64,000 nucleotides of DNA, from the sequence record OZ035785.1, one strand, 5' to 3'. The notes under the pieces were generated by a model. The model was not told where the DNA came from and did no database searches. It saw nothing but the letters and a program-made list of their open reading frames with translations. Numbering within the stretch: the stretch's first letter is position 1; each line of letters opens with the position of its first letter. The position numbers were made by a program, and so were the translations under genes. The DNA is from Tequatrovirus BCH953P2. Positions 1 through 64,000 of the stretch are shown piece after piece.

Positions 1-797
1 TTTAAAGATTTATTAGCGATTCCATTAGAAGTAGTACGTGATTCAGCTACTTCGGCGAATTCTTTGGCTTTACTAATTTCAGGATAAGCATCAAAAAGAA
101 AATCTAGGCCTTCTGGCTCCTTTTTAACTTGCTCATGGTATACCAATTCGCCATCAATTAACACACCTTCTGGATGAATCTGGCGGGCTTCAGCGGTCAT
201 TTTGATTAACTCTTCCTTAAGAAGATCTAATCCTAGATATTCATTACCAGCTCGTGATAAAAGACGGACATCATCTAATTCATCACCTCTAACTTCAGCA
301 AAACACCGAGCTCCATCTGCTTTTAATTGTGCAAAGGCTGGAAATTTGATATTCTTACTAATGCCTTTTTCATCATAAGAACTTGCGAGCATTTGAGGTT
401 GTTCAGGAATTAAACCTGGCCAAACTTTGTTTGCAATAGATACTGAAGCACCACATTCAAGGTCTCGCATCATCACTCGACGCAAAACTTCAACATCATC
501 TTTTTTACCGTCAGTAATATATCCAGTTAATTCCTCAATTGCCGCATTTCCAGTCAATTTCCGAGTAGCTAACGTGAATTCAATGAAGTCGAGCATATCT
601 GTAAGAGTCAACATTCCAAAACTCTGGGTAGCAATACCAGGTTTAGGCCATTTCTTGATATAATACTGTAACCCACGAGAATAAGTCAGACGATATACTC
701 GTTTAAGCAATTCATTATCTTTATTCTTTTCAAGAATTGCTTGCTTCTGCTTAGTTGAACCAATAGATGCTATTTCGTTCAGAATTTTAAGAATCAT
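1..797 (-). CDS. 30: DNA ligase, N-terminal part (3' end lies beyond window start)
   Basis: Minus-strand ATG at 795-797 translates MILKILNEIASIG, matching the recalled T4 DNA ligase N-terminus; frame stays open to position 1. Confidence 0.85.
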   Translation of the reverse strand, partial: MILKILNEIASIGSTKQKQAILEKNKDNELLKRVYRLTYSRGLQYYIKKWPKPGIATQSFGMLTLTDMLDFIEFTLATRKLTGNAAIEELTGYITDGKKDDVEVLRRVMMRDLECGASVSIANKVWPGLIPEQPQMLASSYDEKGISKNIKFPAFAQLKADGARCFAEVRGDELDDVRLLSRAGNEYLGLDLLKEELIKMTAEARQIHPEGVLIDGELVYHEQVKKEPEGLDFLFDAYPEISKAKEFAEVAESRTTSNGIANKSL

Positions 798-1063
798 TGT
801 TCATCCTTTAGAGTTTGGTTTACAGCTCTATTATAAATCAATTCATCATTAAGCTCAGTCAAAGACCTGTGGTACGTGGTTCTAACTTTATTTCCTTGCA
901 TCCAGTGCTTGATATAAATAAAACCTTGCTCTACACATTTTTTAAAAATTCGTTCGTCTTTTTGAGCTCGGAATTCTGGATTGCATCTAAAAAATTGATT
1001 TACGTGACCATAATCACGTGTAGTATTACCTTCATTTTCATAAATAGTGTGAACAACAAACAT
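794..1063 (-). CDS. hypothetical protein (T4 30.1 position)
   Basis: 89-aa track ORF; stop overlaps ligase start; position only. Confidence 0.45.
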   Translation of the reverse strand: MFVVHTIYENEGNTTRDYGHVNQFFRCNPEFRAQKDERIFKKCVEQGFIYIKHWMQGNKVRTTYHRSLTELNDELIYNRAVNQTLKDEQ

Positions 1064-1902
1064 TAGAATGCTCCTTGGAAAATATTATCACCACAAGTAG
1101 GTCTATTATACAAATACTCTATGCCACCAGGTTTAATATAGTTCCATGTCTGAAACGGATGTGTCTGATATGGATGATATAGATGATTATAAGGATTAAA
1201 TTCAGGAGTTCTCCAGGTAGTGTTCCAAGGAAAAGAATCGTTTTTGATCATCTTCTCGATTGCATCTTTTATAGCTTTTTCACGATCAAAACTTTCTTTA
1301 TTTTCCTTCGGTGGAAAAAGCTTATTCTCTACATCATTCCATGTATAAACTCGCTGTGCAGTTTTTGGAATACTGTCACGCTCCCCTCGAGCCATCCAAT
1401 AAACAGGAACATTTAATATTTCACTCGCGTGATCGCAGTGGTGAGCGAGATCGTCAATATAACAAATTACGTTATATTTCTCTTTTGCCTTTTTGAACAA
1501 CTCTTCTTTTGAAGAATCATGACCACACATCAGTACTTCTGAGAAGGCACCAGGAAAAAGAGCATTCAAATTAAATTGACGATTCAGCAGAGCGTCAATA
1601 GAATCACCCAGTGCTGTAACAGCAACAAAATTATAATCTTCTTTTAATTTGTTAATTACACACAGAGCATCTTTATATGGAGACAAGTAACGAATAAAAT
1701 CCGAACGATTGTATTTTTCAATTAGCTTAACGCCAAGTTCTTCATCACAGTTAAAGAGTTTACCTGGAGAAATAAATTTCTCATCCTGGATCATTTTTAA
1801 AATATGTTCTAACGGAAGATTATATTTCTGAGCAAAATAAGGAAGGCCTGATTGCCAGCTTAAACATACTCCATCAATATCAGTTAAAATAGTAGGCTTC
1901 AT
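1063..1902 (-). CDS. hypothetical protein, possible HAD-like hydrolase
   Basis: 279-aa ORF with N-terminal DIDGV motif resembling the HAD DxDG signature; 30.2 position. Confidence 0.5.
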   Translation of the reverse strand: MKPTILTDIDGVCLSWQSGLPYFAQKYNLPLEHILKMIQDEKFISPGKLFNCDEELGVKLIEKYNRSDFIRYLSPYKDALCVINKLKEDYNFVAVTALGDSIDALLNRQFNLNALFPGAFSEVLMCGHDSSKEELFKKAKEKYNVICYIDDLAHHCDHASEILNVPVYWMARGERDSIPKTAQRVYTWNDVENKLFPPKENKESFDREKAIKDAIEKMIKNDSFPWNTTWRTPEFNPYNHLYHPYQTHPFQTWNYIKPGGIEYLYNRPTCGDNIFQGAF

Positions 1903-2363
1903 AGAGAGTCTCTTAATAGGTTTAACACATCAATAAATTCAGCTTCGGTTAGTATTGTATCATCTTTTGTTAGACCACTAGCCATGCTGTGCTTCAAAAC
2001 TTTTCCTTTCGAGGCTTGTAATGCATCACGAAAGCCCTTGTTTTGGATCGCTGCTTCAAAATATGCATTTGTGTATAATTCTTTCCACGCCGGGGAGTAT
2101 CTTGAAAACGGAACTCCAAGCCAAAAGAGGGTCCCACGGTCCTGAGCTCTAGCATAAGACCTTCCAGCTTGTTGGGCGGCAAGCCCGGATAACCCAAATA
2201 TACGACGTTGTTGTTCAACATTTTTCACCTTACACCCTTGGAGGAATCCTTCAAGACCTCCAAATTGAATACCATCCATAACGAAAGGCCATTGGGCGAA
2301 ATTACTTAATGCGCATGATGGCCATCTAAAATTGCTTCTAATCTCTAACTCAGACATTTTCAA
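1899..2363 (-). CDS. hypothetical protein (30.3 position)
   Basis: 154-aa ORF, 4-nt overlap with downstream gene. Confidence 0.45.
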   Translation of the reverse strand: MKMSELEIRSNFRWPSCALSNFAQWPFVMDGIQFGGLEGFLQGCKVKNVEQQRRIFGLSGLAAQQAGRSYARAQDRGTLFWLGVPFSRYSPAWKELYTNAYFEAAIQNKGFRDALQASKGKVLKHSMASGLTKDDTILTEAEFIDVLNLLRDSL

Positions 2364-2556
2364 TACTTATAATTTCAACATCAGCCCAATGACCATAGCA
2401 AGGAAGACGAAATTCAACTGGCCAGTTAGGGTCCTTTTCTAATATAATAGACTTAACTTGTGGTTCTTCATGTTCATCAGTATATGGATTTTTATCTGTT
2501 ACTTTATATGTGACCTTAATGTACTGAATTCCAAAAATCTTATTAATTATATTCAT
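2350..2556 (-). CDS. hypothetical protein
   Basis: 68-aa ORF in operon context; start not verified. Confidence 0.4.
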   Translation of the reverse strand: MNIINKIFGIQYIKVTYKVTDKNPYTDEHEEPQVKSIILEKDPNWPVEFRLPCYGHWADVEIISIENV

Positions 2557-2750
2557 ACTAGTTCCTTTAATCCGTAAATAGGAGATAATTCATCACCCAT
2601 ACGAAGGTCTTCATTCCCATCTACCCAAGAAACAATATAAGCCTCTTTTATTTGAATACCACTCCATTTAAATGGAGGTAGAACCTTAGAAATTAATCCA
2701 GGTATACCAACTCCCTTTAATTCAACTGTTTGACCTAAAAAGAATTTCAT
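2553..2750 (-). CDS. hypothetical protein
   Basis: 65-aa ORF, coupled overlaps. Confidence 0.4.
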   Translation of the reverse strand: MKFFLGQTVELKGVGIPGLISKVLPPFKWSGIQIKEAYIVSWVDGNEDLRMGDELSPIYGLKELV

Positions 2751-3037
2751 TAGAACCTCATCTGAAACCCGTGCGATTTAACATTACCGCCGCCAATATC
2801 AGAAATGTTAATTTCACGCGCAATTGAAGGGTCAATGTCAATTTCACGATTGAGTTTAGTGATAGCTAAAGTATCACGCCCATTTACAGTACGGAACTCT
2901 AAAGGACAAACCACATCAACGTAGTTTTTAATCGATTCGCTAGTAGGCTGCAAATGAGCAGGAAGGTCTTTAGGCGCCTTTGAGAAAACCACTTCACAGA
3001 AATTTTTGCGGGTATCAAAATAAGTAGTCATAAACAT
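2750..3037 (-). CDS. hypothetical protein
   Basis: Track ORF 2750..3094 trimmed to the ATG at 3035-3037 (MFMTTYF), which follows a GAGGA Shine-Dalgarno; the longer version would read through the hairpin at 3055-3068. Confidence 0.45.
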   Translation of the reverse strand: MFMTTYFDTRKNFCEVVFSKAPKDLPAHLQPTSESIKNYVDVVCPLEFRTVNGRDTLAITKLNREIDIDPSIAREINISDIGGGNVKSHGFQMRF

Positions 3038-3077
3038 AATATTTTCCTCAGTAAGGGGCCGAAGCCCCCATTTTATT

Positions 3078-3455
3078 TTAAATATCAAATTCATTAAGAA
3101 CTACATCAAAGATTGCTTCAAGATGCTCAGGTTTAGCTCTGTTACTCAGAATATGACGAATCCAAGTTTTAACCAAAAGCTTGCGATTAACGCCATTCCA
3201 GCAAGGATGAGTCCCTAAATCGCGTTCACGGAAATCATCATCCAGAGCGATTTTGAAGTTGGAACCTTCCATTGTGATTGAAACCGTGATACCGTTTTCA
3301 AATCGCATATAAACGTAGTTAGGAGTCATATACTGTTCAATTTCGCATACTGATCCATTTTGATGTTTCCAAAGGCAAATAGTATCAATAGAACCTGCAA
3401 TACCATTAGAAACATATTTACGTTCAAAGTTGATGTAGTTCATTTTATTCTCCAA
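3078..3455 (-). CDS. hypothetical protein
   Basis: 125-aa ORF. Confidence 0.45.
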   Translation of the reverse strand: MENKMNYINFERKYVSNGIAGSIDTICLWKHQNGSVCEIEQYMTPNYVYMRFENGITVSITMEGSNFKIALDDDFRERDLGTHPCWNGVNRKLLVKTWIRHILSNRAKPEHLEAIFDVVLNEFDI

Positions 3456-3510
3456 GATGTTTAATTGCGGTACAGGTATATAATATCATATCCTGTACCA
3501 AAGTAAACAA

Positions 3511-3843
3511 TTATTTTACTACTTTCCAATGCTGCATGTCAAGTTTACCAACTTTTTTCATCTTCTCAATTAAGCGTTCTGCACGTTGACGAGCTGTAAC
3601 ATAATGCCATTCGCCTAATTCATTTTGTTCAATTTTTCCAACGATTACTGTATTCAATTCATAAATCCAACCAGTAAAGAAATTATGAACTTGAATTGTA
3701 AAGGTGAAATCTGTTCCCATACCTTCTGTTGTTTCTACTTCAATAATATCACCTTCAACTGCCATTAAGAACCACATAGTTTCATCATATTTACCATTGA
3801 AGCATTTAGTTTTAACTGCAGCGTTCAGATTAATCGTTTTCAT
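3511..3843 (-). CDS. hypothetical protein
   Basis: 110-aa ORF preceded by an early-promoter-like element. Confidence 0.45.
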   Translation of the reverse strand: MKTINLNAAVKTKCFNGKYDETMWFLMAVEGDIIEVETTEGMGTDFTFTIQVHNFFTGWIYELNTVIVGKIEQNELGEWHYVTARQRAERLIEKMKKVGKLDMQHWKVVK

Positions 3844-3930
3844 TTTATTCTCCTTTGTTTGTGTAAGATAATACTATCACAAAGGAGCTATACTGTAAAC
3901 AACTTTGTGCAATCTTTGGAAAAATAAAAA

Positions 3931-3948
3931 GGACTCCCGAAGGAGTCC
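3931..3948 (-). terminator. intrinsic terminator hairpin (UUCG loop) plus U-tract
   Basis: Palindrome ggactcccgaaggagtcc; the minus-strand RNA has a U-run after the stem. Confidence 0.6.
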
Positions 3949-3953
3949 TCAAC

Positions 3954-4130
3954 TTATGCTTTCTGCTTACCAAAACGAGAAGCATCATCTCGAAGAACCG
4001 CACGTGCTCGGCGCATGATCTTCTCAACAGTTTGATTGATACGAGAGTTCGACCCACGCTTGTAACCAGCGCGTTTAGAATCACCAACTTTCTTTTCAAC
4101 TGCTTTCTTTGCTTTAGCTTGTTTTGCCAT
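3954..4130 (-). CDS. small Lys/Arg-rich protein (30.9 position)
   Basis: Track ORF trimmed to the ATG at 4128-4130 (MAKQAKAKK); terminator hairpin lies downstream. Confidence 0.4.
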   Translation of the reverse strand: MAKQAKAKKAVEKKVGDSKRAGYKRGSNSRINQTVEKIMRRARAVLRDDASRFGKQKA

Positions 4131-4376
4131 TATAAATTCTCTTTTAAATGAAAATGCAGGACTTATTGGCATTGCCTGCGAAAGCCCTCAAAGGGGTACT
4201 TAGGTTTTTGGATATTTAACGACCAGGATAACCATAAACCCGTCATCATTCACATTCAAGAGGTACACCATAAAACTGCCGGGGTCTTAAAACTATAATG
4301 ATTCGCAAATCATTAATCAGACAGTTCGATGGCTCCTCGATTTTAGCTCACACTAAGGCAGTGAATCTCCAATAAA

Positions 4377-4625
4377 TTACTTCAGTGTTACCACAAAGTG
4401 ACGAACTGCTTTTCGTGCAGCAGAAGCCAAAGGCTTAGCATATTTAAGTTCATCTTTTTCCTGAAGCTCAGCAGCTAATGCAGTTTGAGCAGGATTCAGA
4501 TGTTTGAAATAACGCAGGATTTCAAGAGCTTCGGCTTCAACATCAATAGATGCGCCATAGTTTTCGTGACCATTATTCCATGCGTTTCGTTGCAGTTCAA
4601 GAGCGTGTTGTAATTGTTTAATCAT
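4377..4625 (-). CDS. rIII: lysis-inhibition accessory protein rIII
   Basis: 82-aa product MIKQLQHALELQRNAWNNGHENYG matches recalled T4 rIII sequence and length; sits between gene 31 and the 30.x ORFs. Confidence 0.8.
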   Translation of the reverse strand: MIKQLQHALELQRNAWNNGHENYGASIDVEAEALEILRYFKHLNPAQTALAAELQEKDELKYAKPLASAARKAVRHFVVTLK

Positions 4626-4772
4626 TTAAAAATTCTCGTTAGAGATTAAAACTCGGTAGTCACGTTCTTCTGAATTTCATCTTCTTTCGACAGATCTCTC
4701 AGTTGTAGACTACCACGTAGAATTGTTCGGTTAACTTATTATTCCGACACCCAATTCATATTATTATTTATA

Positions 4773-5108
4773 TCACTTATAAAGACATGGAATAGCTTTA
4801 TAGTGACAAGTAACGAATTTTTGTTTAATTTCTTTTGGCTGCTTAAGACCCAGAGCTACAAAAGGATGCGGAACATTTCGAATTTGACCAACTGGAAGAG
4901 AAGTCAAATCACCAACTTCGCAGAAACCTTTAGGAACATCAGGACCAACAGAGTGAACTACACACAATTCAGGAACTTCACCTTGAACACGTTTACCGAT
5001 AATAAGTCCTGATTCTGTAACTTCTTCATCACCGGCTTGTGCAGGTTCAGAAACTAAAATAACATATTCACCGACAGCACGAATTGGTAGCTGTTGTACT
5101 TCAGACAT
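4773..5108 (-). CDS. 31: co-chaperonin gp31 (GroES-like)
   Basis: 111 aa, same length and map position as T4 gp31. Confidence 0.85.
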
Positions 5109-5164
5109 CGTTTTTCCTTTTTGCTAACAGATGAATTAATAATAACAAATAATTCTTAAAGCAT

Positions 5165-5473
5165 TTATTTACCAATAAATTGAAGCAAATGCTCAACTTT
5201 CATACCATTAACAGAAATCAATTTGTCAATAGAAAAACCTCGCCAAGCGCCAAGTTCAACATCAAATACTGGAATCATGTCAGTAGATTCTTTCCGAGTA
5301 GATTCAGTCAATTTACCAGTTTGCATGGTTGGCATAAAGTCTGCATCACGCGTACCTTTCATAGTACGAATAGTACCATCAGACTTTTCAAAAACTACGT
5401 TTGAAACACCCATGGACAGTTTAGTTTTCAAAATTTCACGAATTGCTACTTTCTGCTCAGTTGTCAGTTTCAT
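5165..5473 (-). CDS. hypothetical protein (31.1 position)
   Basis: 102-aa ORF. Confidence 0.45.
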   Translation of the reverse strand: MKLTTEQKVAIREILKTKLSMGVSNVVFEKSDGTIRTMKGTRDADFMPTMQTGKLTESTRKESTDMIPVFDVELGAWRGFSIDKLISVNGMKVEHLLQFIGK

Positions 5474-5710
5474 TTATTTACCTATTACAGTTTTAATATG
5501 AGTTGTTCCACGTTCTTTAAGGGTGGAAAGTAATTTTTGGCATTTTTCTAAATCAGATTTCCAACTATATGGTTTATCAATACAAACCCAATTTGTCTTA
5601 TAATACTGTTTCCATTTAGAGAAAAAATATTTCTTATACTCTACAGCAAACGAGATGTTCTCATTAGAATAAGAACTAATTGCTGTGAGCTTTACCAAAC
5701 GAAATTTCAT
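5474..5710 (-). CDS. hypothetical protein (31.2 position)
   Basis: 78-aa ORF. Confidence 0.4.
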   Translation of the reverse strand: MKFRLVKLTAISSYSNENISFAVEYKKYFFSKWKQYYKTNWVCIDKPYSWKSDLEKCQKLLSTLKERGTTHIKTVIGK

Positions 5711-6291
5711 TATTCACCGCAGAATTCGTTGATATTTTCCCAGTTTAACTTATTCAAGTTTTTCTTAGGAACATTAAACACTTCAATACCTGCATTTCGC
5801 AGAATATCATCCCAGCCAGGTTTATTTTTATCATATGTTTCGCAATAAACCAGCTTTTTAATACCAGATTGAGCTATCGCTTTTGCACAATCTGGACAAG
5901 GAGAAAGTGTTACATACATAGTAGCACCTTCAATAGAAGAACCATTTCGTGCAGCAAACAAAATTGCATTTAGCTCAGCATGAATTTCATTTTTAGACGA
6001 CCATTCAGAGTGAGCACTACGATGTTCTTTCGCCAAGACAAAACGATCAGTTGAACCAAATGATACGCATTCAGGCTTATGGCCTTGAATGATAGTATGT
6101 TTAGGCTTATTCAGCAACCAACCTTGCTCAGCAGCATAATCACAACAGTTCACACCCCCTGCGGGTGAACCATTATACCCAGTAGAAATAATACGTCCAT
6201 TCTTTTCAATTACTGCTCCTACCTTCCAGGAGCAACATTTTGATTCCTGCGATACTAAATATGCAATTTGAAGTACTGTACTCGCTTTCAT
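5710..6291 (-). CDS. cd: dCMP deaminase
   Basis: 193 aa; zinc-deaminase motifs HAELNAI and SPCPDCAKAI; matches T4 Cd length and position. Confidence 0.9.
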   Translation of the reverse strand: MKASTVLQIAYLVSQESKCCSWKVGAVIEKNGRIISTGYNGSPAGGVNCCDYAAEQGWLLNKPKHTIIQGHKPECVSFGSTDRFVLAKEHRSAHSEWSSKNEIHAELNAILFAARNGSSIEGATMYVTLSPCPDCAKAIAQSGIKKLVYCETYDKNKPGWDDILRNAGIEVFNVPKKNLNKLNWENINEFCGE

Positions 6292-6626
6292 TTCATAATC
6301 ACCAGATAAGCAGATTTAGCAGTTTCAACACGATAAATTTCGTGACGAAGTTTAGTTATACTTTTAATAACAGAACTAATTATATTCTGCCCATCTTTAA
6401 AGCGGTTTTTCTTATCAATAAAAACTGCACCAGTCATCTTTTTGTGAAGCTCAACTGGATACTTCGTCACAATAATAGCATCATACACAGAAGGATGAAT
6501 ACTATTCACCAGAGTATCATTCATTAAAGTTATTCTAATGAACTTTGCTGTTTCAGAGTCAAGCGCTCTATGATCACCAGTATCATTTTCAAGACAATTA
6601 TCAATTATATCAGTTAAATTCATCAT
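6288..6626 (-). CDS. hypothetical protein
   Basis: 112-aa ORF. Confidence 0.4.
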   Translation of the reverse strand: MMNLTDIIDNCLENDTGDHRALDSETAKFIRITLMNDTLVNSIHPSVYDAIIVTKYPVELHKKMTGAVFIDKKNRFKDGQNIISSVIKSITKLRHEIYRVETAKSAYLVIMK

Positions 6627-6859
6627 AGTACGCCATACACCCTTTGTGCTTCAACTAATCCATCAAAATCCAGTTTAAGATGCGATATTTGATCGCCATC
6701 ACCTGGATTCACAATTACTAATACTGAACGAGGAGTTTCGGTAATAACACGAACCGATGTTTCAGGAAATCGTTCAGAAACCTTATTTACCAATTCCTGC
6801 GCAAATAGTTTAACTTTTTCTTGGAATTCTTTAGCAGTAATTGGTTTTTCACTTAGCAT
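6623..6859 (-). CDS. hypothetical protein
   Basis: 78-aa ORF. Confidence 0.4.
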   Translation of the reverse strand: MLSEKPITAKEFQEKVKLFAQELVNKVSERFPETSVRVITETPRSVLVIVNPGDGDQISHLKLDFDGLVEAQRVYGVL

Positions 6860-7380
6860 GTTGATCCCAGCTCCTTACTTTCAACGTTTTTAACTAATTT
6901 GACAGAAACTAATTCAGCATCTTGAGTAATCATTACCGGGCCTTCTTCATACTCTTCAAGATATTCTAGAGCTTTCTTTTTAGCTTCTTCCTTCGTATCA
7001 GTTTGAGCATAGATATAAAACATACAACCAGTAATACCTACTACTTTCCACTTAATTTCTTTATCAGTTTTAATTTCAAATTTACTGACAGAATCATCTT
7101 TTTGAACTTCTTCGAAAAAAGAATATTCTAACATATAAGCAATTGAAAATAACGGGCTAACTTTATAAGATTCGCCCATTACATCAACAGCTTTATACCA
7201 GCAGTCATCAATTTCGCGTTTAATGCTAATAACATTTTTCGCAGGATCTATTTTTACTTTAAATGAATTTTCCCCAATAAACTGGGCAATTCGTTTATTA
7301 GCCCCGCAAGTTTCATTAAAAATATCTTTATACCCAGTTTTAAAGCGATAAACCTTATCTTCTTCAAACCATTCGCTCAT
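6853..7380 (-). CDS. hypothetical protein
   Basis: 175-aa ORF. Confidence 0.45.
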   Translation of the reverse strand: MSEWFEEDKVYRFKTGYKDIFNETCGANKRIAQFIGENSFKVKIDPAKNVISIKREIDDCWYKAVDVMGESYKVSPLFSIAYMLEYSFFEEVQKDDSVSKFEIKTDKEIKWKVVGITGCMFYIYAQTDTKEEAKKKALEYLEEYEEGPVMITQDAELVSVKLVKNVESKELGSTC

Positions 7381-7441
7381 TTCAATTTCCTCATTTGTTT
7401 GGTAGAGCTATAATATCACAACTCTACCGTAAAGTAAACTA

Positions 7442-7747
7442 TTAAATTGCTTTGAATTCTGCTGTCTGCGATTCAAAACGAATATCGCCTTTGATGACTA
7501 GCTCAGCATCAAGACCGAATACAACAATGATATGCGCGGAACCTGGATACAGCGTAATGGCGATAGAATCCACCTGGTCTGGAAGCAAAGTGTTCAATAC
7601 ATGAGTCACTTGAGCATGGATTCGAAGCTCAGCTGCATTATCAAGTTTTTCAAACATATTATTAGCGATAATTTGGCTAAACACTACTTCTACGATTTTA
7701 GAGTAAGTCGGAAACATATTTACCTCACATAATTTTCTTCGAGCCAA
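7442..7747 (-). CDS. hypothetical protein
   Basis: 101-aa ORF. Confidence 0.4.
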   Translation of the reverse strand: MARRKLCEVNMFPTYSKIVEVVFSQIIANNMFEKLDNAAELRIHAQVTHVLNTLLPDQVDSIAITLYPGSAHIIVVFGLDAELVIKGDIRFESQTAEFKAI

Positions 7748-7781
7748 TTAATAATAGTCCAAGTTTCATGGTGCCAAGCCA

Positions 7782-8982
<1,201 letters not shown>

Positions 8983-8986
<4 letters not shown>

Positions 8987-9213
8987 TTATTTTTCTCAAC
9001 TAATGATTGAATATAATCATGTAGGTCTTTAGATGCTTTGCCCCACTTATTTTGATATTCATTTTTGAGATTAGCACGTGATTGAGCTAATAAAACATCA
9101 TTAGTTGGAGGTAAAGATTCTAACCGCTGAATCTGGCGTCCATAAATCATTGCAGCCATCTCGGATTCATAAATCAATCCTTTGAGATGTTCAAATTGAT
9201 GCCATGAAATCAT
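8983..9213 (-). CDS. hypothetical protein
   Basis: 76-aa ORF. Confidence 0.4.
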
Positions 9214-9509
9214 TTACATTTATCCTCTTTTAGCTCTTGACGATAATAACATATCATAGTTTTCTGGTCATGTACATATCGTTTTACATCATTAAGCCAA
9301 ATACGAAATTCCTGGGAATCTTCAAATGGCATACCGACCCAAGCTTTACCATCGATAACTTTAACTTGCCAAGATAGTTTAGCTTCATCATATGACTTTA
9401 TTTGTACAGGCCAATTAGGATGAACTGTTTCTTTCTTTACTTCTAGAGGCTTTGTCGAACAACCAACTAGAAGACCAATAGATAATATTACTGCTGATAG
9501 TTTAATCAT
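9210..9509 (-). CDS. putative o-spanin (outer-membrane lipoprotein)
   Basis: Signal peptide ending in lipobox LLVGC; directly downstream of, and 4-nt overlapping, a TM plus coiled-coil ORF; corresponds to the T4 pseT.2 spanin position. Confidence 0.6.
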   Translation of the reverse strand: MIKLSAVILSIGLLVGCSTKPLEVKKETVHPNWPVQIKSYDEAKLSWQVKVIDGKAWVGMPFEDSQEFRIWLNDVKRYVHDQKTMICYYRQELKEDKCK

Positions 9510-9859
9510 TTAGAAAGGTCCTGGATGTCTTCTGCGAACTTGTTGAAGGAGTTGTTGATTTGTTTTTCAACCAATCCTGGCTTATGAGCCACCACATCCG
9601 CCTTCTTTGCGTCTTTGCGCAGTTTTTCATTTTCACGCTCAATAGCAGCAATTGCCTCACGATTTTTATTATTCATCGCATCAATATAATTATACTGAAT
9701 TCGCAAATTATTTAATGCTAAGGCGTTTTCATTGGCCGTTTTTGTAATTTCTACAACAGACGTTTCTAATCTTTCAATTTTATTTTTTAAAATTAAAGAA
9801 GTTCCGCCTAATGCAATTACAATTAATAGCAAACCTGTTGTCGTATTACTTAATTGCAT
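9506..9859 (-). CDS. putative i-spanin (N-terminal TM, coiled-coil periplasmic domain)
   Basis: N-terminal hydrophobic helix GLLLIVIALGG followed by a charged helical region; pseT.3 position. Confidence 0.6.
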   Translation of the reverse strand: MQLSNTTTGLLLIVIALGGTSLILKNKIERLETSVVEITKTANENALALNNLRIQYNYIDAMNNKNREAIAAIERENEKLRKDAKKADVVAHKPGLVEKQINNSFNKFAEDIQDLSK

Positions 9860-10353
9860 AAAGTTTTAATAACCTCTATAATATCGTCTTGAGAAAGACC
9901 GTTAATTAAAATATGATGTTCAGCTGGAGATTTAGAAATTTTAAAGCATGCCGCAACATCTTCTGCCATATCCGATGCGCTACGATTTGGATTACTAATT
10001 CCAAGACGATGTTTTCCCGTTAAAGGATTAACGATAATATAGCATTTACAGCTATTGATATGAACATTAGGTTGAGTCTGATTAATGAACACTTCACAAT
10101 CATACTTAGCGAGTTGATTTTCTAAAAAGACTTTCATCTCTTCAACCGCATCAGGAAGCATATCACGGGCTTGCTCAAGACGACGATTTCGATATTCTTT
10201 AATGGTCGTTTTCCGCTTGACTTGCTTAGCTAAATCTTTCTTAAGATCAGTGATATATCCAACTCGACGATTTCCTTTGAATACAGAAATCCCATCTGTA
10301 GTATCACCGTATGCTTCAACGACCATTTCAGTAGTAATAAGTTGTAAATCCAT
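9850..10353 (-). CDS. alc: Alc (host transcription unfolding/termination on C-DNA)
   Basis: 167 aa from the second Met (MDLQLITTEMVV); position between spanins and rnlA as in T4. Confidence 0.7.
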   Translation of the reverse strand: MDLQLITTEMVVEAYGDTTDGISVFKGNRRVGYITDLKKDLAKQVKRKTTIKEYRNRRLEQARDMLPDAVEEMKVFLENQLAKYDCEVFINQTQPNVHINSCKCYIIVNPLTGKHRLGISNPNRSASDMAEDVAACFKISKSPAEHHILINGLSQDDIIEVIKTLCN

Positions 10354-10417
10354 CATAAAGTCCTCATGTTATGTCAGTAAGACTACTATAACACAACACG
10401 AGGGACTTGTAAACAGC

Positions 10418-12002
<1,585 letters not shown>

Positions 12003-12005
<3 letters not shown>

Positions 12006-12034
12006 AATAAAATGGGCCTTGCGGCCCACTCCTT
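12003..12034 (-). promoter_or_regulatory. Shine-Dalgarno / hairpin / AUG translation-initiation structure for denA
   Basis: AAGGAG overlapping the nrdB stop, then hairpin GGGCC-GCAA-GGCCC (12014-12027), then AUG 23 nt from the SD. Confidence 0.5.
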
Positions 12035-13211
12035 AAAAGTATTTTTTAAAACTCATCATAACTTTATCATCAACATCATTATCAATCTGTGCAACAAGGT
12101 AAGATGACAGTTCTACTTCTTGTGGCGCGGATTGAACATTATCAGAATTAAGATATTCACGAATCCAAGGATATGGGTGTTTAACCGGAGCATCGGTAAT
12201 TGGGCATGGAAGACCACACTGTTTCATACGAGATACAGTTAAGTAATCAATAAAGCTCCACATGCTATTTGTATTTAATCCAGGAACATCGCCATCTTTA
12301 AATAAATGAACTGCCCAATCTTTTTCTTGGCGGTTAACTTCCATGAAAATATCAACTGCTTCTTGTTCACACTCTTGAGCAATTTTAACCCATTCATCAC
12401 CATCAGTACCGGATTGAAGCTGACGAATAATATATTGAGTGCCTTTAAGGTGAAGCTGCTCATCACGTGCAATGAACTTCATAATCTTGGCATTACCTTC
12501 CATGATTTCCATGTTCTTATGGAAGTTAAAGGTACATGCGAAAGATACATAAAAACGAATAGCTTCTAAGGCATTAATAACGTGCAAACAGAGGTAAAGA
12601 GATTTCATTAGCTCACGCTTCCAATATGTCTCATGCTCAATAGCATCTTCAATAACGTCTTCGTCTGCATTAATTTCTTTTTGGTATTCGATATCAGCTT
12701 TAGCGTTTTCCCAATAACGAGTTTTAATCAGAACATCATCATAATAACGTCCAATGGATTCAGCACGTTTCATAATAGCTTCATCTAATACAATTTCATC
12801 AAATACCTTCGATGGATCAGTATAAAGATTTCGCATGATATGTGTATATGAACGGCTGTGAATAGTTTCACTAAAAGTCCACGTAGCAACCCATGTATCA
12901 AGGCTTGGGTCTGAAATTAATGACATAAGTACAGCAGACGGCGCACGGCCCTGAATGCTATCCAAAAGTGATTGATACTTCAGGTTATTAGTAAAAATAT
13001 TTTGCTGATACTGAGGAAGCTTATTAAATTGCGCAGCATCCATCATTAAGTTTACTTCTTCAGGACGCCAGAAAAATGATAAGGACTTCTCTGTAAGTTC
13101 TTCAAATACTCGATGCCGTTGAATATCATAACGCGCAATACCAAGACCTGAACCAAAAAACATAGGTTCTTTTAAAACATCAACTGGATTTGTATTAAAA
13201 ACTGTGCTCAT
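12033..13211 (-). CDS. nrdB: ribonucleotide reductase beta subunit (uninterrupted)
   Basis: 392-aa continuous ORF with ferritin-like RNR small-subunit character; directly downstream of nrdA. Confidence 0.9.
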   Translation of the reverse strand: MSTVFNTNPVDVLKEPMFFGSGLGIARYDIQRHRVFEELTEKSLSFFWRPEEVNLMMDAAQFNKLPQYQQNIFTNNLKYQSLLDSIQGRAPSAVLMSLISDPSLDTWVATWTFSETIHSRSYTHIMRNLYTDPSKVFDEIVLDEAIMKRAESIGRYYDDVLIKTRYWENAKADIEYQKEINADEDVIEDAIEHETYWKRELMKSLYLCLHVINALEAIRFYVSFACTFNFHKNMEIMEGNAKIMKFIARDEQLHLKGTQYIIRQLQSGTDGDEWVKIAQECEQEAVDIFMEVNRQEKDWAVHLFKDGDVPGLNTNSMWSFIDYLTVSRMKQCGLPCPITDAPVKHPYPWIREYLNSDNVQSAPQEVELSSYLVAQIDNDVDDKVMMSFKKYF

Positions 13212-13262
13212 AAATTTTCCGCTTAGTTAATAGTTGGTGACTCGTCCATGAGTCAAATTATA

Positions 13263-15527
13263 TCATAATTTACAGGATGAACAATCTTCAGCTTTTGGAG
13301 TTTCTATTTCATAATCATCAGTACCAGAACCATCGCGGGTATTATGATAATAGAAGTTTTTAATGCCATAATACCATCCGTATAGCATGTCATCAATCAT
13401 TATTGACATTGGAACCTTTCCTTTTGGAAAAATCTGCGGGTCATAGTATGTATTCGCTGAAGCTGATTGACACACCCATTTCAGCATAATAGCTACCTGC
13501 GTAAGATAAGGTTTATTACCTTTCTTAGCTAATTTCCATGTATAATCATAAAGGTCTATGTTATGCTCAATATTGGGCACGACCTGATTAAAGGAGCCCT
13601 CTTTTGATTCTTTAACAGAGACTGGTCCACGTGGAGGCTCGATACCGTTTGTACTGTTAGAAACTTGGGAAGATGACTCACATGGCATAAGTGCTGATAA
13701 TGTGCTATTACGGATGCCAAAGAGCTTAAGGTCTTCCCGCAGCGACGACCAGTCACAAACGTATTTTGGAGCTGCGATTTGGTCAATCTTTTTATTGTAC
13801 CAGTCGATAGGTAATTCGCCTCGAGACCAACGAGTGTCTGAATAATATTCGCAAGGTCCTTTTTCTTTGGCGAGCTTAATGGATGCTTTAATGAGTCCAT
13901 ACTGTAATCTCTCAAATAGTTCATGTGTTAAATCGTTAGCATCTTCATAAGAAGCAAAGTTACTTGCCAGCCAAGCTGCATAGTTGGTAACACCTACACC
14001 GAGGTTACGACGCTTTTTAGCTTTTTCTGCTTCAGGAACTGGATATCCTTGGTAATCCAACAGATTATCAAGAGCACGAACTTGAACTTCTGCCAATTCA
14101 TTAATTTTATCTTGGTCTTGCCAGTCAAAATTATCTAATACGAATGCAGAAAGAGTACACAATCCAATTTCAGCATCAGGGCTATTCACATCATTTGTTG
14201 GAATAGCAATTTCACAACACAAGTTACTCTGACGAATAGGTGCCTTTTCACGAATAAACGGAGTATAGTTATTCGTATTATCAATGAACTGCACATAAAT
14301 CCTTGCTGTTCCTGAACGTTCAGTCATGAGCAATTCAAATAGTTCACGGGCTTTAATACGCTTTTTACGAATATTAGGGTCTTTTTCTGCGGCTTCATAC
14401 AATTCACGGAAACGGTCTTGGTCTTTAAAATAAGAATAATAAAGCTCGCCACCCATTTCATGCGGACTGAACAAAGTAATGTAATCGTTCTTTCCGAATC
14501 GTTCCATCATCAAATCATTCAGTTGAACACCATAATCCATATGACGAATGCGGTTTTCTTCTACGCCTTTGTTATTTTTCAAAACGAGAAGATTTTCAAC
14601 TTCCAAATGCCAAATAGGATAATAAGCAGTAGCAGCGCCGCCACGAATTCCACCCTGTGAGCATGATTTAACAGCAGTCTGAAAATGTTTCCAAAAAGGA
14701 ATAACACCAGTATGGCGTACTTCACCCATGCCAATCTTAGAACCTTCAGCACGAATCATACCTACGTTAATTCCAATTCCAGCGCGTTTAGAGATATATT
14801 CAACAATTGAAGCGGAAGCCTTATTGATAGACTTCAATGAATCTCCTGCCTCAATAACAACACATGAACTAAACTGTCGAGTCGGAGTACGGCAACCAGC
14901 CATAATAGGAGTTGGCAATGAAATCTGTCGAGTAGATACTGCTTCATAAAAACGAATAACATGTTTTAATCTATCAACAGGTTCATCTTGATGCAATGCC
15001 ATTCCAATAGTCATAAATGCAAACTGTGGAGTTTCATAAATTTGACCAGTGGTTTTATCTTTAACTAGATATTTTTCTTTTAATTGCATCGCCCCGGAAT
15101 AAGTAAATTCCATATCCCGCTCGTGCTTAATTTTTGATTCTAAAAATGTAATTTCTTCTGCTGAATATTTTGACAATAATTCAGGGTCGTATTTACCTTC
15201 ATTTACACAGTAAGAAATATGGTCAATAAATGAACGTGGTTCATACTGCCCATAAACATGCTTACGAAGAGCAAACATTAAACAACGTGCAGCTACATAT
15301 TGATAATCAGGCTCTTCAACCGAAATAGAATTCGCAGCAGCCTTAATGACAATAGTCTGAATATCATTAGTTGTCATTCCATCACGGAGATAAGATTTAA
15401 TATTTTCATATAATTCATAAGGATCTACTGATGTTCCTTCAGCTGCCCAAGATAAAACTTTAATAATTTTTTGTGGGTCAAAGCTCTGAGAAACACCACT
15501 ACTTTTGATAACATTAATTAATTGCAT
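13263..15527 (-). CDS. nrdA: ribonucleotide reductase alpha subunit
   Basis: 754 aa; N-terminal ATP-cone and class I RNR catalytic region. Confidence 0.95.
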   Translation of the reverse strand: MQLINVIKSSGVSQSFDPQKIIKVLSWAAEGTSVDPYELYENIKSYLRDGMTTNDIQTIVIKAAANSISVEEPDYQYVAARCLMFALRKHVYGQYEPRSFIDHISYCVNEGKYDPELLSKYSAEEITFLESKIKHERDMEFTYSGAMQLKEKYLVKDKTTGQIYETPQFAFMTIGMALHQDEPVDRLKHVIRFYEAVSTRQISLPTPIMAGCRTPTRQFSSCVVIEAGDSLKSINKASASIVEYISKRAGIGINVGMIRAEGSKIGMGEVRHTGVIPFWKHFQTAVKSCSQGGIRGGAATAYYPIWHLEVENLLVLKNNKGVEENRIRHMDYGVQLNDLMMERFGKNDYITLFSPHEMGGELYYSYFKDQDRFRELYEAAEKDPNIRKKRIKARELFELLMTERSGTARIYVQFIDNTNNYTPFIREKAPIRQSNLCCEIAIPTNDVNSPDAEIGLCTLSAFVLDNFDWQDQDKINELAEVQVRALDNLLDYQGYPVPEAEKAKKRRNLGVGVTNYAAWLASNFASYEDANDLTHELFERLQYGLIKASIKLAKEKGPCEYYSDTRWSRGELPIDWYNKKIDQIAAPKYVCDWSSLREDLKLFGIRNSTLSALMPCESSSQVSNSTNGIEPPRGPVSVKESKEGSFNQVVPNIEHNIDLYDYTWKLAKKGNKPYLTQVAIMLKWVCQSASANTYYDPQIFPKGKVPMSIMIDDMLYGWYYGIKNFYYHNTRDGSGTDDYEIETPKAEDCSSCKL

Positions 15528-15844
15528 AAGTCCTCAACTTGAAAATCGTCTTTAAACAATCGGTTAACTATATGAGCTATTATATCACCATGACACGGCT
15601 TTGGTTTACATGTGCATCCTAGCCTCATTCCACGTAAAGGTTCTAAATGTGCTTTAGTTATTTCTCCGGATTTAATTCGACGTATAAAATCTTTTTTGAA
15701 TAATTCAATGGCAGCCTCCCGGCTGCCAGCATCTTTACCGACGTAATTTCCCCAAAATGTACCGCGGTGAATATTAACATCAAAGTCGGATTTGTATTTA
15801 TTCACTACCCGGCATAGACGGCCCACGCTGGAATAATTCGTCAT
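15518..15844 (-). CDS. hypothetical protein (Cys-rich [11 protein letters not shown])
   Basis: 108-aa ORF, nrdA.1 position. Confidence 0.45.
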
Positions 15845-16073
15845 ATTGTTTTTCCGTTAATACAGTAATATCGTAGTAACAGTCAGAAGAAGTTTTAACT
15901 GTGGAAATTTTATTGTCAAAATATTCACGAGTCATTTTATGAGTATAGTATTTTTTACCATAAATGATAATAGGCTGTTCTGGTCCTGGAACTTCTAACT
16001 CGCTTGGGTTAGGAAGTGTAAAAAGAACTACACCAGAAGTATCTTTAAATCGTAAAATCATATATCCTCGCAA
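15798..16073 (-). CDS. hypothetical protein
   Basis: 91-aa ORF. Confidence 0.4.
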
Positions 16074-16081
16074 TAATAAAA

Positions 16082-16942
16082 TTACACCGCCATCTTTCCT
16101 TTAATAGGAGGATGTGATACATAGTTGTTAAGAACGAAATCTTTAGGCCTAAGTTTAAGAACATATTTTAATTGTTCTTTAGTAGAAAGATATCGGAATT
16201 TATAAGGTAGACCACTTATTACCAGCTCACAAAGCTCTTTAGGTTCACGACGCAAAATTTCTTTACATTGTTCTACGTGATTCATATAGATATGAGTATT
16301 ACCGCCAGAAAATATCAAATCTCCCGGAATAAGATTACACATCTTAGCTACAATATGAACTAACGCAGCGTATGATGCAATATTGAATGGCAAGCCCAAG
16401 AACACGTCAACACTTCTTTGATACCACTGTAAATCCAAATGGCCATTACGAACATTAAATTGATAAAACATATGACAAGGCGGTAATGCCATCTGCTTGA
16501 GTTCAGCTGGATTCCATGCTGAAACAATTTGACGCCTATCATTTGGCAGTTTTTTAATACGATCAATAACTTCTATAATTTGGTCTACACCGCCAAAATC
16601 ACGCCATTGTTTTCCATAAATTGGACCAAGTTCACCACTATGGTATCCTAAATCTTTTGCTTGATTTTCGTAATTTTCATCCCAGACTGTTTTGCCTTGG
16701 ATTAACGAATCATGCTGAATTAATCGTAAATCATTGACATTTGTGCTTCCTGATAAAAACCATATTAACTCAGAAATGCAAGCTTTCCAGGCGAGCTTTT
16801 TAGTTGTTACTGCAGGAAAACCTTTGGTTAAATCCCAACGCAATTTAGTACCGAACAAAGCAATTGTTCCTGTGCCTGTTCGGTCATCAGTTTCATAGCC
16901 ATTTTCAAAAATGTCTTTAATTAAATCTTGGTATTGTTTCAT
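16082..16942 (-). CDS. td: thymidylate synthase (intron-free)
   Basis: Continuous 286-aa ORF with the ThyA active-site region ALPPCH; no interruption. Confidence 0.95.
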
Positions 16943-16983
16943 TTAGTACCTTATATAAATTATAATACATTTTATGAAGCTAA

Positions 16984-17331
16984 TTAATATGGTTTAGCAT
17001 CAAATTTTCTCTCAATTTCAGGCGTGAAATATAATTCTTTACCGCGTTTGGAAAAACGACCAATAATATGATAATTATTCTCATCAAACGTGATATTACC
17101 AATATCCATAGCTTTCAACCAAATATCGATATTTCTATCCAGCTTTATGTCAAAATTCCAATACGGAGAACTATTACCGAAAATACTGCAAGCGGATTCA
17201 GTGAAACAACTGCTATAAATCTTGTCTTTAGGAACTACTAATTGATAGACGCCTTTAATAAACTGAGGACCCTGCCATTTTGGTTGTTTCGCGTCTTTTT
17301 CTAATAGAATAGGGTAATAATTAAAATTCAT
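16984..17331 (-). CDS. hypothetical protein inserted between frd and td
   Basis: 115-aa ATG-initiated ORF filling a 408-bp gap between the frd stop and td start. Confidence 0.5.
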   Translation of the reverse strand: MNFNYYPILLEKDAKQPKWQGPQFIKGVYQLVVPKDKIYSSCFTESACSIFGNSSPYWNFDIKLDRNIDIWLKAMDIGNITFDENNYHIIGRFSKRGKELYFTPEIERKFDAKPY

Positions 17332-17350
17332 ATTTCCGCCACGCGTTATT

Positions 17351-18177
<827 letters not shown>

Positions 18178-18185
18178 ATTATCTC

Positions 18186-18521
18186 CTAATATAAAGGATC
18201 GGGAACATATCCGCTGGCTTTAATCATTTTGATTAACGTTAACATTCCTTTATTAACTGCTCGTGAGATTTCATCAAAAACTTCATCACTAAAAAGTTCT
18301 AACACACCCTTCTGAACTTTTAATTTACACCCAACAATTTCGTCATCACCTATAGTAAATTCGTTTCCGCCAATTCCACCGAAAAACTTAATTACGCCAG
18401 TTAATTGTTTTCCACGAGAATATGGGTCATGTGATAAAGTAATATGAGTCACCCCAGGTACAGTTTTAAATTGGCAGCGGATGTTTACTTGGGCAATTCC
18501 AGTTACGTAAATGTCAGACAT
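18186..18521 (-). CDS. hypothetical protein
   Basis: 111-aa ORF. Confidence 0.4.
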   Translation of the reverse strand: MSDIYVTGIAQVNIRCQFKTVPGVTHITLSHDPYSRGKQLTGVIKFFGGIGGNEFTIGDDEIVGCKLKVQKGVLELFSDEVFDEISRAVNKGMLTLIKMIKASGYVPDPLY

Positions 18522-18531
18522 AATATTTTCC

Positions 18532-18774
18532 TCAAACAGACTTTTTCACAATTTTCCAATCAGCTTTAAACTGTTCAACGTCAGAATGGTAAATCCAGAA
18601 TCCTGCGCTTTCTCCATCCTCATAAAGAGGACATCCATCACATTCATCTTCCCATCCCATATCACGTAAAAGATGTTCAGCTTTTTCAACAAGTTCAGAA
18701 TCTTTACCGATGATATTAAAATACCATTTACCTCTAACTTCTGAATCTTTGATGCTCTGGCGTTGTAATCTCAT
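18532..18774 (-). CDS. hypothetical protein
   Basis: 80-aa ORF. Confidence 0.4.
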   Translation of the reverse strand: MRLQRQSIKDSEVRGKWYFNIIGKDSELVEKAEHLLRDMGWEDECDGCPLYEDGESAGFWIYHSDVEQFKADWKIVKKSV

Positions 18775-18828
18775 TTTATTCTCCTTAGTTGATAGGGTAA
18801 TAGTATCACACTACTACCCTGATGTAAA

Positions 18829-19194
18829 CTACTTTTTGAAAGTTTTTCGCAAAAGTTCAATGATTTCATCTACATTGTTTTCGTCTACAATGCAGTGAAT
18901 TTTTGTTACGCCAGAAACCAGGTCTTTGACTTCATCTTCTTCAGAAGTCGGTTCTTTATACTCACGAAAACAATGAAATTCATCTTCACAAATGTTAAAG
19001 TAAAAATGCTTTCCATTTGCGCATTCAATGTGTTTTATTGCTCTAAATCCATCAACAAAGAAAGCTTCTTTAACTTCAAACCACCCGCCATTTTCTTCAA
19101 TAATTTTAACTATTGATGAATTAGAACGTGGGCGATAATTAATAAATGTATCAATAAGTCTTGGAACAAGTTCATACTTTTTGCCAATATACAT
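18829..19194 (-). CDS. hypothetical protein
   Basis: 121-aa ORF. Confidence 0.4.
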   Translation of the reverse strand: MYIGKKYELVPRLIDTFINYRPRSNSSIVKIIEENGGWFEVKEAFFVDGFRAIKHIECANGKHFYFNICEDEFHCFREYKEPTSEEDEVKDLVSGVTKIHCIVDENNVDEIIELLRKTFKK

Positions 19195-19237
19195 TACGTT
19201 TTCCTCATTTTAACGGGCTATAATAGCCTCTTGATAA

Positions 19238-19465
19238 TTATTGTTCAATCAGTCCCATGTAAAATTCTGCGTCTTCAGAATCCATGCCATCACAATATTC
19301 ATTAGCCATAAAGCGGGTGAGGTCTTCAAGAGGACCTTCAATAACGATTTGAATACTCCAATACTTAGAATCTTGCACGCTTGTGATACTAAGTTCAGGA
19401 TAACGATTACGAATAATCTCTTCAATATATTCAAAATCAACGATGTCAATATCAACTTTAGCCAT
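19238..19465 (-). CDS. hypothetical protein
   Basis: 75-aa ORF. Confidence 0.4.
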
Positions 19466-19568
19466 ATTATTTCCTCTTTAATTATTAGCAGTATTGCCGA
19501 TAGTTGTATAGTACCATGGAAGAACAAGGATGTAAACAGTTTTGTGAAAAAATTTTTAAAATAAAAAA

Positions 19569-19587
19569 GGGGACCTCTAGGGTCCCC
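19569..19587 (-). terminator. intrinsic terminator downstream of gene 32
   Basis: Hairpin ggggacc/ggtcccc flanked by a run of A on the plus strand (U-tract on the minus transcript). Confidence 0.6.
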
Positions 19588-19609
19588 GATTAATTAGTAA
19601 TATAATCTA

Positions 19610-20515
19610 TTAAAGGTCATTCAAAAGGTCATCCAGGTCCGTGTCATCAGCACTAGATGAACTACCAGAGCTTGAGCTCATAAAATCATCTTCAGTTTTT
19701 GTATTGAAGTCATCAACATTGAATGCATCCAAATCATCAGCAACTTTATCAGCTTTCTTAGCAGCAGTTGCAGCGGCACCGCCCATCACAGCAGTTCCCA
19801 TAACTTGACTAAACTTAGTGCTCAGTTCTTCAAACGATTTGAATTTATCTTTAGAAGTCATTTCAGAAAGGTCAACCATTTGTTCGAACAGTTCTTTCTG
19901 GAAAGATTCATCATCAATGTTTGGAATCGCAGATTGATTCAGGAATTTAGATTCATCGTAGTTACTAAATCCAGAAACTTGTTTAACTTTCAGTACAAAG
20001 TTAGCACCTTCCCACGGACAAGTTACATCAACCGGAGTTTCACCCATTTCAACATCAACTGCAATCATTGCATTGATTTTATCCCAGATTTTCTTACCGA
20101 AACGGTATTTAAATACTTTACCTTCATTTTCTGGAGCAGCTGGGTCTTTTACTACAAGAATGTTAGCCCAGTAAGAAGTTTTACGTTTAACAAGACCGTA
20201 CTCTTTATTGTCAGTGTTATACAAATCATTTTTACTAATGTATTGACATACTGGGCAAGAATCGTAATCACCGTGGGTAGATGAACACGTTTCAATATAC
20301 CATTTGCCATTTTTCTTGAAACCATGATTTACAAGAATTGCGAATGGTGCTTGTTCATCATTTTTAGACGGAAGAAAACGAATTACTGCTTGACCGTTAC
20401 CCGCATTGTCGAGTTTCAGTTTCCACTCGCCTTTATCTTCAGAAGAAAAACCTTTATTGCCATTCAGTTTAGCCATTTGTGCAGCGAGTTCAGCAGTAGA
20501 TTTACGTTTAAACAT
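19610..20515 (-). CDS. 32: single-stranded DNA-binding protein gp32
   Basis: 301 aa; acidic Ser/Asp-rich C-terminal tail; recalled T4 gp32 N-terminus [23 protein letters not shown]. Confidence 0.95.
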
Positions 20516-20598
20516 TTTTATTTCCTTTTTAATTTAATTAACAGTTGGTGCTATGACGATGTATGACCTCATAGCTAGTCAGTGAGATAATTATAATC

Positions 20599-20606
20599 TA
20601 TTTATA
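20599..20606 (-). promoter_or_regulatory. candidate late promoter (TATAAATA) upstream of gene 32
   Basis: Minus strand reads TATAAATA with a TATAAT-like hexamer and TGCTT (MotA-box-like) nearby. Confidence 0.4.
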
Positions 20607-20614
20607 ATAAGCAA

Positions 20615-21268
20615 TCAATACTTGCAAGATTTCACAGTTTCAATGAAAACACTTTTAGCTTTCTGTGAATCAATATTTAAAATTTTTCTATAAGCCTTTA
20701 ACTTTATAGAATAATTATTCCAGACTAAATTATCAGTCTGTTCATCATGTTTATCAATTATATTTAAAAACGAATCAAGCAAGATAAACGTTTCAAACGA
20801 AATTATATTAGACTGAAGCAGTTTAAAAATATAACTTGATTGAACCTTTGGATTATATTCAAAGATTTCTTTAAAAGCAGAAACTTCAACTTTTTTACTA
20901 AAATAATAAATGTTGCGAATATCTTCTTCAAACTTAAATTTAATTTGCTTTAAGCGTCCGATATATTCACGATAAAACACAAGTGCATCAGCGTCAGAGA
21001 TGTCACCAATCCAAGCATCTTGGTTAGCAACCAAATTGCTTATAAAGATTAAAGCAAGTTCCTTTAATTTATATTTTTCTGATAACTTCTGGAAAAAATA
21101 CTTATCCCTTCGCTTTTGATAAGCGGCATCAGACACCCGCATGCACCAATTATACTTAATTACATCATACTTTCCATTCATATGTTGTTTTATCATTAAG
21201 TATAATTTATAAACTGATTTACCATCAATATATCTTTCACCACCAGCAGGCATGCGGAGTTTAATCAT
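20615..21268 (-). CDS. 59: helicase loader gp59
   Basis: 217 aa, adjacent to gene 32 as in T4. Confidence 0.8.
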   Translation of the reverse strand: MIKLRMPAGGERYIDGKSVYKLYLMIKQHMNGKYDVIKYNWCMRVSDAAYQKRRDKYFFQKLSEKYKLKELALIFISNLVANQDAWIGDISDADALVFYREYIGRLKQIKFKFEEDIRNIYYFSKKVEVSAFKEIFEYNPKVQSSYIFKLLQSNIISFETFILLDSFLNIIDKHDEQTDNLVWNNYSIKLKAYRKILNIDSQKAKSVFIETVKSCKY

Positions 21269-21603
21269 AGTAGAAAATCTAATGTATTAGTTTTTTCACA
21301 ACGAACAACAGAAGGACGTAAAAGATTTTCGTCGATAGCTTCTGACTGAATTTTTTCAATTATACCCGAAGGAATAAATTTAGCAAATTGAGTTTCAGGA
21401 ATAGAGTTTTCTTCCAAGAATGCTGTCGTAGCTTCAAGATAACTCATTCCAAACTCTTCTACCATTTTTTCAATAATAAATCCATTTTCTTGACGATCAA
21501 GAAGCTTTGCTATTTCATCCTTTTCTTTCTTAATTGAAAGTTCTTTTTCTGAAAGACCGGTCTCATCGACCGGACGAATATCATTTAGAGAAAACTGTGT
21601 CAT
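21265..21603 (-). CDS. 33: late transcription co-activator gp33
   Basis: 112 aa from the ATG at 21601-21603 (MTQFSLNDIRPVDETG). Confidence 0.8.
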   Translation of the reverse strand: MTQFSLNDIRPVDETGLSEKELSIKKEKDEIAKLLDRQENGFIIEKMVEEFGMSYLEATTAFLEENSIPETQFAKFIPSGIIEKIQSEAIDENLLRPSVVRCEKTNTLDFLL

Positions 21604-21850
21604 AAAGTTCAACTACCTCTTCAGTTTCAGCTTCAAACACATCACGATTATCTTTATGATACAAAGCTAATAGACGATTAAACATCTTACCATCAACACC
21701 AAGTTCATCTTTGGCACGAATTCGAATATCTTTAATCAGTTCATTATAACCGGAAATTTTCAGTTTATGATCAGATGCTTCTTTAATAAATTTAGCCAAG
21801 TCTTCGCCATGGATAGCTTCATCAAATTCAACCATTTCTTTTTTAGCCAT
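21581..21850 (-). CDS. dsbA: dsDNA-binding protein DsbA
   Basis: 89 aa between rnh and gene 33. Confidence 0.7.
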   Translation of the reverse strand: MAKKEMVEFDEAIHGEDLAKFIKEASDHKLKISGYNELIKDIRIRAKDELGVDGKMFNRLLALYHKDNRDVFEAETEEVVELYDTVFSK

Positions 21851-21858
21851 TATTCACC

Positions 21859-22776
21859 TCAAAATTCATTAATGCTATTAGTTAATTTAGAAAGACCCGC
21901 TTTTACAAAATATGAATAAATTTTGCCACGCGGTGGTAATTTATATGAATTATAGTAATTCACAATGTTTGAAGCAATATTATCAGGAATATAATCAAAA
22001 TCAATTAGAACTAAATTTTCTTTATAACGATTATATTCAGATTCTGTGAGAAGCACCTTAGCTTGCTCACGGTCATTAGCAATAGCTTCAACGATTGAAG
22101 TTTTCATTGAAGGAGTTCGTTCACCTTCAACTTTGGTAAACCAAAAGTCAGATCGTACTTTAACTGAAGCAACGTTATCCTTTTTGTCGCCTTTAAGGAT
22201 TTTAGTCATACAGTCAATTTCAGCAGAACCGCTTTTAATTTTAACCCATTTCTTATGCATCGGTGACCATTGCTTAACATTTGGATATTTGTGAAGCTGT
22301 GTAAAGTCACCATCCGATGAAATGATTAAAATCTTATGTCCTTCTAAAGAGAACTTTTTAACAAGAACAGCAATGTGGTCATCTGCTTCATACTTATCAA
22401 TATCCATAACAATGTATGGCATATAAGCTTTCAATTCATCTATAACTTTATGGCTGGATTCAAAATAACCTTCCCAGTCCCAAGTAGATTCTTCTCGTGC
22501 TTTTCCACGGTTTTTCTTATAATAATAGGCGAAATCACGACGCCAATATCCAGATTTCGCGTTATCAATACACAGTACAATTTTAGTGTATCCAAGCGTT
22601 TTTGCTTTTTTGACATTAAACTTAATTGAGTTCAATATCAAATGACGAACCATTGATAAATTAATTTTTTCTTTATCTGGGAAGTTTACCAAAGCAGTTG
22701 AAAGCGCAATTTGACTAAAGTCAATTAAGCAGATTCCTTCTTTGTAATCTTCATCCAGCATCATTTCTAAATCCAT
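21859..22776 (-). CDS. rnh: RNase H / 5'-3' exonuclease (FEN-like)
   Basis: 305 aa from MDLEMMLDEDYKEG; the track extended the start by 5 codons. Confidence 0.85.
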   Translation of the reverse strand: MDLEMMLDEDYKEGICLIDFSQIALSTALVNFPDKEKINLSMVRHLILNSIKFNVKKAKTLGYTKIVLCIDNAKSGYWRRDFAYYYKKNRGKAREESTWDWEGYFESSHKVIDELKAYMPYIVMDIDKYEADDHIAVLVKKFSLEGHKILIISSDGDFTQLHKYPNVKQWSPMHKKWVKIKSGSAEIDCMTKILKGDKKDNVASVKVRSDFWFTKVEGERTPSMKTSIVEAIANDREQAKVLLTESEYNRYKENLVLIDFDYIPDNIASNIVNYYNSYKLPPRGKIYSYFVKAGLSKLTNSINEF

Positions 22777-22838
22777 ATGAACCTCGTTCAATTAGTGAGA
22801 TTTCTATTATATACCATCCAAATCTTAAAGTAAACAAG

Positions 22839-22846
22839 TATAAATA
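22839..22846 (+). promoter_or_regulatory. late promoter TATAAATA for gene 34
   Basis: Exact TATAAATA about 35 nt upstream of the gene 34 ATG. Confidence 0.7.
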
Positions 22847-22880
22847 CTTATTATTGAAAACACAATAGGAGCCCGGGAGA

Positions 22881-25800
22881 ATGGCCGAGATTAAAAGAAA
22901 GTTCAGAGCAGAAGATGGTCTGGACGCAGGTGGTGATAAAATAATCAACGTAGCTTTAGCTGATCGTACCGTAGGAACTGACGGTGTTAACGTTGATTAC
23001 TTAATTCAAGAAAACACAGTTCAACAATATGATCCAACTCGTGGATATTTAAAAGATTTCGTAATCATTTATGATAACCGTTTTTGGGCTGCTATAAATG
23101 ATATTCCAAAACCAGCAGGAGCTTTTAATAGCGGACGCTGGAGAGCATTACGTACCGATGCTAACTGGATTACGGTTTCATCTGGTTCATATCAATTAAA
23201 ATCCGGTGAAGCTATTTCGGTTAATACTGCAGCTGGAAATGACATCACGTTTACTTTACCATCTTCTCCAATTGATGGTGATACTATCGTTCTCCAAGAT
23301 ATTGGAGGAAAACCCGGAGTTAACCAAGTTTTAATTGTAGCTCCAGTACAAAGTATTGTAAACTTTAGAGGTGAACAAGTACGTTCAGTACTAATGACTC
23401 ATCCAAAGTCACAGCTAGTTTTAATTTTTAGTAATCGTCTGTGGCAAATGTATGTTGCTGATTATAGTAGAGAAGCTGTAATTGTAACACCAGCGAATAC
23501 TTATCAAGCACAATCAAACGATTTTATCGTACGTAGATTTACTTCTGCTGCACCGATTAATATTAAACTTCCAAGATTTGCTAATCATGGCGATATTATT
23601 AATTTCGTCGATTTAGATAAACTAAATCCGCTTTATCATACAATTGTTACTACATACGATGAAACGACTTCAATACAAGAAGTTGGAACTCATTCCATTG
23701 AAGGCCGTACAACAATTGACGGTTTCTTGATGTTTGATGATAATGAGAAATTGTGGAGATTGTTTGACGGGGATAGTAAAGCGCGTTTACGCATTATAAC
23801 GACTAATTCTAATATTCGTCCAAATGAAGAAGTTATGGTATTTGGTGCGAATAACGGAACAACTCAAACAATTGAGCTTAAGCTTCCAACTAATATTTCT
23901 GTTGGTGATACTGTTAAAATTTCCATGAATTACATGAGAAAAGGACAAACAGTTAAAATCAAAGCTGCTGATGAAGATAAAATTGCTTCTTCAGTTCAAT
24001 TGCTGCAATTCCCAAAACGCTCAGAATATCCGCCTGAAGCTGAGTGGGTTACAGTCCAAGAATTAGTTTTTAATGGTGAAACTAATTATGTTCCAGTTTT
24101 AGAGCTTGCTTATATAGAAGATTCTGATGGAAAATACTGGGTTGTACAGCAAAACGTTCCAACCGTAGAAAGAGTAGATTCTTTAAATGATTCTACTAGA
24201 GCAAGATTAGGCGTAATTGCTTTAGCTACACAAGCTCAAGCTAATGTCGATTTAGAAAATTCTCCACAAAAAGAATTAGCAATTACTCCAGAAACGTTAG
24301 CTAATCGTACTGCTACTGAAACTCGCAGAGGTATTGCAAGAATAGCAACTACTGCTCAAGTGAATCAGAACACCACATTCTCTTTTGCTGATGATATTAT
24401 CATCACTCCTAAAAAGCTGAATGAAAGAACTGCTACTGAAACTCGCAGAGGTGTCGCTGAAATTGCTACGCAGCAGGAAACTAATACAGGTACTGATGAT
24501 ACTACAATCATCACTCCTAAAAAGCTTCAAGCTCGTCAAGGTTCTGAATCATTATCTGGTATTGTAACTTTTGTATCTACTGCAGGTGCTACTCCAGCTT
24601 CTAGCCGTGAATTAAATGGTACGAATGTTTATAATAAAAACACTAATAATTTAGTTGTTTCACCTAAAGCTTTGGATCAGTATAAAGCTACGCCTACTCA
24701 ACAGGGTGCAGTAATTTTAGCAGTTGAAAGTGAAGTAATTGCTGGACAAAGTCAGCAAGGATGGGCAAATGCTGTTGTAACGCCAGAAACGTTACATAAA
24801 AAGACATCAACTGATGGAAGAATTGGTTTAATTGAAATTGCTACGCAAAGTGAAGTTAATACAGGAACTGATTATACTCGTGCAGTCACTCCTAAAACTT
24901 TAAATGACCGTAAAGCAACTGAAAGTTTAAGTGGTATAGCTGAAATTGCTACACAAGTTGAATTCGACGCAGGCGTCGACGATACTCGTATCTCTACACC
25001 ATTAAAAATTAAAACTAGATTTAATAGTACTGATCGTACTTCTGTTGTTGCTCTATCTGGATTAGTTGAATCAGGAACTCTCTGGGACCATTATACCCTT
25101 AATATTCTTGAAGCAAATGAGACACAGCGTGGTACACTTCGTGTAGCTACACAAGTTGAAGCTGCTGCAGGAACATTAGATAATGTTTTAATAACTCCTA
25201 AAAAGCTTTTAGGTACTAAATCTACCGAATCGCAAGAAGGTGTTATTAAAGTTGCAACTCAGTCTGAAACTGTGACTGGAACGTCAGCAAATACTGCTGT
25301 ATCTCCAAAAAATTTAAAATGGATTGTGCAGAGTGAACCTACTTGGGCAGCTACTACTGCAATAAGAGGTTTTGTTAAAACTTCATCTGGTTCAATTACA
25401 TTCGTTGGTAATGATACAGTTGGTTCTACCCAAGATTTAGAACTGTATGAGAAAAATAGCTATGCGGTATCACCATATGAATTAAACCGTGTATTAGCAA
25501 ATTATTTGCCATTAAAAGCAAAAGCTGCTGATACAAATTTATTGGATGGTCTAGATTCATCTCAATTCATTCGTAGGGATATTGCACAGACGGTTAATGG
25601 TTCACTAACCTTAACTCAACAAACGAATCTGAGTGCCCCTCTTGTATCATCTAGTACTGCTACGTTTGGCGGATCAGTTTCGGCAAACAGCACATTAACT
25701 ATTTCTAATACTGGAACGGCAACTCGTCTGATTTTTGAGAAAGGACCTCAAACTGGAACTAACCCAGTACAGACGATGACTATCAGAGTTTGGGGAAATC

Positions 25801-26750
25801 AGTTTGGTGGCGGTTCAGATACAACACGTTCTACTGTATTTGAAGTTGGTGATGAAACGTCTAATCACTTTTATTCTCAACGCAATAAAGCTGGGAATAT
25901 AACGTTTAGTATCAATGGTACTGTAATGCCAATAAATGTTAATGCTTCGGGTTCTTTGAATGCGAACGGCGTTGCAACATTTGGTAGTTCAGTTACAGCC
26001 AATGGCGAATTCATCAGCAAGTCTGCAAATGCTTTCAGAGCAATAAATGGCGACTATGGATTCTTTATTCGCAATGATGCTGCTAACACCTATTTTATGC
26101 TTACTGCATCGGGTGATCAGACTGGCGGATTTAATGGATTACGTCCTTTAGCTATTAATAATGCATCTGGTCAAGTAACGATTGGTGAAAGCTTAATCAT
26201 TGCCAAAGGTGCTACTATAAATTCAGGTGGTTTAACTGTTAACTCGAGAATTCGTTCTCAGGGCACTAAAACATCTGACTTATATACCCGTGCGCCAACA
26301 TCTGATACTGTAGGATTCTGGTCAATCGATATTAACGATTCAGCCACTTATAACCAGTTCCCGGGTTATTTTAAAATGGTTGAAAAAACTAATGAAGTGA
26401 CTGGGCTTCCATACTTAGAACGTGGAGAAGAAGTTAAATCTCCTGGTACACTGACTCAGTTTGGTAACACACTTGATTCGCTTTACCAAGATTGGATTAC
26501 TTATCCAACGACACCAGAAGCGCGTACCACTCGCTGGACACGTACATGGCAGAAAACCAAAAACTCTTGGTCAAGTTTTGTTCAGGTATTTGACGGAGGT
26601 AACCCTCCTCAACCATCTGATATCGGTGCTTTACCATCTGATAATGCTACAATGGGCAATCTTACTATTCGTGATTTCTTACGAATTGGTAATGTTCGCA
26701 TTGTTCCTGACCCAGTGAATAAATCTGTTAAATTTGAATGGGTTGAATAA
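22881..26750 (+). CDS. 34: long tail fibre proximal subunit gp34
   Basis: 1289 aa; internal repeats of I/VTPKKL..T/SE..GV..IAT. Confidence 0.9.
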   Translation: MAEIKRKFRAEDGLDAGGDKIINVALADRTVGTDGVNVDYLIQENTVQQYDPTRGYLKDFVIIYDNRFWAAINDIPKPAGAFNSGRWRALRTDANWITVSSGSYQLKSGEAISVNTAAGNDITFTLPSSPIDGDTIVLQDIGGKPGVNQVLIVAPVQSIVNFRGEQVRSVLMTHPKSQLVLIFSNRLWQMYVADYSREAVIVTPANTYQAQSNDFIVRRFTSAAPINIKLPRFANHGDIINFVDLDKLNPLYHTIVTTYDETTSIQEVGTHSIEGRTTIDGFLMFDDNEKLWRLFDGDSKARLRIITTNSNIRPNEEVMVFGANNGTTQTIELKLPTNISVGDTVKISMNYMRKGQTVKIKAADEDKIASSVQLLQFPKRSEYPPEAEWVTVQELVFNGETNYVPVLELAYIEDSDGKYWVVQQNVPTVERVDSLNDSTRARLGVIALATQAQANVDLENSPQKELAITPETLANRTATETRRGIARIATTAQVNQNTTFSFADDIIITPKKLNERTATETRRGVAEIATQQETNTGTDDTTIITPKKLQARQGSESLSGIVTFVSTAGATPASSRELNGTNVYNKNTNNLVVSPKALDQYKATPTQQGAVILAVESEVIAGQSQQGWANAVVTPETLHKKTSTDGRIGLIEIATQSEVNTGTDYTRAVTPKTLNDRKATESLSGIAEIATQVEFDAGVDDTRISTPLKIKTRFNSTDRTSVVALSGLVESGTLWDHYTLNILEANETQRGTLRVATQVEAAAGTLDNVLITPKKLLGTKSTESQEGVIKVATQSETVTGTSANTAVSPKNLKWIVQSEPTWAATTAIRGFVKTSSGSITFVGNDTVGSTQDLELYEKNSYAVSPYELNRVLANYLPLKAKAADTNLLDGLDSSQFIRRDIAQTVNGSLTLTQQTNLSAPLVSSSTATFGGSVSANSTLTISNTGTATRLIFEKGPQTGTNPVQTMTIRVWGNQFGGGSDTTRSTVFEVGDETSNHFYSQRNKAGNITFSINGTVMPINVNASGSLNANGVATFGSSVTANGEFISKSANAFRAINGDYGFFIRNDAANTYFMLTASGDQTGGFNGLRPLAINNASGQVTIGESLIIAKGATINSGGLTVNSRIRSQGTKTSDLYTRAPTSDTVGFWSIDINDSATYNQFPGYFKMVEKTNEVTGLPYLERGEEVKSPGTLTQFGNTLDSLYQDWITYPTTPEARTTRWTRTWQKTKNSWSSFVQVFDGGNPPQPSDIGALPSDNATMGNLTIRDFLRIGNVRIVPDPVNKSVKFEWVE

Positions 26751-26758
26751 GAGGTATT

Positions 26759-27874
26759 ATGGAAAAATTTATGGCAGAGTTTGGACAAGGATATGTCCAA
26801 ACGCCATTTTTATCGGAAAGTAATTCAGTAAGATACAAAATAAGTATAGCGGGTTCTTGCCCGCTTTCTACTGCAGGACCATATGTTAAATTTCAAGATA
26901 ATCCTGTCGGAAGTCAAACATTTAGCACAGGTCTTCATTTAAGAGTTTTTGACCCTTCCACAGGAGCATTAGTTGATAGTAAGTCATATGCTTTTTCGAC
27001 TTCAAATGATACTACATCAGCTGCTTTTGTTAGTTTCATGAATTCTTTGACGAATAATCGAATTGTTGCTATATTAACTAGCGGAAAGGTTAATTTTCCT
27101 CCTGAAGTAGTATCTTGGTTAAGAACAGCAGGAACGTCTGCCTTTCCATCTGACTCTATATTGTCAAGATTTGACGTATCATATGCTGCTTTTTATACTT
27201 CTTCTAAAAGAGCTATTGCATTAGAGCATGTTAAACTGAGTAATAGAAAAAGCACAGATGATTATCAAACTATTTTAGATGTTGTATTTGACAGTTTAGA
27301 AGACGTCGGAGCTACCGGGTTTCCAAGAAGAACGTACGAAAGCGTTGAGCAATTTATGTCAGCGGTTGGTGGAACTAATAACGAAATTGCGCGATTGCCA
27401 ACTTCAGCTGCTATAAGTAAATTATCCGATTATAATTTAATTCCTGGTGATGTTCTTTATCTTAAAACACAGCTATACGCCGATGCTGATTTACTTGCTC
27501 TTGGAACTACAAATATATCTATCCGTTTTTATAATGCATCAAATGGATATATTTCCTCGACACAAGCTGAGTTTACTGGGCAAGCTGGATCTTGGGAATT
27601 AAAGGAAGATTATGTAGTTGTTCCAGAAAACGCTGTAGGATTTACGATATATGCACAAAGAACTGCACAAGCTGGCCAAGGTGGCATGAGAAATTTAAGC
27701 TTTTCTGAAGTGTCAAGAAATGGTAGTATTTCGAAACCCGCTGAATTTGGCGTCAATGGTATTCGTGTTAATTATATCTGTGAATCCGCTTCACCTCCGG
27801 ATATAATGGTACTTCCTACACAAGCATCGTCTAAAACTGGTAAAGTGTTTGGACAAGAATTTAGAGAAGTATAA
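26759..27874 (+). CDS. 35: long tail fibre hinge protein gp35
   Basis: 371 aa following gp34; AAGAGG ribosome-binding site. Confidence 0.85.
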   Translation: MEKFMAEFGQGYVQTPFLSESNSVRYKISIAGSCPLSTAGPYVKFQDNPVGSQTFSTGLHLRVFDPSTGALVDSKSYAFSTSNDTTSAAFVSFMNSLTNNRIVAILTSGKVNFPPEVVSWLRTAGTSAFPSDSILSRFDVSYAAFYTSSKRAIALEHVKLSNRKSTDDYQTILDVVFDSLEDVGATGFPRRTYESVEQFMSAVGGTNNEIARLPTSAAISKLSDYNLIPGDVLYLKTQLYADADLLALGTTNISIRFYNASNGYISSTQAEFTGQAGSWELKEDYVVVPENAVGFTIYAQRTAQAGQGGMRNLSFSEVSRNGSISKPAEFGVNGIRVNYICESASPPDIMVLPTQASSKTGKVFGQEFREV

Positions 27875-27879
27875 ATTGA

Positions 27880-27897
27880 GGGAGCCTTCGGGTTCCC
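27880..27897 (+). terminator. hairpin (UUCG loop) plus U-tract after gene 35
   Basis: gggagcc-ttcg-ggttccc followed by tttttcttt. Confidence 0.55.
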
Positions 27898-27905
27898 TTT
27901 TTCTT

Positions 27906-27913
27906 TATAAATA
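27906..27913 (+). promoter_or_regulatory. late promoter TATAAATA for genes 36-37-38
   Basis: Exact TATAAATA 24 nt upstream of the gene 36 ATG. Confidence 0.7.
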
Positions 27914-27936
27914 CTATTAAAATAAAGGGGCATACA

Positions 27937-28626
27937 ATGGCTGATTTAAAAGTAGGTTCAACAACTGGAGGCTCTGTCATTTGGCATCAAGGAAATTTTC
28001 CATTGAATCCAGCCGGTGACGATGTACTCTATAAATCATTTAAAATATATTCAGAATATAACAAACCACAGGCAGCTGATAACGATTTCGTTTCTAAAGC
28101 TAATGGTGGCACAGATTCTCAAGGTTTCCAAAAAGAAGTAGAATTTAAAAAAGGTGTTAAGATTTCTACAACGTTTTCTGGCGGTTCAAACCTGAATGGG
28201 TTATATTCTGGCAATGGAGATGGAGCTTCCAGAGAAAAAGCTAACATGGATTTACATTCATGGTACGGCATTGGTATTTGGAACTCATGCACAGGTGATG
28301 GGATCCAGGGACGCACAATCTGGTTTAATGCCAGGCGTGGTACAGTTGAAACAGTTGGCGATATTGTTTCAAGCCGACAAGTTATTTCTAATGCTTCAGG
28401 ACCGACCGGCCCAGCACACTTAACTCGTAAAGATTATGTTGATGGAGCAATAAATACTGTTATGGCAAATGCAAACTCTAGAGTGTTGCGTTCTGGCGAC
28501 ACTATGACAGGTAATTTAACGGCGCCAAACTTTTTCTCACAGAATCCTGCATCTCAACCTTCACATGTTCCACGATTTGACCAAATCGTAATTAAGGATT
28601 CTGTTCAAGATTTCGGCTATTATTAA
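27937..28626 (+). CDS. 36: long tail fibre distal connector gp36
   Basis: 229 aa between gp35 and gp37. Confidence 0.85.
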
Positions 28627-28634
28627 GAGGACTT

Positions 28635-31600
28635 ATGGCTACTTTAAAACAAATACAATTTAAAAGAAGCAAAACCGCAGGTGCACGTCCTGCTGCTTCA
28701 GTATTAGCCGAAGGTGAATTGGCTATAAACTTAAAAGATAGAACAATTTTTACTAAAGATGATTCAGGAAATATCATTGATCTAGGTATTGCTAAAGGCG
28801 GCCAGGTTGATGGTGATGTAACTATCAACGGTAAATTAACATTAAATGGCGCGTATGTTCAGACGCTGGCTGGTATTAATACTACGGGTGGTATTAATTC
28901 TGGAGCCGCTATAAGTGCAACAACTTATTATGCTCGGTCTGGTTCTTTTTATGCTCGTGCTCCAGATGCCAATGCGAATACACATGTTTGGTTTGAAAAT
29001 AACAATGGTATAGAACGTGGTGTGATTTGGGCTGTTCCGAACACTTCAGACCTAGGCTCGGTACGTATTCGAGCAAAAACTGCAGGTGGTGTTTTTGCTG
29101 GCGAGTACAGTTTCCGCTCTGACGGCCAATTTGATGTTCCTGTAGCAGTTAAAATCGGCGGAGCAGCGATGCTAACCAAAGATGGCAACATTACCTCTGG
29201 TTCTATGTTTGGCGGTAACCTTAACAACTATTTGACTTCTATTAAAAATGACATTGTTGCCGGTGATAATAAGAAAGTAAGTAAAACCGGTGACACGATG
29301 TCCGGTAACTTGACTATTAACGCTAACTTAAAAGTCGAAAACTCTAATGGAACGTTTGTTGATTTAGGTTCAGAGAACTCTGATAAGTATAGCAGATTAA
29401 CTCTTGCTCGTAAAATTGGCGATGGCGCTGGTGTAGCAATGCTTAAAGTTACTCCTGAAGGAAACGTGCAATTTGGTTATCAATCTACAGTTGCTACTCC
29501 ATCTCCTACCAAGTATATTCTAATTAAACCTAAGGGTCTTGAAGTAGAAGGTGATTTAGTTTTTAAGCAAACTTATCGTGGTGTTGAAGAAGCATTTGAT
29601 ATTACTGATCAGACTATTGACCTTAATAGCCTTATTATTAGAGCATCAGATTTAGGTACTCGTAAGCTGTATAAATGCAGATCATCTGGAGGTGGTTCTA
29701 ATATATTGAACAAACCTACATCTGACGGCAACTTTACTCTTGAAGTTCTGTCTTTACGCAAGGTTTCTGATACCGATTGGTCATGTAAGCAGACCTTTAC
29801 TACAAAGAACAATAATGTTGTAGGCGTATATGTTCGCTACGGGCAAGGCGGCTCATGGTCTGCATGGCAAGAAGTTGTATCTGGCGTTCAGCCAATTAAT
29901 TTAGGTGGTACTGGAGCAACTTCTGCAGCTGCTGCCCGTAATAACCTTGGTGTTGGTGCAGGCCAAACTGTAACATTCGGTAATTTAGTTACCACCGATT
30001 TAACCGTAAATGGAAATGCTAGATTAGTCGGAAGACTGAACTTTGGTTCTAATTCTCAGTCGGCTGGTGTATTACGAGCCAACGAAGGTGGGGCTGTTGT
30101 TTTAGGTTCTGCAATTGGTGCAAACATCCACATCAGAGCAGGAAGCGGCGATACTTCTACAGGTGAAACTCGCTTTGAGCCAAATGGTAACGTTGTAGTT
30201 AGTGGTGCTATTACAGCATCTCGGTCTATTACAGTTAATACTGCCGCTGATGCTATTATTATTAATGCTCCAACGCAAGAGTCTTCTAACTTCATCCAAG
30301 GACGTAAAGCCAATGTTAATAAATGGTATGTGGGTATTGTCTCCGAAGGGGATATGGTACGTCTACATAACCAAGTATATTCTCACGGTATTGCATTAAA
30401 CTCTGATACTGTCGATATTACTAAGCCTCTTAAAGTTGGAAATGTCAAACTAGGAACTGATGGTAATATCACCGGTGGTTCTGGCAATTTTTCTAACTTG
30501 AACACAACATTAAACCGTAAAGTTAATGTTGGCGTATGGTCAGGTACCACTAAAACAGTAGGCTGGTACTGGTACAAATTTGCTACTGTAACAATGCCAC
30601 AATCTACATCTACCGCGCGTTTCAAAATTATCGGCGGGAATGGTTATAATGCTAATTCTCCTGAACAAGCATCTGTAAGTGAAATTGTTCTTAGAACTGG
30701 TAATAATAATCCTAAATCTATTAATGCGGTGCTGTGGTCTAGCACTAGTACCAGCCCGTCAAACATTGCTACAGTGAATACATCTGGCGATGATTATGAT
30801 GTATATGTATACATGGGCTCTTTTGCCCAATCTTTATTAGTTGAATATGATGCTACAGTGAATATTAGCAATATTTCGGTAATCGGTCTTAATGGTGCAT
30901 CTCAATCACCGGTAGAAGAATTACCTGCAGACCATGTACTTGGACACGTGTATAAGATGTATTCCGATGCTCAGATACCTTATCCGGTCGGTGCTCCAAT
31001 TCCATGGCCACGTGATTCAATTCCTGATGGATTTGCTTTAATGGAAGGCCAGACCTTTGATAAGTCTGCATATCCAAAGCTAGCTATAGCGTATCCTGGT
31101 GGTGTTATTCCTGATATGCGAGGCCAGACTATTAAGGGTAAACCGAGCGGTCGTGCTGTGTTGAGTGCTGAAGCTGATGGTATTAAGTCCCATACCCATA
31201 TTGCCTCAGCATCCACTACTGCTTTGTCTGGTACTACAAGCGCTACTGATTTAGGGACTAAAACTGTTAGTACAACAGATCTAGGCCGTAAACATACTAA
31301 CACCGCTGGTGCACATACTCATACAGTATCCGGTACAACGAGTACTGACGGTAGGCACGCACACACTGCTTCACTTGGTAACAACGCTAACGTTCAGTCC
31401 GGTAGATTTGCAGCATCCAATTCCGGTCAGACAGCAACGACATGGACAAACGAGGATGGTCTACACTCACACACGTGGTCAGGTACTACGTCAGTAGGTC
31501 CAGAGCACAGTCACTATACTGATATCGGTACACATAACCATACGGTGGCTATAGGTTCACATACTCACACGTTTTCTATTGCTGCTCATGACCATACGAT

Positions 31601-31676
31601 TACTGTAAATAGTACAGGTAATACAGAAAACACGGTTAAAAACATTGCTTTTAACTACATCGTTCGTTTAGCATAA
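28635..31676 (+). CDS. 37: long tail fibre distal subunit gp37 (receptor-binding tip)
   Basis: 1013 aa; C-terminal His-x-His repeat region (HTHT, HNHT, HDHT). Confidence 0.9.
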
Positions 31677-31706
31677 GGAGAGGGGCTTCGGCCCCTTCTA
31701 AATATG
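31675..31706 (+). promoter_or_regulatory. Shine-Dalgarno / hairpin / AUG initiation structure of gene 38
   Basis: AAGGAG, then hairpin aggggc-ttcg-gcccct, then ATG 23 nt downstream. Confidence 0.6.
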
Positions 31707-32255
31707 AAAATCTATCATTATTATTTTGACACGAAAGAATTTTACAAAGAAGAAAATTACAAACCGATTAAAGGCATTGGTCTTCCTGCTCATTCAACAA
31801 ATAAAAAACCTTTAGATCCTAAAGAAGGATACGCAGTTGTATTTGATGAACGTACTCAGGATTGGATTTATGAAGAAGACCATCGTGGTAAACGAGCATG
31901 GACTTTTAATAAAGAAGAAATTTTTATAAGTGACATTGGAAGCCCGGTTGGTATAACCTTTGATGAGCCCGGCGAATTTGATATATGGACTGATGATGGC
32001 TGGAAAGAAGACGAAACATATAAACGTGTTTTAATTCGTAATAGAAAAATTGAAGAATTATATAGAGAGTTCCAAGTTTTAAATAATATGATTGAAGCTT
32101 CTGTCGCCAATAAAAAGGAAAAATTCTATTATAAAAACCTTAAGCGGTTCTTTGCTCTTTTAGAAAAACATGAGCATTTAGGTGGTGAATTCCCTGCATG
32201 GCCTGAAAAAGAACAGAAGCCTTGGTATAAGCGTTTATTCAAGCATTACGTATAA
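31704..32255 (+). CDS. 38: tail fibre assembly chaperone gp38 (T4 type)
   Basis: 183 aa MKIYHYYFDTKEFYKEENYKP, T4-type rather than the T2-type adhesin. Confidence 0.85.
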   Translation: MKIYHYYFDTKEFYKEENYKPIKGIGLPAHSTNKKPLDPKEGYAVVFDERTQDWIYEEDHRGKRAWTFNKEEIFISDIGSPVGITFDEPGEFDIWTDDGWKEDETYKRVLIRNRKIEELYREFQVLNNMIEASVANKKEKFYYKNLKRFFALLEKHEHLGGEFPAWPEKEQKPWYKRLFKHYV

Positions 32256-32275
32256 ATATCTTAAAAGGAGGGTCT

Positions 32276-32932
32276 ATGGCAGCACCTAGAATATCATTTT
32301 CGCCCTCTGATATTCTGTTTGGTGTTCTAGATCGCTTGTTCAAAGATAACGCTACCGGGAAAGTTCTTGCTTCTCGGGTAGCTGTCGTAATTCTTTTGTT
32401 TATAATGGCGATTGTTTGGTATAGGGGAGATAGTTTCTTTGAGTACTACAAGCAATCAAAGTATGAAACATACAGTGAAATTATTGAAAAGGAAAGAAAT
32501 GCACGCTTTGAATCTGTCGCCCTGGAACAACTCCAGATAGTTCATATATCATCTGAGGCAGACTTTAGTGCGGTGTATTCTTTCCGCCCTAAAAACTTAA
32601 ACTATTTTGTTGATATTATAGCATATGAAGGAAAATTACCTTCAACAATAAGTGAAAAATCACTTGGAGGATATCCCGTTGATAAAACTATGGATGAATA
32701 TGCAGTTCATTTAAATGGACGTCATTATTATTCCAACTCAAAATTTGCTTTTTTACCAACTAAAAAGCCTACTCCCGAAATAAACTACATGTACAGTTGT
32801 CCATATTTTAATTTGGATAATATCTATGCTGGAACGATAACCATGTACTGGTATAGAAATGATCATATAAGTAATGACCGCCTTGAATCAATATGTGCTC
32901 AGGCGGCCAGAATATTAGGAAGGGCTAAATAA
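32276..32932 (+). CDS. t: holin T
   Basis: 218 aa; N-terminal TM segment then large periplasmic domain. Confidence 0.85.
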   Translation: MAAPRISFSPSDILFGVLDRLFKDNATGKVLASRVAVVILLFIMAIVWYRGDSFFEYYKQSKYETYSEIIEKERNARFESVALEQLQIVHISSEADFSAVYSFRPKNLNYFVDIIAYEGKLPSTISEKSLGGYPVDKTMDEYAVHLNGRHYYSNSKFAFLPTKKPTPEINYMYSCPYFNLDNIYAGTITMYWYRNDHISNDRLESICAQAARILGRAK

Positions 32933-33205
32933 TTATTTGTTCGTATACATCTCTAGATATCGATATACACCCTCAAAACCCTCGTTGAATTCGTCGATGA
33001 GGGTTTTCTTATCTTCTTGAGTTAATTCAGAAACAATTTTACGGAATGAATTCTGATTTAATTTTCTACCTTCATGCGTTACTCCAATCTCATTCAGAAA
33101 TGCAATAAAATTAGCACGATTCTCAACAATATCTTCTCTGGAAAATTTAATCAAAATAGACGCAACAGTAATAATTTCACGAACTGTATCAATGTTTTTA
33201 TTCAT
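32933..33205 (-). CDS. asiA: anti-sigma70 factor AsiA
   Basis: 90 aa MNKNIDTVREIITVASILIKFSREDIV matches recalled AsiA. Confidence 0.9.
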   Translation of the reverse strand: MNKNIDTVREIITVASILIKFSREDIVENRANFIAFLNEIGVTHEGRKLNQNSFRKIVSELTQEDKKTLIDEFNEGFEGVYRYLEMYTNK

Positions 33206-33366
33206 TAACTATACCACTCAATTAGTTGACTTTGTTATAATATCATCAGACGCTTGATTTGTAAACTGGTCTGTGTTATTTTCTTCAAAAATTTTTTCTA
33301 CGAATTCCTTGAACGACTCACGTTCCTGAGCTACATTATGCTCGATTACCTTTTCAAGATTATGAC

Positions 33367-33645
33367 TCATTCGAAATAATCTTCAATTTCGTAATCATGG
33401 ACATAAAACATTATAGTTTTTAATACATCATCGATACTTTTTCCTGGAGCTGGAATTACGTAGAAATATCCTGCTTTTGAGAGGTCTTTATAAGTTCCAA
33501 TCAAGAAATCATTATTCTCAAGATGCAGTTCTTCAACTAATTCATTAACAATTGAGTGGTATAAATTTGGTAGAAACTTATATAGCTTTTCTAGAATATC
33601 AATTTTGATTGTGTATTGAATCACAGACTGAGAATCAATAATCAT
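33367..33645 (-). CDS. arn: anti-restriction nuclease Arn (McrBC inhibitor)
   Basis: 92 aa adjacent to asiA. Confidence 0.65.
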   Translation of the reverse strand: MIIDSQSVIQYTIKIDILEKLYKFLPNLYHSIVNELVEELHLENNDFLIGTYKDLSKAGYFYVIPAPGKSIDDVLKTIMFYVHDYEIEDYFE

Positions 33646-33728
33646 AGACCTTCCCCTTATGTTTCTGTTTGCGATTAGATTCTTTAAACGCTTTCTTCTT
33701 ATCCTTATGAACAGAAGCTTTATTAAAA

Positions 33729-33947
33729 TTATGTTTTGCGACTAAATTGTTCATAATGCTGAATTACCTCTCTTAAACATTTGCATGTGAATGAAAACTT
33801 TTTAGCTACACCACATTCAAATATATGTTCTCTTAAATCACGTGTATCAGTATATCCCATCTCAACAATAAAATGCCGTATTAGATTTTTATCTTTATCA
33901 TTGAGAGAATTAAAATAATCAGATTTTGAATTAATTTCCCTGGCCAA
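33729..33947 (-). CDS. hypothetical protein
   Basis: 72-aa ORF. Confidence 0.4.
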   Translation of the reverse strand: MAREINSKSDYFNSLNDKDKNLIRHFIVEMGYTDTRDLREHIFECGVAKKFSFTCKCLREVIQHYEQFSRKT

Positions 33948-34227
33948 ATTGAATCACCTTCAGTTGACGTTTTAACTCTTTTATCATTTCTTCGTTCATC
34001 GCAATATAAAGATCGCGTAAAGCAGGTTTTAGCATTCCATTTACTGGAGAACTAAATGGACATATATAATCTTTTCCTACAAGCTTTTTGGTGAATTCCA
34101 TATCACAGAACTTAAATCCCGGCTCATTGGTATAAATTCCCCAATTAGTTGACATCATTTTGTTAGCATATTCCAGTGCCTGGATTTGATTCATAATTCC
34201 ATCAATTTGAAACTGTTTAATATTCAT
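33931..34227 (-). CDS. hypothetical protein
   Basis: 98-aa ORF. Confidence 0.4.
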   Translation of the reverse strand: MNIKQFQIDGIMNQIQALEYANKMMSTNWGIYTNEPGFKFCDMEFTKKLVGKDYICPFSSPVNGMLKPALRDLYIAMNEEMIKELKRQLKVIQFGQGN

Positions 34228-34688
34228 TAGTAAAGGTCCTCAGAGTAAAGTTCTTTTTCACTACCACCACGTTCAATACGTACTTGTCCAGCGTAAGTTG
34301 CAATAATCATTGCTTCTTCACGTGTCCAATAATTACTATATTGGTCAATAAACCCTTGGTCATCATCACAAACTTGCTGAGTAACTAATTGAGGTTTAAC
34401 TACATCTAAAACTTCTGCCATATCTTTAGAATAATGACGAGCACCTGGAATAACAAGAGTTCGTCCATCTTTTAATTTAAAACGGTTGGCTGCGCAAACA
34501 ATTCGTCGTTGATACTTTTGGTTTTCATCCCAGTACGCAGTCTGCCAACAGATTTCAGGAACTTCTTTCAGAATATCTTCTTCTGTGCATTTATAACCAT
34601 GCGCTTTAAATTTTTGAACAAGACTCTCCGGAGTCTCACGAGATAAAAGCACATTCAGCATTTTTAAACGATTAATAAATGGGTTCAT
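34227..34688 (-). CDS. hypothetical protein
   Basis: 153-aa ORF. Confidence 0.45.
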
Positions 34689-35014
34689 TTAAACCATCCT
34701 TTAATACGCTGCCACAAAGTTTTCTGCTGAGCTTTGTTGACACCAATTGAACGAATAACTGGTTGAGATTCCTGAAATTCTTTATAATCATCAAGGTAAA
34801 TTTCGTAAGCTGCATCTGTAAATGAACTTATTGCTGCCATAAAATTATTGCGAATACCTACTGGAGCATCTTTACTTTCACGAATAATCATGTATTTACC
34901 AGTCTTAATCTTTACGATAGTTCCAAGATAAGCTCCGTGGTACCAGATGTCCCAACCCTCTTGAGTAGGTTCTGCGCAACGACGAAGTTCATTGACGATT
35001 TCTAACTTGTTCAT
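34685..35014 (-). CDS. hypothetical protein
   Basis: 109-aa ORF. Confidence 0.4.
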
Positions 35015-35024
35015 TATTTATTCC

Positions 35025-35660
35025 TCACAGTTCAGATGCTACAGTGATTACAGCTTCAATGTTTTCTGCCGAGCGTTTAATGTCAAGATACACATTACCG
35101 TTTTTAGCGATTTTACATGACATTCCGATGTCAGTAAATTTCTGAATATGATGTTCCATCATTTTGTATCCAAAAATTCGCATATTTCCATTATTGTTAA
35201 TTTCAAAATTACGAATTCCGTGGGTGCGTTTTTCTAAAATAGCGAGATAGTTACTGCGGTAAGTTTCAACCTTTTTAAGAACAAATCCATTTTCATCTAA
35301 AAGTTTTAACATGAGGTCTTTATCTTCTTCCATATCAGAAGTAATCTCGCGAGCTTTACGAGTTGCTCGTTTTTTCAGCAGTTCCGGAGCATTTTCCTGT
35401 GCGTATAAAGTTGCTGCGTTTGAAATAATATCCTGAGCTTCACCTGTAATGATTAATCCATCACCAGATTTCTCCACCAGGCCTTTTTTAATCAATACCC
35501 CAATATTACTATTAACTACTGCGTTACCTAAATCTGGATGCACCTCACGAACTTCTGCAGCTGTAATGAAATCTTTCTTAGCAATAGTAATTAAAATCGC
35601 AGCAGTTTTTTCATTCAGAACATCGTTAGAAGCTTTGATGATGTAAGTTACTTTAGACAT
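35025..35660 (-). CDS. motA: middle-transcription activator MotA
   Basis: 211 aa; position and length as in T4. Confidence 0.85.
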   Translation of the reverse strand: MSKVTYIIKASNDVLNEKTAAILITIAKKDFITAAEVREVHPDLGNAVVNSNIGVLIKKGLVEKSGDGLIITGEAQDIISNAATLYAQENAPELLKKRATRKAREITSDMEEDKDLMLKLLDENGFVLKKVETYRSNYLAILEKRTHGIRNFEINNNGNMRIFGYKMMEHHIQKFTDIGMSCKIAKNGNVYLDIKRSAENIEAVITVASEL

Positions 35661-35764
35661 TTTCTAATCTCCGTAATTCTGTATCAGTAGTTGATAGTTG
35701 TATAGTACCACAGTATGCTTTGGTTGTAAACCGTTTTGTGAAAAAAAAAATTTAAAATAAAAAA

Positions 35765-35784
35765 GGGAGAGCCTCGGCTCTCCC
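35765..35784 (-). terminator. intrinsic terminator after gene 52
   Basis: gggagagc-ctcg-gctctccc with a long A-run on the plus strand. Confidence 0.6.
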
Positions 35785-35935
35785 TAAAATTACTGCATGA
35801 CTGTGATAACTGTCATGATAACACGTTGAATGCCGAACGCAAGAAGACCTCCTGCTACAGCTGGAACAACGCCTAAACCCGCCAGTAAAATGCTACCGGA
35901 TACTAATGCAGCGCTTGTAATACCTATGAATGGAC

Positions 35936-37264
35936 TCATTTGATTTCCTCTAAATCTTTGGTGTATTCTGTAACTACATCAGTAGTTTTCCAATATTCGT
36001 TTTCTTCTTTCTTAGCTTTAGCTTCTTCAGCAAGTTTCTTTGCTTCATCGGAAGTCATATGAAAAATATTCATTCCAACTAGTTTATCAACATAAGAAGA
36101 ATACATATCAACTTTCGAAAGTTCTTCGGTCAGTTCTTTACGAGTTTTACCCTGTACAACAATTTCACCTGAAATTACTTTCTTAATGAAATGTGCCTTG
36201 GCAAAGGCTAAACGAAAAGCTGACTCAGTTTCTTTGATTTTGTTATCAATTCGTTTTTGGACATAAGTTTTACGAACTTCAACAAAGTCTTTAATTAAAT
36301 CGACTACGTTATCGTAAACTTGTAGTTTTCCTTTCTCATTAATAACCGTAATATTCTGGGAACGACGCTCAATCAACCCGAAGTCTTTCATAATTTTTGC
36401 ATGGCGTTCTTCTTCATTATCGCTCAAAGAGTATTCTTTTCGGAATTTAACTTTGAATCCAAAACCATGCTCACCACAAGCATCATCCCATGTAATGAAG
36501 CCTTTATCTTCAAGTGGGTCTAAGATTTTACTCACGTAAGTTTCACGATCATACTTATACGGAATCTCAGTGATATGCATTTGAGTTCGTGAAGTAAACT
36601 TATATGTTCCGCGAATTTCATATTGACCATCAATTTCAACGACTTCACCACGAAATTCTGGGAATTCTACCTTCGGTTTAGTTACTTTCTTTCCTTGAAG
36701 AGCTTGCAGTACAGCTTTCTTGACAGAAGAAACACTATGAGGAAGAATGTAAGTTGCATAACCAGTTGCAATACCGGAAACGCCATTAAGAAGAACAGTA
36801 GGAATAACAGGCAAATAGAAAGCAGGCGGAATGTGTTCTTTATCTTGATGTACCGGAGCATATTCAGTATCTTTATATACGTTATAGAAATTTTTACTTA
36901 CACGAGCAAAAATATAACGACTTGCCGCTGCCTTTTGGACAGTACGAGAACCAAAGTTTCCTTGACCATCTAATAGAGGAAAGTTATTATTCCAAGTATT
37001 AGCCATCAAAGCACCTGCGTCTTGCGCAGAGTTTTCACCATGATGATATCCAAGGTCCGCTACACCGCCTGCGATAGAAGCGAGTTTGTGAAACTTATCT
37101 TTATTTCCTCGTGCCAAATCAAGAGCTCGAGCAATAACAAATCGTTGAACTGGCTTAAATCCGTCAATCATATTTGGGATAGCACGATTTTCAACCGTGT
37201 ACATAGCATAAGCCAATGCTTCATTATCAATGATACTTTTTAAATCGCGATTATTCAGTTGCAT
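35936..37264 (-). CDS. 52: DNA topoisomerase II medium subunit gp52 (GyrA-like)
   Basis: 442 aa MQLNNRDLKSIIDNEALAYAMYTVENRAIP. Confidence 0.9.
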   Translation of the reverse strand: MQLNNRDLKSIIDNEALAYAMYTVENRAIPNMIDGFKPVQRFVIARALDLARGNKDKFHKLASIAGGVADLGYHHGENSAQDAGALMANTWNNNFPLLDGQGNFGSRTVQKAAASRYIFARVSKNFYNVYKDTEYAPVHQDKEHIPPAFYLPVIPTVLLNGVSGIATGYATYILPHSVSSVKKAVLQALQGKKVTKPKVEFPEFRGEVVEIDGQYEIRGTYKFTSRTQMHITEIPYKYDRETYVSKILDPLEDKGFITWDDACGEHGFGFKVKFRKEYSLSDNEEERHAKIMKDFGLIERRSQNITVINEKGKLQVYDNVVDLIKDFVEVRKTYVQKRIDNKIKETESAFRLAFAKAHFIKKVISGEIVVQGKTRKELTEELSKVDMYSSYVDKLVGMNIFHMTSDEAKKLAEEAKAKKEENEYWKTTDVVTEYTKDLEEIK

Positions 37265-37268
37265 AAAT

Positions 37269-37409
37269 TTACCATACTAGTGAATGTAGTGCCATAATAA
37301 CATCAGAAATGAAAAGCACGACTTGAATTAATCCGAACATTATTCCGTAATATAATGCTATCAATAAAATAGCAAGGGCTAATGAATAGCCCAAGATTTT
37401 CTTAATCAT
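37269..37409 (-). CDS. small hydrophobic membrane peptide
   Basis: 46-aa ATG ORF below the track threshold; almost entirely hydrophobic. Confidence 0.35.
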   Translation of the reverse strand: MIKKILGYSLALAILLIALYYGIMFGLIQVVLFISDVIMALHSLVW

Positions 37410-37557
37410 TAGATAACAACACAAATGTTAAATATGCACACATACCCTGAGCTAAAGCTTGCGAAAACACACTGCTAGCATCGATACAGATAGTTAAAAC
37501 ACATGCTACTATCCAACAAATAAATGAAATAACTCCTAATAATTTTGCGATATTCAT
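37402..37557 (-). CDS. small membrane protein (ac/52.1-like), paralog A
   Basis: 51 aa from the ATG at 37555-37557 with GAGGAG Shine-Dalgarno; one TM helix. Confidence 0.5.
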   Translation of the reverse strand: MNIAKLLGVISFICWIVACVLTICIDASSVFSQALAQGMCAYLTFVLLSND

Positions 37558-37567
37558 AATATTCTCC

Positions 37568-37723
37568 TCAACTATTTTTAGAACCAATGTACGCGAATAA
37601 TGATAAAATCGCTAATACGCCCTGAGCTGATGCTTGCAAAAATACTGAAGTTTCTCCAGTTATTACTGTTCCGATGCATAAAAAGAACCAACAGAAAAAG
37701 GCTATACCGTGAACAAATTTCAT
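37568..37723 (-). CDS. small membrane protein, paralog B
   Basis: 51 aa; shares the pattern CW..SVF.QA.AQG with paralog A. Confidence 0.5.
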   Translation of the reverse strand: MKFVHGIAFFCWFFLCIGTVITGETSVFLQASAQGVLAILSLFAYIGSKNS

Positions 37724-37810
37724 ATTTTCCTCACTGGCGTCCGAAGACGCCTTTGGTTTTAAGATTGTTACGATAGAACTGCATCACATGTTCGTTATGG
37801 AAATTACTCA

Positions 37811-38269
37811 TTAATATGCCTGCAAAACAAATTTAAAGTTATCAGCCAACATACGGTTCATTTCTTCAAGTGTTTGATACTCAGAATGATGATTACGGGT
37901 AAACGCTAAAGCTAACTGTCCTTTTCCAAATCCCGTCGTCAGAGGTTTCATCTTAGAAGCAGGCAGATAAAATACTGTGTATGGAACATTGTTATTTGCA
38001 ATAGTACGCGCAAGCTGAGACCGACGTTGACGAATATGACTTAGAACTGCACTGAATCCTTGCTTAGAACGCTGATTACCTACATAAAATCGTGCAGACA
38101 CACATGGATTACTAAATGGACGACCATCTAATTTACTCACTAAAAAGTAAAATCCAGGTTTAGATAAAATATCTTTATGTGGAGTTCCCAAAAACCATTT
38201 ACCGTCCTTGATTGTACCAACGACAGTAGCACCTGCATTATTCAGATCAGTAACAGTCATGTATTTCAT
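37811..38269 (-). CDS. ndd: nucleoid disruption protein Ndd
   Basis: 152 aa [30 protein letters not shown] in the T4 ndd position. Confidence 0.7.
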
Positions 38270-38328
38270 ATTAATTTCCTCTAATTATTTTCTACTCCAA
38301 GGCCGCATGAATACACACGGCCGATAAA

Positions 38329-38544
38329 TTAATCGTCGCAGTCGACGCTCAATTCCCAGAACTCTTCTACGGTATAAGTTTCAGTATCATTTTCAATACA
38401 GAAACGTTCATTACTGTTGTTTGCTAAAGTAGCGTTAACTGTCATTTTCTCGCTAGTGCTCTTAAGAGGTGAAATACGAATTAACTGATCACCATTATCT
38501 AAACAAAAAATTTCACCAACTTTTACATCTTTAAAAATTTTCAT
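38329..38544 (-). CDS. hypothetical protein
   Basis: 71-aa ORF. Confidence 0.4.
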   Translation of the reverse strand: MKIFKDVKVGEIFCLDNGDQLIRISPLKSTSEKMTVNATLANNSNERFCIENDTETYTVEEFWELSVDCDD

Positions 38545-38659
38545 AATTCACCTCAAGGAGTATAAAATCCGAATGCAGTTGTCGACCATCCCATCCAATA
38601 CGGAAAATTTGCACCAATGTAAAACATGAGAATATAAAACCAACCGCTCAGCAAATTCA

Positions 38660-38857
38660 TCATTTTACACCATTCCAAATTGTTTCAACCACAGATTTCA
38701 AACCATTTTGGTGAATGTCCATTCCGACAACTACCATCAAATAAATTCCAACTACAACTGAACCTAAGGCAAAAATCAGCATGAAAATGAATAAAGCCGG
38801 AAAAATATTATCGAAAAACCATTCAATAAATGTAAAAGCACCGCGTTTACGCTTCAT
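38660..38857 (-). CDS. small membrane protein
   Basis: Trimmed to the ATG at 38855-38857 with GAGGA Shine-Dalgarno; one TM helix. Confidence 0.4.
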   Translation of the reverse strand: MKRKRGAFTFIEWFFDNIFPALFIFMLIFALGSVVVGIYLMVVVGMDIHQNGLKSVVETIWNGVK

Positions 38858-38864
38858 ATTTTCC

Positions 38865-38978
38865 TCACATAAATCCAAAGTAAGCGTTTAATACATCAAT
38901 CATTAAAACGATTGGGAATATACTCAAAACTACTAGTATTATAACTACATTCCATATAGCTTTAACAATCTTTTTCAT
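38865..38978 (-). CDS. small membrane peptide
   Basis: 37 aa from MKKIVKAIW with GGAGGA Shine-Dalgarno; the longer track version overlaps its neighbour. Confidence 0.35.
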   Translation of the reverse strand: MKKIVKAIWNVVIILVVLSIFPIVLMIDVLNAYFGFM

Positions 38979-39221
38979 TTTCTGTTCCTCCGTAGTTGAT
39001 AGGATAATAATACCACAGAGGAACAGTCTTGTAAACAACTTTTTTAAAAATATTCGTAATAAATGTGAATACCAATCACCACTGCCGAAACTTGCGCAAC
39101 CCACCATGCACAAGCAATAAGCACAGAATTCAAAATTTTCATAATAACCTCATTACAAAAGTAAATGTTAAACAAATTAATGGAATACTAATTAACCAAA
39201 TAAAACACCACCATAATGAAC

Positions 39222-39485
39222 TCATAGTTCAATCTCAGCGATTTTCATTTCATTACTATTAATAGCCGCTTTAAGACTATCTGAAAGAATTACATTCCAG
39301 TGGTCATTCATATGACCATTAACTAAGCGTGTAATTTCTTCGGGAGTTGAAAAATAAGGCGTATCAGACTCCCAATGCGATAGTCCCAAGCGAGTATAAA
39401 TCATGCCTTCATCATCGCTAGAATATTCAACTGACACAAACTCATCAGTTATTTTATGTTTAGCGTAATAAAATTTAAATTTCAT
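39222..39485 (-). CDS. hypothetical protein
   Basis: 87 aa from the ATG at 39483-39485 with GGAGGAG Shine-Dalgarno. Confidence 0.4.
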   Translation of the reverse strand: MKFKFYYAKHKITDEFVSVEYSSDDEGMIYTRLGLSHWESDTPYFSTPEEITRLVNGHMNDHWNVILSDSLKAAINSNEMKIAEIEL

Positions 39486-39559
39486 TTTTACTCCTCCGTA
39501 GCTGATAGTTGTATAGTACCACAGTCCTTGTGGTATGTAAACCGTTTTGTGAAAATTTT

Positions 39560-40117
39560 TTAAATGGAAAGATACCATCCGTTGTAGTTGCTTTTTCTTA
39601 CAACCTTACGAAGGTCTTCTCTATCACCAATGAACTTCGGAGTGTACTGGATGACACTTGGATGAATTTCTTTAGTGTTGAATATAATTATACAGTCAGC
39701 GACCTGATGATTCAGAATGGGCCCTAGATTTATTCCAGAACCATATGGATACTCTCCGCTGCATCCTGTTGTTACAGAAATCCAACGTGAGTCAGTTTGA
39801 TGTGTCTTAACTTCTACACGAAGCCCGCAGTATCTTGGATGCGCCAATACATCCCATGCATATGTATACGGGTCATTAACATCTTCTTGGCCTTTGTTAA
39901 CATACCCACTTAGCCAATCTGCTACAAAAAATTCTGCGTACACCGCGATACGACATCTTTCAATAACTTCTGCTTTATCCTGATTTGGATTTTGTTTTAA
40001 AGAGTATCTTGCTGTATCAGCAATTTTGACCTTCATTTCACTAGTCAAGTCACTGTTCGATAGGGTAAATGTCGGAATCTGAAATAGTCTCTGTAAACCC
40101 GGATTCGTTTTCTGCAT
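39560..40117 (-). CDS. denB: endonuclease IV
   Basis: 185 aa between ndd-region ORFs and rIIB. Confidence 0.75.
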   Translation of the reverse strand: MQKTNPGLQRLFQIPTFTLSNSDLTSEMKVKIADTARYSLKQNPNQDKAEVIERCRIAVYAEFFVADWLSGYVNKGQEDVNDPYTYAWDVLAHPRYCGLRVEVKTHQTDSRWISVTTGCSGEYPYGSGINLGPILNHQVADCIIIFNTKEIHPSVIQYTPKFIGDREDLRKVVRKSNYNGWYLSI

Positions 40118-40379
40118 TTAGACTTTCCTTTTTACCGCTGAGATAAGCGTTATATACTTTAAGAGTGCCGTAATAAATTCGGTCATTTTCATCTAAAGAC
40201 TCATGGTCAAGTTCATCGAGTTCCTTTTTATCCATGACTATAATATCATTGCAGTAAAGAAACCCAAGTTTTTCGTGACCAAACTCAAATTTATTGCAGT
40301 ACACAATATTAGCATGATGATTTCCGTGCAGTTTAATCTCTTTTATGTCGGAATCACCGATATTCATACAATAAATCAT
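40050..40379 (-). CDS. hypothetical protein
   Basis: 109-aa ORF overlapping the denB 5' end; start uncertain. Confidence 0.35.
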   Translation of the reverse strand: MIYCMNIGDSDIKEIKLHGNHHANIVYCNKFEFGHEKLGFLYCNDIIVMDKKELDELDHESLDENDRIYYGTLKVYNAYLSGKKESLNAENESGFTETISDSDIYPIEQ

Positions 40380-40417
40380 AATTTTTCCTTAAAACAAAAG
40401 GGCCGAAGCCCCTTATT

Positions 40418-40612
40418 TTATTTGAATTGTGCAATTCTTTTTTCTAAACAATCTGCGTAAGATTTCATTGAGATGAACTGTGAAAGCAGTAATTCTTGCT
40501 CAACTTCATTAATCGTTAGAAACTTTGTGCTTTCTAAAAATTTGCTCAGTGCATTAATTTTGAGCATTAATTGATCGTATTCTTCTTTTACTCGTGCTTG
40601 ATAACCTAACAT
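40418..40612 (-). CDS. hypothetical protein
   Basis: 64-aa ORF flanked by UUCG hairpins. Confidence 0.4.
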   Translation of the reverse strand: MLGYQARVKEEYDQLMLKINALSKFLESTKFLTINEVEQELLLSQFISMKSYADCLEKRIAQFK

Positions 40613-40640
40613 AATTTTCCTTAGTTAAGGGCCGAAGCCC

Positions 40641-41579
40641 TTATTTAAATTGTTCAGTAACGTCTTCAACTACTTCGTATTGGCAGGTACGCATTTTAGC
40701 ATCATTGTAATCAATCGGAATTGATACTACATCGCGAGGATGTACTTTAACTTTTACAACTCGACTGGTTGAACTGCCAAAGTGACGAATATAAGATTTA
40801 GAACACACATGCAGACCACGAGAACAAGTTTGTGTATCATCGTCATTCACACGAGTACGTGGCATTTTAACTACTTTACCGGGACTGTTATCAAAAGTAT
40901 TTGAATGGCAGTCAAAGTAATTACTGCGAACTACTTTCCAAGCATAGAAGTAACCATCTTCTGTAATTTCAATATCGTTTGCTACCAAGAAATCAAAGAG
41001 TCGAGATACCGCTTTTTGGCTCGGGTTTTCCAACAGATTTTCCAAGAACGGAAAATAAAATTCAAAGTTTTCGCCTTTTTCCATCGAATCGAGAATACGA
41101 TCAACTAAACCAGACCGCAATTCAATATTTTGATAGAACAAGCTTCCACCTTCAATTCGAACATCACCGGAAATATATTTTTCAACAGCGCGACGAACAT
41201 TAATTTTTTGTGCCGCTTCTTCCAATTTATCTGCAACAAGCAGATTAAGAATTTCCTGGAAGTTTGAATGAGTATTAGGAGTTGCGTTATAAGTTACACC
41301 ATCAACAGTAATTGAAATGAATTTTTTAGATGCATTCCAAATAATGTCAGATTTAGCAACTGGAGCAATAGCTGTATCGCTATTAACTTTAACCGTAATG
41401 TCACCGCTAATGGTAACTTTGGAGCGTTCAGCTTCTTCAGCATTTTTCAAAACACGACGGATTGTGTCAACCGATACACCTTGCCAATTAGCTAATTCCT
41501 GTTGGGTGTAATTACCACTTGAATACAGTTTAACAATTTCAGCTTGTTCGTTTTTGGTCAGGCATTTAATATTGTACAT
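40641..41579 (-). CDS. rIIB: rIIB protein
   Basis: 312 aa MYNIKCLTKNEQAEIVKLYSSGNYTQQELANW. Confidence 0.9.
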   Translation of the reverse strand: MYNIKCLTKNEQAEIVKLYSSGNYTQQELANWQGVSVDTIRRVLKNAEEAERSKVTISGDITVKVNSDTAIAPVAKSDIIWNASKKFISITVDGVTYNATPNTHSNFQEILNLLVADKLEEAAQKINVRRAVEKYISGDVRIEGGSLFYQNIELRSGLVDRILDSMEKGENFEFYFPFLENLLENPSQKAVSRLFDFLVANDIEITEDGYFYAWKVVRSNYFDCHSNTFDNSPGKVVKMPRTRVNDDDTQTCSRGLHVCSKSYIRHFGSSTSRVVKVKVHPRDVVSIPIDYNDAKMRTCQYEVVEDVTEQFK

Positions 41580-41590
41580 AATTTTCCTTA

Positions 41591-43768
41591 TTAGGCCGCA
41601 AGGGCCTTCATAGTTTTAGCGATTTGAGAAACTTCATCATCACTTAAAGAGTTGCGATATCCGATGAAGTCGGAAACAATACGGAATTTCTTGGTAAACT
41701 CAGCAACCATTTTATCACTGTTTTTTGAAGCATTATTTGATAATACATCAAAAAGATTAGTTACTGTCCAGATGTCATGACCGATGGTATCTTTTCCACC
41801 GTTGAAATATATACCCTGCAATGAACTAACCATATTACCAAGGCGAGTATATTCTTCAGAAACTTCATCTACACTGAAGTACTTCATCATAAAATCTAGT
41901 TCAGGATACTTAATAATTTTATCAATATATCGTTTAGCTGAACTTGAATAACCTACATACTTATCATAATCTACATCATCAAAAGCATCTACATATAAAT
42001 CACGCAAAGCTTCAAAAATACATTGGCACTGACCGAGTTCTTTTACTTTTTTCTGTAAAAGCGGACGAATAACATAAAATTCATTAATGCCAATAAGATT
42101 AGCCATACGAATCAAAATATTCATAGATGGATGACAAAGAGATGTAGTACCATCCATAGAGAAAATATCAGAACGATGCATATACGCTACATAACCAGTA
42201 ATTTCATCTGCTTCTGACGTAAGCGTAAATAGTTCCTCTTTTTCCCAGCGCCCGTCTTTAATTTCAAACTTAAATGCTGTAGCAGCTTTAGGACGAGGAG
42301 CTTTACTTTTAACTACCTTTGGAATATAGTTTTTAACTAAAGCTTCAATTTCTGACAAATAATGAATGTTAACTTCATCACTTTCAAACATTGCCATAAT
42401 ATCAGGGAGTAAATCAATCTGCGATTCTACTTCCGGATTAATAAACAGAAGACGCTCATTATGATGAATATTCAAAGTGTTGTTAAATTCTTTATCATCT
42501 AACGCATGCGCTAATCCACGGACAATATTAACACGATTTTTAATATTATCAATAACAATATTAATTTTTGTTGTATTAATACCAAACAGACGATAACTTG
42601 ATGCAACGGCTGAAGTTTCATGACTTTGCTTAATGCGTTTCAGTCGAGGGTCAAGATTTACTTCATACACAACTCCTGCATTGCATAACTTACTGTCAGG
42701 TTCAAACATGCTTTGCATCTTCTTATATGACAGATTTTTAGTCGTAAATTTGACTGAATTACTAATCATATAATCTCGAGCAGAATATCCCATCTTCATC
42801 AATTCACGGTATGTATGACGAGGAGATGTAGATTCTTTAAATCGTTTTACATCTTCATTGAATGCCTTCTCACTAAGCTCTTTAACACGCTCAATAATAT
42901 TTTTACGAGTACGATCATCTAGTGAAAGAGCTTCACGTGATGGAGCAATATCAAGTGAACCCATTGGAAACTTAATGTAATTCACTTCATTGCGGATGCT
43001 TAACCAGTTACGGTCTCTAATAACACCATCAATAGGATAAACAATACCACCATAGATAGCATATAATCCACCGCGATCTGGCCAGTATCTTTCTGGATTT
43101 ACACCGTAATAGTCATCAAAATCCGGAAAATAATCAATTTCGCGGTCAAGACCACTAATGATAGCTAAATCTTTGAATGGTCGCATGATATAAGAAACTT
43201 CATAAGCAAAGTTTCTAAAGTCTTTTTCTTCAACTGGAACTACGATTTCAATACCAGTTTTATCATCTGGACCCATTTCTTTTACAAATGTAGGTTTAAT
43301 TTGTGGACCATCGCCATCCATGTAAGCTACATAACCACGAATTTCGCCTTTATGATATGAAGTAATACTAAATGTATCAGTATAACTAAACGGAGATTTA
43401 GAACCTAAACCAAACCCACCAATGAAATCATTAGATTCAGCCTTAGATGAACTAAAGTATGAATTATACAACCCGGGAGAATTATCATCACCTTGAATAT
43501 CAAAATCGCTCATACCTGGACCAAAATCTCGACAAACAAATCGCGGATCTAATCGTCCTGGAACTTGAATGATAAATTTTTCAGGATTTCCATTGAGAGC
43601 ATGGGCATCAATCATGTTGGTAATCAATTCACGGACTACTGCGCGAATCTTGTTTGTATACAAGTCAGATGACAGAATTTTAAATACTTTAGGAGATGCT
43701 GTGATGCTAAATGCTTTTGATTTAGAACCATTACCAAGAATTGTTTCTTTTTCAGTGGTGATAATCAT
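41591..43768 (-). CDS. rIIA: rIIA protein
   Basis: 725 aa with N-terminal GHKL-type ATPase-like region. Confidence 0.9.
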
Positions 43769-43778
43769 AATTTCCTCA

Positions 43779-43982
43779 TTAATTCATATTGCGTTTAATA
43801 ACTTCAGCAACTTCTAGTAGTTCATCTTTAGTTGCGGTGTCGGATTGAATTTTATCTCTAATATCTTTAAAGCGGTTTTTAAATTCTTCGGCTTCTCCCA
43901 TATCGAAAAAGCGTTGAATGATTCTATATTCTCGATGAACTGCTTTATCAAAAAGTTCTAAATTTACTTTATATGATTTCAT
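43779..43982 (-). CDS. hypothetical protein (rIIA.1 position)
   Basis: 67-aa ORF. Confidence 0.5.
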
Positions 43983-44007
43983 TTCAATATCCTCATTTGC
44001 CCAATTA

Positions 44008-44037
44008 ATTATACCACATCCTTGTGGTAAAGTAAAC
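44008..44037 (-). promoter_or_regulatory. early promoter (-35 GTTTAC, 18-bp spacer, -10 TATAAT)
   Basis: Minus strand reads GTTTAC...TATAAT upstream of rIIA.1-rIIA; similar motifs recur upstream of many minus-strand genes. Confidence 0.6.
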
Positions 44038-45854
44038 TACTGGCTCATCCATTCTTTACGAAGGTCAGCATTATCTCCCATGAGCATTTCAAAAAGCTCT
44101 TTCCAGTTCTCAGGAAGTTTAACAACATCATATACTGGGTTTTGAATCATCTCACGATATTCAGATTTTTCCAAAGAGCCAAGTCCTTTAATATAACGGA
44201 TGCTATGTTTAGGTAGAGCATCTTTGGCACTCTCATATTCAGCGACTGTATAAAACCATTCTTGTTTTTTACCGACCTGAGCGATGATTACAGGAGTTTT
44301 GACAAAGCGAATTCGTCCTTGCTCAAACAATTCTGGCCAATTACTAAAAAACCCGAGCAGAGAAGGATAAATGCTTCCTAGGCCATCATGGTCAGCATCA
44401 GTCATAATAGCGATATTATGATAATTCAAGTTTTCAGCTTTTTCACCGAGAACTAATCCAGTGATTGCGCAAATATCAAATAGTTCTTTGTTTTTAAGCA
44501 TATCTGCATAAGACATACCCCAACTGTTGAGAACTTTACCGCGCAATGGATAACCACCGTGAAGTTCTTTATCACGAACATCAATAAGATATCCGATAGC
44601 CGAATCACCCTCAGTCAAGAAAAGAGTAGTGTCAGCATCTTTACCACAAAGATTCGCTTTGATATGTTTATGAACCTTAGCTTTAGAAGCCTTTTTAGCT
44701 GCTTTAGTTTCTGCTGCTTTTTCTGCCGCCAATTTACGAGCCAAAGCAGCTTCAATAATCGGCATTAGAATTGCTTCATTATTTAGAATAGCGCGTGAAA
44801 TCTTTTTAGCATCAAGTTGAATATGACTACGAATTTCGCCAAATGGAGAAGTCAAACGCTCTTTAGTTTGAGAATCAAATCGCATGTTTTTCATATCACG
44901 AACAAACATAACGATAGTCAAACATTCTTTAACACGCGCTTTAGTTACATCAATTTTGAACTTACGTTTGATTTGTGGAATAAGGTCTTCACAAATATCA
45001 TCCATAACACAGTCAATGTGATGGCCACCATTCTTAGTGTGAATGTTATTGACGTATGTTAATTGACGAAAACCATCCGGTGAACGACCAACCGCAATAG
45101 AACAATTTTCTTGTTCTTGAACGATAGCATGCTCATCATATTGGCGTGCATATTTCTTAAAATTGCCCTGAACCTTTTTACCATTAAAGGTAAATTGAAT
45201 ATCAGGATAAACTACTGCAAGTGTCTGGAGACGATCTAGTGTAATGTCAAGATAAACTTGGGACAGCTCATTAGTTTCAAATGACATAAAATCAGGAATG
45301 AAAGTAACACGAGTTCCTTTCCATTTTCCAGGAATAGTTTCCCATGATTTATTTTCCATGCCATTTGAACAACGAACTACAATATTATTTTGACCGTCGC
45401 CAGTTTCACCGACAAACATCACAGAAAAAATGTTTGTCAAACTAGAACCAACACCGTTCATACCGCCAGTGACGCGTTCTTTATCATCGCCGAAGTTACC
45501 GCCTGCTTTTGGAATAGTCCAAGCAGCAACAGGACCAGGAATTTCTTCACCAGTAGGTGTTTTAACCATCGCTTGTGGAATACCACGACCGTTATCTTCA
45601 ACTGTTACTTGATTGTTTTTAATAGTAACATTAATTTTATTTGCGAATTTAAACTTAGTACGAATACCTTCATCTACTGAGTTATCGATAATTTCATCAA
45701 TAAGCTTAACAAGACCAGGTACATACTGAACACTTTCCCATTTACCAAACAGAAAGCGCTCATGCATTTCATTAGCAGAAGAGCCAATATACATGCCGCT
45801 ACGCTTTTTGATATGTTCAATATCGCTCAGAATTTTAATTTCATTCTTAATCAT
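44037..45854 (-). CDS. 39: DNA topoisomerase II large subunit, uninterrupted (GyrB-like ATPase plus TOPRIM)
   Basis: Single ORF with TOPRIM motifs TEGDSA and DADHDG; about 605 aa from the second Met (606 with the first); no separate gene 60. Confidence 0.9.
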   Translation of the reverse strand: MIKNEIKILSDIEHIKKRSGMYIGSSANEMHERFLFGKWESVQYVPGLVKLIDEIIDNSVDEGIRTKFKFANKINVTIKNNQVTVEDNGRGIPQAMVKTPTGEEIPGPVAAWTIPKAGGNFGDDKERVTGGMNGVGSSLTNIFSVMFVGETGDGQNNIVVRCSNGMENKSWETIPGKWKGTRVTFIPDFMSFETNELSQVYLDITLDRLQTLAVVYPDIQFTFNGKKVQGNFKKYARQYDEHAIVQEQENCSIAVGRSPDGFRQLTYVNNIHTKNGGHHIDCVMDDICEDLIPQIKRKFKIDVTKARVKECLTIVMFVRDMKNMRFDSQTKERLTSPFGEIRSHIQLDAKKISRAILNNEAILMPIIEAALARKLAAEKAAETKAAKKASKAKVHKHIKANLCGKDADTTLFLTEGDSAIGYLIDVRDKELHGGYPLRGKVLNSWGMSYADMLKNKELFDICAITGLVLGEKAENLNYHNIAIMTDADHDGLGSIYPSLLGFFSNWPELFEQGRIRFVKTPVIIAQVGKKQEWFYTVAEYESAKDALPKHSIRYIKGLGSLEKSEYREMIQNPVYDVVKLPENWKELFEMLMGDNADLRKEWMSQ

Positions 45855-45923
45855 CACTTATCCTCGTTTGGTTTCGGGAATATTATACTCCGGTAATCAT
45901 AAAGCTAAAGGCCCGAAGGCCTT

Positions 45924-46193
45924 TTATTTAAAACGGATAGTCGAATCCTTGAAGAATAGACCAGAACATACGGTTCCTTCTACTTTCTGTCCGGTAGGTC
46001 CAATAGCGCGAAATCCAGTATGTTGGAAATCATTTTCAGAGCAACCGAACCAGTTATATCCAGTGATTTCAATATTAGTAAAACCGCTTGAAGACAAAAT
46101 TTTGGTTGCATTATCAGCATCAGTACATCCTGCTAAAGACACTGCTAATACTAATGCTGCGATAGAACGATTAATATATTTCATAATTTTCAC
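45924..46193 (-). CDS. putative lipoprotein
   Basis: Signal peptide with lipobox LAGC. Confidence 0.5.
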   Translation of the reverse strand: MKIMKYINRSIAALVLAVSLAGCTDADNATKILSSSGFTNIEITGYNWFGCSENDFQHTGFRAIGPTGQKVEGTVCSGLFFKDSTIRFK

Positions 46194-46561
46194 TCAAATT
46201 TAATGGCTTGAAGAAGACTAATAATTCTCAAGCGACTTCTTTCATCTTTAACTGTAAAAGAAAGAGGGTCACCAGATTTCATAGTAATAGTGCATTCAAA
46301 ATCAAAATCTTCGGAAACTTCTTTAAAGAAGTCAAATTCTTCATCATAAATTAGAACATTACTCTGACAACTATGAAGAATTTTTCCATCATTTCCAGAT
46401 GCTGTACTAATCATTGTAACATTATGACCTTTCATATCTTCAACGATAAATTCGCTTGTAGATATTACAGCATTAATAGAACCATTCCTATAAATAGCAG
46501 AAAATAGATATTTCTTTTCTTCACCTTCGCGAATGCGATATTTCTTACCGATTTTAAACAT
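46190..46561 (-). CDS. hypothetical protein
   Basis: 123-aa ORF. Confidence 0.45.
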   Translation of the reverse strand: MFKIGKKYRIREGEEKKYLFSAIYRNGSINAVISTSEFIVEDMKGHNVTMISTASGNDGKILHSCQSNVLIYDEEFDFFKEVSEDFDFECTITMKSGDPLSFTVKDERSRLRIISLLQAIKFE

Positions 46562-46563
46562 AA

Positions 46564-46740
46564 TTACCCTTTAAGTAAGTCGTAAAATCCGCCATTCACA
46601 TGCTTAGGGGCAGAGACTAACCGAATAGCAATCCGATGACAATCAGGACATACATCAGTATCTCTTTCAGAAATTTTCTTGATTTTTTCGTATTCTTTTG
46701 CGCAGTCTTTTGATTGACATTTATAATCATAAAGCGGCAT
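46564..46740 (-). CDS. small zinc-ribbon protein (CxxC...CPDC)
   Basis: 58-aa ATG ORF below the track threshold: MPLYDYKCQSKDCAKEYEKIKKISERDTDVCPDCHRIAIRLV. Confidence 0.45.
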   Translation of the reverse strand: MPLYDYKCQSKDCAKEYEKIKKISERDTDVCPDCHRIAIRLVSAPKHVNGGFYDLLKG

Positions 46741-46742
46741 AA

Positions 46743-47156
46743 TTATTCCTTAAAGTGAGCTTTCAACATCTGATACAAGGACCACGCCTGTTCATCATTT
46801 TCAATAGTAACTTTCATTACAGGGAATTTAGATTGATCAGTTATCGGTGCAGATTCTTCCTGCTCTTCAGCTGCCTGGTATGGATTTTCAACTTCATTAA
46901 AGAATTCAGCTTCATTCGATGAAAGCCAAATAAAATCTTCATCCAAAATATCTTTACCAGAAGATAGTACTAAATTTCCAGCAAATGACATAATTTTAAT
47001 AGGACGCCCAAGAGCATCCACATCTAAAATTTTAAAAGGATGCATACCTAAACGGCGTGCATAGATTCCGTTATCAGTATGGTCTTTAATAAAATTTTCT
47101 TGAGCTTGTTTATTTTTAAATTGATACCATTTATTAACTTCAAATCTAATAGCCAT
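46743..47156 (-). CDS. hypothetical protein (goF position)
   Basis: 137-aa ORF. Confidence 0.4.
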
Positions 47157-47374
47157 TAATAAATTTCCTTCCAGTAAGTTGTGCCATCTTCAGTGATTTC
47201 ACGGAATACACCATAAATTGGTTGTTTATCACCGACTTTCTCATATACATAAACCGAAGTCAAGTGAGTAAACTTGATAGTGTGTTCCTTTTGAACTACT
47301 ACCAAATCTGGATCGAATAATACATCTTCAAATTCATCATTAGTGCAATTCTGAACAATTTTACGTTTCATCAT
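47156..47374 (-). CDS. cef: Cef-like protein (modifier of suppressor tRNAs)
   Basis: 71 to 72 aa, position as in T4. Confidence 0.5.
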
Positions 47375-47545
47375 AATTTCCTCATTAATTGAACATTGGA
47401 GCGATGCGTTTCAGAAGAGTATCAGCGCACCTTTAACGAATTATCCATTTTATTCTTCAAGTTGTTTTCTGTATCAGTAGTTGATATTGATATAGTACCA
47501 TAATCAACTACTGATGTATATAGTTTTATGAAAAAATTTTAAACT

Positions 47546-48037
47546 TTATGCATAGCGAGCTTTGCTGTAGTGTTTAATCCAACTTTCAGGAATGACTTTG
47601 TATGTTCCTAAAAATACCGCGTTGTATAACTTAACGCCATCTTCTACCCATTGATCAGTAATGTATGCACACATAGCGCGAGTACGCTGAGGAAGTGGTT
47701 GTCCACCTTCGGTAAATTCAAACTCATAAGGAGCAATGAACTTGATAGCTTGACCAAGTTTCCACTTAAAGTCTACACCTACATGCGAAGTATCAATCGT
47801 TTCAATTCCTTTAGCAGGAACAGCTTTCAAAAACGCAGGCTCAAGAAATTTCCATCGAACATAACCAAACTGGGGCTTAGACATTCCATCTTTAGCAATG
47901 ATACGTACTTTTACTTCAGAATCTTCATCTTTAACACCGTGTTTAAGCTGAATGCTTACAACTTCGACCAATTTTCCTGCTACTTTAGAACGGGATTTAT
48001 CAGATACACGAGCAATTTCACCGATATTGATATTCAT
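47546..48037 (-). CDS. motB: MotB-like DNA-binding protein
   Basis: 163 aa in the motB position. Confidence 0.6.
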   Translation of the reverse strand: MNINIGEIARVSDKSRSKVAGKLVEVVSIQLKHGVKDEDSEVKVRIIAKDGMSKPQFGYVRWKFLEPAFLKAVPAKGIETIDTSHVGVDFKWKLGQAIKFIAPYEFEFTEGGQPLPQRTRAMCAYITDQWVEDGVKLYNAVFLGTYKVIPESWIKHYSKARYA

Positions 48038-48110
48038 AATTATCTCTCACTTGTTAAAAAGATTTTATACTCCACAGGACCATTATACTCTGGTCCCAAG
48101 AGTTTGTAAA

Positions 48111-48659
48111 CTAGCTTACACGAACATTAATCACTGCGCTACGAGGAACTACAGAGTATTCTCCAGCATGAACTACGTTCAGAAGTTCAACGCCATCTTC
48201 AATCCACTGGTCTGTTACCCAACCACAGATAGGATTATCAAAAGGACGACGGATAGACACAGCAGCACACAACAGGTCTGTAGGGTCTTGTTCTTCAACT
48301 TCTTGGAACAGGATGAACTCATCTTCATAAACCAGGTTTTTCTTTATTTTGTTATTATCTAACCGGCGACCGTGGATGACGTAAGATTTGTCAAACCACT
48401 CACTTTTGGCAAATTCTTCAACAATAAATTCGCCTTCGCCAAAAACATCAGTCAGAGTTTTATGACCAGAAATCAAGGCATTAGTTTTAATTTTAGGTTC
48501 AACCAGTTTGTAGGTTTTGCCGATTTCAATAGCGGTAGTCATAATAGGTTCCTTAATTTCCAGTGGTTTAACAGGGCATACATAAGTGCTTACAACATCA
48601 AAATCAATCAGTTTAGCTACCGGATTTGGTATGTATTCAGGATTATAATTAAATTTCAT
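48111..48659 (-). CDS. MotB paralog (shared C-terminal TDQW.EDGV domain)
   Basis: C-terminus CGWVTDQWIEDGVELLNVVHAGEYSVVP aligns with the MotB C-terminus. Confidence 0.5.
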   Translation of the reverse strand: MKFNYNPEYIPNPVAKLIDFDVVSTYVCPVKPLEIKEPIMTTAIEIGKTYKLVEPKIKTNALISGHKTLTDVFGEGEFIVEEFAKSEWFDKSYVIHGRRLDNNKIKKNLVYEDEFILFQEVEEQDPTDLLCAAVSIRRPFDNPICGWVTDQWIEDGVELLNVVHAGEYSVVPRSAVINVRVS

Positions 48660-48661
48660 AA

Positions 48662-49201
48662 TTATCTCATTTCAATAAAATCTACGAGTTCAGCATGCGA
48701 TTTGCGGAACATTACTTGGTGCCCACCAATGATAACTTCATCTTCAGGAACTTCGTATACAGCGAGATAAAATCCTTTAGAAGATAATTCTTCCCGCTCT
48801 TCTCGTGTGAACCATCTCATCATATCATATTCACTAGCGAAAGCAAAATGATAAAGACCTATAAACCATCCTGGAATATGATATTCTACTCCAACATAAT
48901 CTTTCTTGAACTTAGTATTAATTACTATATTAGCGTTTTTAACTAATAGTTTATCTTCGTGTGGTAAAGGAATTCTTTTATTATTATCGCTATGATGCAT
49001 AAAATTAGGTCTGTCATAACCTACGTGTAATAGCCACTCTTCGCTCCATGAATCTATTATACTCCTGTACGGCGTTATTTGAACACAAAGATTTCGACGT
49101 ATTGTTATAGCATCTTCATTATTAAGAATACTAAACGATGATTCAACACGATAAATTTTCATTTTATTATCCTCAGTAGCTATGGTGTTATAATACCACA
49201 A
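48662..49201 (-). CDS. hypothetical protein
   Basis: 179-aa ORF. Confidence 0.45.
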   Translation of the reverse strand: MWYYNTIATEDNKMKIYRVESSFSILNNEDAITIRRNLCVQITPYRSIIDSWSEEWLLHVGYDRPNFMHHSDNNKRIPLPHEDKLLVKNANIVINTKFKKDYVGVEYHIPGWFIGLYHFAFASEYDMMRWFTREEREELSSKGFYLAVYEVPEDEVIIGGHQVMFRKSHAELVDFIEMR

Positions 49202-49225
49202 CTAACCGAGGAAGTAAACAACTTT

Positions 49226-49909
49226 TTATCGTTTTGTTGGAAGAGACAGAGGATCGCAATCTTCCTCTGACGGAGCATCTTCAAGACCCATAGCGTATCG
49301 CAAAGCATACTTCATCATCAGGATGTCTTTCGCACAGTCATGAATAGAATCATGCGCAACGAATCCATCTAAAGTTCCTTTTGGAAGAGGACACGTGGTC
49401 ATATCACGAACAAGCAGAAGTGCTTCAATTCTGGTACGAATATCACGCTGATTCCAAAATTTACAAGGTTCTAACTTAAATGTATCAAGCTCATTCTCAG
49501 AAACACCATTAAGACGTTGAATATCACGAATGAGATCGACTAAAATTGGAAAATCAAACGACATTCCACGGCACCAGCCTTGAGATTTCCAAGGATCGAT
49601 ATTATGTGCATTGATGTAATCATTAAATTTTGCAATACCATCGATGGTGCTTACATCTTCATCTGATGGTGCAATATTTTTTCGAGCTTCAGGAGACTGA
49701 TTTTTCCACCATTCGATAGTGCTTTTAGTAAAAAGACGATGTCCTTTTTGGCTTTTTAAATCAAATTTGATTTTAATGCCGCGTGAAACTAATTCATCAA
49801 ATGTTTCAACTACTTCTGGGTTAGGGTCAAAAGCAATTACAGCTAAATCAATAACAGCTGCTTTTTCACCACTTCCCATTGTTTCAAAATCTATAATAAA
49901 ATCAAACAT
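49226..49909 (-). CDS. dexA: exonuclease A (DnaQ-like 3'-5' exonuclease)
   Basis: 227 aa; N-terminal DFET-type exonuclease motif (FIIDFETMG). Confidence 0.8.
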   Translation of the reverse strand: MFDFIIDFETMGSGEKAAVIDLAVIAFDPNPEVVETFDELVSRGIKIKFDLKSQKGHRLFTKSTIEWWKNQSPEARKNIAPSDEDVSTIDGIAKFNDYINAHNIDPWKSQGWCRGMSFDFPILVDLIRDIQRLNGVSENELDTFKLEPCKFWNQRDIRTRIEALLLVRDMTTCPLPKGTLDGFVAHDSIHDCAKDILMMKYALRYAMGLEDAPSEEDCDPLSLPTKR

Positions 49910-50184
49910 TAAATTTTCCTTGCTAAATCGCGAATTTGACCTACAGTATAGTCTTGAATATAAACTTTATTAATAGGTTCATCAATAAATTTTGCCATAG
50001 ATTCAATATCTTTTTGCATCTCTTCAAGACTGTATATTATCTTTAAAGCTTTTTCGCGAATAGTAATATTTTCAGGACCAGAATTTTTCTCAATGACAGC
50101 TTTAACATTTGTCATAAGAGATTTAAACTGACACCAACTTAATTCAATCATTAATAACCGCCTTATAAAGATGGCTAATTTCAC
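49909..50184 (-). CDS. hypothetical protein
   Basis: 91-aa ORF. Confidence 0.4.
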   Translation of the reverse strand: MKLAIFIRRLLMIELSWCQFKSLMTNVKAVIEKNSGPENITIREKALKIIYSLEEMQKDIESMAKFIDEPINKVYIQDYTVGQIRDLARKI

Positions 50185-50404
50185 CTAAAATGTAATCACT
50201 GATTGTAACAGTTTTTACTTCACCACAAAAGAATTCTAACGCAATCAAATCTCGTTCAATTTCTTCCAATTGAAGCATTAACTTGCCTGATTCAATTTTC
50301 ACGTTTTTGCGATTTTTACTATAAGCTATTTCATAAATTTCGCTAACTTTATCCTGAAGAAGATAAAACTGATCTTTAGTTATTTCCACGAATAGCTTCC
50401 TCAA
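50144..50404 (-). CDS. hypothetical protein
   Basis: 86-aa ORF. Confidence 0.4.
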   Translation of the reverse strand: MRKLFVEITKDQFYLLQDKVSEIYEIAYSKNRKNVKIESGKLMLQLEEIERDLIALEFFCGEVKTVTISDYILGEISHLYKAVIND

Positions 50405-50636
50405 ATTTAATTAGTAATTTACAGACACTTTCATCTAGTGTAATTACCGTATCTGTATTACTGTGATATGATTGTTTTTCAATTCGTTTAATTGCTAATA
50501 TAGTATCACTTATAAGATAAAGCTTATGAAGGAGCTCAGCTCCTGTTACCATAACATTAAGATTATCTTGCTTATTAGTATGCTTCCTTATACCATCTAT
50601 TAGACGATTTAAATATTTTGAATTGATGTTAATCAT
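50376..50636 (-). CDS. hypothetical protein
   Basis: 86-aa ORF. Confidence 0.4.
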   Translation of the reverse strand: MININSKYLNRLIDGIRKHTNKQDNLNVMVTGAELLHKLYLISDTILAIKRIEKQSYHSNTDTVITLDESVCKLLIKFEEAIRGNN

Positions 50637-50642
50637 ATAGCC

Positions 50643-51962
50643 TCACACATAAAACACATCATAACGACCACGGGTAACACCAACATAAAGAAGTTGTTGG
50701 GCCAATTCAGCATCTGCATAATGAATACAAGGCGTATAAATGAAAGCACGGTCTACAGACATACCCTGAGCTTTATGGAATGTTGATGCAGGAAGTGCTT
50801 TCACTTTACTAAACTGTGATTTAGCATCCCAAAAATCACTCCATGGAGCTTTTCCGCCTTTGTTCCAATTTTTATAAGTTTCTGCTGTTTTACCTAAAAA
50901 TAGATTAAACTTATATAACTCTTCATCAGATGAAATTATTTTAATCTTTTCACGATAATATTCATCATCGCCGTAAGTTTCTACTGTTAAATCCCAATGA
51001 CGAATTAGATATTCCCCAGGAACACCACGAGCTTTAACAAACGTTGATGTATACTCAGCTTCTATAATACGAACTAATTGTCCGTTATTAAAAATAATTT
51101 CTGATACAGGCTTTCCATCAATTTTATATGTTTTAATTAACGGTTCCTGCATTACAATAATTTCACCGACAATAAAATCTTTATCAGTTTCAAAAATCTT
51201 TTTACGAATAATGCTATTTAACTTGTCAACAGATTTATTCGTAAATGCCATTACGCGATTTTCAAACAAATCATCTAAAGATTTGACGATTGAAAAATAA
51301 TTTACCATAAAATCGCGTAAAGCGGTATCACCAGTAAATCCACGTACTCCATGCCCGTCAACAATTTTATCATAAATCCACTTACCGTTACGAACGTCAG
51401 TAGCTACATCAATAATAGGAGCATTACTGCGTTTAACTTCAGTAAGTTCACACTGATAAAAATCTTTGTGTGTAAAGAATGGACTGATATAAGCAGTATT
51501 TTCTCCTGGGTCAACAGGTCTAATTTGCTTATTATCGCCTATTCCAATTATAGTACACCATGGCGGGATAGTTGAAAGCAGAATTTTAAATAGCTTTCTA
51601 TCATACATTGACACTTCGTCGCAGATTAATACCCTGCATTTAGCTAAATCTGGTACTTCCTTCTGTTCAAAAAGAACGTTTTCTTCATACGTAACTGGGT
51701 TAATTTTAAGAATACTGTGAATAGTACTCGCTTCTTTCCCTGACAGTTTTGAAAGAATCTTTTTAGCTGCATGAGTAGGAGCTGCTAAAATAATACCAGT
51801 TTCACCCGTAGATATTAAAGCTTCAATGATGAACTTAGTAAGAGTAGTCTTACCAGTACCAGCAGGTCCATTAATAGTTACATGATGTTTCTTTTCTTTA
51901 ATAGCCCTCATAACGATGTTAAAGGCATTTTTCTGGCCTTCTGTCAAATCATCAAATGTCAT
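50643..51962 (-). CDS. dda: Dda DNA helicase (SF1)
   Basis: 439 aa; Walker A GPAGTGKT. Confidence 0.9.
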   Translation of the reverse strand: MTFDDLTEGQKNAFNIVMRAIKEKKHHVTINGPAGTGKTTLTKFIIEALISTGETGIILAAPTHAAKKILSKLSGKEASTIHSILKINPVTYEENVLFEQKEVPDLAKCRVLICDEVSMYDRKLFKILLSTIPPWCTIIGIGDNKQIRPVDPGENTAYISPFFTHKDFYQCELTEVKRSNAPIIDVATDVRNGKWIYDKIVDGHGVRGFTGDTALRDFMVNYFSIVKSLDDLFENRVMAFTNKSVDKLNSIIRKKIFETDKDFIVGEIIVMQEPLIKTYKIDGKPVSEIIFNNGQLVRIIEAEYTSTFVKARGVPGEYLIRHWDLTVETYGDDEYYREKIKIISSDEELYKFNLFLGKTAETYKNWNKGGKAPWSDFWDAKSQFSKVKALPASTFHKAQGMSVDRAFIYTPCIHYADAELAQQLLYVGVTRGRYDVFYV

Positions 51963-52270
51963 CGGAAAGTCCCTGCAATTGGAATACTAACAATACGCCC
52001 AGTATCTAGAATTCGTTGATATAATCTTTGTGTATCTACATCAGGCTTAACATGTTTAACTTCTATTTTATTAAACCAAAACTTGCGTGGAGTCTCAACT
52101 AGTCTTGGAATTCCCATACCTAAAGCTAGTTTATATTGATCTTTGAGAGTAGTAAATACTTTATCAGCAATCTCCCTTTCAAAAAATACAGCAGGACGAT
52201 GTTCATCAAGCGGAACTGGCGCAGTAAATCCGTCTTTGTCTCGGTAAACTATCGCATATACATAAACCAT
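51959..52270 (-). CDS. hypothetical protein
   Basis: 103-aa ORF. Confidence 0.4.
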   Translation of the reverse strand: MVYVYAIVYRDKDGFTAPVPLDEHRPAVFFEREIADKVFTTLKDQYKLALGMGIPRLVETPRKFWFNKIEVKHVKPDVDTQRLYQRILDTGRIVSIPIAGTFR

Positions 52271-52271
52271 A

Positions 52272-53018
52272 TTATCCTCGGATAAGTTTAAAAATTGAAC
52301 AATTTAGCGGGTATCCTCTTTTCAGTTTAAGTTTATCAATAAAAGACAAGTTTTGATACCGCTCTACACCTTGAATAATTTTATCACACATATCATATTG
52401 CATTTCTGCTTCTGACAACTTTTTCACAATTTTCCAATCCGAGCCTTTAAGAAGAACGTTCAGTTTAACAACTTCAGCACCTTCTGCTATACGAGAACCA
52501 TCAATACGAGCTTTAAGTGCTATAATTCTTAGCTTAATGTCAGAGGTCTGTTTTGATTTAGAAAGCTGAGAAATGTGTTCAATTCGGTTTTCACGTTTTT
52601 TCTGTATAGCTTTAATTTGATTATAAGTCTTTTTGATTTTAGCCCATTTCTTTTCATCTAAATTTAGTTTATGAACTTTTTTCGCAGATGAACGACCAAT
52701 TCGCAAAGCAAATAAATCACGCTTTTCAATCAACTCCTCTAAAGTATAATCAGAACGAAATGTATTATACTTTTTCTTTACTGCAATAACATTCCCTTTA
52801 ATGTATCCAACGTTATTATCAAAACGTTCTAATGATAATTTCTCTCCTTCAATACGATTATCAAAAGGTTCTCCCGAGTAAGCACAAACTTTTTGATCTA
52901 AAATGTTCTTAATGTAATTGAAGTCTAAGTTAAAATCTTTAGAACGTCTTTTTGCAGATGCCTGAGTATGCTCTAAACGACGTTTAATTTTACGAATTTG
53001 ATTATTAGACAGTTTCAT
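52272..53018 (-). CDS. srd: Srd-like protein
   Basis: 248-aa basic protein between dda.1 and modA. Confidence 0.55.
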   Translation of the reverse strand: MKLSNNQIRKIKRRLEHTQASAKRRSKDFNLDFNYIKNILDQKVCAYSGEPFDNRIEGEKLSLERFDNNVGYIKGNVIAVKKKYNTFRSDYTLEELIEKRDLFALRIGRSSAKKVHKLNLDEKKWAKIKKTYNQIKAIQKKRENRIEHISQLSKSKQTSDIKLRIIALKARIDGSRIAEGAEVVKLNVLLKGSDWKIVKKLSEAEMQYDMCDKIIQGVERYQNLSFIDKLKLKRGYPLNCSIFKLIRG

Positions 53019-53140
53019 ATTTTTCTCACATCTTACGGACGGTTAACTACTTATACTATAACATTTTTACTTCAGGTTGTAAACAACTTTATGAAAAATG
53101 CTTTAAAAATTTCATGGTATAATGAATCTAAGTCCTTCCA

Positions 53141-53743
53141 TTATAGATTAAATCCTTCAAAATCAAGAGTATAGATAGTGTATGTTGAATACTTTTTATA
53201 CTCATATCTATCTGCAATTCTAAATACGCTTCCAGCTGGTATCATTACTTCTTGTTCATCTGAAACTAATTCCATATTACGATAACGATGGCTATCCGGA
53301 AACTTAAAGTTTGGATTGTATTCTTTACAGCGTAGAGCTTTTATAGCATACTCCTGGAAATTGAATACCATAGGAGCTTTGAATTCAAAAATAACTTGTG
53401 TGTTATACTCTAAACCAGAAGCAAAATGTAGAGCTATATTTTTATCATATGAAGCTGATACGACTTTATCAAATGTAATAATATCAATTCCTTGATTTAA
53501 CACCCGCTTAGTCTCAGCTGGAACACCTCTCCAAAGAGGTTTATCGTTTGAAACCAAACGAGATTTGATTATTTCATTTAACCAAGTATGGTCATCTGGC
53601 TTATTAGTAATACAATGAATTAAAAGTTCAATTTCAGATAAATTAAACCCTTCAGAAAGTAATTCTTCACGAATAGAAGCACGCACCGATGCATCCATTG
53701 ATTTTATTTTAAAATCTTTTAGTTGCATTACTGAGTATTTCAT
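53141..53743 (-). CDS. modA: ADP-ribosyltransferase ModA
   Basis: 200 aa, paired with modB. Confidence 0.75.
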   Translation of the reverse strand: MKYSVMQLKDFKIKSMDASVRASIREELLSEGFNLSEIELLIHCITNKPDDHTWLNEIIKSRLVSNDKPLWRGVPAETKRVLNQGIDIITFDKVVSASYDKNIALHFASGLEYNTQVIFEFKAPMVFNFQEYAIKALRCKEYNPNFKFPDSHRYRNMELVSDEQEVMIPAGSVFRIADRYEYKKYSTYTIYTLDFEGFNL

Positions 53744-54363
53744 TCAACTACCTCAATATCATACACTTTAAATGTTCCAAATGAATCGTGTAATTTTTCT
53801 TTTGAAATAGAAGTTATTCTATACTTTCCAATTGGAATCATCCATTCTTGTTCACGCACAATCATCATTAAGTTATCAGTACGCTCTGAATCTAGCCCAT
53901 CAGTATCTTCATACGTATACTTAAACTCAGTATTAGGAGAAGAAAGTATAATATCGCTGATATGGTCAGAATAATTAAAAGCTTTATCAGTTTTTAAGCG
54001 AAATATTATTTCAGTGAAATACTCAACATAAGAAAAACCACATGCTGTGTGCAAACTAGTAGTAAATGAATCTACCCTGTTCGTTGAAAACACTTCTCCA
54101 ACTTGTAAATCTTTAATGAGTTCTTTTGTCGATTTTGATATACCACGATATAACTGATAAGGAGATTTAGTTAAATGCTTTTTAATGATTTTATTCAACT
54201 GCCTATGAAGAGCTTCATTCTTTTTGGCTTCCATACATTGCCAAAGAACTGACTGCTCAAAGTCAGTAAATTTTTCACAGACCTTTTTATACATATCATA
54301 TTGAAAATCGACGCTTTCAGCTTTTATAGATAACTGTTCAACATCTGCAAGATTAATAATCAT
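53740..54363 (-). CDS. modB: ADP-ribosyltransferase ModB
   Basis: 207 aa; paralogous to ModA (shared YRG..S and E.E.M.P motifs). Confidence 0.75.
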   Translation of the reverse strand: MIINLADVEQLSIKAESVDFQYDMYKKVCEKFTDFEQSVLWQCMEAKKNEALHRQLNKIIKKHLTKSPYQLYRGISKSTKELIKDLQVGEVFSTNRVDSFTTSLHTACGFSYVEYFTEIIFRLKTDKAFNYSDHISDIILSSPNTEFKYTYEDTDGLDSERTDNLMMIVREQEWMIPIGKYRITSISKEKLHDSFGTFKVYDIEVVE

Positions 54364-54430
54364 GATAGCCTCCGTATACTTCAGAAGCTATCATATCATC
54401 GTTAGAAAGGAAAGTAAACAACTTTTTGAA

Positions 54431-54613
54431 TTATTTTGCCCAGGGAGCCCAGGGCGGAGGGTCAAGATGGTATGAAGCTAGTTCTTCTAGAAGAGCATCT
54501 GGGGCTTCAATTCCATAATTCTGTAATACTATACGGTACTCTTTCTTATAATCACTAGAATCATTCTGGTTATTCGTAGAATGATTGTCTTCTAACATCT
54601 CAAATAAATCCAT
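54431..54613 (-). CDS. hypothetical protein
   Basis: 60-aa ORF. Confidence 0.35.
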   Translation of the reverse strand: MDLFEMLEDNHSTNNQNDSSDYKKEYRIVLQNYGIEAPDALLEELASYHLDPPPWAPWAK

Positions 54614-54621
54614 ATTAATTC

Positions 54622-55092
54622 CTAGCGATAAAAACCAAAATGACGATTAGCTTCAATAATCTTTCTTTCTTCTTCGGACATTCTCCATCGTAGTCCAACA
54701 TCAAAATGAGCCCAGACCATCTTAACAAATGCGTGTATGTCTTTAATATCTTCAATAATGAATGTTTTACTTTTCGAAGATTGACTCGCTAATTTAACTT
54801 TATCATCTTCAAACAGGTCAAAAAGACCATATTCATGAGCTCTTTTATAGCCTTTAATAGTTAAAGCTTCAGAAGAAGAAAACGGTGAATCAGTATTCTG
54901 CAAAATATCTTCAGTATGCTTTATAATTAGAATAACATTTTCTGGATATTTTCTTTCTTTTATATCTTTAATTAAAATATCCGGATTTTCTGCTAAAGGA
55001 ATAATTAATGAGCAATTTTTATCAAGCGTATTTACTGATTTACCTTCTTTAGACATAAATTCTATTGAATAATGTTTTGCTACTTCAATCAT
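54622..55092 (-). CDS. hypothetical protein
   Basis: 156-aa ORF. Confidence 0.45.
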
Positions 55093-55245
55093 GTGATTTC
55101 CTTTTGCCTACTAATGGACCGTCAGGAATTTTGTTTTCCTGGATATATTTCTCATTTTCTTCCATCATTTTACTGCCAATTTTAAGAAGCAAATCCATTG
55201 CTTCATTTGCTTTTGCTTTAGCCTCTTCCAATGTCATATCTTTGT

Positions 55246-55449
55246 TCATGATTTATCACCATAGATGTCTCTCATCAATTTAAGCGCTGAGCGTTCTAAT
55301 TTCTTTTCTTTCTCAGCACTAATCATTGATTTCATCCATTCTTCTGATTCGTTCTGCATTTCTTTATTTGCCTGTTCAACCCAACCATCATCAATATACA
55401 TTGAGTTTGGTCTATTGAACCATTCAAGAATCTTCTTCAGAACTTTCAT
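55246..55449 (-). CDS. hypothetical protein
   Basis: 67-aa ORF. Confidence 0.4.
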
Positions 55450-55921
55450 TTGTTTTACCTAAAACAATAGTAGGAGCATCGTCAAATTCATGAATTTTTA
55501 GCAAATTTGGATTTAAATTATTCCATAAAGAGGTAATAAAATATGATAAAGCATCTTCGTCCACAATTATAAACTTATTTCCTTTATCTATTTCCCAACT
55601 ATATGCTGAATCATATGAATAAAAAGATAAAGGTTTATCATTATATTTTTCTGTGTTAACATTAATGTATTCTGATTTAGTAAATGCTTCAATTGCTCTA
55701 AATGGAATATTTTGTACAGTTTCAATAATACCAATCTTTTTAAGTTTTATTTCAGCATCTTCTGGAACTGGCATTGAAACGAAATTTTTTACGAGATACA
55801 TTGGGTCACAATAACCCTTATCAATCATTACAGCTACAGTAATTGGAACATCTTTAGCAAACGACATGCTATTACTGCTAATATACATTTCAAACAAAAT
55901 CGCTTCCATAATTTTCCTCAA
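55424..55921 (-). CDS. hypothetical protein
   Basis: 165-aa ORF. Confidence 0.45.
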
Positions 55922-56259
55922 TCACAAGATGTGGATGAACAACTAGAATCACAAGAACTTCCACATGAATCGCCCGTCCATACATGAACAGGAACATTAG
56001 TATCATATGAATCAGAACTAGACTGTGCATTCTGTGCATTAGATGATGTAGTAGGTACTGACCAACGCCAAGGATTTTTATAATATTCTTGGGCTTCTTC
56101 ATAAGTCATAGTGACTGCTTCTACTGTTCCATCTCCCATATAAACATACTCAACTACAGTTAAAGGAAGGTCGTCATTTGAAATAGGAACTACACCTTCC
56201 CCAGGAACTGTAGAGAAAAAATCCGTAAAGAAATTTTTAAACCAATTAAAGATAAACAT
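55918..56259 (-). CDS. hypothetical protein with Cys/Ser-rich C-terminal tail
   Basis: 113 aa ending [18 protein letters not shown]. Confidence 0.45.
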
Positions 56260-56465
56260 TACAAAAAGCCTCTTTTGAATTCAACTTGCTTCTCGCCATA
56301 ATCGTATCGAATCTCTGCATTAAATTCAACAGAACCATCTGCGTACATCATAAATGAATGCACAACAACTTCTGTAGACCATGGTTGCAATTCATATTTC
56401 TTCATTACGTGTCGTGAAATGATAATATCTAAATCTTCATTCGGTTTAATCCAACGATTTAACAT
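56259..56465 (-). CDS. hypothetical protein
   Basis: 68-aa ORF. Confidence 0.4.
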   Translation of the reverse strand: MLNRWIKPNEDLDIIISRHVMKKYELQPWSTEVVVHSFMMYADGSVEFNAEIRYDYGEKQVEFKRGFL

Positions 56466-56537
56466 AGCGCTCTCCTCTATAAGATAATTCTATTATACCA
56501 TACTCATTTTGATATGTAAACCATTTAAATGAAAAAA

Positions 56538-56555
56538 GGACTCCCGAAGGAGTCC
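56538..56555 (-). terminator. intrinsic terminator after soc (same palindrome as 3931-3948)
   Basis: ggactcccgaaggagtcc with an adjacent A-run on the plus strand. Confidence 0.6.
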
Positions 56556-56563
56556 TTGAATTA

Positions 56564-56809
56564 TTAACCACCAGTTACTTTCCACAAATCTTCGTTTGCA
56601 GCAATCCATTCAGTACGCTGATTTTCTTCATATACAGTAGTATATGCTGCTTTTTCTGAAGGGAACGTCTGGTAATGAGCACCAGAAATTTTGTGAACGT
56701 CAGAATAAAGAGGGAAAGCTACAGAAATTTCCTTTCCTTCAATTTTCTTATTTCCATCTAATTTCTGCTCAAATGTTTTAATATTAACATAACCGCGAGT
56801 ACTAGCCAT
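56564..56809 (-). CDS. soc: small outer capsid protein Soc
   Basis: 81 aa MASTRGYVNIKTFEQKLDGNKKIEGKEISVAF. Confidence 0.9.
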   Translation of the reverse strand: MASTRGYVNIKTFEQKLDGNKKIEGKEISVAFPLYSDVHKISGAHYQTFPSEKAAYTTVYEENQRTEWIAANEDLWKVTGG

Positions 56810-56841
56810 GTAATTCTCCTTTTATTTAAATTACATGATTA

Positions 56842-56849
56842 TTTATACA
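56842..56849 (-). promoter_or_regulatory. late promoter TATAAATA for soc
   Basis: Minus strand reads TATAAATA about 33 nt upstream of the soc ATG. Confidence 0.65.
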
Positions 56850-57517
56850 TCTTCTTTTCTGAATAAGTAAATTAAATTCTTAAGAGCTGAACTTGTTACA
56901 TCATATTTTCCTTTAAGCGCCTTTACAACCGGGCCTGTTGCTGGTTTACCTAAAGAAACCCATAACTCATGTATTTCGCTTTTAAGCGGTTCATGCCAAT
57001 GCGGCGCTTTTCTTTGCGCCCTTGAAGTTCCTTCTGAAATCTTTTTATTTCCGCCATTCGAATAAAACTTTTTCATTACTTCAGATTGCCGAGCTTTTCG
57101 TTCTGCTCTATTTTGGGCTATACGTTGTGAATTCTTCATCCGAGTTTTTGTTTCAGGATTGTTTAATCTAAGTTTATGTTCTAATCGTTGTTGCTCAGTC
57201 CATTTTCTTCCTTCTCCACCCTGACCACCAGGAGAAATATTAATGCAAGTATCTGGGTGTTTACGTTTTAATGCAGATATTAGCTCGCGTTCAACTTCAT
57301 ATGATTTTTCTCTAGAACCATGGCATTTTGACCAACGTATTTTATAATTAAAACCATACTTACGATATATGTTCCATAGTATTTTGCCTGACCCCGGATA
57401 TTTATCATCATATGGATTTACAATAAATGATTCATGTTTCCCAGCGTACCAAAAGACGCCTTTCGGCGTCCTAACTTTTACGATATATGTTCTATAAAAT
57501 TTTTGTTTAATACCCAT
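56843..57517 (-). CDS. segF: GIY-YIG homing endonuclease (SegF-like)
   Basis: 224 aa from the ATG at 57515-57517 (track start is TTG); GIY-YIG-like FYRTYIV...WYAGKH then E and N catalytic positions; basic C-terminal DNA-binding region; sits between soc and 56. Confidence 0.6.
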   Translation of the reverse strand: MGIKQKFYRTYIVKVRTPKGVFWYAGKHESFIVNPYDDKYPGSGKILWNIYRKYGFNYKIRWSKCHGSREKSYEVERELISALKRKHPDTCINISPGGQGGEGRKWTEQQRLEHKLRLNNPETKTRMKNSQRIAQNRAERKARQSEVMKKFYSNGGNKKISEGTSRAQRKAPHWHEPLKSEIHELWVSLGKPATGPVVKALKGKYDVTSSALKNLIYLFRKEDV

Positions 57518-58022
57518 TATCTTGACGTTCAAAATTATGTTTATTTTTCAAATAATAAAGTTTAAAGATTTCTTCCGCATTCATTCCAAGGCCAGCAAAC
57601 ATATTTAATACGAAATGAAATATATCCACAAGCTCAAATTTAATTTCGAGCTGATCTTCTGGGGACATTTCATCAATGCGTTTTTCTTGCGCTTCAATAT
57701 AACGTGCTTTCCATTTTTTCCAAACTGCCGATGCATCTTTTTCACCACGTGACATTTCACCAAGAGAAGTCAGAAGTTCGCGGAATTCATCATCAATACA
57801 GTCTTTTTGTTCACGCATCCAAGAAACAACATCACCGGCAGTTTCTAATTTATCTGGATGATAACAGTATTCGCGGTCATTTGCTAAACGAATCTGCAGA
57901 GACTTCTGCATGTCAAGCATTACCTGCAGCGGGTCTTTTTCATCACCGAGAATATCCCAGTATTCATTTTGAGCTTTATCAGCGCCTTCGATCAGTTGAC
58001 TACATTCGTTGAAATATGCCAT
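57507..58022 (-). CDS. 56: dCTP pyrophosphatase gp56
   Basis: 171 aa from MAYFNECSQ (track start is TTG); MazG-like. Confidence 0.8.
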   Translation of the reverse strand: MAYFNECSQLIEGADKAQNEYWDILGDEKDPLQVMLDMQKSLQIRLANDREYCYHPDKLETAGDVVSWMREQKDCIDDEFRELLTSLGEMSRGEKDASAVWKKWKARYIEAQEKRIDEMSPEDQLEIKFELVDIFHFVLNMFAGLGMNAEEIFKLYYLKNKHNFERQDNGY

Positions 58023-58082
58023 TATTTTTCCTTTCAATTCATTAATAAGTTAAATAATTATATCATTTGAATATGTAAGCAA

Positions 58083-59422
<1,340 letters not shown>

Positions 59423-59521
59423 TATATCATCCTCAGCAATTTATTTTATAATACCATAACACGCTGAGAAAGTAAACAAATTTATGAAATTTGTGATAAA
59501 TATTAATTTAAAGGAGGACAT

Positions 59522-59722
59522 ATGGTACAAAAATTAATGGCACTTGTTAATGCCATCAAAGGTAATAAAAAGCGTATAGCTTTTACTATTTCTGCTATGG
59601 TAGGAATTTTACTCTGGAACTTTATTTTATCACCTGTTGCAATTGCGCACGGTGTTAATATTCCAATAGTTACTCTTGATACATTCGTAGATTTAGCATT
59701 TGCTTTAGTTGGGTTAATTTAA
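59522..59722 (+). CDS. small membrane protein, divergently transcribed
   Basis: 66 aa; AAAGGAGG Shine-Dalgarno 5 nt before the ATG; two predicted TM helices; 3' end overlaps the primase stop convergently. Confidence 0.5.
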   Translation: MVQKLMALVNAIKGNKKRIAFTISAMVGILLWNFILSPVAIAHGVNIPIVTLDTFVDLAFALVGLI

Positions 59723-60747
59723 ATCTTAGCATATTTAGATAGCCGCATTTTAGCCATTAACCCCTGGGCAATATTATTTTTCATATATTCCATAATTTGT
59801 TCAGGGGTTGCACCTTCCTTTTTAATCATATCATTAACATCTTTTGATTTCCAGGGAGATTTATCCCAAAACATAACCCTTTCTCCTGCATCAACTAATT
59901 TAGTCATTCGTTTGATAGTGTCAGGGTGACGAGGTTCATTATCTAAGACCCACACTCGTCTATCTTTAAATGGAACAATTTCTAGGTCTAATTGACCACC
60001 CGTAATAGCTATACCATTTTCAATAAAAAGTGAATCTATAGGTCCTTCTAGAACATATACATCACCATCTTTAACTCGTTCGACTCCATAGATTTTTGTT
60101 GCCTCAGGATAAGCTTTGATGGTGATATATTTTTGAGGAGCATCTTTCTTTAATGCACGTCCTTGAAAAGACTCAGCTTTTCCATTAGCATTATAAATTG
60201 GAATAACAAGACGAGGCTCAGGTATTTCCTTTTTATATGTTCCCGGTGCTATGCTATTAACCAATTTAGGCCATTCGGTTGTAAACCAAAGATATTTCCA
60301 TTTATCCTTTGGAATACAACGAGCTTTTACGTATTTTATAATTGGATGGTCTTCCGCCAGTTTATCTAATCTAACACATGACGGAAGAGATTTAATTATT
60401 TTCTTCTCAGGTTGTTTAGGAAGTTCTTTAGGTTTTTCTACTGGACGACTTTTACCTTTTTCTTTTCTTATTTCAAAGATATACTCACGATATAAATCAG
60501 GTTCAAACTCCTTTAAATATATTCCGATTGGTGCATGATAGTTACAGTTATAACAATGAATATTTCCTTCATTATTATCACCATAATACCATCCACGGGC
60601 TTTATTCTGGTCGGTTTTTGAATCTCCACAAACTGGGCATCTAAACCGTAATTTAAAAGTTGAACTATTATTTACTTGTGTGAATTTAGGTAAATGAGCT
60701 AATGCACGGTATGCAAACTCATTATCAATCCAAGGTATTGATGACAT
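59719..60747 (-). CDS. 61: DNA primase gp61
   Basis: 342 aa; zinc ribbon CPVCGDS...CYNC and TOPRIM-like region. Confidence 0.9.
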   Translation of the reverse strand: MSSIPWIDNEFAYRALAHLPKFTQVNNSSTFKLRFRCPVCGDSKTDQNKARGWYYGDNNEGNIHCYNCNYHAPIGIYLKEFEPDLYREYIFEIRKEKGKSRPVEKPKELPKQPEKKIIKSLPSCVRLDKLAEDHPIIKYVKARCIPKDKWKYLWFTTEWPKLVNSIAPGTYKKEIPEPRLVIPIYNANGKAESFQGRALKKDAPQKYITIKAYPEATKIYGVERVKDGDVYVLEGPIDSLFIENGIAITGGQLDLEIVPFKDRRVWVLDNEPRHPDTIKRMTKLVDAGERVMFWDKSPWKSKDVNDMIKKEGATPEQIMEYMKNNIAQGLMAKMRLSKYAKI

Positions 60748-60749
60748 TT

Positions 60750-60914
60750 TTACTCTTCTTTTTCTTTAGATTCCTCTTTTTTCTTTTTAGGAATCTGTTC
60801 AGGACCTTTATTTACTACAGCGCCTGACGTTGTTCCAGTAGAGATATTTTCAGGACTACCACCTGAATCTCCAGCGACCATATCTTCTTTGATAAATTCT
60901 TTATATGTTTTCAT
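60750..60914 (-). CDS. small charged protein (61.1 position)
   Basis: 54-aa ATG ORF with a Lys/Glu-rich tail. Confidence 0.4.
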   Translation of the reverse strand: MKTYKEFIKEDMVAGDSGGSPENISTGTTSGAVVNKGPEQIPKKKKEESKEKEE

Positions 60915-60915
60915 A

Positions 60916-61242
60916 TTAACCTCTATTCATAAAAGCATTAAAAATTTGGTCATCAATAGATGGTGCAGTAATATTTTCTGCATCATTTAGCAAATCATTA
61001 ATTTCATCAGATAGCATAACACGTGTACCTTTATTTCCTGTAATTGTTACTGCGCAATTACGAACGTTTTCTTTATTAAATTTTAGGTTAATATTTTCGT
61101 AATGAAAATCCTTTAATGCTGAATATATTTTTAAAATAAAATTATCTTTTACTACAATAAACCCAACCTCACTATTAAAACGTGGTTCATGGAAACTGTA
61201 ATAAACCTTTTCATCTATAAAATCGTATGATTTTTTCCATTT
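60916..61242 (-). pseudogene. start-less paralog remnant of the adjacent 210-aa gene
   Basis: 109-codon open frame bounded by stops with no ATG/GTG/TTG upstream of residue 76; C-terminus SIDDQIFNAFMNRG and core EP.F...VGFIVVKDN.I match the 61271..61903 product. Confidence 0.5.
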
Positions 61243-61270
61243 TTAAATATGAAAATTCAAACTATACATA

Positions 61271-61903
61271 TTAACCTTTATTCATAAAAGCATTAAAAAT
61301 TTGATCGTCAATAGAAACTTTTACTTTAGGCTGTTCTTCAAACGGTAATTCATATCCACATATTACAATTTTGTGATCGATACCAAAATACACAGAAGCA
61401 ATATTATTAATATTATTTTCAGTGAAATCTAAATCAACATCAATATCTTTTTGACTAACGCTCAAAGGATAATTAATACGAATAATTCGATTATCTTTAA
61501 CAAAGATTCCACCGACATACTCTGTGCTGCGTTTAAAGTTTACACGTTTCCTAAATGAAAAATATTCAGGTTCTTTATGGGCTCGACTCATAGGGCTTAA
61601 AGTGTATTCCGAATATGAAATATCAAATCCTACACCTTCAATATGAGCCAAAGTATCATGATTAAACCAATTATAATCGTATGCCAAATCCATTAAATTG
61701 TAATATGTGAAAGGCACCGGATTAACATCATATGTTGTACCTTTAAAATCTGCCCAGGCAACGATTTCGTTATCTTTAACAATTACAAAAATTGTGCCAA
61801 TAAGATATCTACGGTTATTTTCATCAGGTGTTATATTATAACATTGTGCATCAGGAAATTTACCGTATTTAAACGGTGGATTTTTGTGCATATAATAAAT
61901 CAT
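61271..61903 (-). CDS. hypothetical protein with internal duplication (61.2 position)
   Basis: 210 aa; motif G.IFV.VKDN.I occurs twice. Confidence 0.5.
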   Translation of the reverse strand: MIYYMHKNPPFKYGKFPDAQCYNITPDENNRRYLIGTIFVIVKDNEIVAWADFKGTTYDVNPVPFTYYNLMDLAYDYNWFNHDTLAHIEGVGFDISYSEYTLSPMSRAHKEPEYFSFRKRVNFKRSTEYVGGIFVKDNRIIRINYPLSVSQKDIDVDLDFTENNINNIASVYFGIDHKIVICGYELPFEEQPKVKVSIDDQIFNAFMNKG

Positions 61904-61904
61904 A

Positions 61905-62198
61905 TTATTCGCCTGTGATTTCGGTTACGATATTTTTGTTATTAAAGTTTTTATCGCAATACAGAACATAATTATACTGCATTACACCACCAGACTTAAG
62001 CTGTTTTTGCACTTCAGCTTTCATTTCAGGACGATCGCGCTCAACGATATTCATAATATCTGCTTCAATTTGGGTTTCAACCTCAGTCTGATCTGCAGTC
62101 ATAGACCATTCACATAAATCTTTATCATAGCCTGCCATAGCAGGCTGAGCAGCACAAGAAGCTAAAGCAAAAATTGTAGCAAAGATAAATTTTTTCAT
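61905..62198 (-). CDS. sp: Spackle periplasmic protein (superinfection exclusion / lysozyme inhibitor)
   Basis: 97 aa with cleavable signal peptide MKKFIFATIFALASCAAQPAMA. Confidence 0.75.
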   Translation of the reverse strand: MKKFIFATIFALASCAAQPAMAGYDKDLCEWSMTADQTEVETQIEADIMNIVERDRPEMKAEVQKQLKSGGVMQYNYVLYCDKNFNNKNIVTEITGE

Positions 62199-62258
62199 GA
62201 TAATCTCCTCAGTAGTTTATGTTTATATAGTATCTCAATTTCCAACAAAAGTAAACAG

Positions 62259-62516
62259 TTATTTTAAAACTTTTGCGTAATCACATGTTACAAACTGTTT
62301 CTCTAGCTTAACGATCTTACGAAAATACCTTTTACACTGACGAATCTGTCGCTTCGTAGGACGTACAGCAAACTTAATAAATTCCACTCTACCAAATGGA
62401 GGGCTTTCTTCTGCTGGAATATCTAGCACCAATTCCCATGTATCTGCAATAAGTGCTTTGAATTGCGTATTTTTCCTGACGTTATACGGAGTGGGTTTAA
62501 ATAAAACAATATGCAT
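62259..62516 (-). CDS. hypothetical protein (61.4 position; possibly the ToxN-inhibitor TifA locus)
   Basis: 85 aa from the ATG at 62514-62516 with GAGGA Shine-Dalgarno; adjacent to dmd; the TifA assignment is an uncertain recollection. Confidence 0.4.
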   Translation of the reverse strand: MHIVLFKPTPYNVRKNTQFKALIADTWELVLDIPAEESPPFGRVEFIKFAVRPTKRQIRQCKRYFRKIVKLEKQFVTCDYAKVLK

Positions 62517-62517
62517 A

Positions 62518-62700
62518 TTATCCTCGGCAATCCACTTCACATACTTTCTTGTCATCAATGAAAGCTTTAACTAATGCTTTATTAACTTCAGCATACTGAG
62601 TAGTAGCCCATTGAACGTCATCTTTCATCATTGTGATTTCTTTAGTAAACATGCTTTCATTCTTAAACCACCCCATAAAAACTACCTTTACCAATTCCAT
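62518..62700 (-). CDS. dmd: Dmd antitoxin (inhibitor of RnlA/LsoA toxins)
   Basis: 60 aa MELVKVVFMGWFKNESMFTKEITMMKDDVQWATTQYAEVNKALVKAFIDDKKVCEVDCRG; track start is GTG. Confidence 0.85.
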   Translation of the reverse strand: MELVKVVFMGWFKNESMFTKEITMMKDDVQWATTQYAEVNKALVKAFIDDKKVCEVDCRG

Positions 62701-62758
62701 AACAATCTCCACATTTAACCAACAAGACTACTATACCATAGTCTTGTCAGCTTGTAAA

Positions 62759-64000
62759 CTAAAATTTTAATTCATTTGCCAAAGCATCTAACTGAGCTCG
62801 AGCTGATTCGTTTCTTTGATAGCGATTCTGTTCAGCCTGAATCTGTTGTGAACCTGCTACTTCGTTCACTTCAGTTGGAGTAGAATCTTGTTCAATTTCT
62901 ACCCATTTCTGATTTCCCTTTTGAACACCCATCAAAAACTTATTCCATTTGTTCTTATCGCCATATCGTGATTTGATTTGCTTAATGAGTTGTTGTTCAG
63001 CAGCTGCTAGCTCCTCGGTTTCAATGACCGCAAGCATAAAATCAGCTGTTGCTGGAAGACCAGCAGATTCTGCAATATCGCTCATGTTAACATCGGAAGA
63101 GTCCCAAGCTTGTTTACCAACCTGTGCTGCAGTCCAAAGAACAGTTTCGGTTTCAACAGCCAGAGCACGCAATTCCTCGGCAATAGCTTTAACAGTTGTG
63201 TAACTATTTTCTGAATAAACTCTAATGCGGCAAGATTTACAAATACCTAGATAGTCGACAATAATGATTGTTGGAACAAAATTCTTCTTGAGCTTCAATT
63301 CGTTTAAAAGTGATCGAAATGTATTAGCGTCTGCTCCACCAGTAGGATACTGTTTAACGATTAAACGACCAAGGGTAGATTTCTCACGCCATTTTTCCAT
63401 TTTTCCTTTATATTCAGCGTAAGAAATATGTCCATCATCAATATCGTCAAGAGAAACATCGAGCATGTTAGCATCAATACGTTTAGCACAGACTTCTTCT
63501 GCCATTTCCATGGAGATATAAAGAACGTTATGACCAAGCTGCAAATAATCTGCTGCTAATGAACAAAGTCCTAATGATTTACCAACGTTAACGCCAGCCA
63601 TTAAAACGTTCAGTGTTCCAGTCTCAGCTCCGCCTTTAGTAATTTTGTTTAGAATTCTGAGTTTAAATGGAACCTTACGAGCTTTATTCATATAAGATAG
63701 CCAACGCGCTTCGTAGTCATCCATCCAATCATGACCAACGTAACTATCAAATGAAATAGATAATGCCTGGCGCATGATGTCAGGAATAGCACCTACATCT
63801 GGCATTTTCTTATTTCGTTTTTCCGGAGGAAGCTCAGCATTAGTTTGAATTTCGATTATTTTAGACGTAGCATTAAACATCGCCCTTTGCTGAACATATT
63901 TTTCTGTTTCTTTTATTAACCAACTGTGGTCTTCCGGAGAATCAGCCAGTTTTGAAATAAGTGTTTTTACACCAGAATATTCTGTTTCAGTAAATGAACT
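62759..64000 (-). CDS. 41: replicative DNA helicase gp41 (DnaB family), C-terminal about 413 aa; 5' end beyond window
   Basis: Frame open to the window end; Walker A GVNVGKS; upstream translation continues ...SWLVKETEKYVQQRAMFNATSK. Confidence 0.9.
   Translation of the reverse strand, partial: SSFTETEYSGVKTLISKLADSPEDHSWLIKETEKYVQQRAMFNATSKIIEIQTNAELPPEKRNKKMPDVGAIPDIMRQALSISFDSYVGHDWMDDYEARWLSYMNKARKVPFKLRILNKITKGGAETGTLNVLMAGVNVGKSLGLCSLAADYLQLGHNVLYISMEMAEEVCAKRIDANMLDVSLDDIDDGHISYAEYKGKMEKWREKSTLGRLIVKQYPTGGADANTFRSLLNELKLKKNFVPTIIIVDYLGICKSCRIRVYSENSYTTVKAIAEELRALAVETETVLWTAAQVGKQAWDSSDVNMSDIAESAGLPATADFMLAVIETEELAAAEQQLIKQIKSRYGDKNKWNKFLMGVQKGNQKWVEIEQDSTPTEVNEVAGSQQIQAEQNRYQRNESARAQLDALANELKF

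Follow-up and report, generated by a model that had tools for sequence, protein, structure and literature searches.

Gene content of the locus

The window analysed here is a 64,000-nt stretch of sequence record OZ035785.1 from a Tequatrovirus (T4-like phage), and the genes between 59.7 and 63.9 kb all lie on its minus strand in T4 order. Gene 41 (62759-63880) is followed by dmd (Pfam Dmd), 61.4/tifA (DUF7279), sp (spackle; 61905-62198, Pfam T4_Spackle), adfA (61271-61903), gene 61.1 (60750-60914; 54 aa) and the primase gene 61 (59719-60747), which makes this the dmd/tifA/adfA anti-toxin region; the initial annotation had correctly placed the feature beside a 61.2-like gene and next to dmd. T4 gene 61.2 is adfA (PMC9391042, PMC11257639), and its counterpart in the window, immediately downstream of sp, encodes a 210-aa anti-DarT factor A that matches the Pfam AdfA family (PF23813) over its full length with 462 bits.

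Between adfA and 61.1 lies a 355-bp stretch without an ORF of annotated size, which we interpret below as a disrupted copy of a 118-aa gene, hereafter referred to as p118. The ATG of 61.1 is located 1 nt past the p118 stop codon, and the 61.1 Shine-Dalgarno sequence (AGAGG) falls inside the final p118 codons. The arrangement TAATATG (stop, 1 nt, start) occurs at three consecutive boundaries of this gene run, sp/adfA (61903-61905), adfA/p118 (61267-61273) and p118/61.1 (60912-60918). A search for RNA elements with Rfam returned no match at E<=1 in the region, where neither a relevant tandem repeat nor a terminator was found and promoter-like matches stayed at background level.

A disrupted p118 reading frame

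The minus-strand frame at 60916-61242 comprises 108 sense codons and a stop. As the initial annotation had stated, no ATG, GTG or TTG precedes residue 76; the first such codon lies at 61017 and opens a 33-aa ORF (60916-61017, minus strand), the p118 frame having no other ORF that begins with a start codon. This ORF includes the conserved tail and scores 19.8 bits against Pfam AdfA, under the gathering cutoff of 27 bits. Upstream, the frame continues, interrupted once by a TAA (61243-61245), as far as an ATG at 61269. This ATG follows the adfA stop with 1 nt in between, the TAATATG layout being that of the 61.1 junction. Its translation, its alignment to phages AV119 and NR1 and the phrog_4122 profile identify the whole feature (60916-61269, minus strand) as a disrupted copy of a short AdfA-family paralogue, reading ATG, seven codons, TAA and 108 codons where an intact relative has 357 nt. 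It combines a disabling lesion with the lack of an alternative in-frame start, as is characteristic of a pseudogene.

The closest phage records (AV119, NR1, Lutter and others) are 98-99% identical to the window over 1.3 kb, and the remnant DNA is 97-99% identical to the genes annotated in AV119, NR1 and Lutter. Against the eroding duplication proposed in the initial annotation, which had itself named an intact gene in relatives as the finding that would refute it, AV119 and NR1 both carry an annotated 357-nt CDS with a canonical ATG at exactly the p118 position of the window. Alignment revealed that the only frame-altering differences of the window copy from these two genes are a -1 and a -2 deletion. 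The first removes a C in codon 4 (61259/61260, minus strand; AGTTCTGAA in the relatives, AGTTTGAA in the window) and starts the frameshift, the premature TAA stands at codon 9 within the shifted 10-codon segment, and the second removes TT near codon 14 (61229/61230, minus strand; AAAAAATTTCA in the relatives, AAAAAATCA in the window), after which the original frame returns. The intervening 29 nt match the relatives exactly but are out of frame, TAA included, and the ATG at 61269 and the remainder of the gene are otherwise unaltered. Translation from this ATG yields MYSLNFHI, a stop and KWKKSYDFIDEK... (KWKKSYDF...), where the intact proteins read MYSSEFSYLKMEKISYDF...; the 357-nt CDS encodes MYSSEFSYLKMEKISYDFIDEK...

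The window copy differs from AV119 by three substitutions in 354 nt, all in the remaining 108 codons, and the remnant matches the phrog_4122 profile at positions 13-118 of 118 (5e-63), next to 4.4e-72 over positions 1-118 for the intact ortholog. What the initial annotation had called erosion is thus confined to the small 1-nt and 2-nt losses close to the 5' end of p118. In the history that we propose, the 1-nt deletion in codon 4 would have shifted the frame onto the TAA at codon 9, and the 2-nt deletion 30 nt downstream would have brought the original frame back, leaving 108 intact-looking codons without a usable start. Because the TAA sits between the deletions, neither order of events would rescue translation, and since the rest of the gene has no extra decay, the knock-out, if real, would be very recent.

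The restored and undecayed downstream frame, together with the conserved C-terminal motif retained by the 33-aa ORF, could also suggest that the gene is still expressed by a non-standard route, be it initiation at a codon other than ATG, GTG or TTG, readthrough of the TAA or reinitiation after it, or synthesis of the 33-aa peptide from the ATG at 61017. We regard such expression as very improbable, given that the ATG directly following the TAA lies in another frame and meets a stop after nine codons, that the lost or scrambled residues include a predicted beta-strand (residues 8-17), that the 33-aa product would be devoid of the entire beta-sheet, and that the relatives all use a plain ATG and none of them such a route. 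Translational bypass was also considered and rejected, as the sequence contains no matching take-off/landing pair.

Distribution of p118 among related phages

The body of p118 is present in 298 INPHARED records, including that of T2. The same gene is found in databases as phrog_4122, RB32ORF033c and HY01_0032, a Tequatrovirus 'hypothetical protein'; the phrog_4122 members are intact 118-aa ORFs, whereas the window copy, disrupted by its two deletions (-1 and -2) and by the codon-9 TAA, has no translatable 5' end. In a spread sample searched with tblastn, 53 of 54 Tequatrovirus-type copies (~98%) align unbroken from residue 1, and pairwise dN/dS values of 0.03-0.32 among intact copies indicate purifying selection. 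Homologues with 45% protein identity occur in Mosigvirus-like genomes.

Three natural arrangements of the locus can be distinguished: sp-adfA-61.1, sp-adfA-p118-61.1 and sp-p118-61.1. T4, which has no p118, represents the first, with adfA abutting 61.1, and T2 the last, with p118 directly after sp and no adfA. The T2 arrangement agrees with the published statement that this phage naturally lacks adfA (PMC11257639); the same adfA survey treats T2, which carries only p118, as being without an adfA homologue (PMC11257639). 

Annotation of these genes is uneven across records. p118 is mislabelled gp61.2 in T2 (MH751506.1, 1501-1857) and PP01, it appears as 'major capsid domain-containing protein' in several records (HY01, teqdroes and JLBYU being among those with inconsistent p118 labels), and in APTC-EC-2A adfA is labelled 'spackle protein'. 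In L004 the sp/p118 junction reads AGAGGTTAGTATG, near the tail junction AGAGGTTAATATG.

Origin of the two deletions

The broken allele is private to the window. A reading in which the phage has an intact p118, and the 1-nt and 2-nt gaps are base-calling or consensus errors, is consistent with the intact sequence seen in every close relative, including all three contigs whose AdfA protein is exactly that of the window (Lutter and two Logan assemblies; adjacent 118-aa gene intact in 3/3). Neither deletion was found in any other INPHARED record, and the double-deletion allele did not turn up when IMG/VR, JGI metagenomes and GTDB genomes were scanned for the exact pattern. The three missing nucleotides of p118 are the only gaps in 4.2-4.5 kb alignments to the two Logan contigs and AV119 (the 5.2-kb alignment of Lutter to the window has five gaps). 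Moreover, -1 and -2 sum to -3 within 30 nt of an A/T-rich, low-complexity stretch, an odd coincidence for independent mutations, and the few substitutions noted above leave p118 undecayed elsewhere, as errors of this kind would.

The losses, on the other hand, are not typical homopolymer miscounts, consisting of a lone C between Ts and a reduction of TTT to T. Over ~45 kb aligned to AV119, the p118 deletions are the sole clean frameshifting indels in real coding sequence, the remaining 'frameshift' gaps falling between genes, forming pairs that reflect alignment noise in divergent segments or, at 38285, preceding the true ndd start; the assembly is thus not prone to indels in general, which speaks for a real mutation. 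At least two further records contain a broken copy, indicating that loss of p118 occurs or is reported elsewhere: in ESh36 (ON528746.1, UNVERIFIED, 1835-2191) the gene is broken near its 3' end with the tail out of frame, and in 121/2022-2B (OR958571.1, 91661-91973) the p118 tblastn match falls into two pieces spanning 313 nt. On balance we consider an artefact unlikely, although it keeps an appreciable share of the probability.

If the lesion is real, selection could have favoured it, for example where p118 is sensed by a host defence, or in the course of passage or engineering in the laboratory. Two disabling hits in one small gene, with none in the 45 kb of other coding sequence, and the position of this gene in an anti-toxin island whose content varies among phages would be in keeping with adaptive loss. 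A single disabling mutation would nevertheless be enough to achieve it, no literature was found tying p118 to any defence system, and neutral loss of an accessory gene fits the data equally well, so that we deem adaptive loss improbable. The reading that we prefer, drawn from sequence comparison, is that the window probably carries a common 118-residue AdfA-paralogous gene knocked out by two deletions, with the direct repeat representing a shared gene tail whose copies may recombine. The loss itself may be a routine case of decay in an accessory gene, or perhaps an error of sequencing.

Relationship of p118 to AdfA

The initial annotation had noted that the translation of the open frame resembles the C-terminal half of the 210-aa protein, and profile and pairwise searches bear this out. 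Against Pfam AdfA, intact p118 scores 32.2 bits (profile positions 113-211) and the window remnant 31.3 bits (positions 126-211), both above the 27-bit cutoff and in both cases over the C-terminal half only. In BLASTP, the intact ortholog and the window AdfA are 37% identical across 106 residues (E=4e-11), and the match stands at E=1e-4 once the 14 identical residues at the end are trimmed off; similarly, the hhalign probability for the pair is 98% when the tail is included, and without the tail the alignment covers 56 columns with P=0.002. Sequence support for paralogy outside the tail is accordingly modest.

Structure prediction revealed a similar relationship. The AF2 model of p118 (pLDDT 80, pTM 0.70) consists of five strands, a helix, a strand and two helices, and includes at high confidence an N-terminal strand specific to p118. 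The AF2 model of AdfA is mediocre (pLDDT 67.6), but repeats the p118 order of elements in residues 100-207 and shows a similar strand-helix pattern in residues 2-77. Foldseek searches of BFVD linked p118 with two proteins, one AdfA-like and 212 aa long (E=5e-5), the other a 145-aa member of phrog_8539 (E=9e-5), whereas no similar protein was found among solved structures. AdfA and p118 share the beta-hairpin motif G.I.VKDN.I, a helix containing the specificity residue equivalent to RB69 R164, and the identical C-terminal SIDDQIFNAFMN.G, and they are neighbours in one operon-like run between sp and 61.1. In contrast to the two-domain architecture of AdfA (~210 aa), p118 has 118 aa and one domain, a single five-strand sheet plus helices, and corresponds to profile positions ~113-211 only. 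Binding and neutralisation of a DarT toxin are known for RB69 AdfA(R164H); neither DarT binding nor another activity has been reported for p118. As judged from sequence, p118 is a single-domain paralogue of the AdfA C-terminal domain and not an AdfA orthologue.

According to the initial annotation, the motif G.IFV.VKDN.I occurs twice in the 210-aa protein. This is approximately right: the AdfA hairpin motif reads GTIFVIVKDNEI at residues 36-47, and its second copy, GGIFVKDNRI at residues 131-140, is two residues shorter. BLASTP of the N-terminal against the C-terminal half of AdfA, run as a search for internal duplication, returned no match, and hhalign aligned the 11-column hairpin alone (P=0.003). 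Together with the model, the hairpin pair is suggestive of an AdfA built by internal duplication of two p118-like modules.

The open frame had also been described by the initial annotation as a partial duplication in the course of erosion. A disabled paralogue of the C-terminal half of 61.2 is indeed present; it is not a duplication in situ, the body DNA of the two genes being 45% identical. A recent partial tandem duplication of the 61.2-like 3' half, now decaying and with the repeats as its boundaries, would explain why the translation is like the C-terminal half of the neighbour and why the last 49 nt are near-identical. Outside the tail, though, the DNA is no more alike than the 45% just given for the aligned part of 61.2, and p118 constitutes a full-length separate family (phrog_4122, 118 aa) with its own N-terminal strand in a high-confidence model. 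The gene is furthermore intact in ~300 phages, exists without adfA in T2, is under purifying selection and has its 45%-identical protein homologues in Mosigvirus-like genomes. These comparative data refute a recent duplication, which we regard as hardly credible.

Published two-hybrid data indicate that the R164H change in RB69 AdfA, placing His at residue 164, enables DarT1 binding (PMC11257639); residue 164 is reported to determine whether DarT1 is neutralised. RB69 R164 aligns with H in T4, with N167 in the window AdfA and with Asn in p118, the His variant at this position being present in neither window protein. Codon 167 of the window adfA (61403-61405, minus strand) lies in the context NINNIAS, compared with NINRIAS in RB69 and IINHIAS in T4; on sequence grounds, Asn at this position would be a third allele.

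A third gene family with this C-terminal tail, phrog_8539 (145-146 aa, from Mosigvirus-like T-even phages), resembles p118 in its DDQIFNAFM tail and in its position downstream of sp, differs in yielding no significant sequence match beyond the tail (Pfam AdfA 16 bits, tail only), and is absent from the window. In Mosigvirus-like IMG/VR contigs (L006:1424-2357, L007 and L012:1623-2063) it is found downstream of sp with the DDQIFNAFM tail, in L006 and L007 followed in tandem by a p118 homologue, such that one C-terminal module is common to two or three unrelated-looking genes.

The 49-nt direct repeat

The direct repeat adjoining the 61.2-like gene was confirmed by a repeat search and is longer than the 45 bp first reported. 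Two copies of 49 nt, at 60912-60960 and 61267-61315, match at 46 of 49 positions with a spacing of 355 bp, the extra length arising because both copies also have in common CAT, which is the start codon (ATG) of the gene downstream, and one base of the spacer. A degenerate search found exactly two copies in the 64 kb, and none in 100 shuffles. The first copy (61267-61315) comprises the adfA 3' end (SIDDQIFNAFMNKG and stop; last 14 codons), a 1-nt spacer and the p118 ATG, and the second (60912-60960) the p118 3' end (SIDDQIFNAFMNRG and stop), a 1-nt spacer and the 61.1 ATG. The repeat encodes the C-terminal motif SIDDQIFNAFMN(K/R)G, that is, S-I-D-D-Q-I-F-N-A-F-M-N-(K/R)-G, followed by the stop, one base and ATG; it ends in a stop/Shine-Dalgarno/start junction, A[GA]AGGTTAATATG, that joins each gene to the next, with the Shine-Dalgarno sequence of the next gene (AAAGG or AGAGG) within its last codons.

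Within one genome, adfA and p118 share 45% nucleotide identity in the body and 93% in the tail (aligned codons), and the third base is the same at identical residues in 10/26 cases in the body and 11/13 in the tail (Fisher p=0.008). In the few genomes compared, tails of the same genome differ by 1-3 nt (7 in L006), while orthologous tails of Tequatrovirus-like and Mosigvirus-like phages are 5-8 nt apart. From near-identity at synonymous sites, and from a likeness that is greater within genomes than between genera, we infer that the copies may recombine. Likeness of the DNA beyond coding need suggests, from sequence, that they may undergo gene conversion; the overlapping Shine-Dalgarno and start constraint could account for the last ~15 nt of the repeat. 

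The repeat is the shared C-terminal tail of the family plus a gene junction, and not duplication debris. Its copies would recombine and mediate gain and loss of the 355-357-bp p118 cassette, which would fit the three natural arrangements described above. Genomes with and without this unit, joined exactly within the repeat, were found. The T4 adfA tail is exactly the variant found on p118 in the window, and both T4 and L008 have adfA joined straight to 61.1 via a single repeat copy of the window-p118 type, which is what a 355-357-bp deletion inside the repeat would leave. A K-type tail directly before 61.1 was observed in none of >480 records, and an R-type tail before p118 is present in APTC-EC-2A and ESh36; the absence of K tails before 61.1 is explained equally well by selection on the ribosome-binding site and by a history of recombination.

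The initial annotation had pointed to amplification of this region in T4 under toxin-antitoxin pressure and proposed that the repeats could promote recombination. T4 does amplify dmd-tifA under toxIN pressure, recombining at 6-10-bp microhomologies (PMC9391042), so the statement holds for the dmd-tifA part of the region and fails for this repeat, which is not the sequence used. As recombination in T4 proceeds here at 6-10 bp, a 49-nt repeat would be ample substrate, making the proposed role plausible. The window resembles the T4 short-homology system in that a small cassette in this part of the genome is bordered by direct repeats, that natural genomes exist with and without the cassette, and that a tail variant keeps to the position by 61.1. 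It differs in that the published T4 amplifications concern dmd-tifA via other microhomologies and not adfA/p118, and the window itself contains no amplification or deletion junction.

Implications for the anti-toxin region

A broken p118 carries little weight on its own, being a lesion in one genome and in an uncharacterised accessory gene. Its identification nonetheless allows p118 to be named a single-domain AdfA-family paralogue in the dmd-tifA-sp-adfA anti-toxin island. T2, described as being without adfA, carries p118 at the same place, and the 49-nt tails offer a ready substrate for loss or amplification of cassettes. By analogy with AdfA, p118 is a reasonable candidate counter-defence gene, and we infer that the intact protein may be a small toxin-binding counter-defence protein like AdfA, with another target specificity. 

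A wider and more speculative extension of the same analogy, which we would rate as rather unlikely as a whole, is that AdfA, p118 and the 145-aa protein form a T-even family of AdfA-like modules. The DDQIFNAFM helix would then be functional, for example in toxin binding, and would at the same time serve as a recombination handle by which single-domain inhibitor cassettes are swapped, lost or multiplied inside the anti-toxin island; p118 would act on its own as an inhibitor of a toxin, DarT-like or otherwise, and the knock-out seen here would result from a trade-off in host range.

Other differences from phage AV119

The alignment of the window to AV119 displayed several further features. A candidate second frameshift, in ndd at 38285, was rejected, the 1-nt difference lying upstream of the true ndd start (MKYMTV...); the AV119 ndd CDS (site L019:24457) is over-extended from a GTG, and ndd is intact in the window. 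Short, strongly divergent mosaic patches with compensating gap clusters lie at 57590-57965, 16150-16215, 39280-39320 and 48110-48135, inside genes that are otherwise 96-97% identical, such as the gene 56 dCTPase region. The segment at 28112-32252 shows almost no alignment to AV119 and, by its AV119 position, corresponds to the distal tail-fibre region; it has likely been exchanged and is likely to determine host range.
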